The notes under the pieces: model-generated | Seen by the model: the letters and a program-made list of their open reading frames with translations, nothing else | The model's database searches: none | What the model was told of the DNA's origin: nothing | In this document: positions 1-64,000 of the stretch, piece by piece | How positions within the stretch are numbered: the first letter of the stretch is position 1 | How the letters are laid out: every line of letters starts with the position of its first letter | IMG/VR virus record: IMGVR_UViG_3300031669_000001 | Coordinates: 186,001 to 250,000 of that record | DNA: 64,000 bases | Reading direction: 5' to 3' (one strand) | Program-made: the position numbers and the translations under genes

Positions 1-17
1 AAATATAAGCTGGTCCT

Positions 18-497
18 TTATATCGCGCTTCTCAATGTATCTCTTGCTCTGTTGATTGCCTCTCCAAGCCAATTTGTACCCTTCCACTTCGACTTATCAA
101 GAGCATCTGCGTCATCTTCGTGAAGACCAATACCCCAGATGTTGTCAACTGGAGAAGCTTCAACAAATTCTACGTCACCAAAGCTCATCAGCTTTTCTTC
201 TAGAACTGGATCACTGAATTTTGCTAAGTTGGCGCGATATACTACATCTCTACAAACTTTATTCCATTCCGTAGCATCAAAGTTCTTGATCAGCCTACCT
301 AGTCGTTTTTGATCTCTTGGCGTCTTAGCTTCCATGATCAACGCTAAAGCTTCTTCGTCGTTGAAGAGTCGAGCCTTCTCAGCCATCATGTACTGCTCAC
401 AACAGTTGTACTTAATTCCATCGATGACCATGTCGTGCATGTGCCACTGACTGAAGATTCCACTCCAAAAGAGCACCATTCCATTTGCTTGTTTCAT
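18..497 (-). CDS. NADAR/YbiA family protein (ADP-ribose/N-glycosidase)
   Basis: FSQW, EQYMMAEKA..F.D, K.LGR, EASP.D.IWGIG, G.NWLG motifs. Confidence 0.9.
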   Translation of the reverse strand: MKQANGMVLFWSGIFSQWHMHDMVIDGIKYNCCEQYMMAEKARLFNDEEALALIMEAKTPRDQKRLGRLIKNFDATEWNKVCRDVVYRANLAKFSDPVLEEKLMSFGDVEFVEASPVDNIWGIGLHEDDADALDKSKWKGTNWLGEAINRARDTLRSAI

Positions 498-799
498 ACT
501 TCTATCCTCTCTATTACCTTCATGTCTTTACCGAGATACCACAGTCCACCTTGACTCTCTGGTCTAACGATGGTATCTAACAAATTGAACTCTACCTTAC
601 ACCAAACTCTATCCTTCTTTGAAAGATGTGGCGCTTCAGGCTTGCTACAAATGTGCCAACCTGGACGGAATGCAAAACCTTTGGTACGATGTTCTTCCAT
701 CTTGTACCAATGACCTTGAGTTATCCTTAACTTACGATTGATAAACAACGGCCCGAATGTACCATCCTTACGAAGTCTGAAAAGTTTGTAGCCAATCAT
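494..799 (-). CDS. hypothetical phage protein
   Basis: 101 aa ORF overlapping neighbours (coupled). Confidence 0.7.
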   Translation of the reverse strand: MIGYKLFRLRKDGTFGPLFINRKLRITQGHWYKMEEHRTKGFAFRPGWHICSKPEAPHLSKKDRVWCKVEFNLLDTIVRPESQGGLWYLGKDMKVIERIEV

Positions 800-1857
800 C
801 AGAATTGTAGTAGGTTACTAGTTTGCTTTGGCTCTTCAACGATAACTTTCTGCTCTTCCTTCGGCTTCTCGCCTTTTAGGAATCGTTGATTGTTCGCAAA
901 CATCTCAACGAAGCGCATCGCTTCTTCACTAACCTTCTGAAGCTTGTATTCACCGAGGAATCGAAGGAAGTGGAAATGCGAGTATGTACCTGTTATCTCA
1001 ACCTGCTGCTTAACGGTTTCTTCAAGAGTTTTCCTCAGATCTGGCGGTTGCTTGGTGAGGTCCATCAAGATGATGTTCTTTTCAAAGAGATCACCAACTC
1101 GATGAGTGATGGTCTCCGTAACATTCTGACCACTTGCATCTTCTCTTAGAACATCCTGCTTCCATACCTCATTCATGAAGTTGAGGCGTTCGTATTGATC
1201 TTCGTACGCCTTCTTGATGCGAGTCTCTCTAACTCGTGGATACGCGGATGGAACGCTGTCACCAGCATCTCCACGAACACACTTCTTGAACATCCAATAC
1301 TCCAGGTCAGGCTCATACTGCTTGTCATTTGGAGTGTTGCGTGGAACTCCATTGTCAGGGTTGATCAGTTGAACGTTCGGAAGACTTAACAATTGCGTAA
1401 AGTCCCTGTCACCAGAGATGATGATGATCTCATGTTCAGGCGAGGCGTAAAGTTGACAGTAAGCTGCGATACAATCATCCGCTTCCATCTTCTCTACGCA
1501 GAGGCAACAGATGGAAGTGTGTGAGGTGATCGTGTGTCTGAAAGCTTCAATGAGTTGATAGAAGTGCTTCATCTCAGGATCGATGATTCGACCGCTCTTG
1601 TAATTGACGACGGCATTTTCTTCTCTCGTGAATGTCTTACGCCAATTGTTAGCACCTTCAAACGCAAAGACTACGAAGTCAGGCTTGAACTTGTTGTACC
1701 ACTTGAAGATAGAGTAGAGCGAAATGTGCATGCACAGTCCGACAAGTTCATCAGTAGAAGAATCTCTAGCGTATGGACTACCCTTCTGCATAGCTGACAC
1801 TCGAAATAGAATGTTCGATACATCGACTACCAGCGATTTATTCGGGATTTTTTTCAT
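799..1857 (-). CDS. rnh: T4 Rnh-like RNase H / 5'-3' exonuclease
   Basis: VVD.SN, EADD.IA, SGDRDF.QL, GD.GD.VP motifs of the FEN/PIN 5' nuclease family. Confidence 0.88.
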   Translation of the reverse strand: MKKIPNKSLVVDVSNILFRVSAMQKGSPYARDSSTDELVGLCMHISLYSIFKWYNKFKPDFVVFAFEGANNWRKTFTREENAVVNYKSGRIIDPEMKHFYQLIEAFRHTITSHTSICCLCVEKMEADDCIAAYCQLYASPEHEIIIISGDRDFTQLLSLPNVQLINPDNGVPRNTPNDKQYEPDLEYWMFKKCVRGDAGDSVPSAYPRVRETRIKKAYEDQYERLNFMNEVWKQDVLREDASGQNVTETITHRVGDLFEKNIILMDLTKQPPDLRKTLEETVKQQVEITGTYSHFHFLRFLGEYKLQKVSEEAMRFVEMFANNQRFLKGEKPKEEQKVIVEEPKQTSNLLQF

Positions 1858-2120
1858 TTTGCTGCATAACCTCTAATCACGATAAAATTACAATCCTCTG
1901 GTTCATGAACTTGATAAAATGCAAATTCTTTCCAATCAGTTTTTTCTAATATGATTTTTAGGTCTTCGACGTTCATCTTAGATTTTTCTAACTTGAAAGA
2001 TGACGCTATAATAGGGTGCCCTCTATGTCTGCCTACAGGCATGGTCATATCAGGCAAAATTTTCAACCCGCTTTCTTCGAAGAGCTTTTTAATTTTTGAG
2101 ATCATATTCCAACAACGCAT
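1854..2120 (-). CDS. hypothetical protein
   Basis: ORF in operon; start uncertain. Confidence 0.55.
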   Translation of the reverse strand: MRCWNMISKIKKLFEESGLKILPDMTMPVGRHRGHPIIASSFKLEKSKMNVEDLKIILEKTDWKEFAFYQVHEPEDCNFIVIRGYAAK

Positions 2121-2271
2121 TCAGTGATTATCTTCAGTTTGATGGCTATGATTTCTGTAATTGGAATTCCACTATTCAAGATTGCGCTGTTGATGTCAAA
2201 CGCTTGAACTTCAAATTGTTGAATTTTAGGGATGCTGTAAGGCGTAAGCTTGTAAATTATCCAAGTTTCCA

Positions 2272-2454
2272 TTATTTGATCACTAGCTCTGCGCGCTTCT
2301 CTTTAACCCATTTGACTTTTGCTTCATCCCAACCTTTAGCCCAATCCAAATAAGATATAGAAAATTGGGTGAAGGGGTTTGATGATCTCGGTTTTCCGAG
2401 TATGAATGCATTACGACCCATAACTAGTGAAGAAACGTTTAGCATTTTAGTCAA
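2272..2454 (-). CDS. hypothetical protein
   Basis: 60 aa ORF with coupled overlaps. Confidence 0.55.
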   Translation of the reverse strand: MTKMLNVSSLVMGRNAFILGKPRSSNPFTQFSISYLDWAKGWDEAKVKWVKEKRAELVIK

Positions 2455-2607
2455 TCAGGATTTGTGGTGTTTGTTGAGATTCAACGATGCGTTTCTTGAA
2501 AGCTTCAACGATCTCTTTGATTTGATCTGGCGTCAAGTTGTCATCGACTTCTATATTGAACACTTTCCTACCATCCTTGGTGTCCATCTTGATTTCTTTC
2601 TTCATAG

Positions 2608-3174
2608 TTAATCCCTTTGTGTACTTTTAGTTGTGCGACGACGAGGAACCTTACGACTCTTCTTGATCGCAGTTGCACGCTCTTCAACCTGTCTTGCAGC
2701 TTCTGCAAGTTCAGCTGCAGCTTCATCGTCAAGATCATGGAATGCAGCGTCAACATCTTCCTTTGAAAGCATCGCTGGAGTGATGTCATCTGCAGCTTGA
2801 TGCGTGAGCAGTGATAGATACATCTGAACTGCTTCCTCTTCTGACTCTGCTTCGATTCCATTCTCAGCTAAGTGCCGAATGAAAGCCGTGTTCCAATCTA
2901 ACTCCATCTTGATGCGACCATCGTTGTCTATTCCAGAGTGAACCACGTCTAGACGTGGTTCTTCAAGCTCAACGTTTTCACGACCGCTGAAGAGGTCAAC
3001 GACAGCTTGATCATTCAGACCGTCTGTCAGGTCACCCATCTTCAACTTTATATTTTCAACGAAAGCTTTATTGTAGGATTTAACTTGAATCTTACCTGAA
3101 ATGATGTTGACATCTGCCCAAGGTTCTTTCTTACCACCTAGATATTTGTGCCAAAGTGAAGTAAAGAAGCTCAT
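2608..3174 (-). CDS. hypothetical protein
   Basis: 188 aa ORF with SD, acidic helical C-terminus. Confidence 0.75.
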   Translation of the reverse strand: MSFFTSLWHKYLGGKKEPWADVNIISGKIQVKSYNKAFVENIKLKMGDLTDGLNDQAVVDLFSGRENVELEEPRLDVVHSGIDNDGRIKMELDWNTAFIRHLAENGIEAESEEEAVQMYLSLLTHQAADDITPAMLSKEDVDAAFHDLDDEAAAELAEAARQVEERATAIKKSRKVPRRRTTKSTQRD

Positions 3175-3316
3175 TCAGCTTTCTCCTTTTGAAGAACTTG
3201 TGCTACAATTTCCATCGCCCAATAGACAACATCAACAACTTTCTCTGCTGTCTCGTCATCCACTTTGAGAGCTTTGATCTTGAGCATCAGATTAAGATTG
3301 AAGTCGACTGGCATGT

Positions 3317-4048
3317 TCATTGTGTCGGGAGGATGAAAAAGTCAAGGCCATTGACCTTGAAGGAGAAGATTCCACCTTCACCTAATTGCATTGGAAGAGG
3401 ATCGCAAGTCTTGAGAGCTTCTTTGAGAAGTGACACCAACGTTTTAGCTGGATACTTGTGACAGAAGGAACCATTGACAGAAGGTGCTTCTTCACCAATC
3501 CAAAGCGCATCATCTGGAAGTTCTGTAGAGAATACGTCTCTGTTTGCATCAACGAGTTCAATAGAAACGGTTGTACCATTCTTTGAAGCTATCGTTACTG
3601 CTTCTGCACCCATGGCGCTTACAGCTTGGTTGATGATGGGCAAACTTGCAGCACCGACCTTGATTTCCCAAACTAATGTGTCTGCGACATTCTTCGGAAC
3701 ACCTTTGACTGCTTCAACAGAAGCGCACCTGAATTGTGCCTTGACCTTGCCAGAAGACAGATCTAGAAGAGAGATGTCAGTGTTATTTGCAGCTTCAGTT
3801 GCAACGATGTCCAAAGTACCTTGATTCTTTACAAGGTTAAGACGCTGTCCGAGCTGATCGATTCGATTGATACCGATTTGTTTGCCGCCGAAGTCAGGAA
3901 CGTTTGCAGTTGTGATTATGACGACTTGTTGCTTCTCATCTATACCGCGGATCTTGCCGCCTTCGATGACAAGCTTCTTGATTCCTGCAACCATCGCGGT
4001 CTGCACTAGAGAATCGAGGGTCTTGATTGAGTCTGTTGAAAGTTTCAT
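3317..4048 (-). CDS. putative DNA polymerase sliding clamp (gp45-like)
   Basis: 243 aa, MKLS start as in gp45, alpha/beta pattern, next to the DNA polymerase. Confidence 0.6.
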   Translation of the reverse strand: MKLSTDSIKTLDSLVQTAMVAGIKKLVIEGGKIRGIDEKQQVVIITTANVPDFGGKQIGINRIDQLGQRLNLVKNQGTLDIVATEAANNTDISLLDLSSGKVKAQFRCASVEAVKGVPKNVADTLVWEIKVGAASLPIINQAVSAMGAEAVTIASKNGTTVSIELVDANRDVFSTELPDDALWIGEEAPSVNGSFCHKYPAKTLVSLLKEALKTCDPLPMQLGEGGIFSFKVNGLDFFILPTQ

Positions 4049-4109
4049 TTGGTCTCCGAGAGATTGATTTGGTCTATTTTATATTAGGTGTGGGAGTTTG
4101 TATATTTTG

Positions 4110-4358
4110 TCATTTCTTTATACACTCAATGATGTTCAGCTTTCTATTATATGCACGGTCTTCTGTCAACGCGATAACATACTGAACGCCATTTATTGTT
4201 TCAGAATATCCATTGCCAAGATCTTTAACCCTAGCTTCATATTTGTTAACTTTTGCGCATGCGGCATAAAAAGTTTGTTGTTTCTTTTCATAGTCACTTT
4301 TTAACTTCAACATACCTTCTATGGTCGCCGGCTTTGCTCTGCTCTTTCTTGTTGCCAT
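4110..4358 (-). CDS. hypothetical protein
   Basis: 82 aa ORF with SD. Confidence 0.6.
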   Translation of the reverse strand: MATRKSRAKPATIEGMLKLKSDYEKKQQTFYAACAKVNKYEARVKDLGNGYSETINGVQYVIALTEDRAYNRKLNIIECIKK

Positions 4359-4361
4359 GAT

Positions 4362-7163
4362 TTACTCCTCGTCAAAATTCAGTAGCTTGTTAACAACTAC
4401 CGTGTGTTCAGTTGGGACTTCCCAACCAATCGGTTCAAAGATGTTGCTGATCTTCTTGTCGATCAACTTTAACTCTGTGAGTCGAACATCAATCTCAAAA
4501 TTGTCAGTGAACCACTTTGGCAGTTCTTCTGTGTCAGAGTCGAACGCCATGCTTTTGAAGTCGTGTTCATTCTTCTTGAGCCACACGATCTTAATCTTTG
4601 ATCCAGAGATTATCTGACGAGTGTTCTGATCACCAAACATCTCAATGCATAAGTTATGGTTGATTGCTGGACGGACGTTGCCTGGAAGCTTTGCGTTTCC
4701 AAATCCAGGCTTCTCGATGCGCAACCACTTCTCATAGTAGTCTTCAAGGTTCTTGACAGAGGTTGTTGTCGCATAATCCAACGGCTTGACGTCATCCTTG
4801 TTGAAGTTTCTGCGGAATTCTATGATCTCATCATTGATCTTCTTCTTCGGTTTTTCTGTCAAGACATCCAACAGAACCTTCTTCAGCATTGTACGAATAG
4901 CTTCTGGAGTTGAGGAGATCTTGATGTCACTACCTTGAGACTTGAGCGCCTTCTTGTCATCGACGTCAATCTTAACTCCTTCAATGTCCTTCGCCAACAG
5001 GATGTACTTCTTCTTGGCGCTGAAGATACCTGCCGAAGCTACAATTTCACGGTTTGCCTTGATGAGAGTATCAAAACCTGGCTGACAGAAGAAGGCTTCA
5101 CGAACGAATGGTGCAAAGGATTCATTGACAGCCGCAGCGATCGCGTCAGCGCATTGAATTGCATCCTCGACGTTATCTTTGACTAGCTGTTCCATCACGA
5201 AGTAACAGCTATCAGTATCAGAGTAGATAGGACCGATGCCATGTGGAACATCCAACGTGTAAGCATTTTCAAATTCTCGCTTGCTGTTTTTAGTTTGCTT
5301 TGCCTTCGTTACTGTCTTGACAAGCTTAGGAGCACCTTCACCCATCAGATTGACCGCTACGGTATTGATCATGTGCGTGGTGATTTGACGACCAGAACCT
5401 GTTGTCGATGCACCAAGTCTTGGATCGTGGAACCTACAGAATTCATTCAAGGTTGCACCGTAAGTAGAGTTCAACAGAACTTTACGAACACCTTGCAACA
5501 TGTCGTAATACTCTGAAAGATCGCTGAGCCTTATGTACTCAGGATCTGTCTTGTCACCACAGACTTCCAGCCTTTCTGCAGCCATCTTGGCGTGCTTCTT
5601 CTTGAGGCCTTGCAGTTCCTTACGACCGTTGAACCAGTAGGTCAAGACCGCTGGGATAAGTCCTTCACCATTACCTTGATCAAGGATGGTGCCGTAAGCT
5701 GTAAGAGCGTACTTGTTATCCTTCAGGAAGTTGATCATATTTCCAGCGGTGATCTGAAGACCTGCATCTACAGGTTCTCCATCCTCGTCTAGAGGGTTGG
5801 TTCCTTCTGGAATGATCGTCACAGTTGCGTTCTGGGCTTCTTCATCCTCAGGGTGGAGGTTTGCGTAGTAGACTCTCTTCCAACCTTCCTCATACTCTTC
5901 AAGCTGTCCAACGATCTTTTCAGGTGACAGGTTTAACGTCCGGTACGTACTGGGGTACAGGGATGCCAAGTCAATAGATCCTATCATCTTGTGCAAGCCG
6001 ATCTTCGGTGTCATCACCAGAGCACCCTCTACGTACGATGAAGGCTTATGTGTCTTATCAAAGACAATTTCATTGCGGATTGAATGACTAAAGTTTATGA
6101 TAGCTGTATCGATCAGCTGCACCGAACCAAAGATGGCGGAGAAGTTTACCGTCGCCTCATGGACCATGGTGTTGGCAAGCTGAATGTACTTGAACTTCTT
6201 GTCGAGATCCAAGATACAGGTAACGTCGTGTCTATTGTACTTTAGGAAGTGGATGAAGTCATTGCGGTAGAGCTCGTAGAGGGTGCCTTCATAGTGCAGC
6301 TTAGGGACGTCTAACTCTTCTTCAGTGATAGCTGCTAGAGAGAATGATTGACGACCACCGAGGGTGAATTTCTTGAAGAGACCCATGTAATCGAGGTGGA
6401 CTCTGCTGAGAAGATCGATGACGATTTCCTTTTCCTTCGAACCCTTGAAGCGAAACTTTTCACCCCATCTAGGAGTAGGACCACCTTCAAAAGCTAGGTG
6501 GCGAAGTGCATGCTTACCAAATAAAAGTTCGATCCTCTTCGCGATGTACGGCATATCAAAGAATTCAGAGTTCCAACCTGACAGAATATCAATGTCTTGA
6601 ATGAGATCAATGAACGTTTGTAGAAGCTCTCGCTCACTGTTAAACAACCAATAGTTGTCATCGTGCATATCTTGAGGAAGAAGCGCACTTATTGGAATTC
6701 CAGCTTCCTTAGCGTTATTGATCCAGGTTTCTGGAGGAAGAGCTAAAGTGAAGTATGCTTTGACGGCGGTGTTGTAGACCGTGATCGCATTGATAGGCGC
6801 ATAGGGATTTGAGGCTCTAGGCCAACCAATTGCTGGATCGTAATCAACTTCTATATCCAAGAATCCGACTGAAACTACTGGGATCTTCTTCCCAAAGTAG
6901 CTCATCATAACCTTCTCTTGAGGGTGAAGATCGCTCTCGAATCGCTTTGGATGAGAACGACAGCCTGCGTCAAACTCACTTCTAGAGCTGAACTCCAGAA
7001 GCTTTAGCTTTTCACCTGTGATCGCCTTGAATGTTCCTTCTTCATCAGGAACGTAGAAATTGTATGGACTGTCGTATTCGCGCAGGTTGCGCTTGCCTGA
7101 TTCGGTCTTTTCCCAAACGAGAACCTTATCACGCCCACGTTCGTGGTATGAGGATATAAACAA
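4362..7163 (-). CDS. family B DNA polymerase (gp43-like), TTG start
   Basis: Exo motifs DIEVD, GWN..FD, YN..D; polymerase motifs DLASLYPS, K..LNS.YG, YSDTDS, KKKY. Confidence 0.97.
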   Translation of the reverse strand: MFISSYHERGRDKVLVWEKTESGKRNLREYDSPYNFYVPDEEGTFKAITGEKLKLLEFSSRSEFDAGCRSHPKRFESDLHPQEKVMMSYFGKKIPVVSVGFLDIEVDYDPAIGWPRASNPYAPINAITVYNTAVKAYFTLALPPETWINNAKEAGIPISALLPQDMHDDNYWLFNSERELLQTFIDLIQDIDILSGWNSEFFDMPYIAKRIELLFGKHALRHLAFEGGPTPRWGEKFRFKGSKEKEIVIDLLSRVHLDYMGLFKKFTLGGRQSFSLAAITEEELDVPKLHYEGTLYELYRNDFIHFLKYNRHDVTCILDLDKKFKYIQLANTMVHEATVNFSAIFGSVQLIDTAIINFSHSIRNEIVFDKTHKPSSYVEGALVMTPKIGLHKMIGSIDLASLYPSTYRTLNLSPEKIVGQLEEYEEGWKRVYYANLHPEDEEAQNATVTIIPEGTNPLDEDGEPVDAGLQITAGNMINFLKDNKYALTAYGTILDQGNGEGLIPAVLTYWFNGRKELQGLKKKHAKMAAERLEVCGDKTDPEYIRLSDLSEYYDMLQGVRKVLLNSTYGATLNEFCRFHDPRLGASTTGSGRQITTHMINTVAVNLMGEGAPKLVKTVTKAKQTKNSKREFENAYTLDVPHGIGPIYSDTDSCYFVMEQLVKDNVEDAIQCADAIAAAVNESFAPFVREAFFCQPGFDTLIKANREIVASAGIFSAKKKYILLAKDIEGVKIDVDDKKALKSQGSDIKISSTPEAIRTMLKKVLLDVLTEKPKKKINDEIIEFRRNFNKDDVKPLDYATTTSVKNLEDYYEKWLRIEKPGFGNAKLPGNVRPAINHNLCIEMFGDQNTRQIISGSKIKIVWLKKNEHDFKSMAFDSDTEELPKWFTDNFEIDVRLTELKLIDKKISNIFEPIGWEVPTEHTVVVNKLLNFDEE

Positions 7164-7181
7164 AATGACTCCTAAGAGTTA

Positions 7182-7216
7182 CGGCTTTTTATCTGTCAGA
7201 GCACGCCAGGCTCTGA
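7182..7216 (-). promoter_or_regulatory. hairpin/pseudoknot just upstream of the DNA polymerase SD (possible translational operator)
   Basis: TCAGAGC-CTGGCGT-GCTCTGA; loop TGGC can pair with GCCG after an A-rich linker. Confidence 0.45.
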
Positions 7217-7255
7217 TCAGGTTTTCAACTTACAGAGGATTTATAAAGTCTACGC

Positions 7256-7480
7256 TTAGAACTGATAGAGTAACGCACGTACCCTGTAATAAGCCTTTTC
7301 TGACTTATCAAACTCTACGAGACCCTTGGTAGCTAGGCGACCAAGAACAGATACTGGAGTGCGATTGAGGTGAGTAGCGATGAGATCGATAGCTGCGCCT
7401 GCTGCGTAGTTGACCAGAACATACTCATCGTCTGCTTCTGTCCAACGCTTTTGGTGATTTGCTGGTTTTTTGTCTGCCAT
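7256..7480 (-). CDS. small HTH-like protein
   Basis: KRWT..DD, IA.HLNRT..SV.GRL pattern. Confidence 0.6.
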   Translation of the reverse strand: MADKKPANHQKRWTEADDEYVLVNYAAGAAIDLIATHLNRTPVSVLGRLATKGLVEFDKSEKAYYRVRALLYQF

Positions 7481-7485
7481 GATTA

Positions 7486-7773
7486 CTACTCCTTAATGCC
7501 GAGACCAACTGCAAGATCGCTGATCTCTTCTATGTCGTGCTGTTGTTGATCGATAGTTCCTGGATTTATCTTTTCGGCAATCAATCCATTGAGAACTCTT
7601 GGTGGTATTCCAATGCTATTCTTTGCATCGACTAAGATGTCTTTGATTCCAAGCTGGTGTGTTTTCATTTTACTGCGATGAAGAACGATTTCTTCAATGA
7701 AGCCTTCGAGCTGCTTCTTTGTGACTGGGTTGTTGACGATAGTGTCGAGGTTGAAGGTTGCTGACTTTGCCAT
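7486..7773 (-). CDS. putative DsbA-like dsDNA-binding protein
   Basis: IKDI...AK...GI pattern, size and position near the polymerase. Confidence 0.55.
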   Translation of the reverse strand: MAKSATFNLDTIVNNPVTKKQLEGFIEEIVLHRSKMKTHQLGIKDILVDAKNSIGIPPRVLNGLIAEKINPGTIDQQQHDIEEISDLAVGLGIKE

Positions 7774-7820
7774 TTGGTATGTCTCCGAGTTGATAAGCTA
7801 TAATAGACATTGTAACATAC

Positions 7821-8138
7821 TCAGGTAGAAAGAACATTATCCCCCTGTTCATACTCTTTGAAGAGTTGCTGTACTAACTCTTCAAACTCACCAGACTCCA
7901 TCACCTTGATAATTTTTACGGGTTTATCTTCTACTTCATCTTCAATGAAGAATCTAGTGACTTCGACGCTGATATTATTCTTCACGTCAAACGTGGCGAA
8001 GACTATGTGACTGTCTGTCATGTCGTAATCACTGAAAAATGGTATCGACGGGTTCATCAACGTACCATTCCCCGTTAGAGGGAACATGTGAAGTTCGTCG
8101 TGTATCCTGACGATGACGATATTTGGTTTGGCAGTCAT
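7821..8138 (-). CDS. hypothetical protein
   Basis: ORF in operon. Confidence 0.65.
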   Translation of the reverse strand: MTAKPNIVIVRIHDELHMFPLTGNGTLMNPSIPFFSDYDMTDSHIVFATFDVKNNISVEVTRFFIEDEVEDKPVKIIKVMESGEFEELVQQLFKEYEQGDNVLST

Positions 8139-8632
8139 CAGTGATAAGACGATGTGAACGAATTGTGTGGAACGTTGATTGGAGAAAACACAAAGTCACC
8201 GTTGCCTGATAACTCGATGGCATCTTCTGTGAACATCACTTCATACTTGAACATCCATGAATTAGGGCTAAGCTCTGTTTCGTCATCGCCATCTGGATTG
8301 TCTGCAAAGAATATCACGCTGCAGCAATTTTCATCCCAGTCGCTCAAGAAATTTCCACCGTACTTGTTCGCCAACTCCTGCATAAGGTCATTGCTTTGAC
8401 CTAGTATCGCTGGATTTGCTACTGAGAACTGACTTACCTGATGTTCTTCTTTATCAGGGAAAATGGCTTCAAGCTTCTTGTCAAAGTCATCTATCGCGCC
8501 ATTCTTAGCTTCAGAATACGAGAGATACAGCTTCGAGCGAAGCTTAAAGTCTATCATCAAGCCTGTCATGGCTGTAACCTTCTGACGATCTAACATAGAC
8601 TTTACACGTGGATTTGTCAGGTTAAATGACAC
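8138..8632 (-). CDS. hypothetical protein
   Basis: 164 aa ORF. Confidence 0.65.
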   Translation of the reverse strand: MSFNLTNPRVKSMLDRQKVTAMTGLMIDFKLRSKLYLSYSEAKNGAIDDFDKKLEAIFPDKEEHQVSQFSVANPAILGQSNDLMQELANKYGGNFLSDWDENCCSVIFFADNPDGDDETELSPNSWMFKYEVMFTEDAIELSGNGDFVFSPINVPHNSFTSSYH

Positions 8633-8664
8633 TACGTAGTAAAAGTTTCTAATTTTAATTCTCC

Positions 8665-10095
8665 TTAAGTTGGACCGATGATGTAAGAATGCTTAAGACC
8701 TGCAGGTGCAGTGGTGGCACCTGCGGTCGATTGAGTCGCTAAAAGAGTTGCAGGTATTTTTTCGCTTGGAATTAAAGGTTGTAAAAGTTGCGTTAGCGTT
8801 GATTGTAAAGTTGTGAATTTATAAATTCCCGTTAATTGATCTTGACTAAACGTAAATGAGAAGCTGGTCGATGTAAATTCAGATCCACTCAAGAAAGCAT
8901 TTAGCTCTTTGTCCTTAAAGTCATAAGGATCTTTCGCTAACAATAAATTGGCTTCACTCAACTTGACGGGGAGTGGGGCTGTAGTGGTTACTTGGCCATT
9001 ACCTGATACGCCAGGACTGGTATTGATTGCTACAAAAACTGTTCCTATCGTAAATCCTATTGGAGCTCCATATAATTCCCAAGGAGTAGTTCCTAACGTT
9101 GAGATGGTGTATGTAGTGCCATCTACCATGCTTGTAGCCGCAATTGGTGAACCTGTTATGACTGTGATAGAATCTATTCCGTAACTTATGTCCTTTAGGA
9201 GGGTTGATAAATTCGTACAGTGCATCAAATAACGGATGCCGACCCCTGGAATGTTAGCCGCGTAATAATCACCCCAAGCACATTCATTTAAGAATGCTAC
9301 GTCAGATATAAATGGGAATGATACTCCATTAACAGATGGATTCAGCGTGTCAAATTCAAGAGCTATGATGCTACTTTGAGATACGTTTGCAGCCAAATCA
9401 TTGTATACGATAATTTCTATGACATTATTTTGCTCATAGATCGTTGGAGTAAATGTGATGCTTTGGTCCGGTATCGAAACGATGTAAGCTGACGGACTTA
9501 ATTCTATTCCATTTGAATAAACGCTGATGTTGTTTGTTGCATCGAATCTCAATGTGTTGGCATCAGGGCTGTTATCTGCACCGCTTATAACGTTGACTTC
9601 ACCAGTTTTGAGGTAAGTGTATAACGTAGATTGCAAAACGCTCGGTGAGATTGGGAAGATGTTCAACAAGATCTTTACGTTCTGTGGAAGAGCAACAGCA
9701 TCTACCTGAGTGTCCACTATTATTTGTGAACCTGTGGGATCTAATATAGAAAATTGATGACTTCCAATAGATGGAGTATCTGCAGTTCTCTTCAAGATCG
9801 CCATCGACAGCATACCAGCTCCGCCGCTAGTGTTGAGAGATACGCTTGGATCAGTTGGAAGAACAAGCGCAGGGTTGATCACCGTTCCACGTTGAATGTA
9901 ATCTTGAAGACCAGAAACCGGTGGAGTGAATAAGAATTTTTTTCCTGAGCTCTCACCAATTCTTGATAACTTACCTCTACACTTGTAAGTTATGATGCAG
10001 CGAATAGGATCTACCCGCTGACCACTGATCTGTAGCTCAGTCTGACGCTTGCAGGTATCGCATTGAAAGATGATGTATTTGTTGAGTGTGCTCAT
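8665..10095 (-). CDS. putative virion structural protein
   Basis: 476 aa, T/S/I/P rich, beta-rich, N-terminal CxxC, late-promoter-like GTAAATA upstream. Confidence 0.55.
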   Translation of the reverse strand: MSTLNKYIIFQCDTCKRQTELQISGQRVDPIRCIITYKCRGKLSRIGESSGKKFLFTPPVSGLQDYIQRGTVINPALVLPTDPSVSLNTSGGAGMLSMAILKRTADTPSIGSHQFSILDPTGSQIIVDTQVDAVALPQNVKILLNIFPISPSVLQSTLYTYLKTGEVNVISGADNSPDANTLRFDATNNISVYSNGIELSPSAYIVSIPDQSITFTPTIYEQNNVIEIIVYNDLAANVSQSSIIALEFDTLNPSVNGVSFPFISDVAFLNECAWGDYYAANIPGVGIRYLMHCTNLSTLLKDISYGIDSITVITGSPIAATSMVDGTTYTISTLGTTPWELYGAPIGFTIGTVFVAINTSPGVSGNGQVTTTAPLPVKLSEANLLLAKDPYDFKDKELNAFLSGSEFTSTSFSFTFSQDQLTGIYKFTTLQSTLTQLLQPLIPSEKIPATLLATQSTAGATTAPAGLKHSYIIGPT

Positions 10096-10260
10096 GTCTT
10101 ATTTACATCGATTTCACTTTAATTCGATCACTCCACGGCCACCAACTATTGCAAGCCAAACATTCACCGCTCTTTTGATTGATGAAAAAGTGCTTGAATC
10201 TGTGAATGTTGGGGCTATTACATTTAGGACAGAGATATTCTCTCTTGCCACCAGGACTTT

Positions 10261-10500
10261 TCATTGAACGTTGACTACAACATATTTTCGCAACGTCACA
10301 TCTTTATCTTGGCAGGTGTAACCGTCACCGTTTTTGAAGTTGATAACTTTGACGCACGTTCCGTCCTGACCTACGTAGACGTCAGGAAGGTCTAGATAAT
10401 TGAACAGGATGTGAATCAACAACATGCATGACACAACTAGAATGATGATAGAAGAAACGCTTACAGCCAATTGCTTGTTAGAGATCATTTGATACGACAT
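10261..10500 (-). CDS. small membrane-anchored protein
   Basis: N-terminal TM helix, two Cys. Confidence 0.6.
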   Translation of the reverse strand: MSYQMISNKQLAVSVSSIIILVVSCMLLIHILFNYLDLPDVYVGQDGTCVKVINFKNGDGYTCQDKDVTLRKYVVVNVQ

Positions 10501-10557
10501 GATTCTACTCCTATGATAAAAATTTATTCTATCATAAAGCGTAATGGAAGTAAACTT

Positions 10558-11157
10558 TTAAAGAGAGGCAGCAACACCAGTGATAAAATACTCTTTCATC
10601 TTCTTGACGGCTGCAAGAGTGTGTTGAATGTCCTCTAGCGAGTTGTGAATGCCGCGAGCAGGCAAACCGAGAGTTTTAAAGATGTCTTCTGAGAAGGTAA
10701 GCTCAAGAAGAACCGTTGCCATGGAGCAACTGTCTAAGATGGTAGGATGATAGTTGAATTCCATTCCAGCTGCATCCATCAATTGAATTGTAAAAGCTTT
10801 GTCAAAGAGAACTCTATGTCCTAACAACATGACGCTGTCAGTTCCAAGATACTTATTGACGAGGGCTGCAAGGTGCAGAGCACCTTCTTCCTGTGAAATT
10901 CCATGAGCTTCGAGATGCTCTCTGGTAATTCCGTGAACTGCTTGAGCTCCAGCTTCCCACTTGTAGATAGAGTTGAACTTTATCTCGTGATAGATACTTT
11001 CGACGGGTTCAAGAGTTTTGACGTCAAAGATGATAGCACCGTAGGAGATGCCTTGGTGCTTTGACGCATAATTTGGTAGTGAGTAGCCTGTAGTTTCCCA
11101 GTCTATCGCCAGTCCCCAAATAGGTAAATCATTTAACGCCATAATAAATACTCCCAA
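10558..11157 (-). CDS. DEDDh 3'-5' exonuclease (DnaQ/RNase T-like)
   Basis: IDWETTG, HGI, GH...FD, HNSLED motifs. Confidence 0.88.
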   Translation of the reverse strand: MGVFIMALNDLPIWGLAIDWETTGYSLPNYASKHQGISYGAIIFDVKTLEPVESIYHEIKFNSIYKWEAGAQAVHGITREHLEAHGISQEEGALHLAALVNKYLGTDSVMLLGHRVLFDKAFTIQLMDAAGMEFNYHPTILDSCSMATVLLELTFSEDIFKTLGLPARGIHNSLEDIQHTLAAVKKMKEYFITGVAASL

Positions 11158-11251
11158 TCAATAGGTGAAAACATGAATTTTATTCCAACTTGTCAAAAAC
11201 TCAATTGACTAAAAAATTCTACTGTGGCTATCAAGTTTTGGACAAGAAATA

Positions 11252-11476
11252 TTACTTCCTGTTTCTACGACGAGAAGCGGCTGCAATCTTTGCTTTACGT
11301 TTGGCTTTCGCCCATTGAGATAGCTTTCCACCAGACGTTAAGCTGACGTAAGCTTCCTTCTTTCCAGCGAGCTTAACTTTCGCTGCGTGATTAAGGCTTT
11401 CTGGTAGCTGAACGTAATCACTCGGTAAAGCTACATTTGGATTAAATTCCATCAAATGACCGGTGTTTGGATTCAT
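11252..11476 (-). CDS. hypothetical basic protein
   Basis: 74 aa, K/R-rich C-terminus. Confidence 0.65.
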   Translation of the reverse strand: MNPNTGHLMEFNPNVALPSDYVQLPESLNHAAKVKLAGKKEAYVSLTSGGKLSQWAKAKRKAKIAAASRRRNRK

Positions 11477-11775
11477 TTTGATTCTCCAGCGTCTCGCTCT
11501 TCCGTTTGGTTCTTCAGGGCTGCGATCAAACGACTAACGATGCTCGTTGCCTTGTCAAACATTTTACCTTGCATGTATGCTGGGCACTGATCGATGTCAT
11601 TGAGCGCGTATGCAAAGGCGACTTCAAAGTTGTAACGCTCTGATCCCTTGCGATTGTTTGTGCCGAAGTTCTTGATGAGCCTGCTAAAGCGCTCATTGAG
11701 TTCTTTCATGTGAAGTTCAGCGTTGAAGTAGGGTATTGGTGCCGAATGTTTTGTTGCCATTTTGTATATTCCCAT
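11473..11775 (-). CDS. hypothetical protein
   Basis: ORF coupled to the next gene. Confidence 0.6.
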   Translation of the reverse strand: MGIYKMATKHSAPIPYFNAELHMKELNERFSRLIKNFGTNNRKGSERYNFEVAFAYALNDIDQCPAYMQGKMFDKATSIVSRLIAALKNQTEERDAGESK

Positions 11776-11849
11776 TACGTTTATCGGAGAAGCCTCTGTA
11801 GTTTTCTAGACTACAGAAGCATTATATCTCTCGTGTAACAGGAAGTATA

Positions 11850-12536
11850 TTATTGACCGGGACCGTCTAAGTGACGAAGAATCTTCTCGATGAGTGGGTT
11901 ACGAACTATATCGCGCGCTGAGAATTCTGTTACACCGATGTCACCGGTGATACCTTTCAATCTATTTGTAGACCAAACCATTCCATTCTCCTGAACACCT
12001 TGAAGGTCAGATTGAGCAGTGTCACCTGTAATTACGATCTTGGAGTTGTAACCAATTCGAGTCAAGAACATCTTCATCTGTTCTTTAGTTGTATTCTGAG
12101 CTTCATCTAGAATCATGAATGACCTGTTCAGGCTTCGACCCCTCATGTAAGCAAGCGGAAGAATCTCGATTCGATTGTCTGCAAAGAGCTGTTTGGATCT
12201 GACGATGCCTATGTGATATTCGATAGCGTCAAACAGCGGCATGAGGTAAGGCGCGATCTTTTCATCCATGGTGCCTGGAAGGTAACCGATATCCTCAGTA
12301 GCAACAAGCGGTCTAGTGAGAATGATCTTATCAACTTCGTTTGAAAGCAATGCTTCGAGTGCTACGTATGTTGCAAGGTAAGTTTTACCAGTACCTGCGG
12401 GTCCTAGACAAAATGTAATCGTTGATTCTTTCATCATGCTCACGTAGAATTCTTGAGCAGAATTTAAGAGGGTTAGGGGTTTGATGAAGGTGTCTGATTG
12501 GACGAGGGACTTTTGGTAGCGCAGCTTCTTTGCCAT
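11850..12536 (-). CDS. phoH: PhoH family ATPase
   Basis: GPAGTGKT, LAYMRGRS, DEAQN, GD..QSD, RNPL. Confidence 0.95.
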   Translation of the reverse strand: MAKKLRYQKSLVQSDTFIKPLTLLNSAQEFYVSMMKESTITFCLGPAGTGKTYLATYVALEALLSNEVDKIILTRPLVATEDIGYLPGTMDEKIAPYLMPLFDAIEYHIGIVRSKQLFADNRIEILPLAYMRGRSLNRSFMILDEAQNTTKEQMKMFLTRIGYNSKIVITGDTAQSDLQGVQENGMVWSTNRLKGITGDIGVTEFSARDIVRNPLIEKILRHLDGPGQ

Positions 12537-12565
12537 TTAATGCTCCTGGTTGGTTATTTGGATGC

Positions 12566-12596
12566 AAAAAAGGCACCTAACGTAAAGTTAGGTGCC
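12566..12596 (-). terminator. intrinsic terminator
   Basis: 10-bp stem GGCACCTAAC/GTTAGGTGCC followed by a U run. Confidence 0.75.
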
Positions 12597-12618
12597 CTTT
12601 GTTTTGGGAAAACAGTTG

Positions 12619-12972
12619 TTACTCAAGATCTGGTACGTCGTCGCTTGCGTCAATTGCTGATTCAGGTATGGCAGAGTCTCTGATTTTGGTGACCTTTTTG
12701 TTCTTGTCTATCTTGAACCAATTTGTTGCGCCCGTACCGTCTGACCATTCTATCGTGAAGCTTCCAAAAAAGCTACCAGTCTTAGGATCATAGAGCCACT
12801 CGTCTACTTGAGCGTCATCTCCATCGTCTATGCTAAACTGGAATTTTTTATCGGTCTTTGAAAGATTTTCGATATGATCGTTGAATGGTTTGTACGCAGC
12901 TTTTCCTAGCTTTAATCTATTTGAAGTCACAGCTTCAGACAGAACTAAGAGTTTTTGCAGAATTTTAGTCAT
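12619..12972 (-). CDS. hypothetical protein (possible internal head protein)
   Basis: N-terminus ends L-S-E; late operon. Confidence 0.6.
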   Translation of the reverse strand: MTKILQKLLVLSEAVTSNRLKLGKAAYKPFNDHIENLSKTDKKFQFSIDDGDDAQVDEWLYDPKTGSFFGSFTIEWSDGTGATNWFKIDKNKKVTKIRDSAIPESAIDASDDVPDLE

Positions 12973-13354
12973 TAGCTTCGCGTGATGTAAACAGTTTCAG
13001 CCATTCAAGGTACTCTTGAGTAGGATTAGCATAAGCGTACAGAGCATCACGATCTTTGATCTGGAGCAACTCCCAGAGCTTTGATGCAATAGCCATCATC
13101 TCTGCTGGTGGGAGTGCTCTGAGGTGATCCAGTACTTCCTTAGAGGTTGAGATGTTACCATCGAACAGTGGGTTAGAGTTCTTGTAGAATTCGCCAAGCT
13201 TGAGCAGCTGCAGGAGGCGAGCCACAACCATGAATTCAAAGTGATTGTCCGCGTGTCCGCGACGAATGATGTTAGCAACAGACATCATAAGGTTCGGTTC
13301 AACGAAGCCGCCTTCATTGAACATTGTTGGTTTAGAAATTTCGTAGAGTTTCAT
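12965..13354 (-). CDS. hypothetical protein (MKLYEI N-terminus)
   Basis: Late promoter GATAAATA near 13381. Confidence 0.65.
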   Translation of the reverse strand: MKLYEISKPTMFNEGGFVEPNLMMSVANIIRRGHADNHFEFMVVARLLQLLKLGEFYKNSNPLFDGNISTSKEVLDHLRALPPAEMMAIASKLWELLQIKDRDALYAYANPTQEYLEWLKLFTSREAND

Positions 13355-13379
13355 GTTATCCCCAGTAGGACGATTTCAA

Positions 13380-13760
13380 TTATTTATCACTTACCTGCTT
13401 GTAAAGCAGATTATCATCGATTTTGATGTGATTAACTTCTGGATTCTTGGAGATGTAATAATATCCTCTTGGAGCTTTTACCGCCAATGATACGTATTCA
13501 AACAATCTTCCATCCTTCAGTCTGATCTGACTAGGAATTTCCTTACTATCGTAGAGGCCGAGACAACCAATGCGTTCAACGATAGTCAAATTGTCCTGCT
13601 CTTCCCTGTGTCTCTTGACCTCTTCATAGATGCTTGCGATAAATTGCTGCTCACGAAGATACTCTTCAAGTTCATATTGCTTGTATGCGGCGTACGCTAT
13701 AAAAATATTATAGCAAAGGTACGCGATCAGGGCGATGATGACGATTATCCAAAAATCCAT
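13380..13760 (-). CDS. membrane-anchored hypothetical protein
   Basis: N-terminal TM helix. Confidence 0.65.
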   Translation of the reverse strand: MDFWIIVIIALIAYLCYNIFIAYAAYKQYELEEYLREQQFIASIYEEVKRHREEQDNLTIVERIGCLGLYDSKEIPSQIRLKDGRLFEYVSLAVKAPRGYYYISKNPEVNHIKIDDNLLYKQVSDK

Positions 13761-13761
13761 T

Positions 13762-14352
13762 TTAGCTCCAAGGATCTTTTACAACGTCACATATCCCAAA
13801 TTTTAGCGCTTCTTTCGCGGAGATCCAACGATCGGCTGAGCTCAAAAGAATGTCATTGATCTGCTTTTCGTTCATCTTAGTATGACGTAGGAAGTGCTGT
13901 ACGAATCTTGACTGAAGATCATCTTCATGTTCTCTCTGCGCCACAAATTCGTGGTATCTGCCTTGTTGTTCTTGGCTAAATTGATGAGTCATGATGAAAG
14001 AATTCTTTGACATCAACCTCTTACCTTTTGTTCCACAGGTAAATAACAAGGCTGCCATTGAAGCTATCATTCCTATTCCGACAGTGTGAATTTCTAACTT
14101 ACTACTCTCCATGAGGTCAATGACGCCGAACGCATCATAGACACCACCACCTGGAGAATTGATGAGCAACGTAAGTGGCTGCTCTGGCGGAAAAATGTAA
14201 TTTGCCTTAATGATAAATTCGCAGAGATCTTCTGCAGATTCTTCATCTATATGCTTGAACAGCATGTAAGCACCAATCGATTGAAGAGAGAAGTTATCCA
14301 TCGTAACATCTTCTTTTGCATTTACAACTACGGTTTGTTGTTTTGCTGTCAT
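13762..14352 (-). CDS. clpP: ClpP-family protease
   Basis: INSPGG, G..ASMA, MTHQ, D.W.SA.EA...G..D. Confidence 0.9.
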   Translation of the reverse strand: MTAKQQTVVVNAKEDVTMDNFSLQSIGAYMLFKHIDEESAEDLCEFIIKANYIFPPEQPLTLLINSPGGGVYDAFGVIDLMESSKLEIHTVGIGMIASMAALLFTCGTKGKRLMSKNSFIMTHQFSQEQQGRYHEFVAQREHEDDLQSRFVQHFLRHTKMNEKQINDILLSSADRWISAKEALKFGICDVVKDPWS

Positions 14353-14395
14353 GAGTCTGCCTTGATTTTTGATGCCGTGAATCCGTTAACGGATG

Positions 14396-14998
14396 TTAAA
14401 TCAAACTTATGAGATAGATTCTATCAAAATCTTTCGTCTTGCTGCCTTTCTTACCATACTCGGTTCTTATGGAATATAGAGTCTTGTACATCTCTTCATT
14501 GTCATTACTTAACGCCAATTGAAATCGAATTTCATCTTTATCTCGAACGATCTTGAACCAAGGGGTTGCACGACCTTTCTTTTCAACTCTGAAGATTTCA
14601 TTCCATTGATGTGTGACATCTTTAATCGAGTTTTCACCTTCATCCAATATGGACTTTACTATCAGATCACGCTCTTCTGGCTTGTAAAGCATTGGAATTT
14701 TTACAGATGGAGATACTTCTGTTGGTTCACGATTTCTAGATGAGGTAACTTTCTCATCTTTCGATTCTACAGATAGCTCTGTTGAAGCTTTTGGATTTTG
14801 AAACAGTGCAAGTTGAACATCTTCTTCATCTAACTTGTATCTTTTAGACAGGGAGTTTGTTATTCTTGTCCAATCTTTTTCAAGCTGTTTTTTTAAGTCG
14901 AGAAGAATCTGCGTGTTGTAACGCTCTTGATAAAGAAGAAATCTTTCAGCTAGTTCGCCGCGAAGATCTTCTTGAATGATGAAGATTTGTAATGACAT
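14396..14998 (-). CDS. hypothetical protein
   Basis: 200 aa ORF. Confidence 0.65.
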   Translation of the reverse strand: MSLQIFIIQEDLRGELAERFLLYQERYNTQILLDLKKQLEKDWTRITNSLSKRYKLDEEDVQLALFQNPKASTELSVESKDEKVTSSRNREPTEVSPSVKIPMLYKPEERDLIVKSILDEGENSIKDVTHQWNEIFRVEKKGRATPWFKIVRDKDEIRFQLALSNDNEEMYKTLYSIRTEYGKKGSKTKDFDRIYLISLI

Positions 14999-15501
14999 CA
15001 GTTTTTTCTTTTCATGCCTGTGGGCAAGTAGTCGCTATAATACTTTTTGAATCGATCTTCATTATAAGGTTCATTCCATCCTTGATGAATGACATCTTTT
15101 AGATCAGCGATAGAAAACTCACCTTCTTTTGTGATGACTAACATTCCTCTACCAGCACCGTACTTTTTTGAATTGAGACGCAATCCTGTTACAATCAACT
15201 CTTCAAGCTCATCGCTATAAGAAACGTCTATGAGCTTAACCTTGATCGTATCTTTTGGTTGTGGTAGATTATATTTACGACGCAGTGGTCCTAGAGAGTT
15301 AAAGACTTTGCTATTGACATCATATTCAACGCTTACATTATTGATTTCGATTATATCAGAAAAGTAGACATATTGATCAGTACCAGACGGCTTAACATAG
15401 ACAGCAGGTTCATCTTTTAATGATGAGAATGAACTAACCTTCTGGACGTCACCGCTGTCCTTTGTTTTTATTCTATCTCCAGTTACTGGAACTACAAACA
15501 T
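14998..15501 (-). CDS. hypothetical protein
   Basis: 167 aa ORF. Confidence 0.65.
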   Translation of the reverse strand: MFVVPVTGDRIKTKDSGDVQKVSSFSSLKDEPAVYVKPSGTDQYVYFSDIIEINNVSVEYDVNSKVFNSLGPLRRKYNLPQPKDTIKVKLIDVSYSDELEELIVTGLRLNSKKYGAGRGMLVITKEGEFSIADLKDVIHQGWNEPYNEDRFKKYYSDYLPTGMKRKN

Positions 15502-15510
15502 TTGATGTCC

Positions 15511-15747
15511 TTAGGTTGCATCTGCATTTGCAGCAGCTTCTGCTTCAGCGGCTTCAGCAGCTTCAGCAGCTTCTGCTTCTTGACGTGCAGTGATTTCTTC
15601 TTCAGTTTCTACGTGTGGTGGATTAACACGATCGCGCATCTTTGCGCCTAATGCATCGTGAAAATTTGCTTTGGCAGCGTCCGGTTCATCCTTGATGAAG
15701 TTAGTGATCAAGTCCTTCAAGGTAGCTTTCATTTCGTCCTTATCCAT
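15511..15747 (-). CDS. putative prohead core/scaffold-like small protein
   Basis: Acidic EA-rich tail; TATAAATA late promoter near 15793-15800. Confidence 0.45.
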   Translation of the reverse strand: MDKDEMKATLKDLITNFIKDEPDAAKANFHDALGAKMRDRVNPPHVETEEEITARQEAEAAEAAEAAEAEAAANADAT

Positions 15748-15884
15748 TTTGATTTCCTTTGATTTAGTTGTTATCGCAATACAGCGATCTTGATATTTAT
15801 AGCGAGGGGCCGTATTCAGTTTTCAGAAACTAAAATGGCTCTTCTAAGAGAGCCATTCTATCATACTGTGAAGGTTGTTGATAT

Positions 15885-16901
15885 TTACGGGAACACGTAA
15901 AGCTTCTTCGTAAAGTGATCGCCGATCGTTTCGAGAATGATTGTCTCGATGATCTTCCAGTTGCCACCTGCAAGACCAGCGCCAATCATTGGGAAGATGA
16001 TGTCTAGCTTGCGACCATTGCTCTCTTCGACTATTTCAGCAAGCTTTTTCACCTTCTCAAAGCATTTGGCGATAGCTTCATAATCCACGTAGCGTTTATC
16101 ACCGCCACAGCTGTATTGAGTATTGGCATTTACGATGAATTTGAATGGAGAAACTTCGGCAAAAGATATTTCGCCGAGTCTAAGGCCGTCAAAGTCGCCG
16201 TGACCTGATCCACCAGCAGTAGAACTTTGATACTGGTCAATGTAGGCATCGTACGCAGTTGGGAATCTGCGTGCAACTTGTAGAGCGATGCCAGCACCCA
16301 TCACGCCTTGACAATTGCAGCCGTGAACGATGATACCCGTTTGTGGTGATAGGGCATCACCACTGAACTGCAAATAGTTTCTTCCTTGACCTTCTGGTGT
16401 AAATGCGCCTATCATTGCTTTGCTCCAATCAAAATTTACGTTATGATCAACATCTCTCACCAGTTGATCAGGGAGGTTTATCTTCGGCTGCCAATCATAC
16501 TGACGGCCGATTGTGATGTGCATTCTGTAATCTAGACGCAGTCCAAGTTCACGTCGAATCTCAATCAGACGATTAGATTCCACGGTGATAGACCAGAACT
16601 GCCAGTGGCGCTCGATACGAGTCGGATCATACTCGATTTCTACGGTATGACCTTGATACTTCTTCCACAGATCAATCTTGTCTTTGCCAATGCGCTCATC
16701 GCCCTTGACTACGGTGCAGTGAAGACCAAACATAGGACGCTGCAGAGTTAGCCACTGTCCAAACTTCTGGCGAAGGAACCACTGATAGTAGAGATCAAGT
16801 TGATCGCGCGGGAGCTCCACTATGAGAGTACGCTGTTTGTGCAGCTTCTTGAAGTCAGGACGAACAGGGTCATAGACCAACTTACCCTTTACTTTTATCA
16901 T
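15885..16901 (-). CDS. 2H phosphoesterase-like domain fused to a macrodomain
   Basis: Two HxT motifs (HCT, HIT) in the N-half; macro motifs HGCNC.G.MGAGIA, NA.TQ, P.IGAGLAGG.W. Confidence 0.8.
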   Translation of the reverse strand: MIKVKGKLVYDPVRPDFKKLHKQRTLIVELPRDQLDLYYQWFLRQKFGQWLTLQRPMFGLHCTVVKGDERIGKDKIDLWKKYQGHTVEIEYDPTRIERHWQFWSITVESNRLIEIRRELGLRLDYRMHITIGRQYDWQPKINLPDQLVRDVDHNVNFDWSKAMIGAFTPEGQGRNYLQFSGDALSPQTGIIVHGCNCQGVMGAGIALQVARRFPTAYDAYIDQYQSSTAGGSGHGDFDGLRLGEISFAEVSPFKFIVNANTQYSCGGDKRYVDYEAIAKCFEKVKKLAEIVEESNGRKLDIIFPMIGAGLAGGNWKIIETIILETIGDHFTKKLYVFP

Positions 16902-16916
16902 TGATCAACTCCTAAT

Positions 16917-16992
16917 TGGTCGCCCTGGAGGGATTCGAACCCTCGATCGCGATTTTAGAGATCGCAGCTTTACCGCTAAGCATTACAAGGCG
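16917..16992 (-). tRNA. amber suppressor tRNA (anticodon CTA)
   Basis: Acceptor CGCCTTG/CAGGGCG-A-CCA, anticodon arm GCGAT-CTCTAAA-ATCGC, T arm GAGGG-TTCGAAT-CCCTC. Confidence 0.88.
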
Positions 16993-17130
16993 TTTGGTTT
17001 AATTACAAGCTTCTAAATCTTTCCATTGACGACGAACTACTTGTCCTAAAAGAGCTTTACGAACGCGGCGCCGAGCTTTACGACCTGAGGCACCATGACC
17101 TAAATACATACGCTTAGAAACTGCTGACAT

Positions 17131-17334
17131 TTAAGCTCCTATCTCCATGCAATGTGCGTGATATTCTGCATCGCTGTTTTCAGCATCGTAAAGCCATGCG
17201 TGCTCTGCAGCTTGCTCAGCAGCTTGCAGACCCGGATCGCCTTCATCGAACCAATAATTTGCTTCATCTTCAGGAACACCTTTAGCTACCTCAGCCGCAA
17301 CGTAAGCTGCACGACCATCTTCATAATTAGCCAT
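17131..17334 (-). CDS. hypothetical acidic protein
   Basis: 67 aa ORF with SD. Confidence 0.6.
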   Translation of the reverse strand: MANYEDGRAAYVAAEVAKGVPEDEANYWFDEGDPGLQAAEQAAEHAWLYDAENSDAEYHAHCMEIGA

Positions 17335-17474
17335 TTTTCCTCCGAAGTTTTTCAGTGTATCGTTTCTCTTCTGCTTGAACTTTGCGAAGCCTTTTCAATC
17401 CAGGATCTATCGCTCTCATCTTTTTCATGATCTCAGCCTCGGCTTTTTTAGCCTTAACTGGATCATAGACGTGA

Positions 17475-17591
17475 TTAGTCAAAGTTCACGCTCTTGTTGC
17501 GCTTGAAGGATCCTTTTCCCTTCTTGGAGCGTACAATTTGAAGCTTGTACTTTGGTGTGCGGCAATCTTTGTGAACGATGGATGCTTTCAT
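17475..17591 (-). CDS. arfA: ArfA-like ribosome rescue peptide (38 aa; not in ORF track)
   Basis: MKASIVHKDCRTPKYKLQIVRSKKGKGSFKRNKSVNFD carries the KKGKGS(Y/F).R signature; SD and early promoter upstream. Confidence 0.75.
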   Translation of the reverse strand: MKASIVHKDCRTPKYKLQIVRSKKGKGSFKRNKSVNFD

Positions 17592-17616
17592 GATGTTTCC
17601 TTGATTTGATGGAGTA

Positions 17617-17646
17617 ATTATATCAAAGATTTATATGAAAGTAAAC
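17617..17646 (-). promoter_or_regulatory. T4-like early promoter (representative copy)
   Basis: GTTTACTTT...TGATATAAT; similar copies near 22380, 29490, 33380, 34517, 35483, 38780, 42392, 46893, 48410, 51518, 58134, 60831 (minus) and 49218 (plus). Confidence 0.8.
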
Positions 17647-17659
17647 TATTTTTGCACGT

Positions 17660-17938
17660 TTATCGCAAATAAACAGCGAAACTCGTTGCATCCTTCTTCA
17701 AACAGGTCGCTTTTCCGAGAAGCCCAGGTCTGCGAGTACCTCGATACTTGATGCTGATAGGAAGAATCTTGTTGATCTTTTTCATGACGTGCAGCATCTC
17801 AGGAGTAGCTGGAATCCCCTTCGCTATGGAAGATTCTGTGTTGGGGGATTTGTACAGGCACAGAGTAGCTAGCCCATTTGGTTCCAAGATGAACAAGGAA
17901 TTCGCTATCATCTTCTTGGATATCAGATCTACGTGCAT
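17660..17938 (-). CDS. hypothetical protein
   Basis: 92 aa ORF with SD. Confidence 0.6.
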   Translation of the reverse strand: MHVDLISKKMIANSLFILEPNGLATLCLYKSPNTESSIAKGIPATPEMLHVMKKINKILPISIKYRGTRRPGLLGKATCLKKDATSFAVYLR

Positions 17939-17939
17939 T

Positions 17940-18728
17940 TTATTCTCCTATAGTTGCAGTTTTTTTGAACATGAAAGTAGGGCTTATCGAGATCATGTCA
18001 GGCATGTCGATGAGCTTTACAGGTTTACGAGTTACCTTCTCTGAAGTCCTGTGCTTCTCTGGAATCTTTTCCAGCTCGTCAGTAGTCAGAGGACGAGTTT
18101 CTTCTACTCGCATGAAGTACGATCCTTTGCGGTAACAAGCATCGTATTCTTCCCAAGGATCACCAATATCACGAAGCATAGACTTCTTGATGTCACCATT
18201 GACGTTCTGCAGATCCTTGTGAGAGAAGTGAGACAGAGCTACCATCGTGATAGAATTTTTGATGGCATCCTTTTCTCTCCAGAGCAGGCAGAGATAAGCT
18301 TCGCGAATAGACGGAACTTGCCACACTCTTGCATCGAATATGGGAAGCCATTCCTTCTTAGACGGGAGATATTTTTCAAGATTTCTATTGAAGAACGCCG
18401 TAGCTGTTGCAGCTAGAACTGAACAGAGTTTTTGGTAACGTCCGTCAAACAGGTATTGAGAAGCGCTTGACTCAGGAAGATACCAGATCAGAGTTATCTC
18501 ATCTGATTGAGTGTAGCCTACGAGAGCGTTGGTTTCTTCTGTCAAGAAGCGAGTAGTTTCCTGCATCAGCTTTGTAAGATTCTCGTCGAAAGGTCGCTTC
18601 AGACCGCTTGTGAATGTGTGAAAAGCTCTTCCATCTAGCCGAGCTATCATCGGCATGCCTTTGGAGGCGCGCCGATCTGTTTCAACACCTTCAAGATTCT
18701 TCATGAGATCGCCTAAAGTATCAGCCAT
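17940..18728 (-). CDS. tRNA(His) guanylyltransferase Thg1-like
   Basis: RLDGRAFHTFT, YTQSDEI, FDGR.QK, FDARV, WRE.DA..NS; start set to MADTLG. Confidence 0.93.
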   Translation of the reverse strand: MADTLGDLMKNLEGVETDRRASKGMPMIARLDGRAFHTFTSGLKRPFDENLTKLMQETTRFLTEETNALVGYTQSDEITLIWYLPESSASQYLFDGRYQKLCSVLAATATAFFNRNLEKYLPSKKEWLPIFDARVWQVPSIREAYLCLLWREKDAIKNSITMVALSHFSHKDLQNVNGDIKKSMLRDIGDPWEEYDACYRKGSYFMRVEETRPLTTDELEKIPEKHRTSEKVTRKPVKLIDMPDMISISPTFMFKKTATIGE

Positions 18729-18818
18729 TTTGTAACACCTCGTTAACATTAGATGTTGAATTATAACATACTTTAGCCGACAAATAAATAGAAAGATTAA
18801 CTTTTTAAGGAATTTCTC

Positions 18819-19931
18819 ATGAAGAAAAACGTTAGGGCTCTTTTCATCCTCAAGAGGAGACAAGACTATAGCACTGATCTAGTGAACTTCACCAACTTTA
18901 CGGTGTCCACTGGAATGTATAACTCTGCGTCCTTCGTGAGCGATATGCTTAGCGAACACGGCGTCGAGTCAAAAGTAGTTGTGGTGATAGACAACAATGA
19001 CATCGATCGTGAAGTTAGAGATTTCAATCCAACTCACGTGTTTATAGAAGGCTACTGGGTAGTTCCAGAAAAATTTGACGTTCTCAAACCTCTTCATCCT
19101 TCTGTTACTTGGGTAATTCGTTGCCACAGTGAGCTTCCATTCTTAGCACAAGAAGGTATTGCAATTCAATGGACGTTTGATTATCTAGCAAGAGGTGTTA
19201 CTGTTTCTGGCAACAGTCCTCGTATCAACCGAGAGCTAAGAGTCATGGCGGCAGCTGTAGGTATAAGTCACGAAGTTATTGAAAGACAGATTCCTCTGCT
19301 CACAAACTTCTACCCTGTATCTGAGAATGTAGCTGTTCAACCTAGAATTGTTGGAGATACGATCAATGTTGGATGTTTTGGTTCACATCGTCCACTGAAG
19401 AATCATTTGATCCAAGCTCTAGCAGCTATCGAGTACGCAAATCAACGCGGCCTCAAGTTACGCTTTCACGTTAACTCTGGCCGCGTTGAGATGAATGGTA
19501 GCAATGGTTTGAAGAACTTGAAAGCTTTGTTCGCGAACATAAAAACCCACGAGCTGGTTGAACATCCATGGGCTTCTCATGAAGACTTCTTGGAAACAGT
19601 TCGCTCTATGGATCTTTGTCTTCAAGTTTCTTTCACAGAGACATTCAATATCGTCACTGCCGATGCAGTCAACTCTGGAGTTCCAGTCGTAGTGTCCGAC
19701 GAGATTCTCTGGGTTGAGGGACCATTTGCTGATCCTACCTCAACCACAGATATTGTCGAAACTATGAGTGAAGTGATGGCTAAACGTCATTACTTAATCG
19801 AGACTAATCGTCGCAACTTGAAAGCTTATTCCAAGCTAACTAAAAAGCATTGGATTGATTATCTCGAAGAAGTAAGTCCTCGTCACGGATTGAATCTTAT
19901 CATCCTAAACTTCAAGAACCTGTTCTTTTAG
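18819..19931 (+). CDS. glycosyltransferase (GT-B/GT4-like)
   Basis: R..KN, S..ETFNIV.ADA...GVPVV; late promoter ATAAATA upstream. Confidence 0.8.
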   Translation: MKKNVRALFILKRRQDYSTDLVNFTNFTVSTGMYNSASFVSDMLSEHGVESKVVVVIDNNDIDREVRDFNPTHVFIEGYWVVPEKFDVLKPLHPSVTWVIRCHSELPFLAQEGIAIQWTFDYLARGVTVSGNSPRINRELRVMAAAVGISHEVIERQIPLLTNFYPVSENVAVQPRIVGDTINVGCFGSHRPLKNHLIQALAAIEYANQRGLKLRFHVNSGRVEMNGSNGLKNLKALFANIKTHELVEHPWASHEDFLETVRSMDLCLQVSFTETFNIVTADAVNSGVPVVVSDEILWVEGPFADPTSTTDIVETMSEVMAKRHYLIETNRRNLKAYSKLTKKHWIDYLEEVSPRHGLNLIILNFKNLFF

Positions 19932-20443
19932 AACTTGTAACCCACGCCAGCGGTGAACACATCAGCATCGCCCCTGGCGTAGACCCTCAAGTCATTCCCA
20001 GAGTATAGAGCGTGCCACCAGCTAGCTTCGACATTCCAGTGATTCGTCACAGAATACTTGATAGAAGCTTTAGCCAGTAGGTCAGTTCGATACGTATCTT
20101 TGTAAGAGACTCCGTCAGTAGCAGTCACCGTAGTCGCTGTGAAGTAAGGTCCAATGGCAAAGGAAGTCCTTAACAGTGAGTTGAGAGCAAATTGGGCATC
20201 GATCATCGCGTAGATGCCATCACGCTTGTCAACACCTTGATGTCCTTCATTTAAGTAACCGAAGTCCCAACGGCCAAACTTTGTAGGTGTTTCTTGATAC
20301 ACACCCCAAGCGTTTGACTTTACGTCAGTTATAGAATTGGAAACTGCTCGGCCTCCAAAGACCCATAGAGTGGCAGTGTCAGCGCTTGCCACGGTTGTGA
20401 ACAACAATGATGCAACGAGCATCAACGATTGTAAAAATTTCAT
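19928..20443 (-). CDS. outer-membrane beta-barrel protein
   Basis: Signal peptide (ASA), alternating beta strands, C-terminal GVGYKF beta-signal. Confidence 0.75.
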   Translation of the reverse strand: MKFLQSLMLVASLLFTTVASADTATLWVFGGRAVSNSITDVKSNAWGVYQETPTKFGRWDFGYLNEGHQGVDKRDGIYAMIDAQFALNSLLRTSFAIGPYFTATTVTATDGVSYKDTYRTDLLAKASIKYSVTNHWNVEASWWHALYSGNDLRVYARGDADVFTAGVGYKF

Positions 20444-20485
20444 GTTACTAACTCCCCCGAATCAATTTTGAGGAAAACCCTCGTA

Positions 20486-21043
20486 CTACGCTTTTATCCA
20501 ACCCTTGTCTTCAAGGATTTGAATTATTTTGCCGGCACAATCACGACCAAATTTCATTCTTTGATAGCCTGTAGATCTTTCATCAAGCAGCTTCAAAATT
20601 TTATTGTCAAGCTCGATAGCTTCTTCTTTCGTTTGGCTTCTTCCAGTTGGATCATAAGACCTACCACGATCAATAAAGATGTCCAAGTTATCGTATTGAG
20701 CGTAAGCTTCATATACCACGCCCTTCAACGATTGCATCGGCCACTGTGGAGTGATGTACGCCAAGCTCATCAAGATTGGACTGTCTGTGATGACAAGTTC
20801 AACCTCATCTACAACGTTAGCTAGCCTAAAGTGCTGCTTGCCGAAGATGTATTCTTGCGCGCGAAACAGCTTGTTGCCACGCTTTTCCCAAGTAGCATCC
20901 TTTGCATACTCGAGAATTTCTTCTACTGATTTCTCCTGAAACTTCAGCTCAGCAAACGTTGCTGCTCTGATTGTGCTTTTACCAGCGCCAGGCCCACCGT
21001 ACAGATTGATCACTCTTGGTTTTTGAACGTATAGTCCTGTCAT
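20486..21043 (-). CDS. P-loop nucleotide kinase (NadR/AAA_28-like)
   Basis: GGPGAGKST, EYAKD, ITDSP, GR.Q. Confidence 0.8.
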   Translation of the reverse strand: MTGLYVQKPRVINLYGGPGAGKSTIRAATFAELKFQEKSVEEILEYAKDATWEKRGNKLFRAQEYIFGKQHFRLANVVDEVELVITDSPILMSLAYITPQWPMQSLKGVVYEAYAQYDNLDIFIDRGRSYDPTGRSQTKEEAIELDNKILKLLDERSTGYQRMKFGRDCAGKIIQILEDKGWIKA

Positions 21044-22374
21044 TCTTCTCTCTCATTCCATTTAGTTATTGCATCACCCATAACAAGACCAGTGTTGGAT
21101 CCAATCATGTAAGGTACTGATGGTCCTTGCGCTCCGCATTCACAAGTAACGTACACACGAACGGCAGGTTGACCATCGTAACCTATTCCAGTCGGTTGTT
21201 CACCACAGAACGGGCACAGTTCCAGTTGAGGATCACTCAACGCTTTCTTGACGGTAGCCTTCTTCGTATCATTTACAAAATCTTTGATTTCAGAAGGCTT
21301 CATGCCTTTGACAGCTTCTGTAAAGTCCAACTGTAACAAACGTGACACAGCGTGCTCCAATTGGATCAAAAATTTCTTCGAGCGCTTCATGTGAGTTTGA
21401 GTCATCGAGTTGATGAACTTTGAAACTTCTCTCAGCTTAACGCTCTTAACTTCTTCTCTGAACGAATTGACAACGTTGACGATCGGTTGTAGCAGAGGAT
21501 CTTCTTTGATCTTCAAGTCAGACTCGAACAATTCATTGATGAAGACACAGTTGTAGATCGCCTCGATGAACTTGCATTCACGAACGACATTAGTTGGAAC
21601 CCTAAAGGTTTCCAATTCTTTGTGAGTGAGATTTGTTACGTTCAAGCTCAAGAACATCTTCTGAACTGGAGTTAACGTAGATTCGATGTCATGCTCAAAT
21701 TCACTGAAATCGTGTTGACGATCCTTGACCAGACCACGTAGACGATTTACTTTATGTATCGCACCGATCTTCGACAAGAAATTCAAGCCTATGCTTGAAT
21801 GCTTCTCGGAAAATAATTTTTCCAATTCACCCCAGATGCGATCAGCAGACAGCGCGTCCAGTTCACCAGCGTTCACCAAATTTCTGCACAGCTCAATGGT
21901 GTCAGAGTGAATCAAGAAGCCGTAGCGAGCTGCGAAGCGAGCAACTCTCATGACGCGCAGAGGGTCTTCAGCGAACGCATCGCTGACGTGGCGGATGATA
22001 CCATTCTTCAGGTCTTCCATGCCGTTGAAAGGATCGATGTACTGATTGCCGTGACTCATTGCGATTGAATTTATCGTCAGATCACGACGAGACAGATCCT
22101 CTTCCAATGTAACGTCAGGGCTGAATTCAACTTCAAAGCCATGGTAGCCAGCAGCGACTTTCTTTTCGCGGCGAGCTAAAGCGTATTCTGAACCGTTTTC
22201 AGGGTGAAGGAAGACTGGAAAAGCGGCACCGACCTGCTTGTAACCTCGTTCAAGCATCCACTCAGGACTAGCACCGACTACAACGTAGTCGAAGTCCTTC
22301 GGAATGTTGCCGAGGATCAGGTCTCGAACGGCACCACCAACGAGATAAATTTGAGGATTCATTTCAGTTTTCAT
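21040..22374 (-). CDS. cca: tRNA nucleotidyltransferase (CCA-adding) with C-terminal CPFCG zinc-ribbon
   Basis: VGGAVRD, D.D, EEDL.RRDLTIN, EDPLR..R.ARF. Confidence 0.92.
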   Translation of the reverse strand: MKTEMNPQIYLVGGAVRDLILGNIPKDFDYVVVGASPEWMLERGYKQVGAAFPVFLHPENGSEYALARREKKVAAGYHGFEVEFSPDVTLEEDLSRRDLTINSIAMSHGNQYIDPFNGMEDLKNGIIRHVSDAFAEDPLRVMRVARFAARYGFLIHSDTIELCRNLVNAGELDALSADRIWGELEKLFSEKHSSIGLNFLSKIGAIHKVNRLRGLVKDRQHDFSEFEHDIESTLTPVQKMFLSLNVTNLTHKELETFRVPTNVVRECKFIEAIYNCVFINELFESDLKIKEDPLLQPIVNVVNSFREEVKSVKLREVSKFINSMTQTHMKRSKKFLIQLEHAVSRLLQLDFTEAVKGMKPSEIKDFVNDTKKATVKKALSDPQLELCPFCGEQPTGIGYDGQPAVRVYVTCECGAQGPSVPYMIGSNTGLVMGDAITKWNEREE

Positions 22375-22559
22375 GAGATGAATTATAACACAGTTCTCAC
22401 GAAAAGTATACGCTTATTGACACTTGATGCTCGTATTTGTCTTCGCAGCTTCATAACATGCAATCTTAATTTGGCCTTTTTCATAATCACTAAGTGCCAT
22501 TCCACCAAAAACGGCGATGAAAAAAGCACACATGATAACGACAACAGCAGTATTTGAAT

Positions 22560-23489
22560 TCATCTTGGAGTTCCTGGTAAGTGGTGCCAATTTAACTTCT
22601 CGGCGAGGGTGTTGTAGTAGCTATAAGTTAACTCTTTCATCTTTGGATGGATGAACTCTACCTTGCGATCAGCTCTCGTCACTTCAACGTTTTCACCGGG
22701 TTTAATTTCTAAGAAGAGATTACCATCGACGTAGATTTCAGCATCTCCGCTTACAAGTTCAAACTCAACGTTTGAAGTGTCAGTGATGATGAGTGGACGA
22801 GTAGACAGAGACTGAGCCATGATTGGCAGAATTTCAATCACTCTCGCGGTGGGGTGAATGATAGGGCCACCACCGGACAACGCGTAAGCGGTAGAGCCAG
22901 TTGGAGTTGTTACCATCAGACCATCTCCACGCGCGGTGTAGGCATATTCTCCGTCAACGCTTACCTTAAACTCAATGATTTTACCTGTTGAACGAGAGAT
23001 CACAACATCGTTCAACGCTGCCTTCCAGCCAATGATCCCTGGACGAAGAGGTCCACGTAGCGCTAACATCGTACGCTTCTCTATAGTGTACTCAACCTTT
23101 TCCAGCATCGTGATGATTCTATCTGAATCAAAATCGAAAGGAACATCAGTGATGAAGCCGACTCTTCCTAAGTTAATACCGAGGATTGGAATTCCAGCAT
23201 TACCGTCTGCAAGTGATTTTGCAGCATTCAACATCGTACCATCTCCACCCATCACGATGCAAACATCTGCTTTTTGAACAATTTCTCTCGAAGTTTTGAT
23301 ATGAATGGTCTCTTCGTGGGCCTTGAAAAAGTCTGTCCCGATGATCAGATTTAGCATTGTCTCTTCGTCAAAGATAGGTTCATGATCTCGTTTATAGATA
23401 GTCTCGGCGAAGTTTATCAGCATTCCGCTCAAATTTTTATGTGCAGAATCTGATTGCCCATTCTTTCGGCCTATCAGCGCGATCTTCAT
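22560..23489 (-). CDS. nadK: NAD(+) kinase
   Basis: GGDGT, GINLGRVGF, LND, DGL..TPTGSTAY.LS.GGP. Confidence 0.93.
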   Translation of the reverse strand: MKIALIGRKNGQSDSAHKNLSGMLINFAETIYKRDHEPIFDEETMLNLIIGTDFFKAHEETIHIKTSREIVQKADVCIVMGGDGTMLNAAKSLADGNAGIPILGINLGRVGFITDVPFDFDSDRIITMLEKVEYTIEKRTMLALRGPLRPGIIGWKAALNDVVISRSTGKIIEFKVSVDGEYAYTARGDGLMVTTPTGSTAYALSGGGPIIHPTARVIEILPIMAQSLSTRPLIITDTSNVEFELVSGDAEIYVDGNLFLEIKPGENVEVTRADRKVEFIHPKMKELTYSYYNTLAEKLNWHHLPGTPR

Positions 23490-23637
23490 TGGTTTCCTGC
23501 CTCAATGACAAAATCTAACACCGAATCGCCGGCATCTTCTTCGCCGGCGATTTGACAGCATATACAGATGATCGCAGCAAAAGGCAACGCGATCAATCTA
23601 AATGGCATCAACACGATTCTAACTGGTAAAGGTAATT

Positions 23638-24138
23638 TCATAACTTTTTCACTCCATCAAGGTCAACGCCGTTACGAATCAACTTTCGAAGCTTCATGAG
23701 ACGACTACAAAATTCATTTTGAGTAAGAACAGTTTCCATCTCACTTGAACGACCAATGTGATGCGTCAAGATCAAATCCTTGGTGTCCAGCAAAGCTTGT
23801 CTGTACTTTTCATTTGCTTTAGCAAGTTCGATGTAAGCTCTGTCCAATAGTCGTTGATACTCGACAGATTTTCTTGGGAAGAATTCACCTTTCCACCAAA
23901 GACCGAGCTTCAACTTCCAGTTATTATTGCGCTCTTTACCGCGCTGTTTAGCTTTGATTCCAGTGAGCTTACAAACTTCAACTTGAATGTGTTCCTTGTC
24001 AAATTTCAGCGCTTGCAGAAAGCCTTCCATTGAAGCGCATTCTACATCATCAAGGATAAACTTGAAAGATGTAAAGTTGCTCAAGTCCCCCGCTGGGTAG
24101 CTGCTCTTTGATCCTACGTCAAGCATGTTAACTGCCAT
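23638..24138 (-). CDS. T4 gp30.3-like (NADAR superfamily) protein
   Basis: LSNF, SMEGFLQ.LK, LL.T....LTH, TVLT..EF. Confidence 0.75.
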   Translation of the reverse strand: MAVNMLDVGSKSSYPAGDLSNFTSFKFILDDVECASMEGFLQALKFDKEHIQVEVCKLTGIKAKQRGKERNNNWKLKLGLWWKGEFFPRKSVEYQRLLDRAYIELAKANEKYRQALLDTKDLILTHHIGRSSEMETVLTQNEFCSRLMKLRKLIRNGVDLDGVKKL

Positions 24139-24616
24139 TTTTTACCTTTTCAAAGAGTTCTACCAACTCTATCCAATTCTCAACGTAATTATCATTGATC
24201 TTCTCTCCGCCAAACTTAATGACTGTTCCTGCAAAGTTATGCGCGTTCGCCCATTCAGGGTGATCATCAAGCAAAAAGTCTCGCTCCGTTCCAACGCAAC
24301 CCTTATCAGGGCTGATGATGATGTAATCTTTCATTCTTGGAAGATGTTCGTATAGCCAGAAGATCTTCTCAGATGCAGAGTATGGATTCTCAGAAGGAAT
24401 CTTTGTGAGCATCATGACGAAGATTCCCATGTCCAGCAACTTGTTTATTCCATCAATCGCGCCTGGAATAGGTTTCATGTTGCGGTATGCGCCGGGAATT
24501 ACTTTCAACTCCTTAGCCGTCAACATGAATTCACTCATTGAGCGTTCAAAGTCAACTGCGACCCCATCCATGTCAACGTAAATTCTTGGAACATCTGGGT
24601 AATCTCTAACGCTCAT
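24128..24616 (-). CDS. 5'(3')-deoxyribonucleotidase (HAD)
   Basis: YVDMDGV..DF, K..W, LLDD. Confidence 0.85.
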   Translation of the reverse strand: MSVRDYPDVPRIYVDMDGVAVDFERSMSEFMLTAKELKVIPGAYRNMKPIPGAIDGINKLLDMGIFVMMLTKIPSENPYSASEKIFWLYEHLPRMKDYIIISPDKGCVGTERDFLLDDHPEWANAHNFAGTVIKFGGEKINDNYVENWIELVELFEKVKNGS

Positions 24617-25065
24617 AGCACTTCCTTTGTATATTTGTCAAGAGCTCGTTTGAGTTCTGCCTTCTTTTCTGGAGACCAAGGTACGTGCATTCCAGGGAAT
24701 GGCGCGCATATTTTTAAGTGATGCTTGATAGGCTCTGGCTCCAGAGTGGTCGCATTGATTATAGCTTCAATCTTTGGATCGAGCTTCTGCGTTCCGTCCT
24801 TGAAGAGTCTCTCAATATCTTCATCGCTATTGATCTCGTAAGTTTTTATAGCTCCAGATTCTACTCCCTCAAACAACTTAACAAACTCGTCAGCCGTTAT
24901 GTCGAGAGCAGCTTCTTTTTCTGGTCCAGCTGGAATAGCGTCTATCTTTGACAGATGATCTTCGTTCCAGGTGATGTGGACATCCTTGATGCCACGCAGG
25001 GCTAACCTGTGGTACAGATCAACCCTGAGTTCTACAAATCCAAATAGTGGTGGAAAATTTAACAT
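24613..25065 (-). CDS. hypothetical protein
   Basis: 150 aa ORF. Confidence 0.6.
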   Translation of the reverse strand: MLNFPPLFGFVELRVDLYHRLALRGIKDVHITWNEDHLSKIDAIPAGPEKEAALDITADEFVKLFEGVESGAIKTYEINSDEDIERLFKDGTQKLDPKIEAIINATTLEPEPIKHHLKICAPFPGMHVPWSPEKKAELKRALDKYTKEVL

Positions 25066-25105
25066 GGAGACATTTTAACACAGTCAGGTCAAAATGTAAA
25101 CAGAA

Positions 25106-25756
25106 TTATGCGATCTTGCAAACTTCATTGTAGAATTTGAGGTCAAGCTCATTAAGAGCGTTGAGTTTTTCGAAAATTGCTGGAGAAACAACCCCTATCT
25201 GAGTATCATTTACCACAGGAATAGAAGATTGAATTGGAATGTTTACGAGCTTAGCTATCTTTTCCAAGAATTCTGGAAACTCTGCGTATATTCCGATGAT
25301 GGTGTATTGCTTGATGAAGGTGAGAGCGTCTTCCAAGATCTTGTCTTCTTCAGTTGCGTCACTCGTGCAAAAGTGTTTAACTTGTGCGTTAGTTATTGAA
25401 TCTAAAAAGTCTTGGTTGCTTTCTTCACCATCGCTGTTGAAGAATAAATTTGCACCTTCTTTGAGAGCTTTCACGTTTGGAAACATGGGTGGAATGCCAC
25501 CCATAGTGTAAAACATCCAAGATATTGCTCGGTCTACAGGTTCTCTGATACACGTAATGTACTGATAATCAGGATTTAACTTTTCACCTAGAGAAAAATC
25601 GATGTGAGCACAGATAATCTCATCAGAATGCTGTAGCAATTCAGAATGAGATTTTAGTAGATGATTGTCAGACACTTTGTCCTTCAATTCACCTGCCAAC
25701 CAATTATTGAGAGCTTGTCCAGCTGTCTTGGGAATATGATCAATGATTATTTTCAT
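25106..25756 (-). CDS. sulfotransferase family protein
   Basis: HIPKTAG (5'-PSB loop) and REP.DR..S (3'-PB). Confidence 0.85.
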   Translation of the reverse strand: MKIIIDHIPKTAGQALNNWLAGELKDKVSDNHLLKSHSELLQHSDEIICAHIDFSLGEKLNPDYQYITCIREPVDRAISWMFYTMGGIPPMFPNVKALKEGANLFFNSDGEESNQDFLDSITNAQVKHFCTSDATEEDKILEDALTFIKQYTIIGIYAEFPEFLEKIAKLVNIPIQSSIPVVNDTQIGVVSPAIFEKLNALNELDLKFYNEVCKIA

Positions 25757-25982
25757 TCTGAAGCTTCAGCCCTCTTGGTAGATGAGCGCTTTTTGTAGTT
25801 CAGGAAAGACTGATAAGCTTCAAACATGGAGATTCTGCACGCCCTCGTTTGATTCATTGTTGCAATCTTGAGCCACTTAGGGCATTTGAAGTGTTTATCT
25901 AACTTTGACATACTATTCCTTTATGTGATGGTTGATACTGAGTGAGCTTCAGGTTAACTGTTTGTCATTGCAAATATGTATC

Positions 25983-26234
25983 TTAGTCTGCTGCTGTGAT
26001 GAATGCACCAGCGATTGCAGTACATACCCAAAATGTTACAGCGCCTGTGAATCCTGCGAACATCATCTTGAGAACTCCAAAGCCTACGTCAGATACGACT
26101 GTGACTGGAGCCTTGATAGCGTTGATGATTTCTATTAGACCTCCAACGAACATCAACCAAAATCCTACGTAAATTCCAAGGCCAATGCCTGCTAGGAAAA
26201 GTAAAATTCCAATGACGAATAGTATAAGTTTCAT
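25983..26234 (-). CDS. membrane protein
   Basis: Two hydrophobic helices; start MKLIL with SD. Confidence 0.6.
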   Translation of the reverse strand: MKLILFVIGILLFLAGIGLGIYVGFWLMFVGGLIEIINAIKAPVTVVSDVGFGVLKMMFAGFTGAVTFWVCTAIAGAFITAAD

Positions 26235-26377
26235 TTTTAACTCCTTATGGGTGCTGAAAATTGCTTCTCTAGCGTACAACGTTCCTTACAGACCGGACAT
26301 ATTTTGGGTGGTACTTTGGTTCTCTTTTCAATAATTGCTTTACAGCACAGACATTTGAAAGAATAAACCACCATAGG

Positions 26378-26818
26378 TCAGGCCATATCGATAGCTGCGA
26401 TTATAGTGCGTTCAAGATCATGGAAGACAGGTACAGAGTATCTGTCAGCGAGCGCGTGTAGATACTTCATCTTTGGGGCATCTTTTGGATACCCTAATAC
26501 AACTCTTCCATCCTTTACGTAATGTCCAAACTCAATGTTTGTTGTCATCGCTGGCATCTTGTTGAGTTCACGAGGAACCCAAAAGACGATAGCAGTTGAC
26601 ACCTCAAGAGCCAACCACTCCCAGTTTACTTGAGCGTCGTATTCATAGCCGTCAGTGTAAACTCTATTTTCAGGAACGTAAACTGTGCCTTCAAAGTCAT
26701 GAAGCTCTAAAATTTTAAGAGCCTCGGGTCTCCATGATTCTGTTTTTGGGTCACGTGGTGTAGGACCTGCTAAGAAGATAGCAGGTGTGATTGACTCGCG
26801 AGCGTAAATGACATTCAT
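26378..26818 (-). CDS. nucleoside 2-deoxyribosyltransferase-like protein
   Basis: IFLAGP, W...A, Q..WE, FW.PR, T..EFG. Confidence 0.8.
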   Translation of the reverse strand: MNVIYARESITPAIFLAGPTPRDPKTESWRPEALKILELHDFEGTVYVPENRVYTDGYEYDAQVNWEWLALEVSTAIVFWVPRELNKMPAMTTNIEFGHYVKDGRVVLGYPKDAPKMKYLHALADRYSVPVFHDLERTIIAAIDMA

Positions 26819-26952
26819 GGTACACCTAGGCAGTTTTGAGCTACCGTCTTCCAATTGGGCTTACAAAATTATGCCAATTGAACGCTTTGACATTAAGCTA
26901 TAGGTGATTAGGTTTCCATTATATTACATCACTTTTAGAAAGTACAATTATT

Positions 26953-27630
26953 TTACATCCACATCTGTTCAAGCTTACCCTGACGAACATCTCTCAGACG
27001 CATCTTGACTTCACTGCGGTGATCTGTAACTTGATCGTCACGTTCTCTGTAAGTTCTAACCTTATCTCCACGCATTCCAGAGCCTCGATCTTCCTTACGC
27101 TTCTTGTCGAGAGCTTCATACTTTTGAGCGTCGTAGAATCTCTTCACTCGAGTTTCAAGCATCTCGCGCGCTGTCTTCTTGTTGTTGTACTGGCTTTTTG
27201 TAGAAGCTTTAGCCTCTATCCCAGTTGGAAGGTGACGCATGATCACGCAACTTTCAGTCTTGTTGCGGTGTTGACCACCTGGACCAGTATCTTTCGTTGT
27301 GAACATCAAGATGTCTTTCTCGTTGAGACTCCATTCACTTTCTTCAGGCACAACCATGGCCACTACTGTTACCGTTGAAGTGTGAACTCTACCTTTTCGT
27401 TCTGTTGGAGGGATTCTTTGCCACCGATGACCACCGCTTTCTTGCAGTAGCCTATTGACGAGATTGTCCGGCCCGTCGACCGTTAGATTGATTCAACCGT
27501 GCTCGGTTTCAACCTCAACGCCAGCACGAACGCGCTCGGCGAACTTACAATAGATCGCAGCTTGATCGCTGACGAGCAACTTTGCATCTTCTCCACCTTC
27601 ACCAGGTCGGATTTCCAATAACACTTTCAC
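26953..27630 (-). CDS. RF1-type peptide chain release factor lacking domain 1, with in-frame TGA at codon 46 (27493-27495)
   Basis: SD AAGGAG + GTG start; LEIRPGEGGEDA...EHG*...ESGGHRWQRIPPTERKGRVHTST...GPGGQHRNKTES...RGDKVRTY all in one frame. Confidence 0.88.
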
Positions 27631-27733
27631 TTTACTCTCCTTTTATTTCGATTAACCTTCACTGTAATGGCAATGCAAATTATCGTGCCAATTACGCACA
27701 AAACAGATAACACGTTGAATATGTCTGCAATCA

Positions 27734-27976
27734 TCAATAATTCTTCCTACCTCTGTTTTGATCTTGCCATGAACCTACCTGTGCATAGGTACATGAGCCT
27801 TTCGTTCCATCAGGATTCTCAAATTCAAGCTTCTGATTCTTCCTGTCATGATACGAAACTTTTCTGGCTGCAGTTTCACCAGGTTTAAGGGTTAAACCTT
27901 CAGGCCAAATCCAATCTCCAGCCTGAATGTTGCGGGCTTGGTTGGGATCCATCTCAAATAGTTGCTTTAGTTTCAT
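27734..27976 (-). CDS. hypothetical protein (MKLKQLFE N-terminus)
   Basis: Late promoter CATAAATA immediately upstream. Confidence 0.65.
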   Translation of the reverse strand: MKLKQLFEMDPNQARNIQAGDWIWPEGLTLKPGETAARKVSYHDRKNQKLEFENPDGTKGSCTYAQVGSWQDQNRGRKNY

Positions 27977-27984
27977 GCAACTAT

Positions 27985-28200
27985 TTATGTGACTGGATCC
28001 TTATCTGCTCTGAAGAGCGCGCACAAACAGCAGTGAAAGTCTTCGCAATATTCATGAGGGTCTGATTCTTCTTGGTTCAAGTTACAGTAACCGTCACCTG
28101 TATATCGTCCTTGATCGTCTCCATTGAAGGAGTAGTGCTTGCAAAAATCACAGCATGCACCACTAGCACCGTCTTCCACACAACCATTACAAAATATCAT
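27985..28200 (-). CDS. Cys-rich small protein
   Basis: Multiple CxxC motifs. Confidence 0.6.
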   Translation of the reverse strand: MIFCNGCVEDGASGACCDFCKHYSFNGDDQGRYTGDGYCNLNQEESDPHEYCEDFHCCLCALFRADKDPVT

Positions 28201-28317
28201 TTACGTTCCTTTAGTCGAACAACTTGAGATGACGAACGATTAGGTAGGTGCCCAATCCAGCGCAGAGCAAGACGACGGGATTTGTCGCCGCTATAGCACA
28301 AGCGTGCCAAAAGCTTA

Positions 28318-29073
28318 TCATACGATGAATAACTCCTTCGTTTTAAATGTACCAGCGTCTTTAACGTGAGGCCAATGGTTGATAACGTCCTGTATCAAAT
28401 TGAGAGCTCCGAGAAAATCGGCGTTCAAAGATTGCAGACCAGAGTTGTAGCAATTCGGGTCACCTTCTTCGGCGATGAAGGTGACATCTTCTTCTTTATT
28501 TGCAAACGTAAACATAATCCTGCCGCACATCGTGTAGGTGCGAAGAGTTGTAGGACCAAATTCTCCACTCATTCCACGTTGGTCAACGGCCGTGATCATG
28601 TCAAACATTCCTTGACGATACACTTGCCGTAAAAATTTATCAAAAGTTTGCTGTAGCACGATGCCTTGTGCGTTGCAATACGATTCAACCTGGTTGGAGA
28701 TGTATTTGTCATCTTCGAGAACGTCGGCGAGTAAAAATCCAATAGTCGTCTGCACAGCAGACTGGCGCTGGAACATGTTGCTCTCGCCAATATCAAGAAC
28801 ATTTGGAACAGAATGTTCAGTTTCCTTCTCGTACATCTTACGAAATTCTAACGTCTTATCACAAGTACCAGTTCGCAGCTCTTCGAAAGCGTCTACGCAA
28901 ATGTCATGAAGGAATGGTTCTATACGCCAGAAGTCATACTCGTCATCTTCAGGAATGCTTAAGTTTTCTAGATAATGCGCCAAGAACGCGGTAAATGTTC
29001 GCTGACCCTTCCAACGAAAGTCAAAGTTAGCGTGATGTACCTTGAGCTTTGAGATTAGTTCATTCTTGTGCAT
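28318..29073 (-). CDS. hypothetical protein
   Basis: 251 aa ORF. Confidence 0.7.
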   Translation of the reverse strand: MHKNELISKLKVHHANFDFRWKGQRTFTAFLAHYLENLSIPEDDEYDFWRIEPFLHDICVDAFEELRTGTCDKTLEFRKMYEKETEHSVPNVLDIGESNMFQRQSAVQTTIGFLLADVLEDDKYISNQVESYCNAQGIVLQQTFDKFLRQVYRQGMFDMITAVDQRGMSGEFGPTTLRTYTMCGRIMFTFANKEEDVTFIAEEGDPNCYNSGLQSLNADFLGALNLIQDVINHWPHVKDAGTFKTKELFIV

Positions 29074-29076
29074 TGT

Positions 29077-29460
29077 TTACACCGTTGCAGGTGCTTTTGC
29101 GAACCATTCTTTCGCATCTTCTGTTTCGCAGCGGAATTGTTTGCCAGGACGTTTTGGGTCTGTGAAGACGAAATTTGCACGGTGGCAACGTGGGAGATAA
29201 CCAACCAACTTGCGGCCGCGAGTACCTTCAGTTTGCAGGTTGTACAAGTTCATGTAGAACTTGAGTTGCTTGTCTTCACGAGATTCTGCACCTTCGATCT
29301 TCGCGGTAAGCTTTGTGTGAAACTCACCAGAGGAAAAGCTGATGTTACCAATTTCGAAGTTGATACCAACTTTGTCTCCGTACGCTTTCATTGCAGCATT
29401 GAGACCGGCGCGAATTGCTTTAAAATCAGTGTCTTTGGTGAAAGTTGTGATTTTAGCCAT
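29077..29460 (-). CDS. early hypothetical protein
   Basis: Directly after an early promoter, with SD. Confidence 0.7.
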   Translation of the reverse strand: MAKITTFTKDTDFKAIRAGLNAAMKAYGDKVGINFEIGNISFSSGEFHTKLTAKIEGAESREDKQLKFYMNLYNLQTEGTRGRKLVGYLPRCHRANFVFTDPKRPGKQFRCETEDAKEWFAKAPATV

Positions 29461-29678
29461 GATTACCTCTTAGTTGATTGATGATAGAGTAATTATATCA
29501 CAGCCAACTAAAAAGTACACAGTTATTTTAGGGGATTGATGAGAAAACTGCAAATTGTTCAGCTTGACCCTTACATTGCTTCAACTTTAAAACGGCCGGG
29601 GAATCTGGGTTCTGACGAATGTATTCTGTCATCGCTAGAACGAGTTCATACTGATTGAGTCTTTCGGTAGGTTCTTTC

Positions 29679-29911
29679 TTAGTTTGCTGATTCATTTTGT
29701 TCCTTTGATTTATTGATCACTTCGAGATGCTTGCGGATGTAACGCATGAACATCATGGCTTTGTCCTCTGGTAGGAAAGTAGCAGTTCCTGTATCAGCGA
29801 TGGGGACTGGGAATCAAAGCCACATTCTGTAGCGTACCACAGTTCACTCTGTCTGAAGTAAATGAAGCGAACTACCTTACCACCAGATACCATATCTTTG
29901 ATGCTGTTCAT
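29679..29911 (-). pseudogene. small phage gene with a 1-nt frameshift near 29813
   Basis: MNSIKDMV...ELWYATECGF continues in a shifted frame as FPVPIADTGTATFLPEDKAMMFMRYIRKHL. Confidence 0.6.
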
Positions 29912-30141
29912 TGCTTGACGCCATTCGGGCAATACATTTCATTTGCTACAACGACTACAGGAGGCGCTATCAACTCAAAGAACAATATCCCAACAACGAG
30001 GTTGAGCGCGCTGATCTTGTAAGTCAATTTAGGGTTTTGAGTTTCACCAACGCCGACGCAAGGGCCAAACTGTGTGCTATTTTCACAGCCTGATAGGAGC
30101 AGCGTTAATGCACAGACGGTGATTATGAACATTCTTTTCAT
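29908..30141 (-). CDS. lipoprotein
   Basis: Lipobox LLSGC. Confidence 0.7.
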   Translation of the reverse strand: MKRMFIITVCALTLLLSGCENSTQFGPCVGVGETQNPKLTYKISALNLVVGILFFELIAPPVVVVANEMYCPNGVKQ

Positions 30142-30508
30142 GATGCTTCCTCCAAAAGAAACATTGTATCTCTTTTGGTTGAGGATGTAAATTTATTCGT
30201 CGTTGAAGATCTTGACGATGAAGCCTGTGCCGTTGCATGATCCACAAGGTGGACTACCATCATCATCGTAGTAACCAGTACCATTGCATGCGATGCAAAT
30301 TTCTTCCTTGCTGTCTTCTTCAAGCTTCTTACCAAGCTCGATAGCGTTCTTGAGTGTCTTGTTCATTTCAGGAAAGACAAGATAAAGACCAATATAGTTA
30401 GGAACGTCCAAAGGTTTCCGCGGAAACGGCCAAGTGGATTGCTAGATGCATACCATATTTGTGCCATTATAAAGAACATACACATCACGATTAGATAGTG
30501 AATTTCCA

Positions 30509-30853
30509 TTATTTGTCCAGTAGATTGAGATCGAAGATAGACCATGGGGTTTTGAACTGTGAAGCCAAACCCTTCTCCATGATCACTCCAGGAGATGTAG
30601 CCCAACCGATAGAAGGAATGATGATCATCCCACTACATTTCATGAGAAGAGCTTCACAGTAGTTCTTCCAGTACTCGAGAGTGTTTGGAATTCCTAGTCC
30701 AGCAGATGCAAGGAAATGCTTGTACATTGGAGATACAGTGAGGATTCCGCGATGCGTTAGGTAAGCATCAACCTCAAGGAAGATCCTCATACGTTCCTCG
30801 ATCACTCTAGGATCATCGCTGCTGTATGGAGATGCAAGGTATATAAGACTCAT
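30509..30853 (-). CDS. DUF1937-like (deoxyribosyltransferase fold) protein
   Basis: IYLASPYS, SP..H, W..S.GV..E. Confidence 0.7.
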   Translation of the reverse strand: MSLIYLASPYSSDDPRVIEERMRIFLEVDAYLTHRGILTVSPMYKHFLASAGLGIPNTLEYWKNYCEALLMKCSGMIIIPSIGWATSPGVIMEKGLASQFKTPWSIFDLNLLDK

Positions 30854-31080
30854 ATATCCTCCAAGTAAGCGCTATCTTTAAGCACCATGATAGCAATCTT
30901 TTGAAGAGCTGTAGGTTCTCCTCCTTCAAGCATGAGCTCCAATGGAAGTCTTTCAAGCTCATTGATGGCGTCATCTATGAGATCAGTTTTGACGTAAGTT
31001 GCAGGCTTTAAGTGCAATCTCACTAGAGGCTTAGTCCCAAGAGGCACCAGGCGCTCTCGTAAAGTTTTGATGATGTCCAT
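30850..31080 (-). CDS. hypothetical protein
   Basis: Coupled ORF. Confidence 0.55.
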   Translation of the reverse strand: MDIIKTLRERLVPLGTKPLVRLHLKPATYVKTDLIDDAINELERLPLELMLEGGEPTALQKIAIMVLKDSAYLEDI

Positions 31081-31081
31081 G

Positions 31082-31300
31082 TTATCCTAACTTCCAGGTC
31101 CAAACGTCAAGACCTAAATCTTTGCAAAAGAGATCAATCTCCGCCATCTCCAAGCTGCCGCTGACAGTCCACCCACGTCGATGAATCATCTTTGCAGCTT
31201 GACGAAGCTTCTTGTTTTCCTCTGTTAATCGCAGAATCTCTGCAACGTCAGGAGCTCGTTCTCGCTGTAATTCTTCTTGCCTCAATTCTGTATAGTTCAT
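31082..31300 (-). CDS. hypothetical protein
   Basis: Coupled ORF. Confidence 0.55.
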   Translation of the reverse strand: MNYTELRQEELQRERAPDVAEILRLTEENKKLRQAAKMIHRRGWTVSGSLEMAEIDLFCKDLGLDVWTWKLG

Positions 31301-31686
31301 CCTAACCGGCTCCTGTTTAATCTACGTGCAAAACGGAGATTATCACCTGACCACTGTCCGAAGTTTGATTCTTTTCTTAACTTTTGAAACTTGACAGTAG
31401 CAGCTCCTTTTACTCGTGGATCGTTTATGTTGACACCAAGTTCTAGCGCAACTTCATTGCGTAGCTTCCTAAACGCTAGACGGAATGCATTGCGGCCATT
31501 GCCGAACTGTTTGCTGGCTTTGGCTAGCTTCACTCGATTCGATTTCTTTTTGCGAACTTCAACCTCAGACTCGCCTGACAATTGCATAAGCCTGCGGAGT
31601 TCCTTCGCTTCTTCCTTGTTAGGAATGTGGGCGCCTGTAACAGTGGCCGCGTGGTATTTTCTTCCTGATAAGTATCCGCAAGTCAT
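31297..31686 (-). CDS. hypothetical basic protein
   Basis: Coupled ORF. Confidence 0.6.
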   Translation of the reverse strand: MTCGYLSGRKYHAATVTGAHIPNKEEAKELRRLMQLSGESEVEVRKKKSNRVKLAKASKQFGNGRNAFRLAFRKLRNEVALELGVNINDPRVKGAATVKFQKLRKESNFGQWSGDNLRFARRLNRSRLG

Positions 31687-31867
31687 ATTTTCTCCAATTT
31701 ACAACGTCCAGCTAAAGGCAACCAGCGATATCCTTGAACTCTCATCCAGAGATATTCTGTACTGCGCGTTTGAATGCACCCGCAGTTAGAACATTTTCGC
31801 ATTGGCTCTGAGATGAAGCGTTCAGCTATTGACTGTTCAGGTGGATGATATTCTGACCATTCATGTT

Positions 31868-33346
31868 TCATTTGTCTGCAGGAACCAAGATCAGTTGAGT
31901 CTTGGCGCGCGTAGCTGCTACGTAGCAGAGGTTGGTTTCTTGATCCAGCTCCCAGTCTTTACGAGCCCATTTAGAAGGACCAGTTTGCAACCAGTAAACA
32001 TTTGTCCATTCACGTCCTTTGGACTTGTGAATCGAAGACAGAAGAACACTTTCGTCACCAACGTTGTCAGTGAAGATCTTGTCGATCTCGGTGCAGAGGG
32101 CTTCAACTGGATCAGTGTACTTCACTTTGGAAGCTTGTACACGAGTGATCAGCAGCTTCAAGCAGTTTACGCGGTCTTCAACAGCAACAGATTTGCTTTC
32201 TTGTTCCTTGGCGCGGTACTTTGCAGACTCACGTTCAAGGTGAGTGTCCAGGTGATTCAACAGAGCGTCGAAGCTCTTTGATTTCCAGCGGCGTGCGAGA
32301 GTCTTCAGACCTGTACCGATTTCGCGACCTTCAACCTTGGCAGGTATTCCAGCAGCGATGAATTGGTAGGCCATCTTCACGATTGGAGCGTTGAAGCGGC
32401 AGAGAATTGCATCACCAGGTTTTGCAACCGTTGTGATTTCAACTTCAGGTGCCAGATTCACTACTGCACCTTCAGGAGCAGACTCATGAGCTGTGATGTG
32501 AGATACGTATTTGCGTGCATACTCAACGACAGCTTTCGGGCAACGGTAAGTCACCGTCAGAGGAAGACGTTTCGCACTTACTGCAGCTGCGATCAGATCG
32601 AGAGCATCTGCGTCAGCACCTGTGAAGCCGTAGATCGCTTGATGACGATCACCTACAGCAACCAGACGGCCACCGCGTTTCAGCATCATCAGAGACAGAG
32701 CTCTACGAGCTGCGTTTGTGTCCTGTGCTTCATCAATCAGAACCCAGTCATATTCGTAAGCTTTGACTTTGTGAACCAATGGAGCGTAGATCATGTCGTC
32801 GAAGTCGATGACCTTCATGTCTTGCTCGATGGAACGTTGAAGAGTTTTCTTCGCGAGAGAGATGACAAGAGCGTCATTTTCGACTGTGTCGATGTCGAAG
32901 TGCTCGATCAGATCAAGCCAAGCTTGATTGTCGTCAGCGGAAGAGATCGCACCGATTGCAGCTTGCTTGGCGTAGGACACCAACTGCAGGACTTGCGTTT
33001 CGAAAGGAGCGTATTGAGGATTGCGACCAGCTGCATCGCGGAAGATCGTACGGCATTTTGCATTGTCGACCTTCACTGAACCTGCTACACGACGCCACAT
33101 GCCGAAACCGGCTGCATGCATCGTGGAGATAAACAGTTTTGCTTTTTGAGGAGCGCGAGTTTTGATTTCCTCGGCGATCTTCTTATTGTAAGCACCAAAG
33201 AAGATAGAACCTGTCATCAACTCCAGAGCTTTAATCAGAGTGGTAGTTTTTCCCGCACCAGCTACAGCTTCCAAAACACAGGAACCTTCACCATCTGTAA
33301 TCCAGCCGAAGAATGTTGCTTGTTGAGGGGATGCGATAAACGGCAT
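31868..33346 (-). CDS. UvrD/Rep-like SF1 helicase
   Basis: AVAGAGKTT, DEAQD, GD..QAIYGF, YRCP, SIHKSKGREW, YVAATRA. Confidence 0.95.
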   Translation of the reverse strand: MPFIASPQQATFFGWITDGEGSCVLEAVAGAGKTTTLIKALELMTGSIFFGAYNKKIAEEIKTRAPQKAKLFISTMHAAGFGMWRRVAGSVKVDNAKCRTIFRDAAGRNPQYAPFETQVLQLVSYAKQAAIGAISSADDNQAWLDLIEHFDIDTVENDALVISLAKKTLQRSIEQDMKVIDFDDMIYAPLVHKVKAYEYDWVLIDEAQDTNAARRALSLMMLKRGGRLVAVGDRHQAIYGFTGADADALDLIAAAVSAKRLPLTVTYRCPKAVVEYARKYVSHITAHESAPEGAVVNLAPEVEITTVAKPGDAILCRFNAPIVKMAYQFIAAGIPAKVEGREIGTGLKTLARRWKSKSFDALLNHLDTHLERESAKYRAKEQESKSVAVEDRVNCLKLLITRVQASKVKYTDPVEALCTEIDKIFTDNVGDESVLLSSIHKSKGREWTNVYWLQTGPSKWARKDWELDQETNLCYVAATRAKTQLILVPADK

Positions 33347-33425
33347 TTTTGCGTTCCTTACAATTATACAGTAAGATAATTATATCACAGCCATCAAAAA
33401 AGTACACACTTTCGTGCAAAAACTA

Positions 33426-34190
33426 TCATAGAACCTTCACGTCAACGCCACGTTCAGTGAGATAAGAGATCACGTCGGCGTGACGTGGATTTTCACCAGC
33501 GTTAAATTCAAACTCTACATGCTTGATGCCAGCTGCGACTATCGCCTCGCTATAATCAAACATCTGAGGAACATCTATTCCTGTCGTGTAGACGTAGACC
33601 ACCTTTCCACCGTTCTCGATGAACTTCCTGAAGATCTTCGTCAGAGCTTCGACGTTATAATTTCGAAGGTTTAGCACGTACGAGAAGTTTTTGTCTTTCT
33701 GGGACAGATAATCAATCGTGTGTTTCTCGAGCTTTGGATCGTTCTCCAAGTTGATGTACTTAGTGTACGATCTGACGACTGATGTATCTTCTCGCGAGTA
33801 AACGTATTCACGTTCGCTCAGAATCGTGTGGTAAGATGGCATGAAGTAGCAATAACCACCATTCTCATTTACAAGAACGGTTTCTCCGTTCTCGATAAAG
33901 TCAAAAAACCTTTTGATCTTTCCACTGACCAGCGCCGGGATTTCAAATAGAGGGTTTGACTCGTTCACGTAGGCGGTAGCCATCGCACCGTGGAATACTC
34001 CACCTCCATCTCCCGTCATGCGAAGGTGATCCCACTTATCAACTGGAATGTCACTGGTGACCAGCTTGTGGACTACATTCGATACTTCTTCATCGAGCAT
34101 CGCGCCGTAATCCATGACATCTCGTATGGTTTTCAGGGCTATATAATCGTGCTCTTGACCGAATTTGTCTTTGATGTGAACTGTTTTCAT
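33426..34190 (-). CDS. hypothetical protein
   Basis: 254 aa ORF. Confidence 0.7.
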   Translation of the reverse strand: MKTVHIKDKFGQEHDYIALKTIRDVMDYGAMLDEEVSNVVHKLVTSDIPVDKWDHLRMTGDGGGVFHGAMATAYVNESNPLFEIPALVSGKIKRFFDFIENGETVLVNENGGYCYFMPSYHTILSEREYVYSREDTSVVRSYTKYINLENDPKLEKHTIDYLSQKDKNFSYVLNLRNYNVEALTKIFRKFIENGGKVVYVYTTGIDVPQMFDYSEAIVAAGIKHVEFEFNAGENPRHADVISYLTERGVDVKVL

Positions 34191-34212
34191 GTTATCCTTT
34201 GTACTGTCATGC

Positions 34213-34464
34213 TTAAGATTTGATGGAGTAGGTCATAACTGGGAACGACCAGCCTCGTGAAGGACTTTCATTCCAACCTACAGCTTTGCCATTTGTTAAA
34301 AGCACCCAAGCGTAAACATTCTTATGCTTTCCTGGCCACTGTTGACCATATTTTGTCGAATCAAATTCTTGAACCACTTCAACATCTTTCAATTTGTACG
34401 CGGGAGTGTCATTGTACTCGCCTGTTGTGATGCCGTGGAATACGTCTTTCAAAGTAGTACTCAT
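34213..34464 (-). CDS. hypothetical protein
   Basis: SD GGAGG. Confidence 0.65.
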   Translation of the reverse strand: MSTTLKDVFHGITTGEYNDTPAYKLKDVEVVQEFDSTKYGQQWPGKHKNVYAWVLLTNGKAVGWNESPSRGWSFPVMTYSIKS

Positions 34465-34678
34465 GCTGCCTCCAAGAAGTAAATTTTAGGAATGTTAGTC
34501 CTTGATTTGATGGAGTAATTATATCACAGGTGTGAAGAAAGTAAACAATTTTGTGAGATTTTAATCAAGTTTTGTGCGATTCGAGCGAATCCTTGACGAT
34601 TTTGAAGCGATGGTGTAACGAGGTTGGAACTAAACTGTTCTCGCAGAGTACCATTTAATGGTATCCAGCGAGAACAGT

Positions 34679-35077
34679 TTACTTGAAGTTTGCAGCGTAT
34701 GTAAGAATTACTATCACTTGAGATAGCAGAGCATCAGCATCTATCTTCTTACCAGGTTTGATCAGCGATGATGCTATAGGACCTGCAAAGAATCCTTCAT
34801 CTGTAACCTTGAGAGCTCCGCTATGTGAACTCATGAAGTCCTTCAGATCTCTGGTGAGGCTGTCAAACTCGCTACGATCTTCCTTGCAGTCTGCTAGAAA
34901 GTGGTTGATCTTAACGGTGACGGTAACTTCAGATTTTCCTGTTGAACTAACTGACAATTCGTAGGTTTTATTCTTAAACGCTGTTGTGAATTCTTTCTTG
35001 AACTTATTGGCTGCATTAGTTGCATCCTTTAAGATAGAGTCTTCAGCTTCTAGGAATAAATTGAGATTTGTTTTCAT
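34679..35077 (-). CDS. hypothetical protein (MKTNLNLFLE N-terminus)
   Basis: Start reset because the longer ORF overlaps a tRNA; CATAAATA upstream. Confidence 0.65.
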   Translation of the reverse strand: MKTNLNLFLEAEDSILKDATNAANKFKKEFTTAFKNKTYELSVSSTGKSEVTVTVKINHFLADCKEDRSEFDSLTRDLKDFMSSHSGALKVTDEGFFAGPIASSLIKPGKKIDADALLSQVIVILTYAANFK

Positions 35078-35091
35078 GTCTTTATTTATGC

Positions 35092-35164
35092 GGGAACCCT
35101 CGAGCAGAGTCGAACTGCAACTACCAAGCTTAGGAGGCCTAGCGCTGATTCCGTCAGCGAGGGT
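35092..35164 (-). tRNA. tRNA-Arg(CCT), non-canonical short D arm, no encoded CCA
   Basis: ACCCTCG/CGAGGGT, loop CTCCTAA. Confidence 0.7.
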
Positions 35165-35256
35165 TAAGATGTGGTCTATGCTGATCCTAGACAAGAGAAG
35201 TTGCTCGCGGGACACCTCATCGGTTGATCGTCTCATCTCTTACAGTCATTCACACC

Positions 35257-35329
35257 GGGAACCCTCGAGAGGAGTTGAACCTCACCTACCAAGCTTCGGA
35301 GGCCTGACGCTAGTTCCGCTAGCGAGGGT
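35257..35329 (-). tRNA. tRNA-Arg(CCG), paralogue of the previous tRNA
   Basis: ACCCTCG/CGAGGGT, loop CTCCGAA. Confidence 0.7.
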
Positions 35330-35513
35330 GTAAAACGGCAAAGGACCCGCGGGTCCTTTGCTTTGGCAGTGTAATAGGAGTTAAGTCCTGCCTCTGATTG
35401 CTCCAGCCGGGGATGACTAGAGGTCTCCAGGGTTTTTGGAAAACCCAATCACTTTATTTTAGACTTCTTAACTTGAATGATCATTATAACACAGGTTTCC
35501 AGATAGTACACAT

Positions 35514-36128
35514 TTATTCGCCGTCTTCCGGGAGACCTTGGCTAAACAGTCTATCGTAGTACTCTTTCGTCTTGATCTTAACCATAAAGTCATCACCTTT
35601 AGCGATGACACCTTCGAAGACTGGGTACTTGCCTTCGCGAACGTCATTGATGAATGACTTATTGAGGTTGCCCTCGTATATCACTTCAGCAGTTTCCGGC
35701 ATTGAGCCGTAGATGTCAACGAATTGTTTAGGAGGAACGAATCCCTTCTTAAACAGAAAAACGTCAAACAGCTTCAACTCCTTCGCTTCACCCTCGACGT
35801 GCTTTCCGGCAAAGCTTGACGGACCAAAAAGCTCGGTAAACGCTGTGATGCGCTCGGGCTTCTTGACTATCTGAGTCGTGCGGTAAACTATTTCATCTGC
35901 TAACTTTTCCATGAATATCGGAATTGCTTCGCAGAAGATTGGAGCGGAAGCGTCAAACATTTGGCGCCTGGTGCCGAATTTGTTCCAACCTTTCTTAGGA
36001 GACCACTCCCAGCGAAGGTTAGAACCGTCATACTTGTAGAAAGCGATGCATGATTTACCTAATGGAGCTTTTGAAGCACCTAAAATAGTTGGATATTGTA
36101 ACATTTTGATGCCTTTCATGTGGGTCAT
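35514..36128 (-). CDS. ATP-dependent RNA ligase-like nucleotidyltransferase
   Basis: KYDGSN (motif I), ELFG, LFDV, EGVIAK, KIK. Confidence 0.8.
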   Translation of the reverse strand: MTHMKGIKMLQYPTILGASKAPLGKSCIAFYKYDGSNLRWEWSPKKGWNKFGTRRQMFDASAPIFCEAIPIFMEKLADEIVYRTTQIVKKPERITAFTELFGPSSFAGKHVEGEAKELKLFDVFLFKKGFVPPKQFVDIYGSMPETAEVIYEGNLNKSFINDVREGKYPVFEGVIAKGDDFMVKIKTKEYYDRLFSQGLPEDGE

Positions 36129-36135
36129 GAAAGCA

Positions 36136-36369
36136 TTACAATGGATTCTTTATGACGAAATCGAGGAAATCGCCTCTTTCAAGAGATGCCATGAAATCGA
36201 GATAAGCCTGAGACTACTTAACATCGTTCAAACTGTCTTCAGTCTCGAACAAGTGCAGCGCTGAAATCTCTAGGACTCTTTTCTTCACGTCAGCCATCGC
36301 TTTTGCTTCCAGAGAGTGATTAACTTCTGTGCTTGCGACTTGCTTTAATTGCGAGTTAATGACTTCCAT
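36136..36369 (-). CDS. small protein of 51 aa; in-frame TAG (36214-36216) then a 25-aa open extension
   Basis: SD AGGAG; MEVINSQ...NDVK*SQAYLDFMASLERGDFLDFVIKNPL. Confidence 0.55.
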
Positions 36370-36393
36370 GATGGTGATCTCCTATGTTATGTT

Positions 36394-36468
36394 TGGTGCA
36401 ATATGTTGGAATCGAACCAACCTTCCTGCAGTGTAGGTGCAGACGACAGCCACTCTCTTCAATATTGC
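36394..36468 (-). tRNA. tRNA-Val(TAC), C33
   Basis: CTGCA-CCTACAC-TGCAG, CCA. Confidence 0.75.
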
Positions 36469-36471
36469 GTG

Positions 36472-37196
36472 TGGTGCCCTCGGACGAGAATCGAACTGTC
36501 GACCTAATTGCCTTATCATTCGGCTAACGGTGCAATATATTCTTTATTGATTTGATTCAATGAGACTATTTTCAAATCAACACTGTTCTGTAATATAACT
36601 AATTCTATTTTCCTCGCATCAATCTTGGCAAGATAATCATTTTTCGTATCAAAATATTTGTCTCCAACTTTAAAATCAGGATAATATTTATGATCTATTC
36701 CATTATCGTCTATCCAAGGTAGCGGTGCAGGTCGTTCCCATATAATATTCAATTCTTCTAGAATCTGAGCAAATTTAATTTCATAAGAACTCTGAAGATA
36801 CACCTCAGTCCCGTCATTTTTCCTAAAATATAATTTCAGTTTAGATGTATGTCCACCTAAACCATTAGCTTTAGCTTTCTTAGATAAGTTGGCTTTAGAT
36901 TCATTTGTATGTATAGTACGCGTATGACCTTTTAACTTCTTACTACTTGCAAGACCATATTTAGTAACACGAGGGTCAGATTTATCTAATCCTTTATTCC
37001 ATGCTGACTTACCAGTCATACCATTTGTATACTTACGATCTGGGTTATCTTTGCATAGTCTTTCATGATTCCGTTGTGAATTAGTATTTTTACTCTCTTT
37101 ATTACAAAATTTACAAAATAGCATAAGTTTTCTCCTTAATACTATTTATAAATTATTTCTCAAAGTGAATTGCTCTACCGACTGAGCTACAAGGGC
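36472..37196 (-). pseudogene. tRNA (probably Thr) split by an endonuclease gene
   Basis: 5' half GCCCTTG-TA-GCTC..GAGC at about 37165-37196; 3' half T arm-CGAGGGC-A-CCA at 36472-36510. Confidence 0.75.
36516..37124 (-). CDS. putative homing endonuclease (zinc finger + PD-(D/E)xK domain)
   Basis: CxxC..H...C, AWNKG repeat, S.YE, YYPDF, DTK; TATAAATA upstream. Confidence 0.75.
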   Translation of the reverse strand: MLFCKFCNKESKNTNSQRNHERLCKDNPDRKYTNGMTGKSAWNKGLDKSDPRVTKYGLASSKKLKGHTRTIHTNESKANLSKKAKANGLGGHTSKLKLYFRKNDGTEVYLQSSYEIKFAQILEELNIIWERPAPLPWIDDNGIDHKYYPDFKVGDKYFDTKNDYLAKIDARKIELVILQNSVDLKIVSLNQINKEYIAPLAE

Positions 37197-37201
37197 GTTG
37201 A

Positions 37202-37276
37202 TGGTGCTCTGTGCTGGATTCGAACCAACTTCCACTTACTTACAAGGCAAGGCTTCACCGTCAAAGTTTACAGAGC
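37202..37276 (-). tRNA. tRNA-Thr(TGT)
   Basis: Cloverleaf, loop CTTGTAA, CCA. Confidence 0.85.
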
Positions 37277-37280
37277 ATCC

Positions 37281-37356
37281 AGGGGTGTCCAGACGGTTTC
37301 GAACCGTCACTACTCACTTCACAGGCGAGGGTGCAGACCACTACACTATGGACACC
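37281..37356 (-). tRNA. tRNA-His(GTG) with encoded G-1
   Basis: Loop CTGTGAA, C73. Confidence 0.85.
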
Positions 37357-37364
37357 ATTGATCT

Positions 37365-37472
37365 TACCCAAAGTAGGATTTGAACCTACATCTCCCCTTT
37401 TCTGTCTTCACGTGGTTTCCCATGCTCGCAAAGCTCTTACATAGAGTGCTCTACCATTGAAGCTATTCAGGT
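37365..37472 (-). ncRNA. tRNA-like RNA with an about 40-nt expanded anticodon region
   Basis: Acceptor ACCTGAA/TTTGGGT, canonical D arm and T arm, no CCA. Confidence 0.6.
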
Positions 37473-37545
37473 GGTGCTCCCACGAGGAATCGAACCTCGG
37501 ACTCTTGATTACGAAACAAGCATAAGACCACTTTACTATAGGAGC
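37472..37545 (-). tRNA. tRNA-Thr(CGT)
   Basis: Loop TTCGTAA, CCA. Confidence 0.85.
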
Positions 37546-37668
37546 AAATAACGAGACTTCCCAGCCCCGGCCTTGAAGGAGTCTGTTGATCAGAACTTAC
37601 TAAGCTCTAGTCTGGATGGACATTACGGAGCTGTTGGGTTTCAACGGGGAATTCTAGGCGTATCCCAT

Positions 37669-37742
37669 AGGAGCAGGTAACGGGAATCGAACCCGTGACT
37701 AAACATTGGCAATGTTTGATGATACCACTTCACTACACCCGG
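37669..37742 (-). tRNA. tRNA-Gly(GCC)
   Basis: Loop TTGCCAA, U73; 5' end overlaps the neighbouring tRNA. Confidence 0.75.
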
Positions 37743-37814
37743 TGCCCAAGGGGAGAATCGAACTCCCGTTCCATACTTACCAAGTATGAGTAATGACCAT
37801 TATACTACAAGGGC
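37740..37814 (-). tRNA. tRNA-Thr(GGT)
   Basis: Loop TTGGTAA. Confidence 0.85.
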
Positions 37815-37821
37815 TTGCATT

Positions 37822-37901
37822 TGGTGGGTCCCGCCAGATTCGAACTGAGCTCTCTCCCGATTATGAGTCGGACGCTTATACCAGATTTAAGCTTGAGACC
37901 C
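37822..37901 (-). tRNA. tRNA(CAT), Ile2 or Met
   Basis: Loop CTCATAA, CCA. Confidence 0.8.
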
Positions 37902-37974
37902 GGTAACTCCTAACAGAATCGAACTGTTGTGTCTGTCGAGTCAGGACAGTGCTCTACCATTGAGCTAAGGAGTT
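37901..37974 (-). tRNA. tRNA-Val(GAC)
   Basis: Loop CTGACTC. Confidence 0.8.
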
Positions 37975-38178
37975 GAAAAGAGCTACGTTGCAATACAGCG
38001 GTCGGGGAGACCTTGCAATGAAGTAGCTTAAAATTCAATCTTTGATGCGCGGAATGACTTGTGATTCTTTACGAACAGCTTGAACTTACGAGCCTTTCCA
38101 GCGTAAGCTCTCAGTACAACACAACCATGATAAGTGCGAACGGAACCGTATGCTTTCATTTTGGCCTCTTAAAATTAT

Positions 38179-38254
38179 TGGAGTCGCGTGTGGGAATCGA
38201 ACCCGACGTCTACGGTTTTGCAGACCGTTGCATGAACCACTCTACGAACGCGAC
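38179..38254 (-). tRNA. tRNA-Cys(GCA)
   Basis: Loop CTGCAAA, U73, CCA. Confidence 0.85.
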
Positions 38255-38277
38255 TTGGTTGGTGCCCAGTTAGAGCA

Positions 38278-38772
38278 CTATTTCTTTCTTGATACCTTCT
38301 TAACTCCACCGTCTGTGAAGATCAACTTGTGACCTTTTGCAAGGTTACAAGGTTGACACATAGTCTGCATATTGTCAACAGAGTTTGCTCCACCGTGATA
38401 CTTAGGCAGACGATGATCTGCATTCATCAAGATTTCCTTGCCATCTTCGTTGATGGCGTAGAGATTCATGATGACAGGTTTTCCAGGCTCAGCATCGTTA
38501 ATTTCAACAGCGAAGAATGAGCCTTCAATTCCACAACAACGACACTTTGTACCGTGAATCAAGAAAGTTCTCAGCTTGACGTTGTGAACGTTGATCAAGG
38601 TGTTGAACGCTTCCATCTCAACAGAAGGTGAGCTGCTATGAGGGAGTGAATCAATTTCTTTCATCGCGTCCAAGACACCGTCAACAGACAGGATTCCTAA
38701 CCGACGAAAGTTACGATGCTTCGCGACTAAAAAGTCGTCCATGAAAGAAGAGATTTTTGATATGTTCAACAT
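38278..38772 (-). CDS. HNH endonuclease family protein
   Basis: CxCC, DH..P...GG.N...N.Q..C..CN..K; start uncertain. Confidence 0.8.
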   Translation of the reverse strand: MLNISKISSFMDDFLVAKHRNFRRLGILSVDGVLDAMKEIDSLPHSSSPSVEMEAFNTLINVHNVKLRTFLIHGTKCRCCGIEGSFFAVEINDAEPGKPVIMNLYAINEDGKEILMNADHRLPKYHGGANSVDNMQTMCQPCNLAKGHKLIFTDGGVKKVSRKK

Positions 38773-38881
38773 TTGAGTAATTATATCACTGTTCATGTTG
38801 AAAGTAAACACAATTTGGTAGTACTCCACGGTTACGATCCGTGCCGTTGCAGCCCATCTGACCACTCTCCAGAGGATATGT

Positions 38882-38981
38882 TGGTAGTCCCGCTCGGACT
38901 CGAACCGAGAATGTGCGCTAATCTGGCGCCACAGAGTGCCACTTTATAAGGGTGGTGTTTTACCAATTAAACTACAGGACC
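38882..38981 (-). tRNA. tRNA-Ile(TAT) with long variable arm
   Basis: GGTCCTG/CGGGACT, loop CTTATAA, CCA. Confidence 0.8.
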
Positions 38982-39634
38982 AGTAATTCTATAAATTCTT
39001 CATTGATTAAGTCATTTGAAAGAACAACCACTTTGATGTTGTTCATTTTCATTGCAGATTTAATCTTTCGTTCATCTTTCTTGATCAGATAATCATTTTT
39101 TGGATCAAGAAAGATGTTTTGTTTTGGTAAATAAAAGTCTGGTATATATCTTCGTTTCTTACCGTTATCGTTCCAAATATATCCTTGTCGAACTTTAATC
39201 CACTCAATATTAAGTGAGTCTAAAATTTCAGCAACTCTAACCTCGTATGAAGACTCCAAAATTACTCCAGGCTTATACTCGACGTTCTTAGAATACTTTG
39301 AATGTTTTGTTAACCGTTTGCAAGCAATGATTGAAAGTTTTTCCTTCGTTTCTTCACAATGTGGATGGGAAAATATATAACCCTCTTTTTCCATTTGCCT
39401 TTTTCTTTCATTTCCCCTTGCGCCTGCTATTCTTTGCTGTTCTGGATTATGAGATCTACTTTTATGACCAGCGCATCCTTGAGATGACGAAAATTCCTTA
39501 GAGCAAATTTCACATACCCATTTTGTTTTCTTCTCTACTTGTCCCTTACATACAGCAACATGCTTGTTAAAATTAGGAACACTAATTTGCCGAGAACATT
39601 TAGGGCAATCTTTTTTCTGTTTAGAACCGTGCAT
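38972..39634 (-). CDS. putative homing endonuclease (C2H2 zinc fingers + PD-(D/E)xK)
   Basis: CPKC..H...C, CEIC...H....H, SSYE, YIPDF, DPKNDY. Confidence 0.75.
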   Translation of the reverse strand: MHGSKQKKDCPKCSRQISVPNFNKHVAVCKGQVEKKTKWVCEICSKEFSSSQGCAGHKSRSHNPEQQRIAGARGNERKRQMEKEGYIFSHPHCEETKEKLSIIACKRLTKHSKYSKNVEYKPGVILESSYEVRVAEILDSLNIEWIKVRQGYIWNDNGKKRRYIPDFYLPKQNIFLDPKNDYLIKKDERKIKSAMKMNNIKVVVLSNDLINEEFIELLVL

Positions 39635-39902
39635 AATACAAAGATCCCGCCGCTCACCAAAGCTGAGTACTAACGTTATTTCTTCTGCGCATTTTCTCGA
39701 GATTGTCGTAAAGCATTAAATCTCGGAAAAGTATTAATGCTGGAACTGGAAGATTTCAGCGTTTCATTCAATAACGCGTTCTCTTCCTCTCGTGTGAAAG
39801 GTTTACCTTTCATATATGCTTCTTCTTTAGTTGTGAATTTCATTGGGTAATCTCCTTAAAGATGAATAATATCATCCTTTTTGAGATAAGTACATTATTC
39901 TC

Positions 39903-39978
39903 TGGTCCCTCCCCGCGGGATCGAACCGCATCCTCTGGATTTTCAGTCCAGCGTACACACCAGTTATACGAAAGAGGG
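39903..39978 (-). tRNA. tRNA-Phe(GAA)
   Basis: Loop CTGAAAA, CCA. Confidence 0.85.
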
Positions 39979-39982
39979 ATGT

Positions 39983-40058
39983 TGGCAGGAGGTGTGAGAA
40001 TCGAACTCGACTAACCTTGCTTCAAAGGCAAGTATGCATACCATTGCATATACCTCCA
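39983..40058 (-). tRNA. tRNA-Gln(TTG)
   Basis: Loop CTTTGAA, G73, CCA. Confidence 0.75.
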
Positions 40059-40247
40059 ACATTCATTTGTGTTCTGGTCGTAACTCCAGCAGCTGATATT
40101 AGCCTCAATCTCCTGTTCCACGCTTCCAGCTTGCAAACCTTTCACGCTTCGACCTCAGAGGCACATGCCATGTTCTATAACGCTTCATTCGCGACTTCCA
40201 CGTTACGTCAGCCAGACATTCGATAACTTGCACTTGCTACACAAATT

Positions 40248-40321
40248 TGGCAGCCCCCGCTGGAATCGAACCAGCGTCTTCGGAGTCAGAGTCCGACACC
40301 CTACCATTAGACCAGGGGGCA
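40248..40321 (-). tRNA. tRNA-Gln(CTG)
   Basis: Loop CTCTGAC, CCA. Confidence 0.85.
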
Positions 40322-40330
40322 ATTGTTGTG

Positions 40331-40399
40331 CGGCCCAGGAAGGAGTCGAACCCTCTGCAGTCTGACTCAAAATCAAACGCGTATCCGATACACCAGGCA
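40331..40399 (-). tRNA. tRNA-Gln(TTG), miniature D arm
   Basis: Loop TTTTGAG, T arm intact, no CCA. Confidence 0.6.
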
Positions 40400-40430
40400 A
40401 TCTGGAGTTTTTGAAACTCCAGTTTAAAAC

Positions 40431-41195
40431 TTAACTTCTTAAATCCGCCATTAACTCTTCAAGTTCTTGAAGAGTCAAGTTCAACGGGGTTTTACCCGTC
40501 GTTTCAATCCATGACTTATCCACTATAGCGTACACTTCATCTGTGTACCTTGAGAAGAATTCCCAAGTCATCTTGTACTTTTTACCCCAAGATACGCAAG
40601 TAGGTCCTTGATCGTCATAAGCAATCAAGATGATAGCGTGACCACCTTCTGTAGCAGCAAGGTTAGGATCTTGACTCACCGTCCAAACTTGAGGAGGTTC
40701 ACCTGCCGCAAACATACTATTTGGGACGTTGAAGCCGATGTAAGCTAGACCGAATTCTGCGATAGTAAGCTTCACATCGTTGATGTTATTGTGATCGACT
40801 TCCATGAAGCCTAAGATCTTGTCACGAGTTCCATCACCTAACGGAATTCCTTCATTCAACAGGTACTGTAAAACGTACTGCTCAACTCCGCCTTGATCAG
40901 TTGCAGGATTCTGTGGGTTGTAACCTGTAGCAGCCTCGTAAAGATTCAAGACGCATCTGTCAGGTTCTGTTTGCTCTGTCAGCGTGTTAGCTGTCCAGAT
41001 CTGTCTTGCATGATAGACCGCAGCGCAGGTGCAATCTCCCAATCTATCATTGAGCATAACACCAAAGTCTGTGATGTTGTGCGACCAGTCAATAGCGGCT
41101 GGTGGGGTCGGTAGCGGTTTACCGTAAACTGCCCGCATATTTTTTATTTTAGGATTGAACGCTCTTGCCTGACGGCCGAGTTTCATCTTCATCAT
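40431..41195 (-). CDS. papain-fold cysteine peptidase-like protein
   Basis: GDCTCAA, GGHA.....YD, SWG; late promoter upstream. Confidence 0.75.
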   Translation of the reverse strand: MMKMKLGRQARAFNPKIKNMRAVYGKPLPTPPAAIDWSHNITDFGVMLNDRLGDCTCAAVYHARQIWTANTLTEQTEPDRCVLNLYEAATGYNPQNPATDQGGVEQYVLQYLLNEGIPLGDGTRDKILGFMEVDHNNINDVKLTIAEFGLAYIGFNVPNSMFAAGEPPQVWTVSQDPNLAATEGGHAIILIAYDDQGPTCVSWGKKYKMTWEFFSRYTDEVYAIVDKSWIETTGKTPLNLTLQELEELMADLRS

Positions 41196-41245
41196 AATAC
41201 CTCCTTGAAAGATTACTGGAGATATTTATGGACAAACTTGTATGG

Positions 41246-41316
41246 TAGCAGAGAATAAAACGTCGATGGGTATGGTTTCATTGTGAGCGAAGTAACCCGT
41301 GACTGCGCAGCTGCTA
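41246..41316 (-). ncRNA. Y-RNA-like handle family, copy 1 (minimal)
   Basis: TAGCA-GCTGCG...GTTACTTCG...TTATTCTC-TGCTA. Confidence 0.7.
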
Positions 41317-41390
41317 TGGTCCTTTCTGCAAGAATCGGACTTGCATCTATCGATTATCGGTCGATTGCTCTACCACTGAGCTAAGAAAGG
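41317..41390 (-). tRNA. tRNA-Ile(GAT), C33
   Basis: Loop CCGATAA, CCA. Confidence 0.8.
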
Positions 41391-41535
41391 ATTTGATCCT
41401 TGGCATCTTCTAAACCTTTGAAGAAGGCTTCGTTTGTGCCAGTGAATTCTATTCGTATAACTTTCATCTTCAAAACTTCCTGAAGGTACTTATCTTATAT
41501 CGAACCGCTTCTTTCGTGTTATGCTAAATGTACAG

Positions 41536-41612
41536 TGGGGTGAGCGACGGGAATTGAACCCGCTCTAAAAGCTTCACAGGCTTCGTTGCTGAACCATTAC
41601 AATACGCCCACC
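41536..41612 (-). tRNA. tRNA-His(GTG)
   Basis: Loop CTGTGAA, G-1, CCCA. Confidence 0.85.
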
Positions 41613-41630
41613 CCGATGTACACTTTAATT

Positions 41631-41704
41631 TGGTAGTCCCGGTCGGAATCGAACCGACGTGTTTCGCTAATCGGGCGAACACCTTACCATTAGATGACAG
41701 GACT
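41631..41704 (-). tRNA. tRNA-Ile(GAT), C33/U37
   Basis: Loop CCGATTA, CCA. Confidence 0.75.
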
Positions 41705-41716
41705 ACAACGATTGAA

Positions 41717-41787
41717 CGACATACGGGGAATCGAACCCGCGATCTCCGGCGTGAAGGCCAGGGTTTTGTCCGTTAAACTACACATCT
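41717..41787 (-). tRNA. Glu-like tRNA with a 6-nt anticodon loop (CTTCAC), no CCA
   Basis: D and T arms intact; stem CTGGC/GCCGG. Confidence 0.5.
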
Positions 41788-41870
41788 CAGATCTTTTTTC
41801 AAAACTTGCTGGAATCGATTAAAATCTGTCAATCGTGATCATATCCACGGCAGCAACCGCTTCAATAATT

Positions 41871-41945
41871 TGGCCGATTCGGTTGGATTTTCACCAACAC
41901 CTTCCCACCTTGTAGTGGGCCCTCTAAGAATTGAACTACGAATCG
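41871..41945 (-). tRNA. atypical tRNA of undetermined anticodon
   Basis: CGATTCG/CGAATCG-G-CCA; CCCAC-TACAAG-GTGGG; T loop TGAAAAT. Confidence 0.5.
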
Positions 41946-41949
41946 ATTA

Positions 41950-42025
41950 TGGTGGGTACCGTGGGATTCGAACCCACATCTTACGGATTAAGAGTCCGCC
42001 GTAATAGCCATTATACTAGATACCC
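41950..42025 (-). tRNA. tRNA-Lys(CTT)
   Basis: Loop CTCTTAA, CCA. Confidence 0.88.
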
Positions 42026-42122
42026 AAATAAGATCGTGTGGATTCGAACCACCACCGCGCTTAGAGCAGCACTCATCACGCTCTTATGGATTTTACCGGG
42101 AGCCATACCGGAAGTACGATCT

Positions 42123-42199
42123 TGGTCGGAATGGAGGGATTCGAACTCTCGACATCTTGCTCCCAAAGCAAGCGCACTACCAGGCTGTGCTACATTCCG
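42123..42199 (-). tRNA. tRNA-Pro(TGG)
   Basis: Loop TTTGGGA, CCA. Confidence 0.9.
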
Positions 42200-42267
42200 A
42201 TGTGCAACTCTCATCTAAGGTTGAATCATCCTGTCACCAGACCTGACCAATCCGAAAAGTTGTTGCA

Positions 42268-42342
42268 TGGTACACCCAACCGGATTCGAACCGGTATTTC
42301 CTGATTGAGGGTCAAGCGACCTAGCCGTTAGTCGATGAGTGT
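42268..42342 (-). tRNA. tRNA-Glu(CTC), C33
   Basis: Loop CCCTCAA, CCA. Confidence 0.8.
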
Positions 42343-42361
42343 AAAGTGTTTCTCATTATAG

Positions 42362-42420
42362 TCAATTCCTTTTGTTTGAATCGATAAAAGCATTATAACA
42401 CGATCTACAGAAAAGTACAC
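42362..42420 (-). repeat. about 60-bp early promoter/SD cassette, near-identical at 48379-48438 and partial at 46881-46919
   Basis: Shared GTTTGAATCGATAAAAGCATTATAACA.GATCTACAGAAAAGTACAC. Confidence 0.85.
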
Positions 42421-42540
42421 AACTATTTAAGTGAAAACGAAATTATTTTTGATAAACTCTGCAGTCGAATCTTCATTCGTGTACAACTTGAACTCGTTAG
42501 CGCCCATGTTGAAGTTCAATGTATCACCTAGTGTACATTT

Positions 42541-42618
42541 TGGTCAGGATGGTCGGATTCGAACCGACGGTCTCTCACTTCCGAGGCGAGTGGATTAGCC
42601 AGACTTTCCCACACCCTG
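42541..42618 (-). tRNA. tRNA-Pro(CGG)
   Basis: Loop CTCGGAA, CCA. Confidence 0.85.
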
Positions 42619-42620
42619 AT

Positions 42621-42742
42621 TGGTGGACATCACGAGAATCGAACTCGCTATCTTCAGGCGAAGCATATACCAAAGTTTACACTCATCCAGAGACCCCCAT
42701 TTGGTGGAGATTACGGGAATCGAACCCGCATACCTGATGCCC
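42621..42742 (-). ncRNA. two tandem tRNA-Ala-like pieces with swapped acceptor strands
   Basis: Two T arms and two ACCA ends; GGGCATC pairs 7/7 with the distal GATGTCC. Confidence 0.6.
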
Positions 42743-42744
42743 AT

Positions 42745-42819
42745 TGGTGGAGGCCGAGGGAGTTGAACCCTTCTAGACAAGATACTTGCAAGGCATCTCC
42801 GCAGCCCGCTGCTGCCCCC
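42745..42819 (-). tRNA. tRNA-Ala(TGC), atypical D arm
   Basis: G3:U70, loop CTTGCAA, CCA. Confidence 0.75.
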
Positions 42820-42829
42820 ATGAAACAAG

Positions 42830-42902
42830 TCCGATGTCCTAAGCCACTATGACGACCTCCAGCATTACCCGCTAGGCCGGGATTCGAACCCGGGTTTTCG
42901 GA
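42830..42902 (-). ncRNA. circularly permuted tRNA mimic
   Basis: TCCGA-T arm-closed acceptor-D arm-TCGGA. Confidence 0.7.
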
Positions 42903-42978
42903 AGGTGGAGGATGGGAGGTTCGAACTCCCGACCTATAGCTTGCAAAGCTACCGCTCTCCCAGCTGAGCTAATCCCCC
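42903..42978 (-). tRNA. tRNA-Ala(TGC)
   Basis: G3:U70, loop TTTGCAA. Confidence 0.9.
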
Positions 42979-42983
42979 ATCGT

Positions 42984-43051
42984 GACGGTGCTTTCCCACT
43001 AAGCTACTACCGATTTCTCAGTAGACAGGATTTGAACCATGTGTCTCCGCC
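42984..43051 (-). ncRNA. circularly permuted tRNA mimic
   Basis: GGCGG-T arm-CTACTGA GAAA TCGGTAG-TA-D arm-CCGTC. Confidence 0.75.
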
Positions 43052-43125
43052 GGTGCCCCCACACGGAATCGAACCGCGGTATCCTGATTACAAAACAGGT
43101 GTAATGACCATTATACGACAGGGGC
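43051..43125 (-). tRNA. tRNA-Thr(TGT)
   Basis: Loop TTTGTAA. Confidence 0.85.
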
Positions 43126-43131
43126 TTTATT

Positions 43132-43207
43132 TGGTACAGACGATTGGGATCGAACCAATATCCTCGGGGTTTCAAGCCGATACATGAACCATCATTGTTA
43201 CGTCTGC
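43132..43207 (-). tRNA. tRNA-Phe(GAA)
   Basis: Loop TTGAAAC, CCA. Confidence 0.75.
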
Positions 43208-43210
43208 ATT

Positions 43211-43319
43211 AAGTAGAGTAAAAGTTGTTTAGAGCTATTGCCACCTTGGCACCCCTGCTCTTGAAGAGCAGGGGATTAGAATCGAACTAACGAAGTATCT
43301 CTTAACATTGCAACTACTT
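43211..43319 (-). ncRNA. Y-RNA-like handle family, copy 2 (T-acceptor-D module)
   Basis: AAGTA-GTTGCA...GATACTTCG, T loop TTCGATT, 10-bp closed stem, TTTTACTC-TACTT. Confidence 0.75.
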
Positions 43320-43392
43320 GGTGGTGAGTGAAGGTATCGATCCTTCGTCTAAGCCTTATGAGAGCCTTGTTCTACCTTTGAACTAAATCACC
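43319..43392 (-). tRNA. tRNA-Met(CAT)
   Basis: Loop CTCATAA, CCA. Confidence 0.8.
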
Positions 43393-43416
43393 ACGATAGC
43401 TTTACCTATCGGAATA

Positions 43417-43492
43417 CGGTGGGTGCACTCGGTGTCGAACCGAAACTCTTAGGGTAAAAGCCTAATGTGCAGAGCCGCTACACTATACACCC
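43417..43492 (-). tRNA. tRNA-Lys(TTT)
   Basis: Loop CTTTTAC. Confidence 0.82.
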
Positions 43493-43499
43493 AAACTTC

Positions 43500-43591
43500 G
43501 GGTGGGACTGGTGGGATTCGAACCCACGATGTGAGCTTTCGCATGTACCGGATTAAAAGTCCGGTGTCTTCAACCTCTTGACTACAGACCC
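43500..43591 (-). tRNA. tRNA-Lys(TTT) with long variable arm
   Basis: Loop CTTTTAA, about 20-nt variable region. Confidence 0.78.
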
Positions 43592-43681
43592 ATTAAACAG
43601 CTTTGGAATCAGAGGTTGATTTACCAAAGCCATGGGTAGAAAATCGTTCCATGGCACATACTCCTTTTGTTGAAATTAAAT

Positions 43682-43756
43682 TGGTCCGCCCACGTGGAAT
43701 CGAACCACGGACCGGAGTTTAGAAGACTCCTGTTATATCCACTTAACTATGGGCAG
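43682..43756 (-). tRNA. tRNA-Arg(TCT)
   Basis: Loop CTTCTAA, CCA; 5' end overlaps the endonuclease stop codon. Confidence 0.88.
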
Positions 43757-44379
43757 AAACATTTTCTTCCTTTTGACCACCCTTGATCTAGGTAAGTCTG
43801 AAGAATATCTTTCTTGATCTTGATGGTTTTCTGTTGCTTTTCTGAGAAGATCCAGCAAGATCCAAATTGAGAGTTTCTATCACCGGATTGAGCAGATCTC
43901 ATTTTAGCTTTCGTATCTTCAGAGTGAGTCTTTCCGAACATCGGATTAGAGTCTGCTGAATTCAAATCGCTTAATTTTGCTCTTGATTCATATGAATGAG
44001 ATTTCCCTTGGAATTTTCCCTTGCCCATATTTGATTTTCTTGCAGCATTACTTGCATTGGACTCTATGCAGAACCCATTTCTTCTAATCTTTGTGATGTA
44101 TTCAAATCCACCGGTGCCGCCTCTTCTGAGGTTGTAGACATCATCACGAGAAAGAAACTCATCACTAACAATTTCTTTCTCCCTCGCATACATAGCTTCC
44201 GAATTCTCGAAAGTCTCAAGTATGACTTTTTCAAAGTTTTCGATCCCGTATCTTTTGATAGCACGACCGATAACTTTTCCAGAGCCCATGTACCCATCAT
44301 CAAAATTCTTGGTCTTATGAACTCCAACGTAGATTTTTCCATTCACCATGTTGGTGATTTGATAGATGCAATATTTCAT
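43747..44379 (-). CDS. GIY-YIG homing endonuclease (Seg-like) with NUMOD3 repeats
   Basis: CIY.ITN..NGKIYVG, YMGSG, YNL..GG.GG, GK.HS repeats. Confidence 0.9.
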   Translation of the reverse strand: MKYCIYQITNMVNGKIYVGVHKTKNFDDGYMGSGKVIGRAIKRYGIENFEKVILETFENSEAMYAREKEIVSDEFLSRDDVYNLRRGGTGGFEYITKIRRNGFCIESNASNAARKSNMGKGKFQGKSHSYESRAKLSDLNSADSNPMFGKTHSEDTKAKMRSAQSGDRNSQFGSCWIFSEKQQKTIKIKKDILQTYLDQGWSKGRKCFCP

Positions 44380-44408
44380 GCTTCTATTTATGGAGAATCC
44401 ACAACGTG

Positions 44409-44477
44409 TTGCGAACCCGGAATCGAACCGGCCTGATGGGTTATGAGCCCAACATGCGCCACTACATCTTTATCGCG
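44409..44477 (-). tRNA. initiator-like tRNA(CAT), atypical, no CCA
   Basis: C1xA72 mismatch, GGG/CCC anticodon stem. Confidence 0.6.
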
Positions 44478-44550
44478 GTCTCTCCGGCTGGACTCGAACC
44501 AGCATCGTCTGCGTTCCAAACACAGTGAACAACCTTTATCCCACAGAGAG
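44476..44550 (-). tRNA. tRNA-Pro(TGG)
   Basis: Loop TTTGGAA. Confidence 0.8.
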
Positions 44551-44565
44551 AAGGGTACTACTAAT

Positions 44566-44643
44566 TGGCCCTGTTGAATGGGTTCACACCATTATCACGC
44601 CGCCTAGGTGGCAGCTAGCATTGTAGTTTATGCTTACAACAGG
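44566..44643 (-). tRNA. atypical tRNA, nominally Arg(CCT), A33
   Basis: CCTGTTG/CAACAGG-G-CCA, loop CACCTAG, T loop TGTGAAC. Confidence 0.55.
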
Positions 44644-44647
44644 ATTG

Positions 44648-44723
44648 TGGCGTTCGCGGAGGGGATTGAACCCTCTTCTGGAGATTGAAAGTCTCCTGTC
44701 CTAACCATGTAGACGACGCGAAC
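44648..44723 (-). tRNA. tRNA-Glu(TTC)
   Basis: Loop CTTTCAA, CCA. Confidence 0.87.
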
Positions 44724-44918
44724 ATGAATGTAGCCTAAGCACCGACAGATAGGTTGCGATCCTACCCTGTTGCTCGAGTATGACACTGTCGTGGCATTCT
44801 CTTCTTCACAAGAGACCTCAGTTGTGACTTACGATCTCTTGATCATCTACATTGAGACTTCGTTACACTCGTACACCGAGCAATGACCGACGAGATAAAC
44901 TCGACGATCACCGAAGTC

Positions 44919-44992
44919 TGGCGGGCCAGAGGGGTGTCGAACCCCCGCGTGAAAATAGACAGTTTTCCATACTACCGTTATATGACTGACCC
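44919..44992 (-). tRNA. tRNA-Asp(GTC)
   Basis: Loop CTGTCTA, G73, CCA. Confidence 0.83.
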
Positions 44993-45046
44993 GTGGGATG
45001 CTTCAATTTTTATAGACGCGGAAGCAAAGGTCGCGCCATTGTTTGG

Positions 45047-45131
45047 AGTCAGAGAAGATGTCGGCAAGAGTGACTGGGCGATGCCCAAGTTTTCCATAAA
45101 CGAAGTAACTCTCATTCCTATGCAACTGACT
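45047..45131 (-). ncRNA. Y-RNA-like handle family, copy 3 (single hairpin payload)
   Basis: AGTCA-GTTGCATAG...GTTACTTCG...TCTTCTC-TGACT. Confidence 0.72.
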
Positions 45132-45206
45132 TGGTACACCTGCAGGGAATCGAACCCTGTATTCCAGCTTGAAGGGCTGGCCACTCAACCAATTGTATTC
45201 AGGTGT
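45132..45206 (-). tRNA. tRNA-Glu(TTC), C33
   Basis: Loop CCTTCAA, CCA. Confidence 0.8.
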
Positions 45207-45209
45207 GCA

Positions 45210-45284
45210 AGGCTCCCCAGGCTGGATTCGAACCAACGACCAAGTGATTAACAGTCACCTACTCTACCACTGAGCTACTAGGGA
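45210..45284 (-). tRNA. tRNA-Asn(GTT)
   Basis: Loop CTGTTAA; overlaps the endonuclease stop codon. Confidence 0.88.
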
Positions 45285-45880
45285 ATTGTTACAAAATCTT
45301 TTGCTATTTGAATCCACTGTTTTGGATCTTTGTACATCTTTTGCCATTCTATTCTAAGTACTTTCCATCCAAAATCTTTCAAAAATTTATCTTTTCGTTC
45401 ATCACGTTCTCGATATTCTTGAAATCGTTTGTGTTGTTCACCGTCGATCTCAATGCAGAGACTTTTATGAACCCAGGCAAAGTCAAGAGAGAAGTTGCCT
45501 AAGGAATATTCGCGAACATAATTTTTATCTTCAAACTCGTTTTCGATAACTTTCATGAAAAACTTTTCTGGATAACTTGGCATGTTGTTCCACCGAGATT
45601 TACCAATATTCCAAGCTCGTCCTTCAGAATGAGCTTTCTTCATTGATTCGCTTGTTAGCTGTTTAGTTTTGGAAGAAGGAATATGACCAGGTTTTCCCTT
45701 AAGTGCGATAGAAATTTTATTGGACATCTTCCAGATTCTTGGATCAGATTTATTCAAACCTTTAGTCCAAGAATCTTTACCAGCAAAGGGTTTATGATCT
45801 TTACCAGAACCGTGTGTTCTCCAAATATGAGTTCCAATACCCATTTTAGAAAATTCTTTATCGCAAAATGTACATTTCAT
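45278..45880 (-). CDS. putative homing endonuclease (zinc finger + DUF559/Vsr-like domain)
   Basis: CxxC..H....H, S.PE, DFAW, IEIDG.QH, RD..KD, GW.VLR; start set to MKCTFC. Confidence 0.8.
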   Translation of the reverse strand: MKCTFCDKEFSKMGIGTHIWRTHGSGKDHKPFAGKDSWTKGLNKSDPRIWKMSNKISIALKGKPGHIPSSKTKQLTSESMKKAHSEGRAWNIGKSRWNNMPSYPEKFFMKVIENEFEDKNYVREYSLGNFSLDFAWVHKSLCIEIDGEQHKRFQEYRERDERKDKFLKDFGWKVLRIEWQKMYKDPKQWIQIAKDFVTIP

Positions 45881-45917
45881 GTTGAATTGTAACACAGTTG
45901 AGAAAATAAGAACATTA

Positions 45918-46011
45918 TGGCTCCCCCAGCAGGATTCGAACCTGCATACCGTTCGCGACGGACTACGAGTGGTTAACAGCCACTTCACTTGCCAGTTATG
46001 TGTACGGGGGA
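45918..46011 (-). tRNA. tRNA-Asn(GTT) with long variable arm
   Basis: Loop CTGTTAA, variable hairpin CCGT/ACGG, CCA. Confidence 0.8.
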
Positions 46012-46016
46012 ATGTT

Positions 46017-46091
46017 TGGCGGTGTTCAGAGGAGTTGAACCTCAATCAAAAGGCCTCGGTGGCCTCCGTGCTAACGTTACACTAAAACACC
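46017..46091 (-). tRNA. tRNA-Arg(CCG), A33
   Basis: Loop CACCGAG, CCA. Confidence 0.65.
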
Positions 46092-46093
46092 AT

Positions 46094-46168
46094 GGGACCC
46101 CCGCACTGGAATCGAACCAGTATCTAAACGTTCGTAGCGTTTCGTCGTGTCCATTGGACTAACGGGAG
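46094..46168 (-). tRNA. tRNA-Arg(ACG)
   Basis: Loop CTACGAA. Confidence 0.85.
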
Positions 46169-46170
46169 TT

Positions 46171-46246
46171 TGGTGCACGGTGAAGGACTCGAACCTTCAT
46201 AATCAATCTTGTAAGGATTGCGGCTGACCTCTCACACCAACCGTGC
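46171..46246 (-). tRNA. tRNA-Val(TAC)
   Basis: Loop CTTACAA, CCA. Confidence 0.82.
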
Positions 46247-46451
46247 ATTGAGCAGTGGACAACTTCATCCACTGCACGTGGCTAGATGAACTACTCTGCC
46301 ATGTAAGCGGTCGTTTTTTCACTCCACAAGAGGAGCTTCATCCCGATTAATGTAACGGCAACCGTTACAAGCCACGCCCTCATTCGTCTAATTTTAAAGT
46401 GCCGACAGCGATCGCGTTCCGCATTGCACTTTTTACTGCTTTGAAAACAAC

Positions 46452-46474
46452 CGAGGAACCTTGAAGGTTCCTCG
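46452..46474 (-). terminator. terminator-like hairpin in front of the tRNA array
   Basis: CGAGGAACCTT/AAGGTTCCTCG followed by GTTGTTTT. Confidence 0.6.
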
Positions 46475-46500
46475 CTTTTGGATTACTAATTTAGGTTCTC

Positions 46501-46632
46501 TTAGTTCTGAGTTCCTGCTCCAATTACGAGGTTCTTTACTCTTTCATTCACGGCTGGCTGATTTACCTCACGGTTAATCCTGCAATCGCGTGCATGTTGT
46601 GTAAAGGGTTTCATTGTTATGGTAGTTTTCAT
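46501..46632 (-). CDS. 43-aa leader-like peptide
   Basis: Starts just after TATAAATA (46638-46645) and ends just before the hairpin. Confidence 0.4.
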   Translation of the reverse strand: MKTTITMKPFTQHARDCRINREVNQPAVNERVKNLVIGAGTQN

Positions 46633-46942
46633 GATTTTATTTATATGACAGCAAAAAATTCCAAATAAGTTAAGGTTCAAAGAACCATTAAGAGTGCTGC
46701 TTAGTTTTCAGCTTTGTAGTGAAAGTACATCACTGATCTTCAGACTAGCACTTTTAATGTTTCCTTCAAAGAAGCATTAAGGATGATTTTAAGTATCTTA
46801 GCTCTGAATCAGTAATCCACTTTAGCGTGGAACTTTATTCATCGTCAGGGTTACATACGATCATCTTTAATGTTTCCTCATCGATAAAAGCATTATAACA
46901 CGCTCTTCCAAAAAGTACATTACTTTGTGCAACTATTTTCAA

Positions 46943-47092
46943 AAGTACTCTGCAGGATAATCTCTCCGCTCTACCATTTGAGCTACCCAGCAGCGTTTGG
47001 CTACCGAGGCTGGATTCGAACCAACATCTGACTATGATCAATGATCCCATGCACGGAGGTCATTGACTGCAAAATTATCCTGCAAAGTACTT
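46943..47092 (-). ncRNA. permuted tRNA mimic closed by a 19-bp terminal stem
   Basis: T arm GTTGG-TTCGAAT-CCAGC, stem CTCGGTAGC/GCTGCTGGG, TA, D arm GCTC-AAATGGTA-GAGC. Confidence 0.7.
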
Positions 47093-47096
47093 GAGG

Positions 47097-47308
47097 TGGC
47101 GCTCTCGCAAGGATTCGAACCTCGACCTTGATGCCATTCACACGTGTTCGATAGGAAGTGGTAGACACATACGTGTCACTAACTACTAACGTGCTATCTT
47201 CATCAACATTACCCCGTGCCTTACCAATGCCTTTGATATTACGTTTGCACAACTCGTTTGACCCACAACAGTTCGCACGAGAATCTCAGGTTAGTCGGAT
47301 ACGAGAGC
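47097..47308 (-). ncRNA. 212-nt RNA with tRNA-like acceptor stem, T arm and CCA
   Basis: GCTCTCG/CGAGAGC-G-CCA; CGAGG-TTCGAAT-CCTTG. Confidence 0.7.
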
Positions 47309-47969
47309 GTAACCTCAAGTACTTTGCAGAAGAAACTCGTCTGAGGATTCGAACCTCTTAAGAGTGTGCGCACACCATACACCGAAATGTACCCCGTATA
47401 TCCACCACGGGCAAAGCTCTTTGATAAAACGGCTGCAGACCGGTAAATCTAGAGTAAGTTTCTTCAGCAAAGCACTTCAAATTTTATCTAACGGAGGTAG
47501 TTCGTCCGTTAGGGTAACTCATTTGAGTTACCTTTTAGCTCCAGAGGTAATTCGTCTGGACGGCAAGGGTGGTTAATCCCTTCTGTTCAAATTCTCTTTC
47601 GTCGACGGTCTGAGGATTCGAATCTCAGATTTGCCGCTCCGATGGCGCCATCTCGGCGAAAAAGAACTTTGTGAGGCTGCTTCAGCGAACGTTGTAGTGC
47701 ATGCGCTCAACATCCGACTTCCAGGATCCGTGCATCGCATGCGAGCCGATGCCTGGTATGCTTTTACATTACAAAAGCAGCTTTACAAAAGACGCCGTCA
47801 CGAACATTATACCGAAGAAAACCCATCCAACAAACGCGTCTTCCTTGTCGGTTTCCATAATCAACTGTCCAAGCAAAAAACCTGCTTACTAACCTAAATA
47901 GCACCAAGAGTTTCTCTGCCAAGCCATTGTAAAAATTGAATTATTTCTCTCATGCTTTACTCGTTGCAT

Positions 47970-48311
47970 CTACTGACAAACAGAAACAGTTGAGCACTTT
48001 TTGATAATTTCTTCAGTATTAATTGCGTCTACGTTACCTTTTGCTTGCGCGACCTGATCTTCATGATCTCCCCCCAGCTTACTTGCTGGAATGAGGAACA
48101 AGAAAACGGTAGCTGCATCAACATTTGCAGAATGATCCTGTGCAGCAGACGATACAGCAAGTTGCGTCTTTGCATTACACATAGCAGTTGATAACTCAGA
48201 GCACGAAAGGTTCGTGTATTTCTGCGGCGATACATAATCTGCATGAATACTCTCGGGACGAGTGGCACAACCAGCTAATAAAATTGCTGCTATAACTAAA
48301 ATCTTTTTCAT
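47970..48311 (-). CDS. lipoprotein
   Basis: Lipobox LLAGC. Confidence 0.8.
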   Translation of the reverse strand: MKKILVIAAILLAGCATRPESIHADYVSPQKYTNLSCSELSTAMCNAKTQLAVSSAAQDHSANVDAATVFLFLIPASKLGGDHEDQVAQAKGNVDAINTEEIIKKCSTVSVCQ

Positions 48312-48440
48312 TAAATTTTCCTTTAAAATTGAATTATTTCGCGCACTTCTTAGCGACTGCGAATCTAACCTTTCAAATCAATTCCTTTGTTGTTTGAATC
48401 GATAAAAGCATTATAACATGATCTACAGAAAAGTACACTA

Positions 48441-48650
48441 CTATTTACGAACTATTTGCACTATTTCACGGGAAGTAATGATCCTGCACTTTGATTCGAT
48501 CTCAGCGATTCGTTTCTTTGGGATGTCGTAATGATCTTTGTGGAACCAACAGGGCTTTATGTCGAGCTGTCGAGCCATCTCGTGAAGATTCTCGATAGAG
48601 TATGGAAGGCAGATAAGATGACGTGAACCGTCTGTAAGATATTCTAGCAT
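48441..48650 (-). CDS. DUF4031-like small protein
   Basis: HL......LH..A..L.I...WF...HYD. Confidence 0.65.
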   Translation of the reverse strand: MLEYLTDGSRHLICLPYSIENLHEMARQLDIKPCWFHKDHYDIPKKRIAEIESKCRIITSREIVQIVRK

Positions 48651-48682
48651 GTGACATTATATCACAAGTTTAGAGAGAAGTG

Positions 48683-48967
48683 TTAACCGAATTTCTTGCT
48701 TGTAACCTTACCAGTCTTATCATCGACCATGTAAGCTGTCATAGAAGGTTCTCCATCTTTGATGAATTGTTTGACGATCTTGATGTTCTTCTCTTCTTGA
48801 CCTCTATGGATGTAACCTGGAGAGTCAGTCCAAAATCCGTTCTTACGCTTTTCTACTCTACGCTGAGCTTCAGGTTCTTTCTTGTCACCAAACTTTGTGA
48901 CGTCGAACGCTCCTCCACTGATCTTCTTTACAACGTAGGTCGGTTCAAAGATTTCAAAAAGCTTCAA
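48683..48967 (-). CDS. hypothetical protein (MKLFEIFE N-terminus)
   Basis: TTG start with SD. Confidence 0.6.
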   Translation of the reverse strand: MKLFEIFEPTYVVKKISGGAFDVTKFGDKKEPEAQRRVEKRKNGFWTDSPGYIHRGQEEKNIKIVKQFIKDGEPSMTAYMVDDKTGKVTSKKFG

Positions 48968-49051
48968 GATAGATTTCCTTCGGCGTATCCTTTACCCCAA
49001 TCGATATAGAAGCGAGTAGGTTCTTCAATAATGGTGCTGATGGGTTCATTT

Positions 49052-49141
49052 TGACTCTTGTCGTCTGTCTAGGGCTTCTAATGACTCTTGTCGTCTGTCT
49101 AGGGCTTCTAATGACCCTTGTCGTCTGTCTAGGGCTTCTAA
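49052..49141. repeat. 3 x 30-bp tandem repeat inside a small minus-strand ORF (49046-49153; LEALDRRQES repeats)
   Basis: TGACTCTTGTCGTCTGTCTAGGGCTTCTAA x3 with one mismatch. Confidence 0.92.
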
Positions 49142-49289
49142 GTTGTCTACCATGTTTCGTTATCCGTGAAAAGATTGTTAAAACTATTTATGAAGATTAA
49201 CTTGTTATACTTCTCGTGTGTACTTTTCAGGCTGGTGTGATATAATAGCTCAAATAAATAAAAACGAAACATTAACTTAGGAGAATATT

Positions 49290-49520
49290 ATGAGTAAACC
49301 TCAATATGTATGCAAGGATTGTGGAACTGTAGGACCACGAGTAACTGTGGTTAAAGGTCACTTTGTCGTAGAGTTGCTTTTGTGGTGCTGCTTCGGCGTC
49401 CCTGGTTTGATCTATACTACTTGGCGAGTATTAACAAAGACGAATGGATGTGGATCGTGTGGATCGAAGAACATGATCAGCGTAAGTTCACCGATGGCTA
49501 AGAATTTTATGGAATCATGA
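49290..49520 (+). CDS. small zinc-ribbon membrane protein
   Basis: CxxC - hydrophobic hairpin - CxxC; own early promoter and SD. Confidence 0.7.
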   Translation: MSKPQYVCKDCGTVGPRVTVVKGHFVVELLLWCCFGVPGLIYTTWRVLTKTNGCGSCGSKNMISVSSPMAKNFMES

Positions 49521-49611
49521 ACATCTTCAAAGACGCTAAGCTCTTTAAGCTTCATAGATATTTGTCATCTCTTTGATTGACAACCAATGTTGATAAACTC
49601 CTGCACCAGTT

Positions 49612-49935
49612 TCATTTTGTAGAGTCCATGGATTTATTGATGCGATCTTGAATTTCTTGATACTGACGAGTGTAGCGTTCTAGCATAGCCTCGTCAATTG
49701 CGCTTAGCTTTCCGCCTTGCTGATTCTTCTTCAATTGAAGAGCAAAGATCTTATCGTCAAGGTCAGACGCTCTGTCTTGACTAATCTGGATTGAAAAGTT
49801 CTTCTGCACAGTTTGAAGATCTGCGGCTGTTGCGTAGTGAGAATCAAAAGCCCAAAATGCTCCAAGAATTGCTATGACTGCAGATACAGTTGCACTCGCT
49901 GTTGCAAGTGGTTTTTCTTTTATAAATTCCATCAT
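49612..49935 (-). CDS. membrane-anchored coiled-coil protein
   Basis: N-terminal TM helix. Confidence 0.6.
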   Translation of the reverse strand: MMEFIKEKPLATASATVSAVIAILGAFWAFDSHYATAADLQTVQKNFSIQISQDRASDLDDKIFALQLKKNQQGGKLSAIDEAMLERYTRQYQEIQDRINKSMDSTK

Positions 49936-49938
49936 GAT

Positions 49939-50367
49939 TTAGTCCTTCATATCCGTGATCGTAATGTTGAAGAAGACTTCGTCATTACGATTCTTTGCTT
50001 GTTTTATTGCATTCTTTACGCCTAACAGATTGCTATTTTTCTCAACGAGAGGGTTAACTGTTAGATCCATGATCTTGACGCTAGTACCAGAACGAACGGC
50101 TGCAAAGATAGCGTTCATTCCATCCTCTTCAACTATCGTAAGCATAGAGATGCGGCCTTCTGTAAAACGCTTGAAGGCTTTGCTTGGATCGTTAGATTGA
50201 TTTGATTGCTGGTGTTGGAGAAGCGTAAGTCTCTCAGAACTGAGATCAACTCCGATTGCGTTGCCGATCGATTCGAAGACGGTATCAAGTTGATCTAGCG
50301 GAACTCCCTGTGATCCGTCCGTAAAGAACTGATCGATCAAACTTGTTTTGATTTCTGATAACTTCAT
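49939..50367 (-). CDS. hypothetical protein (MKLSEI N-terminus)
   Basis: GATAAATA upstream. Confidence 0.65.
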   Translation of the reverse strand: MKLSEIKTSLIDQFFTDGSQGVPLDQLDTVFESIGNAIGVDLSSERLTLLQHQQSNQSNDPSKAFKRFTEGRISMLTIVEEDGMNAIFAAVRSGTSVKIMDLTVNPLVEKNSNLLGVKNAIKQAKNRNDEVFFNITITDMKD

Positions 50368-50434
50368 TGGATAAACCTTTCGAAAATAGCATTGCTCGAA
50401 AGTATTTATCGTTATTGATTCGAATTAGTTTCTA

Positions 50435-51496
50435 TTATCGTCGAATGACAGTTGTACCTTCGCTAAACGTGTCAGGCCTAAAGTTTGCAAGGTCGAGAGT
50501 TGAGATCCCGAGGGCAACTGTTACATCATACAGAATGGCTGTGACCTCTGCGGCGCTAAGTTTTCCTACCTTCATGTATTCTAGCAAGGCATCTGAGGTT
50601 TTGCAGTAAGCTATCAGGTTTTGGTTTGGCACCTGCTTTATTTTGGATTCTAGATGTGCTATCTGCTTTAAAGCTTCTTCAACATTCTCTGTATTTTGAA
50701 TCGTGAGAAATTCGATCTTAGAGTTCAACGATTCATTAGCTTTTTCGAGAGCTGTTATCTGATCGAGGGCTTCAGTTAAACCGTCATTGGCAGCTCGCAT
50801 AGTGCTGACAAATTGTTTTGTCATCTTGATCTGATGCTTCATTCGAAGCATGATCGTTTGATACGCGTGTTGGTACTCAGGGAACAACTTCATCGCGGTC
50901 TTCAACATAGACAAGAATATCGTCTCTGCTTCTGACCCGTACTGATCCATCTTGTCGACGGTGAACACATCGATCATGTGTTCAAGGTTATCGCATCGAT
51001 CAAGACCCTTAACGATAGATGCCGCTATCAGTTTCGCGATGTCTCTGATGTAAGTTTCTTTGTTCTTGTGTTCACCAGCGAATTTTTTGGTCAGCGCCCA
51101 GGTGTTTACGCTTACCTTTTCACCAAAGATTTGTGTGATCTGCTCGGTGGGTACGTCGTGATCTTCTTGAGAATCGTGAAGGAGCGCGATGACGATGCAA
51201 AGTTCTTCAATGTCGTCTGGAAGACCTTTGAGTTGAGTGACAGATAGGGCGATGCGGACTTGATGATGAAGGCTCGGAGTTACCTTGTCCTTGCGGAATC
51301 GCTGTTCAGCTGGAAGTCTGAACTCCAACTGCTCTATGAATCCAAGCGCTCGAATGCCTTGGACGTAGCCTTTGCCGAGCATGTAATACTTGAGCGCAGT
51401 CTTCTCTCGTTGAAACTGAAGTGCGTGTCGTTGTAAAACAGCTTTCATTGAATCAACGTCAGCGCCAGATTGATCGAGTATGTTAAAGTCAGTCAT
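50435..51496 (-). CDS. RelA/SpoT-type HD hydrolase with coiled-coil C-terminus
   Basis: RKD..TP...H, ALLHD..ED, LTK, K..DR.DN. Confidence 0.8.
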   Translation of the reverse strand: MTDFNILDQSGADVDSMKAVLQRHALQFQREKTALKYYMLGKGYVQGIRALGFIEQLEFRLPAEQRFRKDKVTPSLHHQVRIALSVTQLKGLPDDIEELCIVIALLHDSQEDHDVPTEQITQIFGEKVSVNTWALTKKFAGEHKNKETYIRDIAKLIAASIVKGLDRCDNLEHMIDVFTVDKMDQYGSEAETIFLSMLKTAMKLFPEYQHAYQTIMLRMKHQIKMTKQFVSTMRAANDGLTEALDQITALEKANESLNSKIEFLTIQNTENVEEALKQIAHLESKIKQVPNQNLIAYCKTSDALLEYMKVGKLSAAEVTAILYDVTVALGISTLDLANFRPDTFSEGTTVIRR

Positions 51497-51549
51497 AGAT
51501 TCTCCAATAGATGAATCATTATAACACACTTTATACAGAAAGGAAACAG

Positions 51550-51574
51550 AAAAAGGGGAGATTTCTCTCCCCTT
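51550..51574 (-). terminator. intrinsic terminator
   Basis: AAGGGGAGA/TCTCCCCTT plus U run. Confidence 0.7.
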
Positions 51575-51593
51575 ATGAAACTCCGGTGAACCC

Positions 51594-52319
51594 TTATTTC
51601 TTGTCAGATGGTGTGTTTGCGGTCACTGACTTATTTTTGATGTCATCATAAAGCTTAGACATGTCTACTCCAGCCGCTGCAGAGCACGCTCCGTCTGCGT
51701 AGTTGAATGAAGCTCCGCGCATCGATGAAGTTGCAAAGTTCACAGCTGTCATCGCGTCTAAAGTTCCAGTCTTGGTGTAGTCAAACGTCACTGAGTTGCT
51801 AGCCTTGATCCCCATTGAGGTTCCAACTGAACGAGCATCCATGTTGGTTCCTAGAAACAGAACTTCCCAGCCGTGTTCACCTTCAACGCCGCTGATCAAT
51901 TCCTTAACCTTAGCGTAGGTGTATTCTTTGCTGGCGTTCTCTTGTCCATCGGTCAAGATAGCTACGATCGTCTTCGTGTTCTTTGGATTTTCATCCTTGA
52001 ACGTGGAGATAGTTCTACCAACAGCGTCATAGAGAGCTGTGTAACCACGCGGTTGGAATGTGCTTGCATTTAGATCAGGCACGTTTTCGAGAGGAACGTT
52101 GTCGTGAACGACAAGATACTCATGGTCGAATTGAACCAACGATACTGTTACCTTACCTGGAACTTCCTTCTGACCTGCCAAGAAGGCATTGAACCCGCCG
52201 ATCGTTTCTTCCTTGATAGAGCTCATTGAACCCGAGCGATCGAGAATGAAGAAGATGCGAGCGTTAGCAGGCTTTTTGGATTTGGATTTTTTCTTTGGGG
52301 TTATCATTTTGTCTGTCAT
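51594..52319 (-). CDS. vWA domain protein
   Basis: DRSGSM, T.LYDA, LTDG.ENAS. Confidence 0.88.
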   Translation of the reverse strand: MTDKMITPKKKSKSKKPANARIFFILDRSGSMSSIKEETIGGFNAFLAGQKEVPGKVTVSLVQFDHEYLVVHDNVPLENVPDLNASTFQPRGYTALYDAVGRTISTFKDENPKNTKTIVAILTDGQENASKEYTYAKVKELISGVEGEHGWEVLFLGTNMDARSVGTSMGIKASNSVTFDYTKTGTLDAMTAVNFATSSMRGASFNYADGACSAAAGVDMSKLYDDIKNKSVTANTPSDKK

Positions 52320-52329
52320 TTTGTTCTCC

Positions 52330-53115
52330 TTAATAGATGATTTGTAGTGACGCGCCGCAGTTGGAACAGAATTTAGCGGAGGTTGATTTGCTGAGATATC
52401 CACACGAGTCGCATTCTGTCTTGCTGCGGGTGGTGACTGCGTTAGAAACGGATTTTCCTAGATGTTCTCCAAGCAGACGTAAGATCATCACGTGCTTGTG
52501 AGGTTCAAGTGCAAAGTTAGCAACCGAATTGAACTCCTGATCTGATACAGATCCAGGGGCTGTAATTCCAACACAGTTAGTGTATGCTCCAGGTATAGCA
52601 GCTGTGGAATTACTTGCTCCTATCGCACTGCTGTTTGCGCAAAAACCTCTAGCCATCAACGGGGATGGATCTCCAGTTGAACCGGCTGAATTCCAGAACG
52701 GAGGATAATTCGGTGGGGGATAAGGTTGATGCCAATTTGGAGTTACAGTCGTGATCGTTTGGATCACCTTTTCAAATTGAAACTCAACTCGAACTAAGCC
52801 ATCATCGACTCTGATACCTCGATGCTTTTCTATCGCTGAATTGCGCGCGATAAATTTGAATCGATTTCCTCGATCTAGATTGCCGTTCTTGATGAACCGT
52901 TCTAACTCTATTTCATCGTTAGGATCAACGACTAAAGATACTCCCTGCGTCGCATCGACTCCATCAATCTCGATCTTAACAGAAGCCCTGACAGAGTTCT
53001 TGTTCTTGATAAAGATGCTGTATTCGGTTTGAAATGGGAGGTAAACCTGATCTTCGAATTCTCGAAGTGCTTTGCCGTTAGCCTTGATGGCCACAGCGAG
53101 TTTATTGCTGTACAT
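52330..53115 (-). CDS. hypothetical protein with C-terminal double zinc ribbon
   Basis: CxxCG...KFCxxCG. Confidence 0.75.
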   Translation of the reverse strand: MYSNKLAVAIKANGKALREFEDQVYLPFQTEYSIFIKNKNSVRASVKIEIDGVDATQGVSLVVDPNDEIELERFIKNGNLDRGNRFKFIARNSAIEKHRGIRVDDGLVRVEFQFEKVIQTITTVTPNWHQPYPPPNYPPFWNSAGSTGDPSPLMARGFCANSSAIGASNSTAAIPGAYTNCVGITAPGSVSDQEFNSVANFALEPHKHVMILRLLGEHLGKSVSNAVTTRSKTECDSCGYLSKSTSAKFCSNCGASLQIIY

Positions 53116-53216
53116 AATGCTTCTCCTGCTGGGCGACTGACTGGCGTCCAATTACATAAGTCAGTTAAGCTCTTGATAAATTACACACCGAGCCAAGTTG
53201 TGTTCTGTACTTCTAT

Positions 53217-53510
53217 TTATACTCTCATCGCGCTTCCAGAAATCATTCCTGATAGCACGCTATCTAACCACCAACGTGGAAACTTTTCATCTTGATATAA
53301 TTCAAACTTGAACAAATTTCCTAACTCGATGTCTTCTTTCCACATCTCGACGTTCAAGTTCAACATCTTCTTACCGTGCATGAAGCCGTTGTTTTGACGG
53401 CATTTCGATCCACCATAAGATTCAAAGTTGTAAAGCTCGATCAAACATTCATCAGAAAAATCTAAGACATGTTCCCATTCTAAGGCGAACATTCTGTAAA
53501 TCTCAGTCAT
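53217..53510 (-). CDS. hypothetical protein
   Basis: 97 aa ORF. Confidence 0.6.
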   Translation of the reverse strand: MTEIYRMFALEWEHVLDFSDECLIELYNFESYGGSKCRQNNGFMHGKKMLNLNVEMWKEDIELGNLFKFELYQDEKFPRWWLDSVLSGMISGSAMRV

Positions 53511-53721
53511 TCGCAGAAACTTCGGCGAACAGCCTTTTACTGAGTGTCGTGGAATCCCATTTTGGTTGCCGCGTTTAGCATGTACATTTGACCTCTTACT
53601 TAAACAAGCGGCTCATTACCGCTGTCATTTTATCAATCCAACCTAACAGCAGACACACCAGAAACAGGATTACTCCAATGAGCATTCCAATTCCGAGGGC
53701 GGCTGCTGTCGAATTCATCGC

Positions 53722-53910
53722 TTAGATGAGGGTGGAAGCCTTGTAGCCCATGCTGTTCCACAGGATACGAGTCTTGCCGGCCGAGGTTGTTTGTTGTGCA
53801 CGAACTGTTACTTTCGAAGTGCGCTTTTGGATTGCTGTTTTGCCTTCGCGATAAACGCGAGTTCCTGCAGCGATCGAGATTTTCTTACCTACGAGATTTG
53901 TCTTTGACAT
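53722..53910 (-). CDS. small basic protein
   Basis: SD, 62 aa. Confidence 0.6.
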   Translation of the reverse strand: MSKTNLVGKKISIAAGTRVYREGKTAIQKRTSKVTVRAQQTTSAGKTRILWNSMGYKASTLI

Positions 53911-53970
53911 AATGAATTTCCTTATGAGTATGTTATGAAAAGAGGAATCAAATGATTCCTCGTTTGCTAC

Positions 53971-54174
53971 TTAAACAGCTTGGATATTGGAAGCTTGTGC
54001 TCCCTTTTGTCCTTGAGTCACGTCAAAGGAAACCTTCTGGCCTTCTTTGAGAGATTTGAAACCGCTCATGTTGATCGCAGAGAAGTGTGCGAACAAATCG
54101 TCACTACCTACATCTGGGGTAATGAAGCCAAAACCTTTAGCGTCATTGAACCACTTTACTGTACCTGTTGCCAT
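53971..54174 (-). CDS. cspA: cold-shock protein
   Basis: [21 protein letters not shown]. Confidence 0.96.
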
Positions 54175-54227
54175 TCTTATTTCTTTCTAAATTGAACAAT
54201 CACCGAAATTGATGATTGGGTAAAACA

Positions 54228-54568
54228 ATAAACTAGAGATGAGGGCAGATTATGCTCTTACCAAGCCTTTCGGCCGTCTTCCCTTTCGGGGTCGACATGG
54301 TAGCTTGAATTAACCATCCTCAAGCTTAGGACCACCTAACCGCACATGATCGGACATGCGCAACCAGCATGTTAAGCACCTAGTTTAGTCCAGGCTACGA
54401 CCCAGTTTATCGTCTGGGAACTATTCTGTGATCACCACAGACAGTGGGTAAACTATTTTCACACTCTTGCTTGGTTAGGTCGAGTGCTATCTTAAAGTTG
54501 CCCTTAAGAAGTAGTTCCATCAGCTTCACAAGTTGTCGAAGTATCACAATCTAATGCAGCTAGTTTAT
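54228..54568 (-). ncRNA. Y-RNA-like handle family, copy 4 (about 280-nt structured payload)
   Basis: ATAAACTA-GCTGCATTAGATTGT-GATACTTCG...ATAATCT-GCCCTCATCTC-TAGTTTAT. Confidence 0.7.
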
Positions 54569-54640
54569 CGGTAGCAGCAGGTGGAGTCGAACCACCGGAG
54601 ATAGGCTTATGAGACCTATTTGAATCCCATTCTCACTGCA
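54569..54640 (-). tRNA. tRNA(CAT), miniature D arm
   Basis: Loop CTCATAA, T arm intact. Confidence 0.6.
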
Positions 54641-54641
54641 A

Positions 54642-54766
54642 CATTGATGAGAAAAAGTTGATAGAGGCTTTTTGTGGCGGCTGTCCTACCACTGGACGAC
54701 TAGTCAGGAATCGAACCTGAGTTCGCTGCTTTGGGCGAAGTAACTCTTATCTACGCAACATCAATG
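54642..54766 (-). ncRNA. Y-RNA-like handle family, copy 5 (T arm then D arm)
   Basis: CATTGAT-GTTGCGTAG...GTTACTTCG, TCAGG-TTCGATT-CCTGA, GTCC-AGTGGTA-GGAC, TTTTTCTC-ATCAATG. Confidence 0.78.
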
Positions 54767-54916
54767 GTGCCATACAATCAGAGTCAACCAACTGCATGAC
54801 ATTTCAGCATTTTACCGGAGCTACCCGGCTTTCCTTCGAGGATCTTTAATACCGCCCTTTCGGGTGATGGTACAAGAATTGCTGAACCCCTAGTGGAAGT
54901 GCCCTTCCACACCGTT

Positions 54917-54990
54917 TGGAGCGGGTAGAGGGAATCGAACCCTCCACTGAACCTTGGCAAGGTTCCGAGTTACCACTACACCACACCCGC
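54917..54990 (-). tRNA. tRNA-Gly(GCC)
   Basis: Loop TTGCCAA, CCA. Confidence 0.88.
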
Positions 54991-55105
54991 TAGATGAACA
55001 TTCAAAGAATGTCATCCGTCTCCACCATCTAATGATCAGCTCCACTAGAAGAGTTACCACCTAAGGTACCATCCAATGATCGGCTCCATTGGAAGAGTTA
55101 TAAGT

Positions 55106-55236
55106 TGAATCGAGAAAGAGGCGAAAAGAGAGATTTTAGGGTTTTGCCATTAAACTATACCCACTAGGGGCAGCCGGAATCGAACCGACGTCACTCGTTT
55201 AAGAGACGAAGTAACTCTTTTCTGTGCAACGATTCA
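55106..55236 (-). ncRNA. Y-RNA-like handle family, copy 6 (T-acceptor-D module)
   Basis: GTCGG-TTCGATT-CCGGC, TGCCC/GGGTA, TA, GTTT-AATGGCA-AAAC inside the handle. Confidence 0.8.
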
Positions 55237-55311
55237 GGTGCGGGATGAGAGAATCGAACTCTACTATTCCTGGGTGGAAGCCAGGCGTGTAACCAATGAC
55301 ACCTATCACGC
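55236..55311 (-). tRNA. tRNA-Gly(TCC)
   Basis: Loop CTTCCAC. Confidence 0.75.
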
Positions 55312-55316
55312 AAAGG

Positions 55317-55402
55317 GATGGAGAAAAAGTCGGTAAGGGAGACTGGCCGAAGCCAAGGTTAACAAAAAGTAAACGAAGTAGCCCTAATCCTATGCAACCA
55401 TC
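55317..55402 (-). ncRNA. Y-RNA-like handle family, copy 7
   Basis: GATG-GTTGCATAG...GCTACTTCG...TTTTTCTC-CATC. Confidence 0.72.
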
Positions 55403-55403
55403 T

Positions 55404-55477
55404 TGGAGCGGGTGAAGAGAATCGAACTCTCGTCATAAGTTTGGAAAACTTCAGCTCTACCATTGAGCTACACCCGC
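55404..55477 (-). tRNA. tRNA-Gly(TCC)
   Basis: Loop TTTCCAA, CCA. Confidence 0.88.
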
Positions 55478-55579
55478 GTTGCTTTACTGCAATTTCAGCC
55501 ATAATAACATAACTTTCTGAGAAAGTACAATATTATTTGCAGCGGTAATTATTTATGACTGGGCAATTTTTATGAAAAG

Positions 55580-56167
55580 TTAAGTTTTTCTACTTGTATT
55601 CGCATTCATAATCCATTGATAGTTGAAGTCAAAGTCATCTTGATCTCCGACTGTAGCCATCTCTCCACTAGGAAGAAACTTCCCGATAACGAGAACATCA
55701 CCAGCATCTACCTTGTTCAAGAGACGGTACAGTCTCTTGTTTGCGCCAGACGCATTAGCGTAATCACCTTCAACCTGACCATAAAGGTCGGCATTATACT
55801 TTTCAGAGATGAATTTTGCAACAGCTGCAGAACGACTTACCCCTGCATGACAATGAACTATAACCCGCTCACACGTTATCCTATTCAAAAAATCTATGAT
55901 TGCTTTTGCATGATTTGCATCAGGCAGGCGTAGGTTGTGCCACAGAACTGGACCATCAGGGTCAGCGTCAGGGACGGCACCCAAAGGTTCATGAATAGTT
56001 TCTTCTTCCAGATCATCAAAGCTCAGCCTTAGGATCGAGAAAAAGCCATCATTTATCAAGGCTTTAGGATCTCCAGGGGAAGTAATTGAGATTATAGCGG
56101 TGTCAGAGCGTACAACTTCTCGATGTTCCATCCAACGCTGACTAACGAATTTAACGGTTTTGATCAT
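55580..56167 (-). CDS. protein tyrosine/dual-specificity phosphatase family
   Basis: VHCHAGVSRS (CX5R), F.D. Confidence 0.88.
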   Translation of the reverse strand: MIKTVKFVSQRWMEHREVVRSDTAIISITSPGDPKALINDGFFSILRLSFDDLEEETIHEPLGAVPDADPDGPVLWHNLRLPDANHAKAIIDFLNRITCERVIVHCHAGVSRSAAVAKFISEKYNADLYGQVEGDYANASGANKRLYRLLNKVDAGDVLVIGKFLPSGEMATVGDQDDFDFNYQWIMNANTSRKT

Positions 56168-56290
56168 AAGGCATTGTAACACAAACAATCAAGAAAGTAA
56201 AATAAACTTAGGAGAGGTGTTATCCTCTCCTAATATGGTACTATGTCTAAGAGGCTTCAGGCTACCCGTGAGCATCCTGAAGCACGTAGA

Positions 56291-56650
56291 TCACTCGTAG
56301 TTGATCTTGCTGATTCTATCCTTCACGTCTGCAACGTCGAGTCCAGAGAGTTCGATGAGTTTCTTCTCCATCGAGCTGTCCTTTCTATTGTACCAGAACA
56401 GTAAAGAACTGGCAGCTGCTTCAAGACCTTGCCATTTCCTGCCGCCGTTTGCGAGCTTGTTCTTATTTGTGATTGGAGAGAACGCTCCTTTCTTGGGATC
56501 ACGACCGAGAATGAGATCGTGAAGTAAGAAAAATCGAGAGTCGAGCTTTGCATTATCCTTGGTGATGCTCTTCCAGTAAGCGAAGTACTCAGACATATCG
56601 CGACGAGCTTCGATTTCGGTGGCTGGTTTTTCCATAGTCATTGTTTCCAT
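56291..56650 (-). CDS. hypothetical protein
   Basis: SD; FSPITN.NKL.NG motif. Confidence 0.7.
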   Translation of the reverse strand: METMTMEKPATEIEARRDMSEYFAYWKSITKDNAKLDSRFFLLHDLILGRDPKKGAFSPITNKNKLANGGRKWQGLEAAASSLLFWYNRKDSSMEKKLIELSGLDVADVKDRISKINYE

Positions 56651-56662
56651 TTTGATTCTCCT

Positions 56663-57115
56663 TTAAAATTTAAGTTGTGAGAGTGCAGAAGATACTTTTT
56701 CTTGCACGTGTTTTGATATTGCCTGGTTACTGTAAGTGCTTACTTCACGCTTGATGCTACTTTCAAGGTAATGCTTTTGAAGTTCAACTGCTTCTGTAGC
56801 AGCTTTCCTAACCAATTGAGAAAATTCTCGAGCAATAAGATCTTTCACTGACTGTTTGATCTCATCACTTATTGCATTGTTAAGCGTGAATTTTGAGTTC
56901 CACCCACCAGAATGTGAGCCATACTTTTTCGCAAGATTTAATTTCTCGGCATTTGCGGCAGTTTGAACTGCAAGTTGGATTTCAGAATCGACGCCTTTGA
57001 CGTACCGTTGTGCTATGTTTGCTATCACAGCGCCTTGAACCTGAATCAAAAATTCAGGATCTTTCTCGATGATAGAGGCGAGGGCGTTTGTATCTAAGCT
57101 GATTTTGACTGTCAT
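56663..57115 (-). CDS. hypothetical protein
   Basis: SD, helical. Confidence 0.7.
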   Translation of the reverse strand: MTVKISLDTNALASIIEKDPEFLIQVQGAVIANIAQRYVKGVDSEIQLAVQTAANAEKLNLAKKYGSHSGGWNSKFTLNNAISDEIKQSVKDLIAREFSQLVRKAATEAVELQKHYLESSIKREVSTYSNQAISKHVQEKVSSALSQLKF

Positions 57116-57116
57116 G

Positions 57117-57596
57117 TTATTCTCCTTTGGTTTGAAAATCGTCTGTTAAGTTGCAAGATTGCGGGTGAAGACAATGACCTACATCGCTACAGCATTCACA
57201 GACTGTTAGCTCATCGATTTGGTCTTGTAAAAATTTCTTGCGATTGTCTATGTCTGCAAGTTCAGCTTTAAAATTTGCAAGCTTCTCTTTTCGTTCTTCA
57301 CGTTCCTCTTCAGCTTTTTTCAGCTGTTTTTCAAGAGCGTAACGTTCGTTGATAAGTCTGATGATCTCTGTTTCGCGAGGATGACTGCGAATGATCGTGC
57401 AACCATCAGAATGCTCGATCAAGTTGATGTCTTTGATCTCAAATCCATCTCCAAATTCTTCAGCACTTCGCATATCATCGAGACAATCAGTGATGAGAGC
57501 TTCCTCAGTGTCATAACGTCTCTTGATTTCCCACGATTGACCGCAGCAAGAACAACGATAGCCGTTGTCACCACGAGCTATTAGCTGTATGCTCAT
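57117..57596 (-). CDS. hypothetical protein
   Basis: SD, Cys motifs, coiled coil. Confidence 0.7.
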   Translation of the reverse strand: MSIQLIARGDNGYRCSCCGQSWEIKRRYDTEEALITDCLDDMRSAEEFGDGFEIKDINLIEHSDGCTIIRSHPRETEIIRLINERYALEKQLKKAEEEREERKEKLANFKAELADIDNRKKFLQDQIDELTVCECCSDVGHCLHPQSCNLTDDFQTKGE

Positions 57597-57970
57597 TTTG
57601 ATTCTCCTTTAGTTGATTTGAAAAGACGATACTTTTTGAAGTGATGACGATGCTCTTGTGTAATCGGGAGAGTCGCAAGGGCTGTGTGGCTTGGGGAATA
57701 GCCAAGGTTATCGTCAGGCTCGTAGAAGAGCGCGCAGTCGATACCTAAGGTAGTTACGTGTTGGTAAGCTTTGAGAAGGTGTTCTTCGCTGTTAGCTTCG
57801 AGAAGAACGAGTGAAGTTGTCTCGTCAAACGTTGTGCCGGCGTGGCCAGCCTTGAGACCTGCTTCGAATGTTGCGTGAGCCGCCTGAACGATCTGCTGTT
57901 CGAGGGGTAGATCCTTGCGGATGAAGGTGTAGCAGTACGACTTTGGTTGAACCTACAGAGCTGCTTTCAT
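57593..57970 (-). CDS. Pth2-like peptidyl-tRNA hydrolase with in-frame TAG at codon 6 (57953-57955); not in ORF track
   Basis: MKAAL*VQPKSYCYTFIRKDLPLEQQIVQAAHA...LVLLEA.SEE.L...FYEPD...TALAT.P...FKKYRLF; alternative in-frame start at 58102. Confidence 0.75.
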
Positions 57971-58354
57971 GATGCTTCCTTTCAGTTTGTTGCGGGATTG
58001 ATAAACTGCTTTGCGATAATCTTTCAGCTTTTTCTCAATGAGAGCTTGATCGTAGATACCACGAACGATTCCTTCTTCTCTTTTGTTTTCAGCTTTGATC
58101 ATTTCGCCTTATTTATAAAATTTCAGAGGATTCATTATAACATAAACACCCAGAAAGTAAACTGTTTTAATCAAAAAGTTGAGCAACAGTCAGCTACAAC
58201 TTTACACAATTTTGTTCAACTGGAAGAGTCATGTCACCATTTTCCAGTTGATAGGCAAGAACTTCAAGGACGCTGGCCTCGTAAGTCAAACCCACAAGAG
58301 TCAATTCAACGGCGAATTCAGTTGCCTTCTTCGCGATTTCTACAGCGCCTTTTG

Positions 58355-58612
58355 TCATGATGCACGCTCGAGATTTGGTTTGATTTCGACGTCAAATTTC
58401 ATCTGCGCGATTTCTCGAAGCGTTGGGGCTTTGCTAGGATCAAAATCAACCTTTGTAGCTCCAACATCGGCGCTGAGATCGATGTCCAACTGTAGTTGTC
58501 GACCAGTGTGGAATCCTTTAGCGTAACCAAGTTGAAGCTGAGGTGTCGCTTGATCCCACTTAACTTCAAAATCTTTTTCGAATGATGCTCGCATTGCCTG
58601 ATTATTCCTCAT
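58355..58612 (-). CDS. hypothetical protein
   Basis: SD before MRNN. Confidence 0.55.
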   Translation of the reverse strand: MRNNQAMRASFEKDFEVKWDQATPQLQLGYAKGFHTGRQLQLDIDLSADVGATKVDFDPSKAPTLREIAQMKFDVEIKPNLERAS

Positions 58613-59345
58613 CTTGTTCTCCTGAGAGTTTAGCGGAAGCTTTTTGAACGATTTCAAATATTTGGTGATAATTGTAAGGAGATTTAACGTAAGTATCTTT
58701 CGGTGGTTCCTGCAGAGGCCTCCAATACGTTATGTGATCTGCACTTACCGTACCAATTGGACTTCCATTTGGTGAGAACAGCTGACACGCCAAGATCCAG
58801 TGATCACCTAGCTCTTCTGAAAAACCGACTTCCATTACCCAGCCATGAATTACCTTTTGATCGGGATGCTTCTCACCAATCTTCATCGCTGCTAGGCTAT
58901 TGCGAATATCTTCATCCTGTGTTCCACGAACATCCTTGACAAACAGGATTTCTTCACCCTCATCAGGGAGATGTTTACCATCACGAACCAAGAACCAGCC
59001 ATCATCTGTTGGGAAGTGTGTCTTTGGAAGATCTTTTGCTTCGGGGAAGATGTACTTACCTTCATGACTGACAGGAATTCCATCCTCGTAGTACGCGATT
59101 TCGCATGAACCTACAAATTCACCATCTGCCCGGTGCACATCGCCGGTTCCATCACAATCGCCACAGGTTTCATATCGATGTTTGAATGCACATGGAGTTG
59201 GACCTGATACATGTCCAGGGCAAGGCGCTGGCATGTCATACTCAAACTGGCACCCGGCGCATTCTTCGTGCGTTCTGCTTGTCTTTTGCCAAGCTAACAG
59301 CTCTTTGTCAGTATAACCATAGATGTTGAATTTATTTGACATATT
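58602..59345 (-). CDS. hypothetical protein
   Basis: Cys-rich N-half, ITYW.PL..PP (DUF551-like) C-terminus. Confidence 0.6.
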   Translation of the reverse strand, partial: NMSNKFNIYGYTDKELLAWQKTSRTHEECAGCQFEYDMPAPCPGHVSGPTPCAFKHRYETCGDCDGTGDVHRADGEFVGSCEIAYYEDGIPVSHEGKYIFPEAKDLPKTHFPTDDGWFLVRDGKHLPDEGEEILFVKDVRGTQDEDIRNSLAAMKIGEKHPDQKVIHGWVMEVGFSEELGDHWILACQLFSPNGSPIGTVSADHITYWRPLQEPPKDTYVKSPYNYHQIFEIVQKASAKLSGEQDEE

Positions 59346-59658
59346 TTCCATCCGGTAAGAGATATTCTTTTTCATAACTGTCGAAGCCAGATTTGACTTG
59401 ACCCACGCGGCCTTGAACTGAACACCAATCAGGAAGTTTCTTCAAGTGTTCTTCTAGAGAATCTCTGAAGTGAACCTTTTGACATGCATCACAGTACCAT
59501 CCCATATCACTAGAAGCTTGTCTGCACAGGTGATTGTAACCGCGAGCCCAACGGCTGCTGATAGAATCATCCTTGATCATAGCACCACAATTTGGGCAAT
59601 CGTGAACTTTCATCTTCGTGTAGAAGAAGCTCTTTATTTTTTTCACGATTTGTTTCAT
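59332..59658 (-). CDS. Cys-rich hypothetical protein
   Basis: CPNCG, CDAC. Confidence 0.55.
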   Translation of the reverse strand: MKQIVKKIKSFFYTKMKVHDCPNCGAMIKDDSISSRWARGYNHLCRQASSDMGWYCDACQKVHFRDSLEEHLKKLPDWCSVQGRVGQVKSGFDSYEKEYLLPDGKYVK

Positions 59659-59836
59659 TTGGAGAGCCTCACCAACGGCACACATTCTGCCTTGTCTTCA
59701 TCAATTCGAGAACCGTTTCCATGCTTTCTCTTTTCTATCAAACATGCATCCCAGCTAGGAAACTCGACTGCATACTGTGGAGTCCAATCACACATTCTTC
59801 CAGAACATATGTAGACGATCAAAACAACGCTCATGT

Positions 59837-60151
59837 TCATTCTGAGTCCTTTATATTTGCAATGTATTCACCAGTTTCAGCAAATGTTATTAAGAATGGT
59901 AAAAGTTGTTTCACCATCGACTGAGTCAAGTGCATTCTCGACTTAACATTTTCATTCCCCATCTGAGGACCTGTATTGTCAACCCCGAACCAAATTGCTG
60001 CTTCAGTTGCCAAACTACTATCCTGCAAGGAGCAAGTTTGTCCATATCTGTCATCAAATTTAATGTGGCCTAAACCTCGGCCTCCAATGCTGCGTTCGAG
60101 GATAGTTTCAGTCTGCTCATAATCATTGACAATTGACGTTTTAGTTGGCAT
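59837..60151 (-). CDS. conserved phage hypothetical protein
   Basis: CSLQ.SSLATE..IW.G, RMHLT. Confidence 0.65.
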   Translation of the reverse strand: MPTKTSIVNDYEQTETILERSIGGRGLGHIKFDDRYGQTCSLQDSSLATEAAIWFGVDNTGPQMGNENVKSRMHLTQSMVKQLLPFLITFAETGEYIANIKDSE

Positions 60152-60355
60152 TCTTGACTCCTTTTGCTGTCTTTTCAATCCTCAGTTCTTCCAATAACTG
60201 TGAAATTCTTTCACCCTTCATAAACTGATCAGACGGGTCACATGCAGCCATAGCAAAGGGATCTGTACCATCATCCCATGCAGCGGAGGAAGCTTCGATT
60301 TCTCGTTCGAGCTCCTCTATCTCTGCAAGAATCTGAAGAATCTTTGAGTTACACA

Positions 60356-60802
60356 TTATCGCAATCCCAAAGCTTTTGCTTCTTCATCTGTGAGCTTTGC
60401 ACGAGCTGTAACTCGAATAGCTTCGATACGTTTTTCTTCTGCAACTCGCTCGTAGTACGCTTTGACTTCAGCTTCTGCCTCTTCTAGATTGTAAAGATCA
60501 TCCATGATCTTAGGAACAACCGTTATAGTAAGACGCTTGTCATAATCTCCGTTGCGCGCGTAATGGTTGAGCAAAAGCTTTCCAGGGAACAGACTTTCAT
60601 TCCTATCAATGCTAAAGTCCTCAATAGTTGCATACTCGATGATGACAGTCAATAGACGATCTTTATAGTTTACTGTGGCAGCTGCGAATTGTTCGGCTTG
60701 CTCTCTTAGATACTTTTCGCGAGCTGCAACTTGTGCGGCCTCACGAGCTGCTTTTTTCGCTGCTGCAATTTCACGTTTTTGTTCTTTGCTGAGTTCGGCC
60801 AT
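60356..60802 (-). CDS. early hypothetical protein
   Basis: Follows an early promoter; ends KLT.EE..ALG. Confidence 0.65.
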   Translation of the reverse strand: MAELSKEQKREIAAAKKAAREAAQVAAREKYLREQAEQFAAATVNYKDRLLTVIIEYATIEDFSIDRNESLFPGKLLLNHYARNGDYDKRLTITVVPKIMDDLYNLEEAEAEVKAYYERVAEEKRIEAIRVTARAKLTDEEAKALGLR

Positions 60803-60875
60803 GTTTGTCTCTTGTTTGATCGATGAAGTAATTATAACACATCCATCAAAAAAGTACACACTTTTGTGACGAAAC

Positions 60876-60906
60876 AAAGGGGAATCTATAAAATAGATTC
60901 CCCTTT
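60876..60906. terminator. terminator hairpin
   Basis: AAAGGGGAATCTAT/ATAGATTCCCCTTT. Confidence 0.7.
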
Positions 60907-60921
60907 TGAGTACTTAGGCTA

Positions 60922-61629
60922 TTAGAACTTGCCGAAGGTTGCTTTGGACAGCTTATCAAAAGTTCCACCAAAGAGTGAAACAAATCGTTCTATCAGTTGC
61001 TTGATAACGCGTGACAGTAGCAGCAAGATCAAGGTGATAGGCCAAGAGCATCCTGCGCCGACGATGAAGTATTTGCAAGCTGCAAATCGTGGAGGCAAGA
61101 TTTCGTTGACTTGTGCATCCAGCTGTTCCTTGTTGACATTTGCCTGCTTGCTTTCGCTACGAAGAAGATCCGTGTCTTTTAGATGGATTCCTAGTGAACC
61201 GTTGGGGTCATCGAATATGTCATTGATAGCATAATGATCATCTAGAGTGTTGTACTTACGAATAGACAGTTGAACATCTTCAGGAAGGTCGGCTGCCCAA
61301 TCAGGAACAGTTTCTTTGTTGAGTCGACGATCAAATCTTTCCTTAGCTTTCCAGTTATAGAAGATCCAATACACAAATGACGTTACTAGACCCGCGATGA
61401 TGTAAGCTGCGATGAGGTAGAGAATTGTAGTTGTGGCACCGTGATTCACGATCAGCGGGTTTATGTCACCCCTAAAGTAGATGTAGGCTAGAACAGCAGA
61501 TACAGTCATCCAAAATGTAGAGCCGCTAAAGCTCTTTTCGTTGTTAAAAGCGAACGCTGGTACGATGCTGACAAGTGCTCCAATTGGAACAAGCCAAATA
61601 AGAGCAAAGTCTAAAATTGCTTCAAGCAT
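60922..61629 (-). CDS. multi-pass membrane protein
   Basis: Four hydrophobic segments. Confidence 0.7.
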   Translation of the reverse strand: MLEAILDFALIWLVPIGALVSIVPAFAFNNEKSFSGSTFWMTVSAVLAYIYFRGDINPLIVNHGATTTILYLIAAYIIAGLVTSFVYWIFYNWKAKERFDRRLNKETVPDWAADLPEDVQLSIRKYNTLDDHYAINDIFDDPNGSLGIHLKDTDLLRSESKQANVNKEQLDAQVNEILPPRFAACKYFIVGAGCSWPITLILLLLSRVIKQLIERFVSLFGGTFDKLSKATFGKF

Positions 61630-61674
61630 GATTTTTCCTTTGAAAGAGGGAGAGGAATTCCTCTCCCAGTTGAA

Positions 61675-62472
61675 TTATGCCAGTACTGCGTCTTGGGCGA
61701 CAGGAGCCTTCATCCAATCCAGAAGCTCTTGAGAGATCAAACGCTCGTTCAATTGATCGTCAGGCAGATTGACGAATTCTTTGTAGTCGCCGACGTGATC
61801 GAAGTACACGTTGCTGTACTTGTCTGCGAGACTTTGAATGTAATTGAACTGACTGACATTTTTGTTCACGCCGAGGAAGATGATGTACATTTGATCGCCG
61901 CGGGCTTCAGACTCTGCAAGCAGACGAGAAGTTTCAGAACGATCGCTGTTTTCACCATCTGTCACGAACAACACCAGGCTCTTGCGCTTGTTGGCCTTGA
62001 ATGCTTCTGCTGGTTTGCGACCAAGCAGGCGGCTGAAGAAGCCTTTGCTTTCAGTTGCAGGAGCATCATCTTCAGGCAGGTAGCCGAAGAGTTGAAGTGC
62101 TTGACGAAGAGCTGGAGCATACTGAGTGCCACCATCCCATGGACCGCAACCGACGACGTTCTTGGCGATGAAGTTTGTGTAGTTCTTTTCAGTGACGGAA
62201 CCGACGTGTTCGCTGCTATTTGCAAATGCGATAGTGTCCAGTTTCTTGTCAGGATCAAACAGCATACCCCATGGAGTCAGACGCTCCAGAAGTAGCTCAG
62301 TGATCGCAGGTTCACTACGGTGAGACTGGTGTGCGTCGACAAATGATCCACTCACATCAAGGATAAAGCACAGCTCCATGACTGGTGGTGTAGTGATGCC
62401 GGCTTTGGCCAGGCAGAGAGTGAGAGACTTCTTAGTCTCGTTCAGTTTTTCGAGGTTGAGTTGTAGTGCCAT
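61675..62472 (-). CDS. vWA (TerF-associated) domain protein
   Basis: LDVSGS, GGT.Y, FVTDGEN, E...W; Ter context. Confidence 0.82.
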   Translation of the reverse strand: MALQLNLEKLNETKKSLTLCLAKAGITTPPVMELCFILDVSGSFVDAHQSHRSEPAITELLLERLTPWGMLFDPDKKLDTIAFANSSEHVGSVTEKNYTNFIAKNVVGCGPWDGGTQYAPALRQALQLFGYLPEDDAPATESKGFFSRLLGRKPAEAFKANKRKSLVLFVTDGENSDRSETSRLLAESEARGDQMYIIFLGVNKNVSQFNYIQSLADKYSNVYFDHVGDYKEFVNLPDDQLNERLISQELLDWMKAPVAQDAVLA

Positions 62473-62474
62473 GA

Positions 62475-63473
62475 TTAAATTGCTCCTTTTGATGTTGCAC
62501 GAATTTCTTCAAGCTTGTTTTTGGCGAGGATCCTGTTAGACTCATCATTTAGATAATTCAGAGTCGTTACGGAGATCCAACTGGGTATGGTAGTCAAGAC
62601 GGTATCAATCAACAATGCATTGATATTCTTCATAGACTGAACTACCGTTGAAGACATTAACTTCATCTCCAACAAATTGTTCCAGCTCTTAGTTAGGGAC
62701 ACTAACCTCATATCGATCATGTCACGTTCATCCTGAGGACGAATCCTCGAGAGAATGTTGTTTGCCAAGATCAAAATTCTAACGTTGTTCTCAGTTTCAA
62801 GAATTTTGTTAACGAGATCAGACATCTCTTTTGTGGCTGGTTCTAATTGCGTACTTACCGTTCTTAAAATTGTTACACACTTCTCCAACTGGTTTACATT
62901 ATCTTCAAACTTCGTATCGCTATGCATGAAGTTGAAGATGCCCTTTGATTCAAACCACTCATACAACCGGTCAATCAGTTCATTGACGCGGTTTAACATA
63001 GATCTTGCATCGACGAAAGCTCTTGTTTTAGAAAGCTCCATGAATTGCGAAGCTAACCGTGCGGCCTCTTTTTGCTCATCGATACCAAAATCACTCCAAT
63101 CCCTGGATGCACCTTTTGCTGGAAGATTTCTTACTAACAACTCTCTCGCAGCGTTTAGATCTTTATCATCAGAAGTTGGATCTGCAAGCTTCAACTCTGC
63201 TAATGTTGGAATATCAACTACTACACGTTCACCTTTTAAAGCATTGGCTGGAGCAAAAGAAGTTGGAGCTGCTTGCTTTCTTTCTACCGGCGCGACAGGA
63301 TCCTTTTTCGGCGCAGTTTTTGGCAACGCGTTGGGTTTGAAAGATGGTCCCGTCGAAGAACCTACAATCGTAGGACTACTAGATCCAGTATAACCTATAG
63401 AGGTAGGACCAATCTGTGGTCCTACCGGTGCAGATTTTACCGCTCCAGCCAATGATGTAGGTTTGAAATCCAC
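62475..63473 (-). CDS. TelA-like toxic anion resistance protein
   Basis: Pro-rich N-terminus, long helical region, TTIP.W; between terD-like and vWA genes. Confidence 0.55.
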   Translation of the reverse strand: MDFKPTSLAGAVKSAPVGPQIGPTSIGYTGSSSPTIVGSSTGPSFKPNALPKTAPKKDPVAPVERKQAAPTSFAPANALKGERVVVDIPTLAELKLADPTSDDKDLNAARELLVRNLPAKGASRDWSDFGIDEQKEAARLASQFMELSKTRAFVDARSMLNRVNELIDRLYEWFESKGIFNFMHSDTKFEDNVNQLEKCVTILRTVSTQLEPATKEMSDLVNKILETENNVRILILANNILSRIRPQDERDMIDMRLVSLTKSWNNLLEMKLMSSTVVQSMKNINALLIDTVLTTIPSWISVTTLNYLNDESNRILAKNKLEEIRATSKGAI

Positions 63474-63475
63474 GT

Positions 63476-64000
63476 TTAGGAGAAGTGACCAAGTACTTCG
63501 TTGAAGTCTTGGTCGAAGCCGACCGCCATTGGGTAGAACGAGATGGTGTTTGTTGGATCGATGATGATGGATCCCATTTGCACACCGACAAACTCGCCGA
63601 ATTGAGCAGACAGATTAGCGTCAAACACTGACTTGCCGTCGCCATCCTCGATGATAACGCGAGGGTTGGTAACATGCTTGAACTTGCTGGTACCACTTTG
63701 TGGGTGGATCATCGCGATCAGCGGGATTTCGATGGCGCTGTTGGCCTTTGGAGTCAGCTTTGATGGATCGATCAGGACGAATTCGTCATCTTCACCGTCA
63801 TCATCACCACCTTCGAGAGCATCCGCGCTGTGGATCAGAGCGCCGCCGTGAATTTGGAATGTGCCATCAGCTGCTTTGTCCAAGGTACCGACGATGTCGC
63901 CTTTGATCTTTCGCTTGACATTGTACGTGGAAAGGATGTCATCGAAGCTTTCAACTGTAGCGGCGGTGCCGTCATTTGTGCACAGGAATGCATGGAGATC
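63476..64000 (-). CDS. TerD/TerZ family stress protein (5' end outside the window)
   Basis: DLHAF, HS.D...G...G.DDE, F.PM.VG. Confidence 0.8.
   Translation of the reverse strand, partial: DLHAFLCTNDGTAATVESFDDILSTYNVKRKIKGDIVGTLDKAADGTFQIHGGALIHSADALEGGDDDGEDDEFVLIDPSKLTPKANSAIEIPLIAMIHPQSGTSKFKHVTNPRVIIEDGDGKSVFDANLSAQFGEFVGVQMGSIIIDPTNTISFYPMAVGFDQDFNEVLGHFS

What the first reader, a model, noticed from the sequence alone, without database searches (positions are those of the whole stretch)
46943..47329. Mutually exclusive long-range pairing between two adjacent tRNA mimics
Seen: the central segment 47074-47097 is complementary both to 47312-47329 (18/18, extending the acceptor of the 212-nt CCA-ended RNA and covering its terminal A) and to 46943-46961 (19 bp with one G:U, closing the permuted mimic). 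The two pairings share 13 nt and cannot both form fully. Inference: a co-transcriptional or processing switch that selects which RNA matures.
Basis: partly seen in the sequence, partly recalled or inferred. Interest (0 to 1): 0.62.

Follow-up and report, generated by a model that had tools for sequence, protein, structure and literature searches.

The report
Three linked tRNA-like phage RNAs
A 345-kb soil phage encodes three adjacent tRNA-derived small RNAs whose closing stems reuse one 13-base sequence, so the strands can pair in two ways; the middle 217-nt RNA is abundant in soil RNA data, but a true maturation switch is not shown.

Summary
The pairings are real. 47312-47329 pairs 18/18 with 47080-47097, and 46943-46961 pairs 19 bp (one G:U) with 47074-47092; they share 13 nt.

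On the minus strand, at the end of a jumbo phage's tRNA array, lie three closed RNA domains:
- Unit 3 (47477-47317).
- Unit 2 (47313-47097): T arm, 7-bp acceptor, encoded CCA.
- Unit 1 (47092-46943): a permuted T-arm/closed-acceptor/D-arm module of the YrlA Y-RNA type. The phage encodes a Ro60/Rsr protein.

With all four strands present, the predicted best fold closes each domain separately, with no conflict. It is predicted to dominate only while the last strand is still untranscribed.

A soil metatranscriptome holds a 217-nt contig at depth 194, exactly 47313-47097, ending on the CCA. The mature middle RNA therefore keeps almost none of the contested strands, so the two RNAs need not exclude each other.

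The long helix is best read as a precursor-only leader/trailer helix. No relatives were found, so conservation is untested. A regulated switch stays possible but unproven.

The parts
47457..47477 (-). F1: 5' strand of the closing stem of unit 3 (core AAGUGCUUUGCUG plus an inner part).
   Evidence: Inverted repeat I2, 21 nt, 90%. Paired with 47317-47337 in the MFE folds.
47317..47477 (-). Unit 3: about 161-nt closed domain. It has a 21-bp closing stem and a multiloop with a D-arm-like hairpin, a UUCG-capped hairpin, a further hairpin and a 4-bp T-arm-like hairpin (47357-47343). It looks like a degenerate tRNA.
   Evidence: Fold, z = -4.3. ARAGORN calls a tRNA-??? at 47335-47415 only at a relaxed threshold. 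No RF00005 hit.
47317..47337 (-). R1: 3' strand of the unit 3 stem.
47312..47316 (-). GAGGU: 5' strand of unit 2's own 5-bp closing helix. It pairs with ACCUC at 47097-47093.
   Evidence: MFE of the 551-nt region; pair probabilities 0.97-0.998 in both conformers.
47097..47313 (-). Unit 2: stable tRNA-like RNA of 212-217 nt. Acceptor 47308-47302 / 47107-47101, T arm 47124-47108 (loop UUCGAAU), discriminator G47100, encoded CCA 47099-47097. Two long arms (about 47299-47212 and 47209-47125) replace the D and anticodon arms.
   Evidence: RNA contig of 217 nt, depth 194, 0 mismatches, exactly these ends, in run X2. A 166-nt contig 47129-47294 is present in run X4. Constrained fold.
47093..47097 (-). 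ACCUC: 3' strand of unit 2's closing helix. Its first base is the A of the CCA.
47071..47092 (-). F2: 5' strand of the unit 1 closing stem (core AAGUACUUUGCAG, 47092-47080).
   Evidence: I3. 22-bp helix in the fold.
46943..47092 (-). Unit 1: 150-nt YrlA-type (Y RNA-like) permuted tRNA mimic. V hairpin 47067-47037; T arm 47025-47009; closed acceptor-like stem 47008-46986 with an internal GCCA (CCA = 47000-46998); D arm 46983-46968.
   Evidence: RF02553 partial hit, 30 bits, E = 5.9e-4. Fold, z = -5.4. The T arm and acceptor 3' strand are 25/27 identical to the phage tRNA-Asn, and acceptor pairs are kept by double changes.
46943..46964 (-). R2: 3' strand of the unit 1 closing stem, followed by UUUUG.
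46892..46918 (-). Phage promoter of the class GTACTTTT-N11-TG[AT]TATAAT, directly downstream of unit 1. It marks the end of the RNA cluster's transcription unit.
   Evidence: 19 exact copies of this motif in the genome.
47785..47842 (-). 3' end region of the upstream lipoprotein mRNA. The RNA contig stops at 47785, after a U run. This sets the upstream limit for the RNA cluster's transcript.
   Evidence: Run X2 contig 47785-47900 and beyond, 612 nt; sequence.

Best explanation
The locus is a tandem cluster of three tRNA-derived non-coding RNA genes on the minus strand. It sits at the end of the tRNA array of a 345-kb soil jumbo phage that also encodes a Ro60/Rsr protein, a CCA-adding-family enzyme and its own tmRNA.

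Unit 3 and unit 1 are each closed by a long stem of about 20 bp, and the two stems share a 13-bp core. Unit 1 is a circularly permuted tRNA mimic of the YrlA (bacterial Y RNA) type. Unit 2 lies between them. It is a 212-217-nt RNA with a T arm, acceptor stem and encoded CCA, and it accumulates to high level.

Because the two outer stems use the same core, the strand just upstream of unit 2 (R1) is perfectly complementary to the strand just downstream (F2). The four strands F1, R1, F2 and R2 can therefore pair in two topologies:
- Tandem: F1:R1 plus F2:R2, with all three domains closed. This is the predicted ground state.
- Nested: R1:F2 plus F1:R2.

Inferred mechanism: during transcription F1:R1 forms first. 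Once F2 emerges, R1:F2 is thermodynamically preferred until R2 is made. This transiently clamps the two ends of unit 2 into a long helix stacked on its acceptor stem. That helix exists only in the precursor and acts like the processing stalks around rRNAs. Unit 2 is released by cuts at 47314|47313 and 47097|47096. This leaves F2 intact on the downstream fragment and R1 on the upstream one, so the flanking RNAs can still close.

Shown: the complementarities, the predicted energetics, the RNA ends and abundance of unit 2, the permuted tRNA architecture, and the rsr gene. Inferred: that R1:F2 forms in vivo, which nuclease cuts, and that units 1 and 3 bind Rsr.
For: - Four-strand complementarity.
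- The MFE of 47485-46935 is three abutting closed domains at -192.8 kcal/mol. The forced R1:F2 state is -188.4 and then pairs F1 with R2. Ensemble shares are 0.87 against 0.13.
- Prefix folding: F1:R1 is about 1.0 until 47093. R1:F2 is 0.98-0.999 from 47080 to 46955. The tandem state returns at 46943.
- The estimated barrier for F1:R1 to R1:F2 is about 11 kcal/mol, an upper bound.
- R1:F2 has a perfect core (13/13 Watson-Crick). F2:R2 has one G:U. F1:R1 has one G:U plus one U.U (read directly).
- The inner parts of the two outer stems differ in sequence but stay complementary within each unit.
- The leader/trailer duplex is unique among 52 tRNA genes: -31.8 against a median of -7.8 kcal/mol.
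- RNA contig exactly 47313-47097 at depth 194, with zero depth on both flanks. In the same run the neighbouring mRNA is at depth 4.8. A second study has a contig inside unit 2.
- YrlA partial hit and permuted T/AS/D order. TROVE protein of 516 aa in the genome.
- Precedent: M. smegmatis YrlA and YrlB are processed from a single precursor, and that YrlA has a 7-bp acceptor, RNase P cleavage and a CCA end (PMC4201824).
Against: - No relative carrying the arrangement was found, so neither helix has covariation support from other genomes.
- All energetics are nearest-neighbour predictions, and a 4.4 kcal/mol difference out of about 190 is within model error.
- The RNA data are assembled contigs, not reads. 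Ends are good to a few nt at best, and the strand is not given.
- Units 1 and 3 (150-165 nt) are absent from the RNA contigs. This could mean they do not accumulate, or only that RNAs under about 200 nt were lost in library preparation.
- The contig ends give a 1-nt 5' overhang, not the 2-nt 3' overhang of RNase III, and the 5' end is 5 nt upstream of the canonical RNase P site.
- Unit 1 lacks the GNCGAAN0-1G motif proposed for Rsr binding, and rsr lies about 98 kb away.
- The 217-nt RNA on its own folds no better than shuffled sequence (z = -0.2).
Confidence: 0.5

Rival explanations
1. Pure by-product. The two flanking RNAs share a closing-stem core because both bind the same protein (for example the phage Rsr) or arose by duplication. 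R1:F2 complementarity is then automatic, and unit 2 needs only its own 5-bp helix plus its acceptor. The long helix never matters in vivo. The transcript folds domain by domain into the tandem state, and ordinary tRNA-type processing releases the RNAs.
For:
- The tandem state is the MFE and forms first during transcription.
- The mature unit 2 contains neither strand.
- The estimated barrier to exchange is not negligible, about 11 kcal/mol.
Against: - R1:F2 is the only perfect core pairing of the four possible. All three core substitutions lie on the outer strands F1 and R2.
- The helix continues two further pairs beyond the core on the inner side (U:G, U:A) and stacks on the acceptor through only a 2x2 loop.
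- At equilibrium it is strongly preferred while R2 is absent.
- With only three substitutions, the first argument is weak (chance about 1 in 8).
Confidence: 0.3
2. Each transcript commits either to the nested fold, which matures the 212-nt RNA (with cleavage in the long helix destroying the stems of both neighbours), or to the tandem fold, which matures the Y-like RNAs. The choice would be set by transcription speed, Rsr binding or infection stage.
For: - Two topologies of similar predicted energy, with a high interconversion barrier once complete: about 35-40 kcal/mol by direct path, an upper bound.
- A transient thermodynamic preference for R1:F2.
- Only unit 2 is seen in RNA contigs from two studies.
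Against: - The observed ends of unit 2 leave R1 and F2 intact on the neighbouring fragments, so maturation of unit 2 does not by itself preclude the neighbours.
- The absence of units 1 and 3 from the RNA contigs can be explained by size selection.
- There are no time-course, conservation or effector data.
- The phage has no RNase III gene, so any such cleavage would depend on the host enzyme.
Confidence: 0.13
3. The repeated 13-mers act at the DNA level. They could be terminal inverted repeats of two small mobile insertions flanking unit 2, or binding sites related to the phage promoter's upstream element GTACTTTT.
For: - The core resembles the upstream half of a 19-copy phage promoter motif, GTACTTTT-N11-TG[AT]TATAAT.
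- Each outer unit is bounded by inverted repeats whose outermost 13 bp are shared.
Against: - No acceptable -10 element follows either forward copy at the consensus spacing (read).
- There are no target-site duplications.
- Only these four good copies exist in 345 kb.
- The exceptions to complementarity are G:U pairs valid only in minus-strand RNA.
- The units contain canonical tRNA arms, and acceptor pairs are conserved by double changes.
Confidence: 0.05

Closest known systems
YrlA-type bacterial and phage Y RNAs (Rfam RF02553; Chen et al. 2014, PMC4201824), partners of Ro60/Rsr
   Same: Unit 1 has the defining layout: 5' and 3' ends paired in a long stem, a V hairpin, then a T arm, a closed acceptor-like stem and a D arm in permuted order, with tRNA-like conserved bases. 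The genome encodes a TROVE (Ro60/Rsr) protein. Like M. smegmatis YrlA, it has a 7-bp acceptor, here with a ready-made GCCA. Characterised bacteria carry two or more Y RNAs, in M. smegmatis processed from one precursor.
   Different: There is no GNCGAAN0-1G motif near the 5' end. The Rfam score is 30 bits against a gathering score of 69. rsr is about 98 kb away rather than within 2 kb. The closing stem is a long, nearly perfect duplex without an obvious bulged Ro site. The stem strands are shared, by complementarity, with a neighbouring RNA's leader/trailer helix.
Leader/trailer processing stalks of bacterial rRNA precursors (RNase III substrates); established knowledge, not tested here
   Same: A helix of 20 bp or more, formed by sequences flanking a stable RNA, brings its two ends together. 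The mature RNA's ends lie at the base of the helix, and the helix is absent from the mature RNA.
   Different: Here the stalk encloses a tRNA-like RNA. Its strands double as stem strands of two neighbouring RNAs. The contig ends do not show the RNase III 2-nt 3' overhang.
T4 RNAC and RNAD: small stable RNAs of unknown role encoded in the T4 tRNA region (PMC3014915, PMC9697503)
   Same: Unit 2 is likewise a stable, abundant small RNA of unknown function encoded within a phage tRNA gene cluster.
   Different: No sequence relation was tested or found. Unit 2 is larger (about 212-217 nt) and is flanked by Y-like RNAs. I did not verify the structure of the T4 RNAs here.
Permuted (two-piece) tmRNA and permuted tRNA genes
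   Same: In unit 1 the 3' half of a tRNA-like module is encoded before the 5' half. The same phage carries a permuted tmRNA.
   Different: Unit 1 has no anticodon loop and no tag reading frame. There is no evidence of circularisation or ligation, and no RtcB in the genome.

Membership tests
YrlA / bacterial Y RNA (unit 1) | T stem-loop, closed acceptor-like stem-loop and D stem-loop in that permuted order, with tRNA-like conserved bases | tested here: met
   The RF02553 alignment covers model positions 25-83 with a T loop UUCGAAU and a D arm GUAGCUCAAAUGGUAGAGC. The MFE reproduces all three hairpins.
YrlA / bacterial Y RNA (unit 1) | 5' and 3' ends pair in a long stem, with a V hairpin upstream of the T arm | tested here: met
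   19-22-bp stem 47092-47071 / 46964-46943 and V hairpin 47067-47037.
YrlA / bacterial Y RNA (unit 1) | GNCGAAN0-1G motif near the 5' end (proposed Rsr contact; PMC4201824) | tested here: not met
   Reading 47092-47030 on the minus strand shows no such motif. The only CGAA is in the T loop.
YrlA / bacterial Y RNA (unit 1) | Reaches the Rfam gathering score | tested here: not met
   30 bits against 69. Caveat: eight other phage loci with the same permuted layout also gave no RF02553 hit at gathering score, so the model is narrow.
YrlA / bacterial Y RNA (unit 1) | Encoded close to rsr on the same strand, with a Ro60 ortholog present | tested here: inconclusive
   A 516-aa TROVE protein is present on the same strand, but about 98 kb away. 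The region upstream of rsr holds small ORFs and no Y RNA.
YrlA / bacterial Y RNA (unit 1) | Binds Ro60/Rsr | not testable with these tools
   Needs a pull-down or EMSA.
Canonical tRNA (unit 2) | Cloverleaf with a D arm and a 7-nt anticodon loop | tested here: not met
   No RF00005 match at E up to 10 over 46240-48200. No ARAGORN call even at a relaxed threshold. About 175 nt lie between the acceptor 5' strand and the T arm.
Canonical tRNA (unit 2) | T arm, 7-bp acceptor stem, discriminator and 3' CCA | tested here: met
   Sequence reading and constrained fold. The RNA contig ends on the CCA.
tmRNA (unit 2) | G3:U70 alanine identity pair, tag reading frame, pseudoknots, detection by ARAGORN or Rfam | tested here: not met
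   Pair 3:70 is U:A. No tmRNA call here. A genuine permuted tmRNA lies at C1:306555-306937. The genome has no SmpB.
Intron-containing tRNA (unit 2) | A spliced form in RNA; an intron family match | tested here: not met
   The RNA contig is colinear with the DNA over all 217 nt and no joints were reported. There is no intron family hit over unit 2.
rRNA-type leader/trailer processing stalk (R1:F2 helix) | A long duplex formed by the flanks of a stable RNA, with mature ends at its base | tested here: met
   20 bp plus a 2x2 loop plus the acceptor. -31.8 kcal/mol, unique among the phage's tRNA-type genes. RNA ends at 47313 and 47097.
rRNA-type leader/trailer processing stalk (R1:F2 helix) | Cleavage by RNase III (2-nt 3' overhang) | tested here: inconclusive
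   The contig ends imply a 1-nt 5' overhang, but contigs do not give exact ends and trimming may follow. There is no phage RNase III.
RNA conformational switch | Two mutually exclusive folds of comparable energy | tested here: met
   -192.8 against -188.4 kcal/mol. The preference is predicted to reverse during transcription.
RNA conformational switch | Both alternatives conserved or covarying in relatives; distinct outputs | not testable with these tools
   No relatives with the arrangement were found. One 96%-identical DNA contig (run X5, 47016-47250) reports no change within 47074-47097, but it does not reach the partner strands.

The most novel reading that the evidence does not exclude
The four homologous strands F1, R1, F2 and R2 form an RNA strand-exchange device resembling a Holliday junction. 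It would partition each nascent transcript between two outcomes. In the tandem fold, two Ro-type Y RNAs and the 217-nt tRNA-like RNA all mature. In the nested fold, only the 217-nt RNA matures, at the expense of its neighbours. Transcription speed or Rsr binding would set the ratio. The 217-nt CCA-ended RNA would itself be a new class of abundant phage effector RNA.
Probability: 0.12. Interest if true: 0.75.

Novelty: new variant of a known kind. Interest (0 to 1): 0.5.

Why it matters
Phage Y RNAs and Ro60 homologs are known, but how they are made and what accompanies them is largely unknown.

This locus offers three things:
- A compact, testable case in which three tRNA-derived RNAs are physically coupled through shared stem sequences.
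- A predicted co-transcriptional refolding path.
- A previously undescribed 217-nt tRNA-like RNA that makes up a visible share of a soil metatranscriptome.

If the exchange of strands controls yield, it would be a new way for a virus to set the ratio of small RNAs from one transcript. If not, the locus still adds a new abundant phage RNA and an unusual Y-RNA variant. That variant appears to derive from the phage's own tRNA-Asn lineage.

Tried and rejected
- **tmRNA reading of unit 2:** rejected. Pair 3:70 is U:A, ARAGORN makes no call, and a genuine permuted tmRNA lies elsewhere.
- **tRNA with an intron:** rejected. The RNA contig is colinear with the DNA, there is no intron family hit, and there is no D arm.
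- **Protein-coding reading:** the five small ORFs overlapping the locus have no Pfam match.
- **Forward 13-mers as promoters:** rejected for lack of a -10 element at the consensus spacing.
- **MITE-like reading:** no target duplications and no other copies.
- **Similarity of the core to the GGUUACUUCG / YUAY region of other phage YrlA-like RNAs:** the [AT]TACTT[CT] motif is present in 8 of 36 Y-like loci and 0 of 43 adjacent-tRNA controls. However, it sits at the V-arm junction there, not at the 5' end. I treat it as a weak lead, not as evidence.
- **Searches for relatives,** all empty or returning only generic tRNA arms:
  - the phage database by blastn;
  - exact or degenerate patterns in viral, metagenome and genome contigs;
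  - a neighbouring HD-domain protein;
  - Rsr, which found one 55-kb fragment without the locus;
  - five large phage records;
  - homologs of the lipoprotein neighbour, which are bacterial and not syntenic phage genes.
- **Rfam scan of other phage Y-like loci,** run to see the full YrlA consensus: it gave only tRNA hits.
- **Genetic code:** no alternative code was applied, although a CUA-anticodon tRNA is present.
Full report
**Context.** The window is bases 186001-250000 of a 345,069-bp virus record with direct terminal repeats, from a soil metagenome. It carries 52 tRNA genes, nearly all on the minus strand, and a permuted tmRNA. It also carries a CCA-adding-family enzyme and a 516-aa TROVE-domain protein, that is a Ro60/Rsr ortholog. 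The finding lies on the minus strand, just beyond the last gene of the main tRNA array (tRNA-Val 46171-46246). All coordinates below are window coordinates, and sequences are read 5' to 3' on the minus strand.

**Observation.** The reported complementarities are real.
- The repeat finder gives arms 47075-47107 / 47302-47334 (33 nt, 88%), which contain the perfect 18-bp block 47329-47312: 47080-47097.
- It also gives arms 46943-46961 / 47074-47092 (19 nt, one G:U).
- The A of the encoded CCA (47097) pairs with U47312. The shared stretch is 47080-47092.
- An 18-nt perfect inverted repeat exceeds all 60 dinucleotide shuffles of the region (mean 10.2, maximum 14).
- The flank duplex of -31.8 kcal/mol has no equal among the flanks of the phage's 52 tRNA genes (median -7.8).

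One search also reports arms 47317-47337 / 47457-47477 (21 nt, 90%). The 13-mer AAGTACTTTGCAG occurs four times in alternating orientation, at 47477, 47329, 47092 and 46955. Genome-wide these are the only copies with zero or one mismatch that cluster. So there are four strands:
- F1 (47477-47457)
- R1 (47337-47317)
- F2 (47092-47071)
- R2 (46964-46943)

There are three RNA domains.
- **Unit 3** (47477-47317) is closed by F1:R1. It contains a D-arm-like hairpin, a UUCG-capped hairpin and a short T-arm-like hairpin. ARAGORN sees it as a defective tRNA only at a relaxed threshold.
- **Unit 2** has a 7-bp acceptor (47308-47302 / 47107-47101), a canonical T arm (47124-47108), discriminator G and encoded CCA (47099-47097). 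It is closed beyond the acceptor by a 2x2 loop and its own 5-bp helix GAGGU:ACCUC (47316-47312 / 47097-47093).
- **Unit 1** (47092-46943) is closed by F2:R2. It contains a V hairpin, a T arm, a closed acceptor-like stem with an internal GCCA, and a D arm.

**Two topologies.** Folding 47485-46935 with all four strands present gives an MFE of -192.8 kcal/mol. In it the three domains abut without a single spacer nucleotide, and each is closed by its own helix. In that fold F1 pairs with R2, so the arrangement is nested. The ensemble is about 0.87 tandem and 0.13 nested.

**Predicted folding during transcription.** Equilibrium folding of growing prefixes gives this sequence:
- F1:R1 is at about 1.0 until 47093 is made.
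- R1:F2 is at 0.98-0.999 from 47080 until about 46955, that is while R2 does not yet exist.
- The tandem state returns (0.87-0.98) once R2 is complete.

A direct-path estimate puts the barrier for F1:R1 to R1:F2 at about 11 kcal/mol. The barrier between the two complete folds is 35-40 kcal/mol. Both are upper bounds. So a transient R1:F2 helix is plausible but not assured, and either final fold could be kinetically trapped.

**Is R1:F2 more than a by-product?** The four cores are:
- F1: AAGUGCUUUGCUG
- F2: AAGUACUUUGCAG
- R1: CUGCAAAGUACUU
- R2: CUGCAGAGUACUU

R1:F2 is 13/13 Watson-Crick. F2:R2 has one G:U. F1:R1 has one G:U and one U.U. The three substitutions all lie in the outer strands. 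This hints at constraint on R1:F2, but with three events the chance is about 1 in 8. The inner parts of the two outer stems differ (AAGAAACU:AGUUUCUU against GAUAAU:AUUAUC) yet are complementary within each unit. That supports both outer stems as real RNA helices.

**RNA evidence.** One soil metatranscriptome (X2, 28 million letters) contains a 217-nt contig at depth 194, identical to 47097-47313. Nothing lies on either side of it. In the same run the upstream lipoprotein mRNA is at depth 4.8 and stops at a U run at 47785. A metatranscriptome from another study (X4) has a 166-nt contig at 47129-47294. This has four consequences:
- Unit 2 is a discrete, abundant RNA ending on its CCA and starting 5 nt upstream of the canonical +1.
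- Cuts at 47314|47313 and 47097|47096 would leave R1 on the upstream fragment and F2 on the downstream one.
- All three RNAs can therefore come from one transcript.

Caveats:
- These are contigs, not reads. The strand is unknown and exact ends are uncertain.
- The depth cannot come from DNA, because the flanks are empty.
- Units 1 and 3 (150-165 nt) may simply have been lost with other RNAs under 200 nt, so their absence is not evidence that they do not mature.

**Identity of unit 1.** The permissive Rfam scan gives YrlA (RF02553) at 47031-46966: 30 bits, E = 5.9e-4, model positions 25-83, covering T arm, closed stem and D arm in permuted order. The score is below gathering (69). The same model also gives sub-threshold hits in 13 of 14 control genomes, so the score alone is weak. 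The architecture is what counts, and I confirmed it by folding.

Unit 1 fits the YrlA description in Chen et al. 2014 (PMC4201824): terminal stem, V, T, AS and D. Like the M. smegmatis YrlA it has a 7-bp acceptor, here followed by GCCA. It fails on two points. It has no GNCGAAN0-1G motif, and rsr is about 98 kb away, with only small ORFs upstream of it.

Its T arm and acceptor 3' strand are 25/27 identical to the phage's tRNA-Asn (45211-45284), and its D arm is similar. Two acceptor pairs differ on both sides yet still pair. This suggests descent from that tRNA lineage under selection for the closed stem.

Permuted T/closed-stem/D modules are common in phage contigs: 36 non-redundant Y-like cases in one pattern scan. 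A second, more typical one lies in this window at about 55125-55215.

**Identity of unit 2.**
- It has no Rfam match at E up to 10.
- It is not called as a tRNA or tmRNA.
- It has U3:A70 rather than G3:U70.
- It shows no spliced form.
- It has no paralog in the genome.

With the T arm enforced it folds as an oversized cloverleaf with two long arms. Alone, it is no more stable than shuffles (z = -0.2). [quoted passage not shown] Its function is unknown. I propose only that it is a stable tRNA-like RNA handled by tRNA-end enzymes. This is an inference from the CCA end, and two thirds of the phage's tRNAs also encode CCA.

**Mechanism and rivals.**
- **Best-supported reading (confidence about 0.5):** a tandem cluster whose four exchangeable strands give a precursor-only leader/trailer helix around unit 2. 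This is analogous to rRNA processing stalks, and the tandem fold is the end state.
- **By-product rival (about 0.3):** the shared core exists only because both outer RNAs need the same stem.
not excluded, but the non-overlapping mature RNAs and the fourth strand remove its main premise.
- **DNA-level readings such as promoter-like sites or inverted-repeat elements (about 0.05):** these fit poorly. The core does resemble the upstream half of a 19-copy phage promoter motif, but there is no -10 at the consensus spacing and the exceptions to complementarity are RNA-specific G:U pairs.

**Conservation.** No relative with this arrangement was found in the phage database, IMG/VR, JGI metagenome contigs or GTDB genomes. 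One freshwater-sediment DNA contig (X5, 47016-47250, 8 differences and 1 insertion) is a relative at about 96% identity. It reports no change within 47074-47097, but it does not reach R1 or R2.

Noticed in passing
window 55125-55215 (minus): A second, more typical YrlA-like RNA lies between two tRNA-Gly genes. It has a GUUACUUCG...CGAG V region, a T arm CCGGUUCGAUUCCGG, a closed stem, a D-like arm and a GAAAAGAG/CUCUUUUC terminal stem. RF02553 scores 25.5 bits.
   Followed up: partly
window 47489-47805 (minus): A further structured region lies upstream of unit 3 (z = -5.0). It contains a T-arm-like hairpin at about 47627-47607 and two near-identical hairpins with loops CGAAUUACC (47559-47541) and CGAACUACC (47511-47489). 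No RNA contig covers it.
   Followed up: partly
G000:C1:306555-306937 (minus), outside the window: The phage encodes a permuted (two-piece) tmRNA with tag ANDANGALALAA, but no SmpB. Two-piece tmRNA suggests an alpha- or beta-proteobacterial type host.
   Followed up: partly
window 16917-16992 (minus): A tRNA with anticodon CUA, called tRNA-Pyl by ARAGORN, is a potential amber suppressor. I did not examine whether the phage recodes TAG.
   Followed up: no
whole genome, e.g. window 46892-46918, 48410-48436 and 42392-42418 (minus): A phage promoter-like motif GTACTTTT-N11-TG[AT]TATAAT has 19 exact copies, 18 of them on the minus strand. In run X2 an mRNA contig starts a few nt after the copy at 48436.
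   Followed up: partly
window 43500-43592, 45918-46011, 38885-38981, 26821-26907 (minus): Several tRNA genes are 87-97 nt long. For example, tRNA-Asn 45918-46011 has a 17-nt insertion before the T arm relative to its paralog. Two of them are found only by Rfam, not by ARAGORN.
   Followed up: no
window 43747-44379 (minus): A GIY-YIG / NUMOD3 homing-endonuclease-like gene sits inside the tRNA array.
   Followed up: no
window 47970-48311 (minus): A 113-aa lipoprotein-like gene (signal peptide ending LAGC) has its nearest homologs (about 55% identity) in Betaproteobacteria-labelled metagenome bins. This is a possible host hint. Its mRNA is seen in run X2 from about 48396 to 47785.
   Followed up: partly
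window 21991-22350 (minus; G000:C1:207991-208350): A 457-aa open frame matches the PolyA_pol / CCA-adding nucleotidyltransferase family (77.8 bits).
   Followed up: no

What the first reader, a model, noticed from the sequence alone, without database searches (positions are those of the whole stretch)
47097..47308. 212-nt RNA with tRNA ends but no D or anticodon arm
Seen: a perfect acceptor stem, G73-CCA and a T arm surround about 175 nt with helices (CTCGT/ACGAG, ACACGT/ACGTGT, ACTAAC/GTTAGT). The topology is tmRNA-like, but it lacks G3:U70, and I see no group I intron core. One frame is open through the second half. Inference: a non-alanine tmRNA analogue or a novel tRNA-ended RNA.
Basis: partly seen in the sequence, partly recalled or inferred. 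Interest (0 to 1): 0.6.

Follow-up and report, generated by a model that had tools for sequence, protein, structure and literature searches.

The report
Abundant tRNA-ended phage RNA
A 345-kb soil jumbo phage makes an abundant 212-nt RNA with the acceptor stem, T arm and CCA tail of a tRNA but two long hairpin arms where the D and anticodon arms should be; it is a tRNA mimic built like phage T4's unexplained 'species 1' RNA, and it is neither a tmRNA nor an intron-containing tRNA.

Summary
On the minus strand, 47308->47097, a perfect 7-bp acceptor stem and U8-A9 lead into about 175 nt. A canonical T arm, G73 and an encoded CCA follow. This combination appeared in none of 20 shuffles of the whole genome. 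It is expressed: a soil metatranscriptome holds a 217-nt contig (depth 194, 0 mismatches) on 47097-47313. That contig ends on the A of CCA and starts 5 nt before G1, while the flanks have depth 0-10. A second RNA study also holds the element.

It is not a tmRNA. It has U3:A70, no tag-like frame and no ARAGORN or Rfam match, and the phage already has a genuine permuted tmRNA elsewhere. It is not a tRNA with one intron: 0 of 1575 single-deletion variants gave a tRNA, against 328 of 1575 for a relative's D-loop-interrupted tRNA-Arg. No group I core was found.

The constrained fold is a 'giant cloverleaf'. The closest known object is T4 RNA C (species 1 RNA), whose function is unknown. The element lies between two stem-enclosed, Y-RNA-like genes, in a phage that encodes Ro60 and a CCA-adding enzyme. 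No homologue was found, so the inner structure and the function remain inferred. The most likely role is a non-decoding tRNA mimic matured by tRNA enzymes.

The parts
47097..47308 (-). The 212-nt tRNA-ended RNA gene (RNA nt i = window 47309 - i).
   Evidence: Sequence. RNA contig on 47097-47313, depth 193.8, 0 mismatches in run X2, and a contig on 47129-47294 in run X6.
47302..47308 (-). Acceptor stem, 5' strand GCUCUCG (nt 1-7). U8-A9 follow at 47301-47300.
   Evidence: Perfect Watson-Crick pairing with 47101-47107.
47214..47299 (-). 5' domain (nt 10-95), in the place of a D arm. Long irregular hairpin, weakly predicted.
   Evidence: Constrained fold, pair probabilities about 0.5-0.75. No comparative support.
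47125..47209 (-). 3' long arm (nt 100-184), in the place of the anticodon arm and variable region. It is capped by GACAC-GUAU-GUGUC and abuts the T stem.
   Evidence: Constrained fold, most pairs with probability above 0.85. No comparative support.
47108..47124 (-). T arm CGAGG-UUCGAAU-CCUUG (nt 185-201).
   Evidence: Sequence. Canonical 5-bp stem, 7-nt loop, G53:C61.
47097..47107 (-). Acceptor 3' strand CGAGAGC (47107-47101), discriminator G73 (47100), encoded CCA (47099-47097).
   Evidence: Sequence. The RNA contig ends at 47097.
47309..47313 (-). 5-nt leader GUUAC, present in the RNA contig.
   Evidence: record 3 of run X2.
47313..47337 (-). Spacer c' (core CUGCAAAGUACUU plus GAGG). It is the 3' strand of the terminal stem of the upstream element 3, and it is also complementary to spacer b'.
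   Evidence: Inverted repeats I1 and I2.
47074..47096 (-). Spacer b' (CCUC plus AAGUACUUUGCAGGAUAAU). It is the 5' strand of the terminal stem of the downstream element 1, and it is also complementary to c'.
   Evidence: Inverted repeats I1 and I3. The b':a' stem covaries with the relative L006.
48398..48442 (-). T4-early-type promoter copy (-10 TATAAT). It is the nearest upstream promoter for the 113-aa ORF plus the RNA cassette. A second copy at 46880-46924 lies just downstream of the cassette.
   Evidence: Direct repeat D1. Same promoter type in relatives L006, L007 and L013. Function inferred.
21040..22374 (-). Phage CCA-adding enzyme or poly(A) polymerase family protein. It could maintain the CCA end.
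   Evidence: Pfam PolyA_pol head domain, E = 4.8e-21. The link to this RNA is inferred.

Best explanation
It is a non-decoding tRNA mimic: a small stable RNA encoded at the head of the phage's tRNA array.

How it is most likely made:
- It is transcribed with its neighbours as part of a longer early transcript and then cut out.
- Its 3' end is trimmed to the genome-encoded CCA.
- Its acceptor-stem/T-arm helix is a textbook substrate for RNase P, 3' trimming and the CCA-adding enzyme, which the phage also encodes. This helix gives it tRNA-like ends and tRNA-like stability.

The D arm and the anticodon arm are each replaced by a hairpin arm of about 85 nt (a 'giant cloverleaf'), so it cannot read a codon.

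Its most likely job is to present a tRNA acceptor end to proteins that recognise tRNA. It could be a decoy for host factors or defence nucleases and transferases that act on tRNA acceptor/CCA ends. It could also be an extra RNA partner in the phage's Ro60/Y-RNA system, whose Y-like genes flank it.

Shown: the sequence features, the expression, the abundance, and the 3' end at CCA. Inferred: the processing enzymes, the inner fold and the function.
For: - Canonical acceptor stem, U8-A9, T arm, G73 and CCA. This never arose in 20 genome shuffles.
- Same strand as the 40-odd-tRNA array and directly upstream of it. Most tRNA genes of the phage also encode CCA.
- Run X2 (metatranscriptome) holds a 217-nt contig at depth 193.8 with 0 mismatches on 47097-47313. 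Neighbouring bins are at depth 0-10, and the upstream ORF is at 4.8.
- Run X6, an independent RNA study, holds a contig on 47129-47294.
- The flanking repeats are shorter than the assembler's 31-mers, so the contig ends reflect coverage drops and not repeat breaks.
- There is no D or anticodon arm by ARAGORN, Rfam or the deletion scan.
- With the acceptor stem and T arm fixed, the fold gives a four-way junction with a confident 3' arm.
- T4 rnaC, in the T4 tRNA cluster, has the same logic. The phage uses T4-type early and late promoters and a T4-type DNA polymerase.
- The phage encodes a CCA-adding enzyme and Ro60.
- Relatives carry other long tRNA-ended RNAs at the same locus.
Against: - No homologue of this RNA was found, so no covariation supports the inner arms.
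- The interior folds no better than shuffled sequence (z = +0.8).
- The cassette is absent or different in the closest long relatives (L007) and in a roughly 97-98% identical strain that diverges at 47788. That fits a dispensable or fast-evolving element as well as a functional one.
- The RNA evidence comes from assembled contigs, not raw reads. The exact 5' end, the strand and any untemplated CCA are therefore not shown, and the contig keeps a 5-nt leader that RNase P should remove.
- No binding partner has been tested.
Confidence: 0.6

Rival explanations
1. It is a decayed or chimeric tRNA gene remnant with no function of its own. Recombination, insertion and decay in a homing-endonuclease-rich tRNA array destroyed the D and anticodon arms. 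The transcript accumulates only because the surviving acceptor/T-arm helix still protects its ends.
For: - The array is full of broken or odd tRNA-like pieces, for example nested fragments at 42621-42742 and several T loops outside any tRNA.
- GIY-YIG and DUF559 endonuclease genes are interspersed in the array.
- A relative has a tRNA-Arg(UCU) with a roughly 105-nt D-loop insertion, a plausible intermediate.
- The interior shows no excess stability, and there is no homologue elsewhere.
- The cassette varies between close relatives.
- A 17-nt stretch of the 5' domain resembles half of a neighbouring T-arm-like hairpin (repeat D7).
Against: - The acceptor stem (7 of 7 Watson-Crick pairs), U8-A9, the T arm, G73 and CCA are all intact, while everything else has been replaced. 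That pattern looks selective.
- It is the most abundant RNA of the locus in an environmental metatranscriptome.
- T4 and the relative L013 keep comparable long tRNA-ended RNAs.
Confidence: 0.22
2. It is a Y RNA (YrlB-like): a specific RNA partner of the phage Ro60 protein, working with the two stem-enclosed tRNA-like RNAs that flank it.
For: - The phage encodes a 516-aa TROVE/Ro60 protein.
- The downstream neighbour is a circularly permuted tRNA-like RNA that gives the best, though sub-threshold, YrlA match in the genome at 30 bits. Its long terminal stem covaries with a relative.
- Bacterial Y RNAs come in adjacent pairs cut from one precursor. Some carry T arms and receive CCA (PMC4201824).
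Against: - The abundant RNA excludes the flanking complementary spacers, so it has no long terminal stem.
- The Ro60-binding motif GNCGAAN0-1G is absent from it. The sequence holds only UGCGAAC and AUCGAAC.
- The YrlA model does not match it.
- The Ro60 gene lies about 100 kb away, and no RtcB is present.
- The YrlA model also gives weak hits in 13 of 14 control genomes.
Confidence: 0.1
3. It is a tRNA interrupted by one or more introns or insertions and is spliced to a functional tRNA.
For: - tRNA-like termini, in a tRNA array.
- A relative has a clear tRNA-Arg(UCU) with a D-loop insertion.
Against: - 0 of 1575 single-deletion variants are recognised as a tRNA, against 328 of 1575 for the positive control.
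- No 5-bp stem with a 7-nt loop lies at the anticodon position.
- No group I or group II intron match in the element, even at E<=10.
- The full-length form is the abundant one, and no joints were seen. That evidence comes from contigs only.
Confidence: 0.04
4. It is a tmRNA analogue charged with an amino acid other than alanine, which rescues ribosomes.
For: - The acceptor stem, T arm and CCA lack a D stem, as in the tRNA-like domain of a tmRNA.
- In two relatives the same locus holds a tmRNA.
Against: - U3:A70, not G3:U70.
- No tmRNA match by ARAGORN or Rfam.
- The frames give either no stop (third frame) or a 30-34-codon frame ending ...KIAR, which is unlike any degradation tag.
- A genuine permuted tmRNA is already present in the genome.
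- No phage SmpB.
- No similarity to the tmRNAs of this phage or its relatives.
Confidence: 0.02

Closest known systems
Bacteriophage T4 RNA C (species 1 RNA, gene rnaC) and RNA D (species 2), the small stable RNAs of the T4 tRNA cluster
   Same: - Encoded on the tRNA strand at one end of a phage tRNA cluster.
- Accumulates as a discrete small stable RNA.
- rnaC ends with a canonical T arm (CCGGG-UUCGAAU-CCCGG) followed directly by a 7-nt strand that pairs upstream, while the rest of the body is not tRNA-like.
- RNA D ends in ...CACC(A).
- Function still unknown (PMC3014915; PMC9697503).
- The phage here has a T4-like DNA polymerase and T4-like early and late promoter motifs.
   Different: - No sequence similarity beyond the 11-nt T loop.
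- This RNA is 212 nt, against 139 nt (RNA C) and 119 nt (RNA D).
- Here the acceptor stem is perfect and made by the very 5' end, and CCA is encoded. In rnaC the best partner of the 3' strand is internal and the gene ends ...CGUA.
- There is no curated family to test against. Rfam has none.
YrlA / bacterial Y RNAs (Rfam RF02553), partners of Ro60
   Same: - tRNA mimicry, with a T arm and CCA possible.
- A Ro60 gene is in the genome.
- Several adjacent RNAs are cut from one precursor.
- The immediate neighbour (46943-47096) is YrlA-like.
   Different: - Normal tRNA connectivity, not permuted.
- No D arm.
- No long terminal stem in the mature RNA.
- No GNCGAAN0-1G motif.
- No model match.
tmRNA (ssrA)
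   Same: An acceptor stem, T arm and CCA enclose a large non-tRNA insert. There is no D stem.
   Different: - No G3:U70.
- No tag frame.
- No pseudoknot or model match.
- The phage has its own permuted tmRNA elsewhere.
Intron-containing or insertion-containing tRNAs (bacterial group I tRNA introns; the D-loop-interrupted tRNA-Arg(UCU) of the relative L013)
   Same: tRNA termini around a long insert. Same genomic neighbourhood in the relative.
   Different: Removing any single segment does not restore a cloverleaf, there is no anticodon arm, and there is no intron core.

Membership tests
tmRNA | tRNA-like domain: acceptor stem, T arm, 3' CCA, no D stem | tested here: met
   Sequence.
tmRNA | G3:U70 alanine identity pair | tested here: not met
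   Position 3:70 is U:A.
tmRNA | Internal tag reading frame with resume codon and stop, encoding a degradation tag | tested here: not met
   Three-frame translation. One frame has no stop. Another is 30-34 codons ending KIAR. ARAGORN tmRNA mode finds none, even at a relaxed threshold.
tmRNA | Match to tmRNA covariance models (helix 2, pseudoknots) | tested here: not met
   No Rfam tmRNA family matches at E<=10 over 46200-48200. The same library finds the phage's true tmRNA at 84.5 bits.
Intron-containing tRNA | A cloverleaf (D arm, anticodon arm) is restored when one insert is removed | tested here: not met
   0 of 1575 deletion variants are called a tRNA by ARAGORN. The control L013:14052-14234 gives tRNA-Arg(tct) in 328 of 1575.
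Intron-containing tRNA | Group I (or II) intron catalytic core | tested here: not met
   No Intron_gpI hit, and no group II hit inside the element, at E<=10. The insert of about 175 nt is also short for a group I intron (own knowledge).
Intron-containing tRNA | A spliced form exists in RNA | tested here: inconclusive
   No joints were reported and the full-length form is abundant. Only assembled contigs were available, and these drop rare forms.
YrlA / Y RNA | Ro60 (TROVE) protein encoded by the same genome | tested here: met
   516-aa TROVE ORF at genome 331733-333283. It is about 100 kb away, not adjacent.
YrlA / Y RNA | Long stem formed by the RNA's own 5' and 3' ends, carrying the Ro60-binding motif GNCGAAN0-1G (PMC4201824) | tested here: not met
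   The RNA contig excludes the complementary spacers. The motif is absent from the 212 nt.
YrlA / Y RNA | Permuted tRNA-like module (T arm, closed acceptor hairpin, D arm), or a match to RF02553 | tested here: not met
   No RF02553 hit on the element. Connectivity is that of a normal tRNA and there is no D arm.
T4 RNA C-type stable RNA of phage tRNA clusters (no formal family) | Encoded in or next to a phage tRNA gene cluster, on the same strand | tested here: met
T4 RNA C-type stable RNA of phage tRNA clusters (no formal family) | Accumulates as a discrete small RNA | tested here: met
   Depth 193.8 against 0-10 for the flanks in run X2, and a second study X6. The evidence is at contig level.
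T4 RNA C-type stable RNA of phage tRNA clusters (no formal family) | 3' T arm followed directly by a 7-nt strand paired with an upstream strand; the body is not a cloverleaf | tested here: met
   for this RNA. for T4 rnaC.
T4 RNA C-type stable RNA of phage tRNA clusters (no formal family) | Sequence or profile homology to T4 rnaC or rnaD | tested here: not met
   Only the 11-nt T loop aligns.
Canonical tRNA | Match to the tRNA covariance model or ARAGORN | tested here: not met
Any aminoacylated RNA | Charged 3' end in vivo | not testable with these tools
   Needs an acid gel or periodate assay. From textbook identity rules (own knowledge), most synthetases that accept G73 tRNAs also need the anticodon, which is absent.

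The most novel reading that the evidence does not exclude
The RNA is aminoacylated despite lacking an anticodon. One route would be a synthetase that reads the acceptor end plus a long arm emerging next to the T stem, as SerRS reads type II tRNAs. It would then act as a charged tRNA mimic, either on the ribosome or in a non-ribosomal aminoacyl-transfer or sensing pathway, or as bait for defence enzymes that attack charged or CCA ends. That would make it a new functional class of phage tRNA-ended RNA, of which T4 RNA C would be the long-unexplained first example.
Probability: 0.05. Interest if true: 0.85.

Novelty: new member of a known kind. Interest (0 to 1): 0.45.

Why it matters
Phage tRNA clusters have been known since the 1970s to carry small stable RNAs that are not tRNAs (T4 RNA C and RNA D). 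Their role is still unknown. This element shows that the same design exists in a distant soil jumbo phage: a bare acceptor/T-arm/CCA end on a non-tRNA body. It is abundant enough to stand out in environmental metatranscriptomes. It also sits between Y-RNA-like genes in a genome that encodes Ro60 and a CCA-adding enzyme. That gives concrete, testable candidates for what such RNAs bind. On the practical side, tRNA finders and Rfam miss the whole cassette.

Tried and rejected
- Detection programs. ARAGORN in default, intron and tmRNA modes found nothing real, and the relaxed thresholds gave only implausible calls. Rfam at gathering thresholds and at E<=10 gave no hit on the element.
- Search for homologues. 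All of these were blank or hit only the own contig:
  - blastn against GenBank phages;
  - exact patterns in IMG/VR;
  - one exact 25-mer in JGI metagenomes, which returned only the own contig.
  The flank 17-mer hit three unrelated coding regions.
- Protein-guided searches with the neighbouring 113-aa and HD proteins found nothing in IMG/VR.
- Relatives were reached instead through homologues of the HD-domain protein. None carries this RNA.
  - L007, at 58% HD-protein identity, has a different 260-nt insert between the same two promoters.
  - The isolate RsoM2USA has no comparable element in the region examined.
- Antisense targets. Only matches of 16 nt or less, at chance level, occur elsewhere in the phage genome.
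- Coding. Only short ORFs without support overlap the element.
- The extended stem around the element (spacers c':b', 17 bp) was considered as a Y-RNA-type terminal stem or an RNase III site.
  - The RNA contig excludes it.
  - The b':a' pairing of the neighbour covaries.
  - The complementarity is therefore probably a by-product of two paralogous stem-enclosed neighbours. A role in processing is not excluded.
- Sigma-70, MotA-type and late promoter motifs immediately upstream of G1 were inspected by eye and are poor, so a transcription start at 47313 is unlikely.

Full report
**Context.** The window is bases 186001-250000 of a 345,069-bp virus record with direct terminal repeats, that is, a jumbo phage. 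It comes from a soil metagenome.
- The phage carries 53 ARAGORN genes: 52 tRNAs and one tmRNA. All are on the minus strand. 42 lie in the window and a second cluster lies near genome position 313-319 kb.
- It has a T4-type family B DNA polymerase, a UvrD/Dda-like helicase and a CCA-adding-enzyme homologue.
- GIY-YIG and DUF559 endonuclease genes lie between the tRNA genes.
- Its nearest cultured relatives are Ralstonia phage RsoM2USA (DNA polymerase 43% identical), then Xanthomonas phages Xoo-sp13 and XacN1.
- Promoters of the T4 early type (GTTTAC...TATAAT) and a T4 late motif (TATAAATA) recur in the locus and in relatives.

**The observation.** The element reads on the minus strand from 47308 to 47097.
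- nt 1-7 GCUCUCG pair perfectly with nt 202-208.
- U8-A9 follow the 5' strand.
- The T arm CGAGG-UUCGAAU-CCUUG (nt 185-201) abuts the acceptor 3' strand with tRNA geometry.
- G73 and CCA end the element at 47097.
- A strict search for this combination found 12 cases in the real genome, all in the tRNA clusters, and none in 20 dinucleotide shuffles of the whole genome.
- Most tRNA genes of this phage encode CCA as well.
- ARAGORN (default, intron and tmRNA modes) and Rfam (gathering thresholds and E<=10) report nothing for the element.
The whole molecule has z = -0.10 and the interior alone has z = +0.8.
- The 'open frame' is real but has no start codon and no stop inside the RNA.

**Expression.** One search of public sequencing runs found six that hold parts of the locus, two of them metatranscriptomes. 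I laid the assembled contigs of four runs on 46200-48400.
- RNA run X2 has a 217-nt contig at depth 193.8 with no mismatch. It covers exactly 47097-47313, which is the 212-nt element plus GUUAC at its 5' side. It ends on the A of CCA.
- In the same run the bins on either side have depth 0-10. The upstream 113-aa ORF has depth 4.8, and a small downstream mRNA (46417-46639) has depth 76.
- RNA run X6, from another study, holds a contig on 47129-47294.
- The flanking repeats (17 nt or less) are shorter than the assembler's 31-mers, so the contig ends reflect drops in coverage.
- The uneven depth argues against DNA carry-over. The tool notes that contigs cannot prove strand, exact ends or transcription, so this is strong but not final evidence for a discrete, abundant RNA with tRNA-like termini.

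**What it is not.**
- *tmRNA.* Position 3:70 is U:A, there is no tag-like frame, and no tmRNA model matches. The phage has a genuine permuted tmRNA with tag ANDANGALALAA at genome 306555-306937 and no SmpB. In relatives L006 and L013 a tmRNA lies in this very cassette, next to other long tRNA-ended RNAs, so the two are distinct. There is no sequence similarity to any of these tmRNAs.
- *Intron-containing tRNA.* I deleted every contiguous segment that leaves 66-95 nt and ran ARAGORN on all 1575 variants. None was called a tRNA. The same procedure on L013:14052-14234 gave tRNA-Arg(tct) 328 times. No group I hit appears at all, and the only group II hit (E = 0.04) lies on the neighbouring element 1, outside this RNA. 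No joints were seen in the RNA contigs.
- *Y RNA.* The mature RNA lacks a long terminal stem, the motif GNCGAAN0-1G (PMC4201824) is absent, and RF02553 does not match.

**Anatomy.** With the acceptor stem and T arm fixed, the minimum-energy fold is a four-way junction.
- The four arms are the acceptor stem, a weakly predicted 5' domain (nt 10-95), a confidently predicted 3' arm (nt 100-184) and the T arm.
- Most pairs of the 3' arm have probability above 0.85. It has helices UUGAUG/CAUCAA and GCACGU/ACGUGU and the cap GACAC-GUAU-GUGUC.
- This is the connectivity of a cloverleaf in which both the D arm and the anticodon arm are replaced by arms of about 85 nt, with no anticodon loop.
- None of this has comparative support, because no homologue could be found in GenBank phages, IMG/VR or JGI metagenomes.

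**Neighbourhood.** Four spacers share the quasi-palindromic core CUGCAAAGUACUU / AAGUACUUUGCAG. They are d' (47477-47457), c' (47337-47313), b' (47096-47074) and a' (46961-46943).
- d':c' (21 bp) enclose element 3, which contains a T arm.
- b':a' (19 bp) enclose element 1. This is a circularly permuted tRNA-like RNA: a T arm, then an acceptor hairpin closed by a 5-nt loop, then U-A and a canonical D arm. It gives the best YrlA match in the genome, at 30 bits against a threshold of 69.
- The b':a' stem covaries with the homologue in relative L006, with 8 compensatory pairs in that stem among 12 in the whole alignment.
- The 212-nt RNA therefore lies between two paralogous, stem-enclosed, Y-RNA-like genes. 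The 17-bp complementarity of c' and b' around it is probably a by-product of that arrangement.
- The phage encodes a 516-aa TROVE/Ro60 protein about 100 kb away but no RtcB.
- The cassette lies between two copies of the same early-type promoter (48442-48398 and 46924-46880), and no terminator was predicted inside it. This suggests a polycistronic precursor.
- The cassette is hypervariable. L007 (HD protein 58% identical) has an unrelated 260-nt insert between the same promoters. A roughly 97-98% identical strain in runs X3 and X4 diverges from 47788 downstream.
- Relative L013 has, at the same place:
  - a 158-nt and a 145-nt RNA with acceptor stem and T arm;
  - a 183-nt tRNA-Arg(UCU) with a roughly 105-nt D-loop insertion;
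  - a tRNA-like RNA whose anticodon loop is replaced by a UUCG-capped hairpin.

**Closest known.** T4 encodes RNA C (species 1, 139 nt) and RNA D (species 2, 119 nt) at the end of its tRNA cluster.
- rnaC ends with CCGGG-UUCGAAU-CCCGG followed directly by a 7-nt strand that pairs upstream. The rest of its body forms long hairpins.
- Their roles are still unknown (PMC3014915; PMC9697503), and Rfam has no family for them.
- The present RNA shares that design and genomic setting but no sequence beyond the T loop.
- I therefore file it as a new member of this loosely defined kind, not as a homologue.

**Mechanism.**
- Shown: the tRNA-type termini, the abundance, the 3' end at CCA, and the absence of decoding parts.
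- Inferred from established tRNA biology: the 12-bp acceptor/T-arm helix is the minimal substrate for RNase P, 3' exonucleolytic trimming and CCA-adding enzymes, and it protects tRNAs from decay. That would explain both the ends and the abundance.
- The 5-nt leader kept in the contig means that 5' maturation is incomplete or absent in at least some molecules.
- Function is inferred only. The RNA displays a tRNA acceptor end without an anticodon, so it can engage proteins that read the acceptor/T-arm/CCA part of tRNA. Candidates are host tRNA-targeting toxins or defence enzymes, processing enzymes, or the phage Ro60 particle. It cannot take part in decoding.
- The main rival is that it is a stable remnant of tRNA gene decay in a recombination-prone array.

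**Verdict.**
- The tmRNA reading is rejected.
- 'Novel tRNA-ended RNA' is accepted, with the qualification that the kind has a 50-year-old precedent in T4.
- Interest is moderate. The locus as a whole (Y-like RNAs, tRNA mimics, Ro60 and a CCA-adding enzyme in one phage) is more interesting than this element alone.

Noticed in passing
window 46943-47096 (minus): Element 1 is a circularly permuted tRNA-like RNA: a T arm, then a 9-bp acceptor hairpin closed by a 5-nt loop, then U-A and a canonical D arm. It is enclosed by a 19-bp terminal stem. It gives the best, though sub-threshold (30 bits), YrlA match in the genome. A homologue lies at L006:15947-16084, and the terminal stem shows 8 compensatory pairs. 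It is a likely Y RNA for the phage's Ro60. No RNA contig covered it in run X2.
   Followed up: partly
window 47313-47477 (minus): Element 3 is a second RNA enclosed by a 21-bp terminal stem, paralogous to that of element 1. It contains a T-arm-like hairpin (GAGG-UUCGAAU-CCUC) and a GUGUGC/GCACAC hairpin. It may be YrlB-like.
   Followed up: no
window 47480-47660 (minus): A T-arm-like hairpin is followed by GACGAAAG at 47596-47603, which fits the Ro60-binding motif GNCGAAN0-1G. Two hairpins follow (47541-47559 and 47489-47510) with nearly the same 11-nt loop ACGAAYUACCU, separated by a third hairpin. A similar 'T arm ... GUCGAC' piece is in L006 at about 15690-15730.
   Followed up: no
L013:14052-14234: A relative's tRNA-Arg(UCU) has an intact acceptor stem, D stem, anticodon arm and T arm, but a structured insertion of about 105 nt inside the D loop. 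That is an unusual place for a bacterial or phage tRNA insertion. Whether it is spliced is unknown.
   Followed up: partly
L013:13728-13887, L013:13899-14043, L013:15266-15349; L006:15725-15790: Relatives carry further noncanonical tRNA-ended RNAs at the same locus.
- 158-nt and 145-nt RNAs with acceptor stem and T arm. The 145-nt one also has flanking complementary spacers with an AAGUAC core.
- A tRNA-like RNA whose anticodon loop is replaced by a UUCG-capped hairpin.
- A D-arm-less mini version in L006.
- The last two are followed by a conserved tail, CCGAGUACGC...GGAGUUCCGGAUAAAGAAGAGAG.
   Followed up: partly
genome 306555-306937 (outside the window); L006:14640-14966; L013:14383-14709: The phage has a genuine two-piece (permuted) tmRNA with tag ANDANGALALAA. 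In relatives the tmRNA sits in the cassette upstream of the tRNA array. In this phage it sits in the second tRNA cluster. The phage has no SmpB.
   Followed up: partly
window 46417-46646 (minus): A conserved small ORF of about 43-48 aa is preceded by a T4-type late promoter motif TATAAATA (46639-46646) and followed by a strong terminator hairpin (46452-46474). The ORF is present in L006, L007 and L013. An RNA contig at depth 76 lies on it in run X2.
   Followed up: no
window 46250-46440 (minus): A conserved non-coding stretch lies between that terminator and tRNA-Val(UAC). Conserved blocks such as GUGCAAUGCGGAACGCGAUCGC...GGCAC are also seen in L006 and L013. It may be another structured RNA or a leader.
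   Followed up: no
window 42621-42742 (minus): Nested or fragmentary tRNA-like pieces. A 5' strand GGGCAUC pairs with GAUGUCC-ACCA 115 nt downstream. In between lie a complete T arm plus AAUCUCC-ACCA, whose partner strand belongs to a tRNA-Ala gene upstream. Several other T loops in the array lie outside any called tRNA.
   Followed up: no
window 38882-38981 (minus): A 100-nt tRNA (Rfam 54.9 bits, missed by ARAGORN) has an enlarged anticodon loop region (CCUUAUAAA) and a long extra arm. Its identity is unclear.
   Followed up: no
window 16917-16992 (minus): A tRNA with anticodon CUA, which ARAGORN calls 'Pyl'. It is an amber-suppressor-type tRNA standing alone, far from the array. I did not check whether the phage recodes TAG.
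   Followed up: no
window 47785-48396 and runs X3/X4: A roughly 97-98% identical strain in two soil DNA runs shares the 113-aa ORF but diverges completely from 47788 towards the RNA cassette. The cassette is a hypervariable module bounded by two copies of the same promoter.
   Followed up: partly
window 50435-52403 (minus): A conserved gene pair upstream of the cassette: an HD_4 (SpoT-type (p)ppGpp hydrolase-like) protein and a VWA-domain protein. The pair is syntenic in all relatives found.
   Followed up: no

What the first reader, a model, noticed from the sequence alone, without database searches (positions are those of the whole stretch)
54228..54568. 341-nt handle RNA with a large multi-helix insert upstream of cspA
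Seen: the same handle encloses many hairpins (CCCAGACGATAAACTGGG, TCTGTG-GTGAT-CACAGA, GCGCATGT/ATGTGCG, and GAAA-capped CCC-GAAA-GGG and GGCC-GAAA-GGCT), with no ORF. Inference: an unknown large structured RNA, possibly a scaffold or ribozyme-like domain.
Basis: partly seen in the sequence, partly recalled or inferred. Interest (0 to 1): 0.6.

Follow-up and report, generated by a model that had tools for sequence, protein, structure and literature searches.

The report
Conserved structured RNA before phage cspA
A 345-base, many-helix RNA domain sits between a tRNA-like gene and the cold-shock gene cspA of an uncultured 345-kb phage; its fold is kept in related phages, it appears in RNA libraries, it matches no catalogued RNA family, and its function is still unknown.

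Summary
On the minus strand, window 54570-54226, an 11-bp terminal helix (P1) and a 9-bp helix (P2) close about ten hairpins, and no ORF is conserved. I found five further distinct versions (55-98% identical) in related uncultured jumbo phages. The consensus fold has 32 pairs with compensatory changes, against 12.8 +/- 3.5 in column shuffles, and it favours the minus strand. Every copy starts 3-4 nt after a tRNA-type acceptor/T-arm helix (...NCC-G|AUAAACU). Two metatranscriptomes give contigs that run from cspA up to about 54550 and have a hole over the tRNA-like gene. One chimeric contig places a 5' end at 54568. One relative keeps only P1 as a plain hairpin before cspA. Another has a homing endonuclease gene between the element and cspA. 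Rfam gives nothing except a sub-threshold cspA hit driven by the coding sequence. Two motif scans of 185,579 prokaryote species found no copy. Best reading (0.5): a leader domain of the cspA transcript, released by tRNA excision and clamped by P1. Main rival (0.3): a stand-alone stable RNA that ends at the terminator-like hairpin 54218-54197. I found no evidence for a ribozyme.

The parts
54570..54640 (-). Upstream tRNA-Met-like gene (CAU anticodon loop, aberrant D arm). Its T arm and acceptor 3' strand end in ...A-CC and run straight into the element.
   Evidence: ARAGORN. Rfam tRNA scores only 24.8 bits, below the gathering score of 29. Acceptor-stem pairs are compensated in G001 (read directly). 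There is no RNA contig over it in X2 or X4.
54568..54571 (-). Junction CCG|A between the tRNA-type helix and the element. This is the inferred processing site and the 5' end of the element RNA.
   Evidence...NCC-G then (A/G)UAAACU follows a T-arm/acceptor helix in all six versions and in the insert-less L153. The chimeric contig L159 joins foreign RNA exactly at 54568.
54560..54570 (-). P1 5' strand, CGAUAAACUAG (the 'handle').
   Evidence: It pairs with 54236-54226. Double changes keep the pairs in G001 (A-U to G-C), L154 (A-U to G-C) and L153 (G-C to A-U). P1 closes the MFE fold of all six versions.
54554..54559 (-). Conserved internal-loop strand CUGCAU between P1 and P2 (GCUGC is invariant).
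   Evidence: Alignment A4.
54545..54553 (-). P2 5' strand, UAGAUUGUG.
   Evidence: It pairs with 54254-54246. Five of the nine pairs show compensatory double changes in at least one version, and the helix is a perfect 9 bp in the most distant version, L154.
54535..54545 (-). GAUACUUCGA(C); the first ten bases are identical in all six versions.
   Evidence: Alignment A4. Its partner or role is not resolved.
54490..54509 (-). Hairpin capped by a GNRA tetraloop (GCAA here).
   Evidence: The loop is GCAA or GAAA in 6 of 6 versions and the stem covaries.
54462..54486 (-). Variable hairpin (peripheral).
   Evidence: A hairpin is present in each version but the sequence is not alignable.
54425..54441 (-). 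Hairpin UCUGUG-GUGAU-CACAGA.
   Evidence: L166 has UCCAUG/CAUGGA and L154 has UCCAUU/AAUGGA, giving compensatory changes at three positions.
54401..54418 (-). Hairpin CCCAG-ACGAUAAA-CUGGG. It contains an internal copy of the P1 5' strand.
   Evidence: Present in W, L157 and L166, replaced by other hairpins in L148 and L154, and absent in G001. It can pair with the P1 3' strand in an alternative fold of nearly equal energy. That alternative is not supported by covariation.
54379..54394 (-). Hairpin CCUGG-ACUAAA-CUAGG.
   Evidence: Kept in 5 of 6 versions.
54354..54372 (-). Hairpin CAUGC/GCAUG.
   Evidence: Kept in 5 of 6 versions, with G-C to G-U changes.
54340..54353 (-). Hairpin CCG-loop-CGG.
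   Evidence: L157 (98% identical overall) and L154 have CCA/UGG, a double change.
54324..54341 (-). Conserved joining strand GGUUA..(U)GG.CCUAAGC; CCUAAGC is invariant.
   Evidence: Alignment A4. This was the motif used for the scans.
54303..54325 (-). Hairpin CUUGA/UCAAG with the conserved loop GGAUGGUUAAU.
   Evidence: GGUUAA is invariant. The stem has double changes in G001, L166, L148 and L154.
54259..54302 (-). Three-way junction UACCA/UGGUA that holds the two GAAA-capped hairpins.
   Evidence: The closing stem covaries (UACCG/CGGUA in G001, UACUGA/UCAGUA in L148). The inner hairpins vary in number and in loop.
54246..54254 (-). P2 3' strand, CAUAAUCUG.
   Evidence: See the P2 5' strand.
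54237..54245 (-). Conserved internal-loop strand CCCUCAUCU (consensus AYYUYAUCU).
   Evidence: Alignment A4.
54226..54236 (-). P1 3' strand, CUAGUUUAUUG.
   Evidence: See the P1 5' strand.
54219..54225 (-). Linker UUUUACC. UUACC is kept in every version, including G001 and the insert-less L153.
54197..54218 (-). Hairpin 2 (CAAUCAUC-AAUUUC-GGUGAUUG) followed by a U-rich tail. It looks like a terminator.
   Evidence: Found by the terminator scan. Five of its eight pairs show compensatory double changes in at least one version. It is absent in G001, where the homing endonuclease ORF was inserted.
53971..54174 (-). cspA CDS (67 aa). The Shine-Dalgarno-like AGAAAG lies at 54188-54183.
   Evidence: ORF list, phrog_729 cold shock protein at E 1.8e-23, coordinates.
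53942..53961 (-). Strong intrinsic terminator after cspA.
   Evidence: It also matches the terminator of the Rfam cspA model.

Best explanation
The element is a self-contained folded RNA domain at the 5' end of the phage cspA transcript. It is transcribed as the tail of a tRNA operon. Excision of the adjoining tRNA-type acceptor/T-arm helix (by host RNase P, RNase Z or RNase E, with the phage CCA-adding enzyme finishing the tRNA end) leaves an RNA that begins flush with helix P1. P1 and P2 clamp the 5' and 3' ends of a 320-nt multi-hairpin core, so no single-stranded 5' end is exposed. The likely effects are protection of the transcript and a folded platform just upstream of a terminator-like hairpin, the ribosome-binding site and cspA. 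What is shown: the fold and its covariation, the constant tRNA-helix junction, presence in RNA libraries contiguous with cspA, and a hole over the tRNA-like gene. What is inferred: the enzymes that make the cut, the stabilising role, and any sensing or control of read-through at hairpin 2.
For: Fold and covariation. Junction: all six versions, plus the insert-less L153, start 3-4 nt after a T-arm/acceptor helix. In G001 and L154 only a minihelix, not a full tRNA, sits there. In five of six versions the element is followed at fixed spacing by the linker UUUUACC, the covarying hairpin 2, a Shine-Dalgarno-like sequence and the cspA ATG. Only about 20 nt lie between hairpin 2 and the ATG, and the promoter scan found no more sites than chance. 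RNA libraries: X2 has a contig over 53776-54549 that ends in an Illumina adapter. X4, from another study and a 92%-identical relative, has a contig over 54002-54551. Both have zero depth over 54565-54635. Contig L159 runs from 54568 to 53471 and is joined there to other tRNA-flank pieces. The insert-less relatives keep the tRNA-like helix, the P1 hairpin, hairpin 2 and cspA; six contigs carry that cspA and the four whose DNA could be fetched, from four different samples, show this arrangement identically. The phage encodes a CCA-adding enzyme. From established knowledge: base-paired 5' ends protect E. coli mRNAs from RNase E, and bacterial cspA mRNAs carry long structured leaders.
Against: Hairpin 2 with its U-rich tail looks like a terminator, which would make the element a separate RNA. 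In G001 a homing endonuclease gene lies between the element and cspA, and hairpin 2 is gone, yet the element is kept with compensatory changes. L153-type phages express cspA without the insert, so cspA does not need it. Predicted accessibility of the Shine-Dalgarno site and AUG hardly changes between 10 and 37 C, so there is no sign of a thermosensor. All RNA evidence comes from contigs, which cannot show strand, level or single molecules, and DNA carry-over is not excluded. About ten conserved helices is more than a stabiliser needs.
Confidence: 0.5

Rival explanations
1. It is a stand-alone stable non-coding RNA of about 380 nt. It is cut out of the tRNA operon at its 5' end and ends at hairpin 2, and it acts in trans, for example by binding a protein, serving as a decoy or assembling with itself. 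In this reading cspA is made only by read-through.
For: Hairpin 2 is terminator-like, conserved and covarying. The element is kept in G001 although it is separated from cspA. It is dispensable for cspA in L153-type phages. It has many conserved helices plus invariant unpaired motifs. It lies in a tRNA cluster of a phage, as described for GOLLD and ROOL RNAs (PMC5737381), and, from my own knowledge, for the T4 stable RNAs.
Against: RNA contigs run across hairpin 2 into cspA in two libraries and in L159. No room or signal for a separate cspA promoter was found. The U-tract is interrupted in W, L157 and L148. The strict adjacency to cspA in five of six versions is then left unexplained.
Confidence: 0.3
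2. It is a riboswitch-like or factor-sensing attenuator. The folded core binds a ligand, a tRNA or CspA itself, and formation of P1 decides whether hairpin 2 terminates transcription before cspA.
For: It has the architecture of an aptamer closed by P1, followed by a linker, a terminator-like hairpin and the gene. W has an alternative fold of nearly equal energy in which the P1 3' strand pairs with an internal copy of the 5' strand (-120.5 against -119.0 kcal/mol). From established knowledge, CspA proteins melt terminator hairpins.
Against: The alternative pairing is not supported by covariation: in L154 P1 changed but the internal copy did not, and G001 and L148 lack the long internal copy. 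No conserved antiterminator was found. There is no match to any riboswitch or to the T-box. The same G001 and L153 arguments apply as above.
Confidence: 0.1
3. It is a ribozyme: either self-cleaving at its own 5' boundary, or a relic or active self-splicing intron inserted into the loop of the P1 hairpin.
For: It is large and ornate, with GNRA loops and an invariant CCUAAG that resembles half of a tetraloop receptor. The insert-less P1 hairpin in L153 looks like an empty site. A discrete 5' end lies at the base of P1.
Against: There is no match to group I or II introns, HDV-like, hammerhead, twister, hatchet or pistol models at E up to 10. No joint skips the element in any run (table 5). The UAUGG strand that would partner CCUAAG is absent. 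There is no U-G or terminal-G splice-site pattern. The constant tRNA-type helix gives a simpler explanation for the 5' end.
Confidence: 0.05
4. It has no function of its own and is decayed tRNA genes or spacer that happens to fold.
For: It lies in a tRNA array that is rich in tRNA-like debris. Its 5' part resembles the 5' part of neighbouring tRNA-like sequences (UAGAU..GAUACUUCG).
Against: It has 32 compensatory pairs against 12.8 in shuffles, invariant motifs persist at 55% overall identity, and the module boundaries are respected by two independent gene insertions in G001.
Confidence: 0.03

Closest known systems
cspA mRNA leader / thermoregulator of enterobacteria (Rfam RF01766)
   Same: Both are long structured RNA directly upstream of a cspA gene on the same transcript.
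   Different: The Rfam model scores 55 bits against a gathering score of 78, and the score comes from the coding sequence and the terminator. The leader part aligns poorly, and in the homologs the hit covers different amounts of the element, or none. The phage leader is more than twice as long, is closed by a long-range helix, starts at a tRNA junction, and shows no predicted temperature-dependent exposure of the start site.
GOLLD and ROOL RNAs (large ornate RNAs of phages and prophages, often next to tRNAs; PMC5737381)
   Same: All are large multi-helix non-coding RNAs in a phage genome beside tRNA genes, with unknown function.
   Different: There is no Rfam match. This element is smaller (298-424 nt against about 580-800), is tied to cspA, and has been found only in one small phage clade.
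tRNA punctuation: mitochondrial transcripts, MALAT1-mascRNA, and the stable RNAs of the T4 tRNA cluster (from my own knowledge)
   Same: The end of a longer RNA is defined by excision of an adjoining tRNA or tRNA-like helix. Here even a bare acceptor/T-arm minihelix serves (G001, L154).
   Different: In this element the tRNA-like helix defines the 5' end of a downstream structured leader or mRNA. The cleavage has not been shown biochemically.
5'-terminal stem-loop stabilisers of bacterial mRNAs (ompA type; from my own knowledge)
   Same: A helix starts at, or within a base or two of, the processed 5' end. The insert-less relative has just such a plain hairpin.
   Different: Here the hairpin loop holds a conserved 320-nt folded domain, far more than protection requires.

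Membership tests
Rfam cspA thermoregulator (RF01766) | The covariance-model score reaches the curated gathering score (78 bits) and the leader helices align. | tested here: not met
   The window scores 55.0 bits and the homologs 45-58 bits. The high-confidence part of the alignment is the coding sequence and terminator, and overlap with the element is inconsistent.
tmRNA (standard and permuted) | A tRNA-like domain formed by the two ends, plus a tag reading frame and pseudoknots, detectable by ARAGORN or Rfam. | tested here: not met
   ARAGORN finds no tmRNA. Rfam tmRNA models give only fragments of 17-18 nt elsewhere.
RNase P RNA | Conserved regions CR-I to CR-V with the P4 helix, and a match to an Rfam RNase P model. 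| tested here: not met
   There is no RNase P hit at E up to 10 in the window or up to 5 in the homologs. The GGAAAGUCC-type motif is absent from the sequence.
Group I / group II introns | A conserved catalytic core (P3-P9, or domains I-VI) with exon junctions, and spliced products. | tested here: not met
   There is no Rfam intron hit. No joint skips 54226-54570 in four runs.
Small self-cleaving ribozymes (HDV-like, hammerhead, twister, pistol, hatchet) | A match to the family model, and cleavage without protein. | tested here: not met
   There is no Rfam hit. Cleavage itself cannot be tested here.
GOLLD / ROOL / HEARO / OLE / raiA large RNAs | A match to the family covariance model. | tested here: not met
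   None is listed at the gathering score or at E up to 10.
T-box and other riboswitch leaders | A known aptamer or T-box sequence, plus mutually exclusive terminator and antiterminator helices. | tested here: not met
   There is no Rfam hit. A terminator-like hairpin is present, but I found no conserved antiterminator. The one alternative pairing lacks covariation.
tRNA-punctuated RNA (end defined by excision of a tRNA-like helix) | An acceptor/T-arm helix directly abuts the RNA in all homologs. | tested here: met
   Seven of seven locus types meet this, including two with only a minihelix.
tRNA-punctuated RNA (end defined by excision of a tRNA-like helix) | RNA ends map to the junction. | tested here: inconclusive
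   RNA contigs stop at 54549-54551 and are absent over the tRNA-like gene. The chimeric contig junction lies at 54568. Only contigs were available, not raw reads or 5'-end mapping.
5'-terminal stem-loop mRNA stabiliser | The helix starts at the 5' end and lengthens mRNA half-life. | not testable with these tools
   The geometry fits (P1 starts at 54570 and the inferred end is 54568-54571), but half-life has to be measured.

The most novel reading that the evidence does not exclude
This is a new class of large phage RNA (298-424 nt) with a sophisticated function of its own. It could be a sensor of tRNA or another ligand that gates cspA, a protein-binding decoy against a host nuclease or defence system, or a catalytic or self-assembling RNA. 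It would be delivered by a tRNA-excision mechanism that also works with a bare acceptor/T-arm minihelix.
Probability: 0.25. Interest if true: 0.8.

Novelty: new variant of a known kind. Interest (0 to 1): 0.6.

Why it matters
Large, intricately folded RNAs are rare in bacteria and phages, and those whose function has been worked out have often turned out to do unusual chemistry or regulation. This one has a clean natural data set. There are six diverged versions with compensatory changes. One relative keeps only the closing hairpin. Another has genes inserted on both sides that mark the module's borders. The RNA is present in environmental transcriptomes. It also suggests that jumbo phages with big tRNA arrays use tRNA excision, even of minimal tRNA-like helices, to set the ends of other RNAs, including the messenger for an RNA chaperone. 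If the domain senses something or protects the transcript, it would show how a phage controls a cold-shock protein during infection. If it acts in trans, it joins GOLLD and ROOL as tRNA-linked phage RNAs of unknown role.

Tried and rejected
- **Rfam:** I searched at the gathering score over the whole window, at E up to 10 over 53900-55600, and at E up to 5 over four homologous loci. Only tRNAs, weak YrlA-like hits on neighbouring tRNA-like sequences and the sub-threshold cspA model came up.
- **GenBank phages:** blastn matched only the cspA coding part. The nearest named relative, Ralstonia phage RsoM2USA, has no match to the element.
- **Viral contigs:** All eight scan slots were used: six DNA patterns and two protein look-ups. 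Only G001 is a true homolog, and the rest were chance matches. The last pattern mostly hit Walker-A-like coding DNA.
- **Metagenome pattern scan:** This gave one new homolog (L166) and seven chance hits.
- **Genome contigs:** The 3' motif gave 0 hits and the 5' motif gave 11 chance hits, none confirmed by nhmmer.
- **Other copies in the phage genome:** There are none.
- **Coding:** Rejected, because the frames are not conserved.
- **Thermosensor:** There is no temperature-dependent change in start-site accessibility.
- **Conformational switch through the internal copies of the handle:** This is energetically possible in W but not supported by covariation.
- **Long-range helix between GAUACUUCGAC and GGUUAGGUGG, proposed by one alifold run:** It is not kept in G001 or L148.
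- **Resemblances noticed by eye and dropped:** The E. coli cspA 'upstream box' GCCGAAAGGC is present only in W and L157. A tmRNA 3'-region look-alike, a T-box UGGN look-alike and a CCUAAG tetraloop receptor (no UAUGG partner) were also dropped.
- **Not done:** I did not build a covariance model, because a full-length model exceeds the calibration limit and the P1 and P2 pairs cannot be kept in a partial one. I did not use the count of structure pairs, because it would have needed a very long typed structure string. I ran equivalent shuffle and slide controls in a script instead.

Full report
**Where it lies.** The window is bases 186001-250000 of a 345,069-bp virus record with direct terminal repeats, rated complete. 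The phage has a T4-type DNA polymerase, a CCA-adding enzyme and a cold-shock protein. It carries about 40 tRNA genes, all on the minus strand. Its nearest named relative is Ralstonia phage RsoM2USA, with only 43% polymerase identity. The finding is the 395-nt gap between a tRNA-Met-like gene (54570-54640, minus; ARAGORN; Rfam tRNA only 24.8 bits) and the cspA coding sequence (54174-53971, minus).

**Observation.** The 9-nt arms are the only exact copies of that word in the window, and the word is not enriched. The single-sequence fold is moderately better than shuffles on both strands (z -3.2 and -2.8). On its own the sequence is therefore suggestive but no more. The element is single-copy in the phage genome, and no reading frame is conserved.

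**Homologs.** DNA searches of GenBank phages matched only the cspA coding part. A related 135-kb IMG/VR contig, G001, has 71% polymerase identity and carries the element. I then followed a conserved 97-aa neighbour protein and exact cspA products through public assemblies, and ran one metagenome pattern scan. This gave five further distinct versions besides the window (W):
- L157 (identical to L158), 98% identical to W
- L166, 77%
- G001, 62%
- L148 (seen in several samples), 66%
- L154 (AT-rich, 424 nt), 55%

A 92%-identical variant is also visible in run X4. Two motif scans of one genome for each of 185,579 prokaryote species found no copy. The eight viral-contig scan slots (six DNA patterns and two protein look-ups) yielded only G001.

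**Structure.**
- With two sequences, RNAalifold already gave 69 pairs, 11 of them compensated.
- With six sequences it gave 67 pairs, 26 of them with double changes.
- With RIBOSUM scoring it gave 90 pairs, 32 of them compensated. Sixty column shuffles gave 12.8 +/- 3.5 compensated pairs (maximum 20), and structures slid by 1-3 columns gave 3-12.
- The consensus energy is -116.7 kcal/mol against -66.1 +/- 4.6 in the shuffles.
- The minus-strand fold beats its reverse complement, -102.4 against -83.1.

The solid parts are these:
- P1 (11 bp) and P2 (9 bp; five positions compensated, and a perfect helix in the most distant version).
- A hairpin with a GNRA loop in 6 of 6 versions.
- Five further hairpins with covariation.
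- A three-way junction whose closing stem covaries.

Invariant unpaired motifs are GCUGC, GAUACUUCGA, CCUAAGC and GGUUAA. The region between the GAUACUUCGA motif and the GNRA hairpin, and possible long-range contacts such as GGAACUA with UAGUUCC, remain unresolved.

**The 5' border.** In every version the element begins 3-4 nt after a tRNA-type T arm plus acceptor 3' strand, in the form ...N-CC-G then (A/G)UAAACU.
- In W, L157, L148 and L166, ARAGORN calls a tRNA-Met there.
- In G001 and L154 only an acceptor/T-arm minihelix is present.
- In G001 the full tRNA-Met-like gene lies 0.45 kb upstream, beyond an inserted 122-aa ORF.

The constant partner is therefore the minimal substrate of tRNA end-processing enzymes. 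That these enzymes make the cut is my inference.

The RNA data agree with this.
- In soil metatranscriptome X2 a contig covers 53776-54549 and ends in an Illumina adapter.
- In a salt-marsh metatranscriptome (X4, another study) a 92%-identical contig covers 54002-54551.
- Both runs have zero depth over 54565-54635, although the flanks are covered.
- A JGI contig (L159) joins minus-strand pieces 40099-40063 and 44919-44855 to 54568-53471.
- Its second piece starts right after the CCA of tRNA-Asp.
- The junctions therefore look like ligated natural RNA ends, and they place a 5' end at 54568.

All of this comes from contigs. Strand, abundance and single-molecule continuity are not shown, and DNA carry-over cannot be excluded, although the hole over the tRNA argues for RNA.

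**The 3' side.** After P1 comes an almost invariant linker (UUUUACC). Next is hairpin 2 (54218-54197), which covaries and is followed by a U-rich tail; the simple scan flags it as terminator-like. About 20 nt further on lie a Shine-Dalgarno-like sequence and the cspA start. The promoter scan found no more sites than chance. The RNA contigs cross hairpin 2 into cspA.

**Natural variants.** Two natural variants act like experiments.
1. L153-type phages keep the tRNA-like helix, a plain P1 hairpin (GAUAAACUAA-AGUU-UUAGUUUAC, with a compensated closing pair), hairpin 2 and cspA, but have no insert. Six contigs carry that cspA. The four whose DNA could be fetched come from four different samples and are identical over this region.
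2. In G001 a homing endonuclease gene (phrog_314, E 2e-15) sits between the linker and cspA, and hairpin 2 has decayed. The element is nevertheless kept, with compensatory changes.

Together these show that P1 is the basal feature of the locus. The 320-nt core is a separable module whose borders are respected by insertions on both sides. cspA does not strictly need the module, and the module does not strictly need to touch cspA.

**Known families.** Rfam gives no match at E up to 10 for tmRNA, RNase P, introns, small ribozymes, riboswitches, the T-box, or the large RNAs GOLLD, ROOL, HEARO, OLE and raiA. The only overlapping hit is the cspA thermoregulator model. It is below threshold (45-58 against 78 bits), is driven by the coding sequence and terminator, and overlaps the element inconsistently. 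Folding at 10, 25 and 37 C shows no change in start-site exposure.

**Mechanism.** I favour a tRNA-punctuated, P1-clamped leader domain of the cspA transcript (0.5). The main rival is a stand-alone stable RNA ending at hairpin 2, with cspA made by read-through (0.3). Less likely are a ligand- or factor-sensing attenuator (0.1), a ribozyme or intron relic (0.05), and non-functional debris (0.03). W has an alternative fold of nearly equal energy, in which the P1 3' strand pairs with an internal copy of the 5' strand. Covariation does not support it.

**Novelty.** The family is undescribed. Its general kinds are known: structured cspA leaders, large phage RNAs beside tRNAs (PMC5737381), and ends set by excision of tRNA-like helices. 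I therefore rate it a new variant of a known kind. There is a real chance (about 0.25) that the core has a sophisticated function of its own.

Noticed in passing
window 54641-54800 and 55140-55236 (minus strand); L166 838-887; L154 1773-1884: These are tRNA-like sequences that ARAGORN does not call. They share the 5' part GUUGCRYAGAWAAGAGUUACUUCG and a normal T arm, and they give weak Rfam YrlA (Y RNA-like) hits of 24-31 bits. Their 5' part resembles the 5' part of the element (UAGAU..GAUACUUCG).
   Followed up: partly
window 55195-55312: Metatranscriptome X2 has a contig that joins 55312 to 55195, skipping 116 nt: tRNA-Gly(tcc) plus the 5' half of a tRNA-like sequence. The joint is not seen in the DNA run. 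One side lies exactly 1 nt upstream of the tRNA 5' end. It could be RNA ligation of processed ends or a strain deletion.
   Followed up: partly
L159 (same as L169) 1-101; window 40063-40099 and 44855-44919: This contig is a three-part chimera of minus-strand tRNA-flank pieces joined to the element at 54568. The middle piece starts right after the CCA of tRNA-Asp and is itself a 65-nt RNA closed by the stem GACUUCG/CGAAGUC. It is a second 'tRNA followed by a closed structure' unit.
   Followed up: partly
window ~54787 (minus); L148 ~738; L011 ~4150-4125 (minus): A conserved motif of about 25 nt, GTTGACTCTGAYT...G.ACCA, lies upstream of the tRNA-like cluster. In G001 it lies directly after the element, in front of the homing endonuclease ORF. 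It has a -35-like TTGACT but no consistent -10. Its role is unknown.
   Followed up: no
L011 3403-4101 and 4574-4942 (minus): G001 carries a homing endonuclease ORF (232 aa, phrog_314) and an unknown 122-aa ORF inserted on either side of the element.
   Followed up: yes
window 16917-16992 and 41716-41789 (minus): One tRNA has a CTA anticodon (amber-suppressor type, labelled Pyl by ARAGORN), and another is called with an odd 2-nt anticodon.
   Followed up: no
L150 10914-11585; L151 13990-14664: Related phages carry a release-factor-like gene (PCRF/RF-1 domains) split into a 35-aa ORF and a 165-184-aa ORF. This is reminiscent of the frameshift in prfB.
   Followed up: no
window 49052-49141; 42372, 46872 and 48390: There are three tandem 30-nt repeats (two identical, the third 97%), and a 58-nt repeat family (74-97% identical) that contains AAGCATTATAACA. 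The latter may be a phage promoter or regulatory box.
   Followed up: no
window 54219-54225; L153 ~6575-6600: The linker UUACC(C/A) after P1 is universal. In the insert-less L153 the hairpin reads as a 7-bp stem followed by ACCA, which looks like a tRNA acceptor microhelix. I have no explanation for this.
   Followed up: no
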